NCBI GenBank assembly: GCA_000004985.1
Contig: GG739069.1
Direction: 5' to 3' (one strand)
Source: Naegleria gruberi
Lineage: Eukaryota
Length of the DNA: 8,453 bases
Shown: piece after piece, positions 1 through 8,453 of the stretch
How the letters are laid out: the number at the start of each line of letters is the position of its first letter
How positions within the stretch are numbered: the stretch's first letter is position 1
Notes under the pieces: generated by a model
Told to the model about the DNA's origin: nothing
What the model saw: the letters and a program-made list of their open reading frames with translations, nothing else
The model's database searches: none
Position numbers and translations under genes: made by a program

Positions 1-1
1 T

Positions 2-739
2 AGAAAACAGTTGGTACATGTTATCCAACAGATTTTCCATATTATTCAATTCTTTCATAAATCTGGCCGAAACTAGAGTCTTGTGATGGACTAAACTAGC
101 ATAAAATCTATTTCTCAAGGTTTTTTCGTTATCCAAATAAAAATTAATAAGGGTATGATAATAGCTTGCTTTGATTTGATTTCCTTCTGCGACACAAGTC
201 ATAAACATCAAGTGACAAGAGGCACCCCAATAAAACTGTGTGATATGATCCACAGAAAGTGCTGCAATTTCACATTCTGCCCTTCTCAAAATATAATCCA
301 CATAGTCCAATTCACCCAACAGTTGTGAACTCAATGTCAAAATACCCAAATAGAAAGCATAAATACATCTCAATTCCCCCTTTGATTTTATCCATCCATC
401 ATTATGAAGCAATTCAACATCTTCCCCTCTCTCAAAACAATGCAAGTAATTATTCACAAAATGTACAAGTTTAGCCCTCTCAATCAGAGGATGAATACCA
501 CAAATGAAAGTAAAGTACAACTCAATCACCCTCATAGGTGTAATTGGAGAGGGTTTAGTTGTAAATATTCCAGCACTACCATTTGCATTATTGGTCATTG
601 TAATATCGGTACTACTCTGATCATCGGAAGTCTTTTTCTTAATAGTATCATCGGATGATGATGACGATGACTTGGATTTATCCTTTGATTTTAATGAATA
701 TAATTCAGAACCCTTTCCTCTCTTTTGTGGTGTATTGTA
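2..739 (-). CDS. Fungal-specific transcription factor (middle-homology region, Fungal_trans-like), partial. The C-terminal part continues past the left edge of the window and the true 5' end is unresolved.
   Basis: Reverse-complement translation is open for 246 codons from 739 down to 2 with no stop. The ORF track omits it because it runs off the window. The peptide reads ...YNTPQKRGKGSELYSLKSKDKSKSSSSSSDDTIKKKTSDDQSSTDITMTNNANGSAGIFTTKPSPITPMRVIELYFTFICGIHPLIERAKLVHFVNNYLHCFERGEDVELLHNDGWIKSKGELRCIYAFYLGILTLSSQLLGELDYVDYILRRAECEIAALSVDHITQFYWGASCHLMFMTCVAEGNQIKASYYHTLINFYLDNEKTLRNRFYASLVHHKTLVSARFMKELNNMENLLDNMYQLFS. The motif LYF..I.GIHPLI....L matches the start of the fungal transcription-factor middle-homology region (recognised from memory, not searched). 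Candidate starts are ATG at 757-755, which is followed five codons later by an in-frame TAG at 742-740, or the first downstream ATG at 598-596. The plus-strand ORFs 259..474 and 404..658 in the track overlap this gene and are treated as spurious. Confidence 0.65.
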
Positions 740-924
740 CTATAAGAAGTTTTCCATTCACATATTCATATGAATAGTGTAATTATTATTGTAATTAAAT
801 ATATCGAAATATGAAGTGATAATATTTTGATGATGGGGGTATAAGGAATATTTTCAATTAATTGAAACGTACAACACATTCCGATCCGACTGCTAAACAC
901 TTTGAGCATCCACTTAATTTCTTA

Positions 925-1134
925 TCACACTATTTTGATGAAGTTTTTAAATGAAAGTTTTAAAAGATGAAAACAAACCTTTTTATGCAATTTTCTACAT
1001 CGAATACATGCAATGGGATGGCAATCTCCACTAAACGTCAATTGATTCATTTGCTGATGTTCCTGTTGTTTGTCATTACTTTCACTATTATCGGGAGGAG
1101 ATGATGATGATGAAGGATCCACTTGATGAAACAT
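925..1134 (-). CDS. Small Cys-rich ORF with an incomplete Zn(II)2Cys6-like motif (..ACIRCRKLHKKVC..). It may be the N-terminal exon or a fragment of the downstream transcription-factor gene; the gene model is unresolved.
   Basis: This is the 69-aa ORF from the track. It reads MFHQVDPSSSSSPPDNSESNDKQQEHQQMNQLTFSGDCHPIACIRCRKLHKKVCFHLLKLSFKNFIKIV. The stretch A-C-x2-C-R-x5-K-C resembles the first half of a Gal4-type zinc cluster, but the C2-C3 spacing is 7 rather than 6 and the second CxxCx6C half is missing. It lies 180 bp upstream, on the same strand, of a gene encoding a fungal-specific transcription-factor domain. A Ser run and Gln-rich patch are typical of yeast transcription-factor N-termini. 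Confidence 0.3.
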   Translation of the reverse strand: MFHQVDPSSSSSPPDNSESNDKQQEHQQMNQLTFSGDCHPIACIRCRKLHKKVCFHLLKLSFKNFIKIV

Positions 1135-1465
1135 TTTTTTCGTAGTTTAAAGTAACTAGTCGATCGGTTCTGCATGCCAAAACCAGAGAATGCATTGGCC
1201 AAGTTTGAATGTGGTTGGAAATGTTGGTAAAGTGCTTCGGCGGGGTGGAGTTTTTAATATGTACGCCTTTAACAATGTTGTAAAAATATTTAAATATTTA
1301 AAAAAAAAATATCCACAGTAATTCTACTAACCAATGTTATTACAGCAAAATCATCCTCCTTAGAATTTGTATCTTTAAAACGGAACAAACCTAACTAGAG
1401 AGAACAAAGAGGATCACTACAAGTTAAACAATAACAATTATCGTACTTAAACCAGAAAGAAAAAA
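1135..1465. promoter_or_regulatory. Divergent intergenic/promoter region between the minus-strand ORF starting at 1134 and the plus-strand gene starting at 1466.
   Basis: It is 331 bp with no ORF in either orientation. It carries a TATA-like tract TATTTAAATATTTA (1287-1300) followed by an A10 run (1300-1309). It also has an isolated GC-rich CGG-containing patch CTTCGGCGGGGTGGAG (1235-1250), CCAAT motifs (rc at about 1192-1200 and at 1331-1335), and the A-rich pre-ATG context AGAAAGAAAAAAATG. Confidence 0.35.
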
Positions 1466-1777
1466 ATGATTGGTGCTGGTGGTATGCCAGGTGCCGGTGC
1501 CGATGCTGCTGGTTCTTCCGATGATGCTCCTCCATCTGGTGCTCAACCAAAACTCTCTCGACTCTTACAAATTGAACAAGATTTTGCTGCAAAAGATGAC
1601 CTTGGTATTATTTCCGAAATACATGATAGTAACCAAAAGATTCTGTTGATATCATGCCACACCTTGAATGCGGATCATTCTCTCAACACGGATCATGTAA
1701 TAGTCAAGATTGATACCATCATTAGATCATACAAGATCCGAAATCCCAATACCACAATCAAGGCACCTCTCATGATT
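1466..1777 (+). CDS. 5' portion of a protein-coding gene with a Gly/Ala-rich N-terminus, truncated by the assembly gap. Hypothetical protein.
   Basis: ATG at 1466 sits in the A-rich context aaaaaaATGa and is preceded by an in-frame TAA at 1448-1450. There are 104 open codons up to the first N. The peptide reads MIGAGGMPGAGADAAGSSDDAPPSGAQPKLSRLLQIEQDFAAKDDLGIISEIHDSNQKILLISCHTLNADHSLNTDHVIVKIDTIIRSYKIRNPNTTIKAPLMI. Codon usage is more GC-balanced than the flanks. The family is not recognised. Confidence 0.55.
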
Positions 1778-4700
1778 NNNNNNNNNNNNNNNNNNNNNNN
1801 NNNNNNNNNNNNNNNNNNNNNNNNNNNNNNNNNNNNNNNNNNNNNNNNNNNNNNNNNNNNNNNNNNNNNNNNNNNNNNNNNNNNNNNNNNNNNNNNNNNN
1901 NNNNNNNNNNNNNNNNNNNNNNNNNNNNNNNNNNNNNNNNNNNNNNNNNNNNNNNNNNNNNNNNNNNNNNNNNNNNNNNNNNNNNNNNNNNNNNNNNNNN
2001 NNNNNNNNNNNNNNNNNNNNNNNNNNNNNNNNNNNNNNNNNNNNNNNNNNNNNNNNNNNNNNNNNNNNNNNNNNNNNNNNNNNNNNNNNNNNNNNNNNNN
2101 NNNNNNNNNNNNNNNNNNNNNNNNNNNNNNNNNNNNNNNNNNNNNNNNNNNNNNNNNNNNNNNNNNNNNNNNNNNNNNNNNNNNNNNNNNNNNNNNNNNN
2201 NNNNNNNNNNNNNNNNNNNNNNNNNNNNNNNNNNNNNNNNNNNNNNNNNNNNNNNNNNNNNNNNNNNNNNNNNNNNNNNNNNNNNNNNNNNNNNNNNNNN
2301 NNNNNNNNNNNNNNNNNNNNNNNNNNNNNNNNNNNNNNNNNNNNNNNNNNNNNNNNNNNNNNNNNNNNNNNNNNNNNNNNNNNNNNNNNNNNNNNNNNNN
2401 NNNNNNNNNNNNNNNNNNNNNNNNNNNNNNNNNNNNNNNNNNNNNNNNNNNNNNNNNNNNNNNNNNNNNNNNNNNNNNNNNNNNNNNNNNNNNNNNNNNN
2501 NNNNNNNNNNNNNNNNNNNNNNNNNNNNNNNNNNNNNNNNNNNNNNNNNNNNNNNNNNNNNNNNNNNNNNNNNNNNNNNNNNNNNNNNNNNNNNNNNNNN
2601 NNNNNNNNNNNNNNNNNNNNNNNNNNNNNNNNNNNNNNNNNNNNNNNNNNNNNNNNNNNNNNNNNNNNNNNNNNNNNNNNNNNNNNNNNNNNNNNNNNNN
2701 NNNNNNNNNNNNNNNNNNNNNNNNNNNNNNNNNNNNNNNNNNNNNNNNNNNNNNNNNNNNNNNNNNNNNNNNNNNNNNNNNNNNNNNNNNNNNNNNNNNN
2801 NNNNNNNNNNNNNNNNNNNNNNNNNNNNNNNNNNNNNNNNNNNNNNNNNNNNNNNNNNNNNNNNNNNNNNNNNNNNNNNNNNNNNNNNNNNNNNNNNNNN
2901 NNNNNNNNNNNNNNNNNNNNNNNNNNNNNNNNNNNNNNNNNNNNNNNNNNNNNNNNNNNNNNNNNNNNNNNNNNNNNNNNNNNNNNNNNNNNNNNNNNNN
3001 NNNNNNNNNNNNNNNNNNNNNNNNNNNNNNNNNNNNNNNNNNNNNNNNNNNNNNNNNNNNNNNNNNNNNNNNNNNNNNNNNNNNNNNNNNNNNNNNNNNN
3101 NNNNNNNNNNNNNNNNNNNNNNNNNNNNNNNNNNNNNNNNNNNNNNNNNNNNNNNNNNNNNNNNNNNNNNNNNNNNNNNNNNNNNNNNNNNNNNNNNNNN
3201 NNNNNNNNNNNNNNNNNNNNNNNNNNNNNNNNNNNNNNNNNNNNNNNNNNNNNNNNNNNNNNNNNNNNNNNNNNNNNNNNNNNNNNNNNNNNNNNNNNNN
3301 NNNNNNNNNNNNNNNNNNNNNNNNNNNNNNNNNNNNNNNNNNNNNNNNNNNNNNNNNNNNNNNNNNNNNNNNNNNNNNNNNNNNNNNNNNNNNNNNNNNN
3401 NNNNNNNNNNNNNNNNNNNNNNNNNNNNNNNNNNNNNNNNNNNNNNNNNNNNNNNNNNNNNNNNNNNNNNNNNNNNNNNNNNNNNNNNNNNNNNNNNNNN
3501 NNNNNNNNNNNNNNNNNNNNNNNNNNNNNNNNNNNNNNNNNNNNNNNNNNNNNNNNNNNNNNNNNNNNNNNNNNNNNNNNNNNNNNNNNNNNNNNNNNNN
3601 NNNNNNNNNNNNNNNNNNNNNNNNNNNNNNNNNNNNNNNNNNNNNNNNNNNNNNNNNNNNNNNNNNNNNNNNNNNNNNNNNNNNNNNNNNNNNNNNNNNN
3701 NNNNNNNNNNNNNNNNNNNNNNNNNNNNNNNNNNNNNNNNNNNNNNNNNNNNNNNNNNNNNNNNNNNNNNNNNNNNNNNNNNNNNNNNNNNNNNNNNNNN
3801 NNNNNNNNNNNNNNNNNNNNNNNNNNNNNNNNNNNNNNNNNNNNNNNNNNNNNNNNNNNNNNNNNNNNNNNNNNNNNNNNNNNNNNNNNNNNNNNNNNNN
3901 NNNNNNNNNNNNNNNNNNNNNNNNNNNNNNNNNNNNNNNNNNNNNNNNNNNNNNNNNNNNNNNNNNNNNNNNNNNNNNNNNNNNNNNNNNNNNNNNNNNN
4001 NNNNNNNNNNNNNNNNNNNNNNNNNNNNNNNNNNNNNNNNNNNNNNNNNNNNNNNNNNNNNNNNNNNNNNNNNNNNNNNNNNNNNNNNNNNNNNNNNNNN
4101 NNNNNNNNNNNNNNNNNNNNNNNNNNNNNNNNNNNNNNNNNNNNNNNNNNNNNNNNNNNNNNNNNNNNNNNNNNNNNNNNNNNNNNNNNNNNNNNNNNNN
4201 NNNNNNNNNNNNNNNNNNNNNNNNNNNNNNNNNNNNNNNNNNNNNNNNNNNNNNNNNNNNNNNNNNNNNNNNNNNNNNNNNNNNNNNNNNNNNNNNNNNN
4301 NNNNNNNNNNNNNNNNNNNNNNNNNNNNNNNNNNNNNNNNNNNNNNNNNNNNNNNNNNNNNNNNNNNNNNNNNNNNNNNNNNNNNNNNNNNNNNNNNNNN
4401 NNNNNNNNNNNNNNNNNNNNNNNNNNNNNNNNNNNNNNNNNNNNNNNNNNNNNNNNNNNNNNNNNNNNNNNNNNNNNNNNNNNNNNNNNNNNNNNNNNNN
4501 NNNNNNNNNNNNNNNNNNNNNNNNNNNNNNNNNNNNNNNNNNNNNNNNNNNNNNNNNNNNNNNNNNNNNNNNNNNNNNNNNNNNNNNNNNNNNNNNNNNN
4601 NNNNNNNNNNNNNNNNNNNNNNNNNNNNNNNNNNNNNNNNNNNNNNNNNNNNNNNNNNNNNNNNNNNNNNNNNNNNNNNNNNNNNNNNNNNNNNNNNNNN

Positions 4701-5892
4701 NNNNNNNNNNNNNNNNNNNNNNNNNNNNNNNNNNNNNNNNNNNNNNNNNNNNNNNNNNNNNNNNNNNNNNNNNNNNNNNNNNNNNNNNNNNNNNNNNNNN
4801 NNNNNNNNNNNNNNNNNNNNNNNNNNNNNNNNNNNNNNNNNNNNNNNNNNNNNNNNNNNNNNNNNNNNNNNNNNNNNNNNNNNNNNNNNNNNNNNNNNNN
4901 NNNNNNNNNNNNNNNNNNNNNNNNNNNNNNNNNNNNNNNNNNNNNNNNNNNNNNNNNNNNNNNNNNNNNNNNNNNNNNNNNNNNNNNNNNNNNNNNNNNN
5001 NNNNNNNNNNNNNNNNNNNNNNNNNNNNNNNNNNNNNNNNNNNNNNNNNNNNNNNNNNNNNNNNNNNNNNNNNNNNNNNNNNNNNNNNNNNNNNNNNNNN
5101 NNNNNNNNNNNNNNNNNNNNNNNNNNNNNNNNNNNNNNNNNNNNNNNNNNNNNNNNNNNNNNNNNNNNNNNNNNNNNNNNNNNNNNNNNNNNNNNNNNNN
5201 NNNNNNNNNNNNNNNNNNNNNNNNNNNNNNNNNNNNNNNNNNNNNNNNNNNNNNNNNNNNNNNNNNNNNNNNNNNNNNNNNNNNNNNNNNNNNNNNNNNN
5301 NNNNNNNNNNNNNNNNNNNNNNNNNNNNNNNNNNNNNNNNNNNNNNNNNNNNNNNNNNNNNNNNNNNNNNNNNNNNNNNNNNNNNNNNNNNNNNNNNNNN
5401 NNNNNNNNNNNNNNNNNNNNNNNNNNNNNNNNNNNNNNNNNNNNNNNNNNNNNNNNNNNNNNNNNNNNNNNNNNNNNNNNNNNNNNNNNNNNNNNNNNNN
5501 NNNNNNNNNNNNNNNNNNNNNNNNNNNNNNNNNNNNNNNNNNNNNNNNNNNNNNNNNNNNNNNNNNNNNNNNNNNNNNNNNNNNNNNNNNNNNNNNNNNN
5601 NNNNNNNNNNNNNNNNNNNNNNNNNNNNNNNNNNNNNNNNNNNNNNNNNNNNNNNNNNNNNNNNNNNNNNNNNNNNNNNNNNNNNNNNNNNNNNNNNNNN
5701 NNNNNNNNNNNNNNNNNNNNNNNNNNNNNNNNNNNNNNNNNNNNNNNNNNNNNNNNNNNNNNNNNNNNNNNNNNNNNNNNNNNNNNNNNNNNNNNNNNNN
5801 NNNNNNNNNNNNNNNNNNNNNNNNNNNNNNNNNNNNNNNNNNNNNNNNNNNNNNNNNNNNNNNNNNNNNNNNNNNNNNNNNNNNNNNNNNNN
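1778..5892. other. Assembly gap or masked region: 4115 consecutive N.
   Basis: Uninterrupted n from 1778 to 5892. Both long ORFs in the track that span it (1466..6058 plus strand, 1770..5936 minus strand) are artefacts of translating N as X. Confidence 0.99.
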
Positions 5893-6616
5893 GCTAATAG
5901 GTGATATGAGAACACAATCAAAAATCCGTCAAGCACTTCACCACGTCGAACAGGGAGCTGCTGAATCTTATACTCCTCTCCTCAAATATCGTCAAGAAGA
6001 TTTACGTGTTTATCAAGTTGCTAAGAAATTGCATACCATGTGGCAAGAAAGCGACTAGGAAAAGCCAATTACATATGATGATATCGAATTTGCCTTCAAC
6101 TTGTACAAAGTACATTGCGAAAATATGAAAATGATGAAGAGTGAATACTCTCTTGAATATACCAAGTTGATGAAGGTTCTCATTAATATTGTTTTGGTAA
6201 ACAGAGAATATTGCAAGGTTGCCAAACAAGTTCTCAATGAATCAACAAAGAAATACAAGAAGGATATTTCATCAATTGAATCGGCAATTGAATCTAAATT
6301 GAAGGAATATGAATCAACTCAAAGTAATCAAGACAAACTTTTAATGCTCAGACTCTCCTCATACACCATTCAATCTATTTCTAAATTAGACTCTGATTTG
6401 GATGCTTATGAAAATATGGTTGTCCAATGTGTGAAATTGATGTATCCAGAAAGATGTATTATCTATGATTTGGACCTTTGTAAAAAACTTCTTTACATTT
6501 GCCGTACTACAACAGCTTCTTCCCTTTTGGAAAAGAGCAAGGAAATTATGGATGTTTCCTCAGTTCACTATGATAGAGAAAAACTCTTCCAACAAGCTAT
6601 TATTAGGGACAATTAA
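5893..6616 (+). CDS. 3' portion of a protein-coding gene leaving the gap (hypothetical protein), ending at TAA 6614-6616, with one in-frame TAG at 6056-6058. Under a strict standard code this splits into a gene end at 6058 plus a separate ORF 6125-6616 (or the track's TTG start at 6101).
   Basis: A single reading frame is open from the gap edge to 6616 apart from the TAG. Upstream of the TAG it reads LIGDMRTQSKIRQALHHVEQGAAESYTPLLKYRQEDLRVYQVAKKLHTMWQESD. Downstream it reads EKPITYDDIEFAFNLYKVHCENMKMMKSEYSLEYTKLMKVLINIVLVNREYCKVAKQ...AIIRDN. It is the same frame as the 1466 gene, which is how the track fused them. Only 66 nt separate TAG 6056 from the first downstream ATG at 6125, far too short for a yeast intergenic region with a promoter. 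The minus-strand ORFs 6002..6229 and 6055..6258 are antisense to this and treated as spurious. Confidence 0.5.
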
Positions 6617-6630
6617 GGTCATCAAATGTA

Positions 6631-6673
6631 GCCCGTCTAGCTCAGTCGGTAGAGCGTCAGACTGTTAATCTGC
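6631..6673 (+). tRNA. tRNA-derived element. The 5' half is intact (acceptor 5' strand, D-arm, complete anticodon arm with anticodon GTT = Asn). The 3' half is absent or degenerate, so this is a probable tRNA pseudogene or tRNA-half element.
   Basis: GCCCGTC-TA-GCTC-AGTCGGTA-GAGC-G-TCAGA-CTGTTAA-TCTGC fits positions 1-43 of a canonical tRNA. The A-box TAGCTCAGTCGG is good, the anticodon loop is a 7-nt CTGTTAA with U33 and A37, and the anticodon stem pairs 4 of 5. The body is identical in layout to the Lys(TTT)/Asn-type tRNAs known from other eukaryotes. Downstream there is no T-arm (no GTTCRANYC B-box). The best match to the acceptor 3' strand is GACGGGA at 6776-6782, which is 6 of 7 complementary, but it lies about 100 nt away and no T-stem can be folded in front of it. 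A TTTT run at 6680-6683 lies 7 nt after the anticodon arm. The track ORF 6465..6668 overlapping it is spurious. Confidence 0.5.
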
Positions 6674-6958
6674 AACAAATTTTGAAATGAAAAAAAGACT
6701 ACAGCACCACAGGTTCCCAAGTTGTCTCCAACCTCAGTACTGATGTGGCTCGACGATGCTTAACTTCTCAAATCGGACGGGATGAGGTGCATTCATCGTG
6801 ATATGGCCGTAGCCATTCATTACCTCAAAATGTGAAATATCAGCCCAATTCCAAGTTCTAACAAGGGAAACCTTAGATGCTCACATGACCAACACTTGAG
6901 TTTCTAAGGCTATGAAATCCAATTCAGCAAATTATTAATTTACAAAAATCAAAAAAAA

Positions 6959-8453
6959 ATGTATAATCACTGTCATCAGCACAATGATACGTTTGATCGT
7001 GGTGATGATTGGAGCGAGAATTGTCCCGATTTTGCTCTCCTCTCTCCAACAAACAGTTCATTCAAAAATCTCTCCTCCGATATTATTTGTTATATTGTTT
7101 TTCAATATTTGGATTACAAAACAATTACAAGTTGTTTATTATTGAATAAGGAATATTATGGAAAGATTGCAAATAATAGATTTCTTTTTATTAATATGTA
7201 TAACGAGTTATTTATTAATAAGAGAATTGCATTATCATCAGTGCAACTACCAGTACTATTTAATTGTGTATCTTTCAGTTCAGCAAATAATGAGTTATCC
7301 AGTAATTGTGAGAGAATGCTTTTGCAATCTGGGAGAATGACAGATGAAAAATTGGAATGTATTAGAAAAAAGTGGCAAGAATCAATTTAGAAAATGACTC
7401 AACGCAGCACTAGTATTAAGAATGAAAAACAACTACTGTTGAATATTATCAAAAAGATTATCAAAGACAGATTGGATATTTTAAAATTCTTTAAAAATGA
7501 ATTGAAAAGTGCACAAATAGGAGATGGAAAAATGAGACCAGCAGTTGAACTGGTCAAGGAAACACAGGACATTATTGAAAAATTGAAAACTTTTGAAGAA
7601 TTATCGTTGAGCTATCCAAGTTCTAATTACTTTCATGAATCGTTTAATAATTATATAATAGAACAACAGGAAGCTTACGAACCAATTGAGTTGAATAATA
7701 TTATTTCCATACGAGGTTAGTTTCTTCTTCTTCTTTCAAGTTTGAAAAAATTTTATGTAGAAAATACCAAGTCAACCAATGATTATGTACGAAATTCCTG
7801 TTATACTTCTATTTCAATACTAAAATATTTCAAAAATCTTAAATTTCTCTATCTAGCTGGATATTGTGATTTTCAAGAGCCAGTTAAATTGAACAACTTG
7901 AAAGTATTAATTATAAGAACAGGAGTAATGGAAAATTCCATGTTACAATCAATTCTTAACTGCTCATTCCCACAATTGAAACATTTAGAATTATGGTTAG
8001 GGTCACCCTGTCAAATAAGAAGTAAAATGATCGACCTGTCACATTACAATAATGATATTACAGAAAAAAATTTAACAGAACTGCTTTCAGAATCAGATAA
8101 TGGAAAGTATCCAACATTAGAATATTTTGGTCTGAGAAATACTTATAATATTCCACAACTCTTACCACTTATTATGAAATCAAATATTGCAAAAAGAGTT
8201 AGAGTATTGGATTTATCATTATCAGGTTCAATAACAGAAAATGATGCTCTATTTATTGCAGAGCAAATCCAATTACAGAGAAAAGAATTCACATTGTTAG
8301 AATTTGTTGATTTGAGATATAATAATATTCAACTTGAAAATAATCCGAATAGGGATATCGTGATTCAACAAATTGAAGAGGAATTCAACAAAATAGGAAT
8401 TGCAGTTGATGTATCAAAATCTGATTATTGTAGAATGCAGAACATGAAATTGT
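6959..8453 (+). CDS. F-box / leucine-rich-repeat protein (SCF substrate-adaptor-like), 3'-partial. It runs off the right edge of the window and the reading frame contains two in-frame TAG codons (7388-7390, 7718-7720).
   Basis: ATG 6959 (context aaaaaaaaATGt) is the first ATG after an in-frame TAA at 6905-6907. One frame is then open for 498 codons to the window end, interrupted only by two TAGs. The N-terminal segment holds an F-box-like motif, FKNLSSDIICYIVFQYLDYKTITSCLLLNKEYYGKI. LRR-like peptide continues across the second TAG (...LKYFKNLKFLYLAGYCDF..LNNLKVLIIRTG..LKHLELWLGS..LEYFGLRNT..VRVLDLSLSGSITENDALFIAEQI..LEFVDLRYNNIQL). The track reports only the two complete pieces (6959..7390, 7394..7720). 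It omits the open frame from 7721 to beyond 8453 because it has no downstream stop inside the window. Track ORF 7158..7340 is an internal alternative frame. Confidence 0.6.

Follow-up and report, generated by a model that had tools for sequence, protein, structure and literature searches.

An in-frame TAG in a Naegleria gruberi zinc-cluster transcription-factor gene is best read as an ordinary splice acceptor

The Scaffold and Its Features

The DNA analysed here (the window) represents one complete scaffold, a small one of 8,453 nt, from Naegleria gruberi NEG-M; the host is a heterolobosean amoeba and not a fungus. The assembly of this strain is composed of 1,977 scaffolds, with a size of 40.9 Mb and 35% GC (PMC9928731). 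The minus strand of the left end carries a putative transcription-factor gene that starts at ATG 1134-1132 and runs off the window at position 1. An intergenic region of 331 nt (1135..1465), presumably the shared promoter region of the divergent pair, separates this gene from a plus-strand ORF that starts at ATG 1466. The plus-strand ORF (1466-1777) begins MIGAGGMPGAGADAAGSSDD, is cut by a run of N and gave no match in a Pfam search.

The run of N comprises 4,115 positions (1778-5892) and is most likely a scaffold gap. An ORF of 1,530 aa (1466..6058) and another one of 1,388 aa are artefacts of crossing it. The gene models found on either side of the run have intact copies on separate large scaffolds (304 kb and 530 kb), and therefore the join across the gap may link unrelated or rearranged contigs.

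To the right of the gap there are a pseudogene fragment (5919-6601, plus strand) and an F-box/LRR-like gene (6959..>8453, plus strand). A full-length 5S rRNA gene (6696-6814, minus strand; Rfam RF00001, 105 bits, E=6e-23) is located between them. The 5′ half of a tRNA, consisting of the acceptor, the D arm and the anticodon arm (anticodon GTT, Asn), is present at 6631-6674 on the plus strand, with a score of 25 bits for the Rfam tRNA model, which is below threshold. This half-tRNA begins 30 nt past the end of the pseudogene fragment, stops 22 nt before the 5S gene and has no matching T arm; ARAGORN predicted no tRNA in the window. The region around it looks like a patchwork of gene fragments.

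Exon Structure of the Zinc-Cluster Gene

On the minus strand, the flagged sequence reads TGA (760-758), ATG (757-755), GAA AAC TTC TTA, TAG (742-740) and TAC AAT ACA, after which no stop interrupts the 246 codons down to position 1. The original prediction had given these same coordinates and this same number of open codons, all of which are correct on re-reading. An in-frame ATG (598-596) lies 47 codons past the TAG. At the composition of the window, the chance of a stop-free run is about 0.03 for 47 codons and about 1e-8 for 246 codons, and thus the frame downstream of TAG 742-740 is coding. Further upstream, a zinc cluster begins in the minus-strand ORF 1134..925, which encodes its first cysteines and contains the sequence G|GTTTGT at 978.

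The exons and introns of this gene can be delimited as follows. Exon 1 (979..1134, minus strand, 52 codons) encodes MFHQVDP...GDCHPIACIRCRKLHKK, carries Cys1-Cys2 of the zinc cluster together with the family signature HPIAC, and ends ...HPIACIRCRKLHKK. Its ATG (1134-1132) is the first one past an in-frame stop, and the exon is identical to the N-termini of two N. gruberi database proteins, EFC35684.1 and NAEGRDRAFT_73231, which are described below. Intron 1 (930..978, minus strand, 49 nt; GTTTGT...AAATAG, phase 0, 80% A+T) joins, when removed, ...HKK to CDKK..., in agreement with both proteins and with 18 paralogs. Exon 2 (873..929, minus strand) has only 57 nt, that is 19 codons, and encodes CDKKLSGCSKCLAVGSECV, with Cys3-Cys6 of the Zn2Cys6 cluster; it is present in the annotated EFC35684.1 and aligns without gaps with the paralogs.

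Intron 2 (740..872, minus strand, 133 nt; GTACGT...TTATAG, phase 0, 77% A+T) introduces in-frame stops if it is kept in. Its removal joins ...SECV to YNTPQKRGKG, as in both database proteins and without a gap against the 18 homologs. The TGA (760-758), the ATG (757-755) and the four codons that follow are all inside this intron, and the flagged TAG (740..742, minus strand) constitutes its last three bases, the 3′ splice-site trinucleotide. Exon 3 (1..739, minus strand) opens with YNTPQKRGKGSE, followed by a linker rich in Ser and Lys and then by the beginning of a C-terminal domain that is all-helical; the exon runs off the window.

It is therefore proposed that the 5′ portion of a gene for a Zn(II)2Cys6 transcription factor lies on the minus strand, with both introns cutting the DNA-binding domain. 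Translation would start at ATG 1134, the acceptor of intron 2 would be of the YAG type (TAG 742-740), and ATG 757 with its four codons would be intron sequence that is spliced out before translation. In the product, the Ser/Lys-rich linker would connect an N-terminal six-cysteine zinc cluster to a regulatory domain that is helical and Cep3-like. On these sequence comparisons, the locus is almost certainly a three-exon Zn(II)2Cys6 transcription-factor gene (1134..979, 929..873, 739..<1) with two phase-0 GT-AG introns, the second of which has TAG 742-740 as its acceptor.

The cluster of the spliced product, C-IR-C-RKLHKK-C-DKKLSG-C-SK-C-LAVGSE-C, is an exact CX2CX6CX6CX2CX6C and falls within the spacing tested for Zn(II)2Cys6 membership (CX2CX6CX5-12CX2CX6-8C). 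The Pfam model PF00172 (Zn_clus) matches the spliced product with 36.7 bits (E=4.6e-9; gathering threshold, 21 bits) over profile positions 2-38 of 39. The match covers residues 42-78 and spans all three exons; the product obtained without exon 2, by a direct 978^739 join, gave no Zn_clus match. The profile of the family matches solved Zn2Cys6 domains, including those of LAC9, PUT3, HAP1, GAL4 and Cep3, and an all-helical fold of the Cep3 type is found C-terminal to the zinc cluster. The encoded protein presumably binds DNA. The C-terminal part had been described as a fungal-specific transcription-factor domain. Pfam PF04082 (Fungal_trans) gave no match to the window product at E<=1, nor any at E<=0.1 to P0001, P0003 and eight longer members of the family (11 proteins tested with the window product).

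Gene Models, Copies and Paralogs

A protein search with the spliced product retrieved a 100%-identical N. gruberi protein. A cluster look-up then gave EFC35684.1 (XP_002668428.1; P0071), a "predicted protein, partial" of 311 aa annotated on the same scaffold, which is an exact prefix (311/311) of the product described here. From this identity, the annotated CDS was placed at complement(join(1134..979, 929..873, 739..20)). The model agrees with the structure given here in its start codon and in both introns and shows no structural difference; it stops at position 20, while the frame here is open to the end of the scaffold. The exon structure is thus already public in GenBank.

NAEGRDRAFT_73231 (XP_002671753.1; P0073), a protein of 585 aa encoded on the 304-kb scaffold, represents a near-identical full-length copy with the same zinc cluster, N-terminus and junctions, and provides the C-terminal 270 residues that are missing from the scaffold copy. 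Four small changes distinguish the two copies within the first 100 residues, namely S>G, S>P and a length difference of one Ser at two places; the copies may be alleles or recent duplicates. At the end of the scaffold (1-20, minus strand) the product reads ...QLFS, versus ...QLFFYSV in both NAEGRDRAFT_73231 and P0001; a single-base difference in a run of T, or poor sequence quality where the scaffold ends, could account for this. As this gene is a near-duplicate of the one on the 304-kb scaffold and has a pseudogene fragment next door, this copy may not be expressed.

The closest paralog is N. gruberi XP_002674804.1 (716 aa; genomic locus L001), which is 36% identical overall to the product described here. 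Its introns divide the sequence as ...HKK|CDKKLPECSKCSARGLKCT|YNTPRKRGKGSD and thus lie at the two codon boundaries where the introns of the window gene are found. The acceptor of its first intron (TTTTATAG|TGTGAT) lies at the codon boundary of intron 1, and its second intron (GTAAGT...CAAATAG|TACAATACACCA) has the position and phase of intron 2. The first 12 exon bases after the second intron are identical in both genes, and this intron ends ATAG|TAC AAT ACA CCA, as here. In contrast, it measures 46 nt and has the donor GTAAGT, while the intron of the window gene measures 133 nt and has the donor GTACGT.

A profile built from exon 3 and P0001 detected 61 homologs; the ten that were looked up all come from Naegleria, Willaertia or environmental contigs. 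The C-terminal domain is common to about 60 clusters at 50% identity. In 18 Naegleria/Willaertia homologs the motif [FL]HPIAC..CR.LHK.CD..LP.C..C...G..C.Y..P.K is found ahead of the same C-terminal domain. The window product aligns with these 18 homologs without a gap at either junction.

In many database models of the family (P0001, P0010, P0025, P0042, P0045, P0046, P0058 and P0060), the first residue lies within the zinc cluster or shortly past it, or is an internal Met. Starts within or shortly past the cluster are the signature of missed 5′ exons, an error class that has been documented for fungal Zn2C6 factors (PMC10141177). The pattern suggests that gene prediction in this Naegleria/Willaertia family systematically loses short 5′ exons.

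The evidence gathered here concerns the exon structure, the domain content, the presence of introns at both positions in a paralog and the identity with a public gene model, and the splice junctions rest on a computational gene model and homology. On this basis, the gene is probably transcribed and spliced in vivo as three exons.

Splice Signals in Naegleria

Four Naegleria introns were inspected: the two of the zinc-cluster gene (49 nt, GTTTGT..ATAG; 133 nt, GTACGT..ATAG), one of the F-box gene (45 nt, GTTAGT..GTAG) and the second intron of the paralog (46 nt, GTAAGT..ATAG). All four are A+T-rich and all four end TAG, so a TAG before an open frame is expected at a 3′ splice site. The intron of the F-box gene (7716-7760, plus strand, 45 nt; GTTAGT...ATGTAG) is in frame and contains an in-frame TAG at 7718-7720; its removal fits the alignment with Naegleria lovaniensis.

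The donors GTTTGT and GTACGT differ from the commonest eukaryotic form, and neither intron of the zinc-cluster gene has a recognisable branch-site motif. The non-consensus donor at 978 and the lack of a TACTAAC site had been raised as objections to an intron ending at TAG 742-740. However, a TACTAAC requirement is a budding-yeast criterion, and a YTRAY motif near the 3′ end is absent from all four Naegleria introns inspected.

The Other In-Frame TAGs of the Window

The window segment 5919-6601 (plus strand) is a 683-bp internal fragment of the gene for N. gruberi XP_002679028.1 (P0076, 369 aa). The DNA of the intact locus (L005) is equal to it at 680 of the 683 bases (99.6%), the differences being TCG>TAG, ATT>ATC and AGA>AGC, and the homology breaks off abruptly at both ends. 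At the true locus of XP_002679028.1 the next gene is Rad21/Rec8 and not an F-box gene. Taken together, the high identity, the abrupt ends and the different neighbour indicate a truncated pseudogene fragment at 5919..6601, in which one of the substitutions is a nonsense change. The TAG (6056-6058) lies in sequence that can be aligned codon by codon to orthologs from Naegleria fowleri, N. lovaniensis and Willaertia and from an environmental relative, which have Ser at this position (Ala in Willaertia); Ser is also present in the intact N. gruberi copy (369 aa), located elsewhere in the genome. A 51-nt in-frame intron (6008..6058, GTTTAT...TAG) was rejected because the whole stretch can be aligned codon by codon to the orthologs and to the intact N. 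gruberi copy. The annotated model EFC35681.1 (163 aa) starts at a Met past TAG 6056, and the same model is also found on a 14-kb scaffold.

The F-box/LRR-like gene contains a true in-frame TAG at 7388-7390. The N. lovaniensis F-box/LRR protein XP_044553485.1 aligns on both sides of this TAG with 34% identity and places it opposite Ser (...IRKKWQESI* vs ...IRKAWENSVS). Short introns ending at 7390 can be discarded, since the only GTs available give introns of 19 or 32 nt that break the frame, and the N. lovaniensis alignment reaches the TAG. Neither an N. gruberi protein model nor a second copy of the F-box gene was found, and two metagenome scans, one for the F-box protein and one for a DNA pattern surrounding TAG 7388, were negative. 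No encoding contigs are on record for P0001, P0063, P0069 and both ORFs flanking this TAG. An assembly error, a nonsense allele or a decaying copy could each explain TAG 7388-7390; read-through at this position is a formal possibility that nothing here supports.

The same 10-mer precedes both non-intronic TAGs at the same offset (6040-6058 and 7372-7390, plus strand), giving GTGGCAAGAA-N6-TAG and the peptide W-Q-E-S-x-stop. This arrangement was considered as a recoding signal and, for TAG 6056, rejected: at 6040 the motif corresponds to the conserved WQESDS codons of the source gene.

Alternative Readings of TAG 742-740

Both ends of a longer intron are available in the zinc-cluster gene. A single intron of 239 nt, from donor 978 to acceptor TAG 740, would join HKK to YNTP, which is equivalent to skipping exon 2, either constitutively or in a minor isoform devoid of a functional DNA-binding domain. 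The two sites are real and of phase 0, the join is in frame, and the omission of a 57-nt exon preserves the frame. However, such a product loses Cys3-Cys6 and its Zn_clus match, while the exon-2 sequence is kept in the annotated protein, in the full-length copy and in 18/18 paralogs, and the genomic locus of the paralog conserves exon 2 with its own flanking splice sites. This structure is very unlikely. The original prediction had offered it as one reading and was right that acceptor 740 and donor 978 are genuine, but they belong to different introns: the donor at 978 pairs with an acceptor at 930, and TAG 742-740 pairs with the GTACGT donor at 872. The direct 978-to-739 join misses the 57-nt exon 929..873 and, with it, destroys the Zn_clus match. 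The preferred start in that prediction was ATG 598-596, with ATG 757, its four codons and the TAG forming a 5-codon uORF in the 5′ leader and the upstream Zn-cluster-like ORF being separate or dead. In favour of this start, the ATG is in frame, the short ORF is present in the DNA and some database models of the family also start past the zinc cluster (P0001, for instance, at an internal Met). However, the 47 codons that precede ATG 598 (739-599) open with YNTPQKRGKGSE, which forms the conserved C-terminal border of the Zn2Cys6 domain and closes the Zn_clus domain in paralogs as well. In the annotated protein and in 18 paralogs, this stretch follows directly on exons 1-2, both the public model on the scaffold and the full-length copy include exons 1-2, and the N-terminally short family models show the missed-exon pattern documented for fungal Zn2C6 factors (PMC10141177). 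A start at ATG 598 is accordingly extremely unlikely.

A decoded or read-through TAG, with ATG 757 starting M-E-N-F-L-X-Y-N-T... and a TAG-specific recoding operating in three neighbouring genes, is scarcely conceivable. Two other in-frame TAGs do lie within sequence that aligns to orthologous proteins, opposite Ser in both cases, and both are preceded by GTGGCAAGAA-N6. However, a TGA stands directly before ATG 757, and the five codons are inside a 77% A+T intron that has stops in this frame. At 6056-6058, one C>A change has turned TCG into TAG; it lies in a 683-bp fragment whose homology ends are sharp, and TCG is kept in the intact N. gruberi gene. There is no tRNA predicted in the window, and all the introns seen here end TAG, so that a TAG ahead of an open frame is expected. 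Stop reassignment implies UAG at sense positions of intact orthologs in functional genes, which is found neither at 742-740 nor at 6056-6058. Literature searches combining Naegleria with in-frame stops, UAG or the zinc cluster found nothing specific. The suggestion that this was a third TAG-specific interruption therefore fails at 742-740, which is intronic, and the three TAGs have different causes. The reading maintained here is that TAG 742-740 is, as predicted from the sequence, an ordinary splice acceptor and not a stop codon, a uORF or a recoding signal.

Implications and Comparison with Fungal Factors

The finding has little biological weight, because the TAG would be an ordinary splice acceptor and the exon structure is already in GenBank. 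Its interest is mainly in the reading of similar sequences. Where a genome is rich in A+T and its introns end TAG, a 3′ splice site is expected to look like a stop with a long open frame behind it, and a zinc cluster split by short introns can conceal an exon of 57 nt. The apparent TAG-only pattern of the neighbouring genes had three different causes, which indicates that inferring recoding from a few kilobases is risky. Many database models of the Naegleria zinc-cluster family are N-terminally truncated.

The pairing of a Zn2Cys6 cluster with a middle-homology domain has been called fungal-specific in the literature (PMC10141177). A tentative and rather doubtful extension of the present results is that the gene might belong to a large heterolobosean (Naegleria, Willaertia) expansion of Zn2Cys6 plus Cep3-like proteins, the CeGAL architecture being, if these are true homologs, older than fungi or transferred between fungi and Heterolobosea, or that the skipping of exon 2 might yield a regulated isoform without DNA binding. 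CeGAL factors such as Gal4, Cep3, Put3 and Hap1, which combine a Zn2C6 cluster with a middle-homology domain (MHD), are fungal, whereas the host of the gene described here is a heterolobosean. Moreover, Pfam Fungal_trans does not recognise (E<0.1) the C-terminal domain in any of the 11 members of this family that were tested. If the two groups are true homologs and not the result of convergence, the CeGAL architecture predates fungi or moved between fungi and Heterolobosea, and the conserved phase-0 introns within the cluster could then serve as a marker to choose between these two origins.

Follow-up and report, generated by a model that had tools for sequence, protein, structure and literature searches.

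The three same-frame open reading frames that run from ATG 6959 to the end of the window, the window being the whole stretch of 8,453 nucleotides analysed here, are, by comparison with orthologues, one gene of Naegleria gruberi, probably with two exons, and the two TAG codons that divide them are probably accounted for under the standard genetic code. The region from 6959 to the window end would encode a protein that combines an F-box-like N-terminus with an LRR domain. TAG 7718-7720 would be removed by splicing of a phase-1 GT-AG intron (7716-7760), and TAG 7388-7390 would be a recent nonsense mutation of a conserved Ser codon, which would make this copy a null allele or a young pseudogene. 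This copy would then make no more than an F-box fragment of 143 residues, or its mRNA would be open to nonsense-mediated decay. The gene is part of a duplicated, poorly assembled mosaic on at least two small scaffolds, in which a neighbouring fragment has likewise undergone a TCG to TAG change. Since one TAG is placed in an intron and the other is likely a nonsense codon, no changed genetic code is required. The initial annotation had preferred translated TAGs to decay; this preference was not supported, as TAG 7388 is an exonic stop at a conserved Ser position and a third TAG, at 6056, derives from TCG in a duplicate that is truncated. The finding is an ordinary one, with a small residual curiosity left.

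The frame of ATG 6959 (positions equal to 2 modulo 3) contained neither TAA nor TGA after 6905, and up to base 8453 it held exactly two stops, both of them TAG (7388-7390 and 7718-7720), just as had been read at the outset. The other five frames carried 82-127 stops each across the window, thus the frame of ATG 6959 is a real coding frame. ATG 7394 was present one codon past the first TAG, also in agreement with the earlier reading, and the stretch between the second TAG and Met 7927 was 69 codons long, not the 46 stop-free codons stated in the initial annotation, which was inconsistent with itself on this point. Except for TAG 7388, the reading frame of 481 codons was intact and well conserved, and no frameshift was found in the 1.4 kb of internal sequence. 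That it lacks a closing stop is due only to two 1-nt gaps which the final 18 bases of the window show against an independent contig (L006, 98.7% identical). According to the alignment with this contig, the homologous stop is TGA 8445-8447 and the protein ends with ...YCRIAEH*. These two gaps may be read-end errors.

The gene C9374_014053 of N. lovaniensis (P0001, 542 aa), which is named 'F-box domain-containing protein' in UniRef, was colinear over 96% of the conceptual protein with 33% identity, and an environmental Naegleria locus (L007) was colinear across all three pieces too. Further homologues were obtained by an exhaustive HMMER search with the N. lovaniensis protein, and their alignment revealed conservation in all three pieces, with the conserved blocks LFINLYNELF, LIKKIIKDRL, FPQLKHLELW, ENGKYPxLEYFGxRN and RxRxLDLSL. 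Because the orthologues are colinear throughout, the three pieces belong to one gene, and in this the initial annotation was borne out. It had also allowed for orthologues that end near the first TAG; all orthologues were single polypeptides across TAG 7388. Exon 1 (6959..7715, plus strand), with the N-terminal F-box-like motif and a helical linker, was colinear with the N. lovaniensis protein and four other homologues. Exon 2 (7761..8453, plus strand) was assigned to a STM4015-family/RNI-like LRR domain on the basis of NF038076, PDB 2ra8 and the alignment with L006. In the JGI annotation just 6959-7390 was entered, as a separate 143-aa gene (P0008, EFC35682.1/EFC36078.1), which is an exact match to the first piece and is annotated on two small scaffolds.

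For the C-terminal domain, the LRR type proposed earlier was supported. Its 230 residues matched the NCBIfam STM4015 family (NF038076) with E=1.2e-23 over profile positions 94-270 of 290, a match under the 275-bit equivalog cut-off, which denotes domain homology and not equivalog membership. The family profile matched PDB 2ra8 with E=9.4e-16, and a designed LRR protein was matched weakly. The C-terminal residues are homologous to the bacterial STM4015 family, and unlike F-box/LRR (FBXL-type) proteins the gene has an LRR of STM4015 type, not the classical FBXL LRR. The N-terminus carried an F-box-like motif, L-x-x-D-I-x-x-x-I-x-x-Y-L-D, and the F-box resemblance consists of this motif, read by eye, and of the UniRef name. 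The window protein had no match to Pfam F-box (PF00646) or F-box-like (PF12937) at E<=1, and the N. lovaniensis orthologue reached 13.2 bits (E=0.078) with F-box-like, for which the cut-off is 24.3; the Pfam thresholds were reached by neither protein, and the F-box call made earlier was not upheld. An AlphaFold model of the first piece had a pLDDT of 49 and was unusable.

TAG 7718 appears to lie in an ordinary phase-1 spliceosomal intron of 45 nt (7716..7760, plus strand; GTTAGTTTCTTCTTCTTCTTTCAAGTTTGAAAAAATTTTATGTAG) and, with the predicted splicing, would never be translated. The intron, CGAG|GTTAGT...TGTAG|AA, follows ...NIISIR, which is homologous to NIVSLFC of N. lovaniensis, and the TAG starts two bases into it. 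Its borders are GT...AG, in the form GTNNGT...TAG that is common to the two introns of the Zn(2)Cys(6) gene in the same window. The N. lovaniensis gene spans 1689 nt with 542 codons and has a single intron, which sits between ...NIVSLFC and (H)NLVDYESMIS. This intron, TGTC|GTAAGTAG...GGAATAG|AC, is 60 nt long, lies in phase 1 at the homologous codon and is demanded by the annotated protein; its 5' site is GTAAGT, its length is also a multiple of three, and an in-frame TAG likewise stands right after the 5' splice site. At the same codon, locus L007 has a phase-1 intron of 34 nt, GCGA|GTAAGT...TACTGAC...AAATAG|AT. Position and phase are thus conserved in both, and removal of the intron restores colinearity: with 7716-7760 taken out, 24 residues lead to the conserved NLK block vs 25 in N. 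lovaniensis, and with it kept, 15 low-complexity residues are added which have no counterpart in the homologues. Non-splicing gene callers cut three further homologues, P0012, P0013 and P0014, exactly at the intron point, and the separate C-terminal ORFs P0016-P0018 begin just past it. The 5' site GTTAGT and TAG 7718 were both kept in L006 (1.3% diverged).

A shorter intron of 25 nt (7716-7740) was rejected, since it shifts the frame directly into TGA 7743. Exact look-ups of the spliced products gave no match. Because the intron is a multiple of three and contains no second stop, the unspliced DNA looks like one open frame. The initial annotation, in which the LRR ran straight across the second TAG, had not considered an intron; the TAG is inside one that is conserved in two other Naegleria. 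As a short multiple-of-three intron, with GT-AG borders, 45 nt, phase 1 and a position and phase common to orthologues, it shows nothing unusual.

TAG 7388-7390 (plus strand) is an exonic premature stop, which most likely represents a nonsense allele or a young pseudogene, with translation predicted to terminate at 7388. It stands five residues past a conserved Trp, in the conserved Ser column of W-x-x-S/A-V/I-S, where the homologues have WENSVS, WEEAVS, WNNAIS and WNTAIS, and Ser occupies the column in 5/6 homologues at a fixed distance from this Trp. The premature stop is therefore at a residue conserved in functional homologues. An alignment of orthologues had been proposed as a check for a conserved residue at both TAGs; such a residue, the Ser column, was found at 7388, and the other site is intronic. 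At the position of TAG 7388 the N. lovaniensis gene and L007 are contiguous, with no intron, and each in-frame GT..AG interval over it would delete the conserved Trp or the conserved NEKQLLLNIIKKIIKDRL block. In-frame introns over TAG 7388 or TAG 6056 were rejected in general, as no credible 5' site was available without loss of orthologue-conserved residues. The +4 base after TAG 7388 is A, followed by ATG 7394, and termination in eukaryotes is favoured where a purine stands at +4.

Two scaffolds carry an annotation of the truncated product that ends at TAG 7388, which makes a random base-call error there unlikely. The 90%-cluster and exhaustive 50%-representative searches of protein databases recovered no intact F-box gene from N. 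gruberi; the first protein search had missed the exact JGI model P0008, so its 'no hit' is weak evidence. Exact look-ups of the first two pieces and of ten spliced or repaired variants matched JGI models only, and metagenome scans revealed no independent DNA or protein of the TAG 7388 region. Six nonsynonymous and three synonymous differences separate the window from L006, with pN/pS ~0.5 (nine substitutions only), and they include a W to R change in the conserved HLELWLG motif of L006. This divergence is compatible with relaxed constraint, of which nine substitutions give no proof. Since the 481-codon frame is otherwise intact, any decay would be very recent. For TAG 7388 the nonsense-disrupted pseudogene, which the initial annotation had listed as an alternative, is the better reading. 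The gene resembles known nonsense alleles and young pseudogenes in its single premature stop at a conserved residue of an otherwise intact ORF, and in the duplicated mosaic beside a truncated copy with TCG to TAG. It differs from them in that no intact N. gruberi F-box copy was found and that both exonic TAGs have replaced Ser within an identical local context.

The third in-frame TAG (6056-6058) was missed in the initial annotation and lies in the upstream ORF, within an internal fragment of N. gruberi EFC46284.1 of 683 bp (5919..6601, plus strand; codons ~118-346 of 369). The fragment was identical at 680/683 positions to contig L004, which encodes the intact EFC46284.1 protein (P0007, 369 aa) exactly; the intact gene is on a 530-kb scaffold. 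Only three differences were present, namely TCG to TAG (6057), a synonymous ATT to ATC and AGA to AGC. By this comparison TAG 6056 is documented as a nonsense substitution of a Ser codon, which the functional copy in the same genome keeps as TCG; Ser or Ala occupies this column in the homologues. Homology breaks off abruptly at both sides into unrelated flanks, and the missing N- and C-terminal coding parts of EFC46284.1 were nowhere in the window, thus 5919-6601 is a truncated duplicate. The native downstream neighbour of EFC46284.1 is a Rad21/Rec8 gene, not a 5S gene. JGI model P0005 (EFC35681.1/EFC35943.1) starts at the first ATG past TAG 6056, is 100% identical to the ORF after it and is annotated on two small scaffolds. 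The upstream ORF 1466-6616 was also tried as one giant gene and rejected, with homologues of ~370 aa and homology confined to 5919-6601.

Together with the F-box gene, the truncated gene fragment, a 42-nt tRNA-Asn-like fragment and an inverted 5S gene form the mosaic. The tRNA-Asn(GUU)-like 5' fragment (6631..6672, plus strand, ~42 nt) is truncated beyond the anticodon stem; it scored 25 bits with the Rfam tRNA model, under the gathering score, and its anticodon was taken from the sequence. The eukaryotic 5S rRNA gene (6696..6814, minus strand) was matched over its full length by RF00001 (105.4 bits, E=6e-23), with a T-run terminator just past its 3' end. The adjacency of the fragment and the F-box gene recurs on a 14-kb scaffold (EFC35942, EFC35943), which shows that the mosaic is genuine and occurs in two or more copies. 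Rfam revealed neither 5S nor tRNA near the orthologous loci, thus the neighbourhood of 5S gene and tRNA fragment is specific to the N. gruberi locus. In the JGI annotation of N. gruberi, the F-box/LRR gene is broken into fragments (EFC35682, EFC35942) and the truncated duplicate is entered as a gene (EFC35681/EFC35943).

The residual curiosity lies in the likeness of the two exonic TAGs (7388 and 6056). Both replace Ser, and with codon usage taken from 1843 codons, TCG to TAG would make up ~0.7% of random one-step nonsense mutations and ~2.6% of TAG-creating random mutations. Both are preceded at exactly 6 nt by the identical 10-mer GTGGCAAGAA (Trp-Gln-Glu). The pattern GTGGCAAGAA-N6-TAG, which was noticed after the fact, was seen 2 times in the window vs 0.01 expected, and an in-register exact run of at least 10 occurs in ~0.05% of random position pairs. 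Wider homology between the two sites was absent. The 19-nt GT...AG unit GTGGCAAGAA-N6-TAG was considered as a micro-intron and rejected, since its removal gives stops within a few codons at both sites. The shared Ser and the shared GTGGCAAGAA context are not predicted by simple decay.

These features could be produced if UAG were read as Ser in N. gruberi, at least in some contexts (GUGGCAAGAA-N6-UAG-RAAA), possible agents being a suppressor tRNA-Ser(CUA) or a guide that directs pseudouridylation of the stop codon, and this is extremely unlikely on balance. Such decoding would suit the conserved Ser columns under both exonic TAGs, the single step from TAG 6056 to the TCG of the intact paralogue, the low random chance of each Ser replacement among TAG-creating mutations, the sequence context common to both sites and the lack of any other lesion in the F-box gene. 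The anticodon is not recognised by SerRS, and Ser suppressors therefore arise readily. In an engineered system, PsiAG was reported to be decoded as Ser or Thr (PMC7352488). However, one of the two TAGs originally flagged (7718) is intronic, and the same genome keeps TCG in its intact EFC46284.1 copy. TAG 6056 is in a doubly truncated fragment where no selection for readability is expected, thus Ser decoding explains the coincidence there no better than chance. The purine at +4 speaks for termination as well. In the window ARAGORN found no complete tRNA and none with a CUA anticodon, and full-text literature searches revealed no report of a code change, readthrough or suppressor tRNA in Naegleria or Heterolobosea, which also argues against it. 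As to pseudouridylation, H/ACA guides pair directly beside the target U, yet the bases beside it differ between the two TAG sites. The stops seen in N. gruberi-type genes were TAA, TAA and TGA (n=3), and TAG terminates one gene call on a contig of a related Naegleria. If Ser decoding were true, the F-box gene, and possibly its chimeric neighbour too, would be intact with recoded UAG, and if the oddity held genome-wide it could indicate that a well-studied protist naturally recodes UAG as Ser depending on context.

Known nuclear reassignments of UAG only are those of the rhizarian exLh (UAG=Leu) and of Iotanema spirale (UAG=Gln), where many UAGs per gene occur at conserved columns genome-wide together with cognate tRNAs (PMC5304391). 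The window is similar to them in that the in-frame stops are all TAG, neither TAA nor TGA being present, and in that the protist genome is AT-rich. In contrast to them, one TAG here is intronic and just one or two are exonic, too few to establish a code, the intact paralogue has TCG at the same site, and the window contains no cognate tRNA.

It is unlikely that the A at 7389 (and likewise at 6057) arose from faulty sequencing or assembly of low-coverage Sanger scaffolds, in which case the true gene would have TCG and be intact. The tiny scaffold with its 4.1-kb gap and the two 1-nt gaps against L006 in the last 18 bases, typical of read ends, would be in agreement with such an error, as would the single base that separates TCG from TAG and the TCG that the neighbouring gene has where it is intact. 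On the other hand, the annotation of P0008 is the same on two different scaffolds, as is that of P0005, so that the TAGs were assembled at least twice, frameshifts are absent across the 1.4 kb of internal sequence, and the same rare substitution at two sites by error would be improbable. A functional split of the gene is very unlikely; a free 143-aa F-box-like protein and a linker/LRR protein from ATG 7394 would then be made, through reinitiation or a second transcript. The position of ATG 7394 one codon past the stop and the 336 intact and conserved codons downstream (after splicing) would agree with it, but the orthologues, being single polypeptides across TAG 7388, do not. Reinitiation after an ORF of 143 codons is, besides, inefficient in eukaryotes, and an LRR without the F-box would lose its presumed SCF link.

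With recent nonsense at 7388 and an intron at 7718 as the preferred reading, the locus serves as a cautionary example of how a multiple-of-three intron and one nonsense codon can mimic stop-codon reassignment when introns are ignored. The mimicry arises from reading raw eukaryotic DNA as intron-free, in a small duplicated scaffold, and is no discovery as it stands.

P0005 and P0008, which match the window exactly, are N. gruberi proteins and identify it as that species, not as a yeast, the group with whose orthologues the initial annotation had proposed to compare it. The window is a small, gap-containing scaffold of N. gruberi NEG-M, and the ragged 3' end together with the consecutive JGI accession numbers suggests that it is the whole of that scaffold. 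A run of 4115 N bases (1778..5892) represents a scaffold gap or mask. Naegleria is described as mainly a heterozygous diploid (PMC9928731), and the small scaffolds may thus represent alternative haplotypes or copies of repeats. At the other end of the window, a Zn(2)Cys(6) transcription-factor gene (1..1134, minus strand) was identified with two short introns, GTTTGT...ATAG at 978-930 (49 nt) and GTACGT...ATAG at 872-740 (133 nt). Its spliced model matched Pfam Zn_clus with 36.7 bits (cut-off 21), and the match crosses the first junction. Here too a TAG (740-742) interrupts an otherwise open frame, and it is the 3' splice site.

The two exonic TAGs, 7388-7390 in the F-box-like/LRR gene and 6056-6058 in the upstream ORF, shared a local context. 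An identical 10-mer GTGGCAAGAA (W-Q-E) was present 5' of both with a spacing of 6 nt (6040-6058 and 7372-7390), and a conserved Ser was replaced at each of them. The pattern GTGGCAAGAA-N6-TAG was observed twice in the window versus 0.01 expected, and no wider homology was found between the two sites. TAG 6056-6058, the third in-frame TAG, was located in ORF 5919-6601, and sequence comparison with the intact N. gruberi gene EFC46284.1 revealed TCG in its place. This truncated ORF was merely a 683-bp internal piece of EFC46284.1, with homology breaking off abruptly at the ends, and is nonetheless annotated as a gene (EFC35681/EFC35943).

For the F-box-like/LRR gene, orthologous loci were identified in N. 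lovaniensis (L005, 6001-7689) and in an environmental Naegleria (L007, 2520-4080). The N. lovaniensis intron orthologous to the one at 7716-7760 is 60 nt long, likewise a multiple of three, with an in-frame TAG right behind the 5' splice site (GTAAGTAG). The orthologues were divided at this intron into N-terminal and C-terminal "proteins" (P0012-P0018) in public protein sets produced by prokaryote-style gene callers. Another copy of the gene, on a 14,084-bp N. gruberi scaffold, is represented by the JGI model EFC35942.1, which begins within piece 2 and joins ...IELDNIIS directly to ...ELLSESENG with about 120 codons omitted; this skip is probably a prediction artefact serving to evade stops.

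The independent contig L006 carries a near-identical copy of the gene, environmental or allelic. At its position 441 (window 7994) TGG was changed to CGG, giving W to R within the HLELWLG motif, which was kept in all eukaryotic homologues and in one protein of the bacterial LRR family STM4015. This substitution hints that constraint on the F-box-like/LRR gene is relaxed in N. gruberi-type genomes. Compared with L006, two single-base gaps occurred in the final 18 bases of the window (8434-8453), so that the homologous TGA (8445-8447) is no longer read as an in-frame stop; they look like low-quality read-end sequence at the scaffold end.

Between the two TAG-bearing ORFs (6631-6814), a tRNA-Asn(GUU)-like gene was represented by a 42-nt 5' fragment only; after it came a complete 5S rRNA gene in the opposite orientation, which had a T-run terminator of its own. 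At least two JGI scaffolds carried the mosaic of gene fragment, tRNA fragment and 5S rRNA gene, which was missing at the orthologous loci of other Naegleria.

Fragment 5919-6601 is separated by a run of 4115 Ns (1778-5892) from an unrelated 5' ORF with a Gly/Ala-rich N-terminus (1466-1777). The 1530-aa ORF apparently spanning 1778-5892 was rejected, being an artefact that the Ns create. On the minus strand, 1-1134 was occupied by a gene for a Zn(2)Cys(6) binuclear-cluster transcription factor, interrupted by short introns at 978-930 and at 872-740; TAG 740-742, in frame with the gene's open downstream reading frame, is the 3' splice site (ATAG). The domain, here in Naegleria, is of the "fungal-type".
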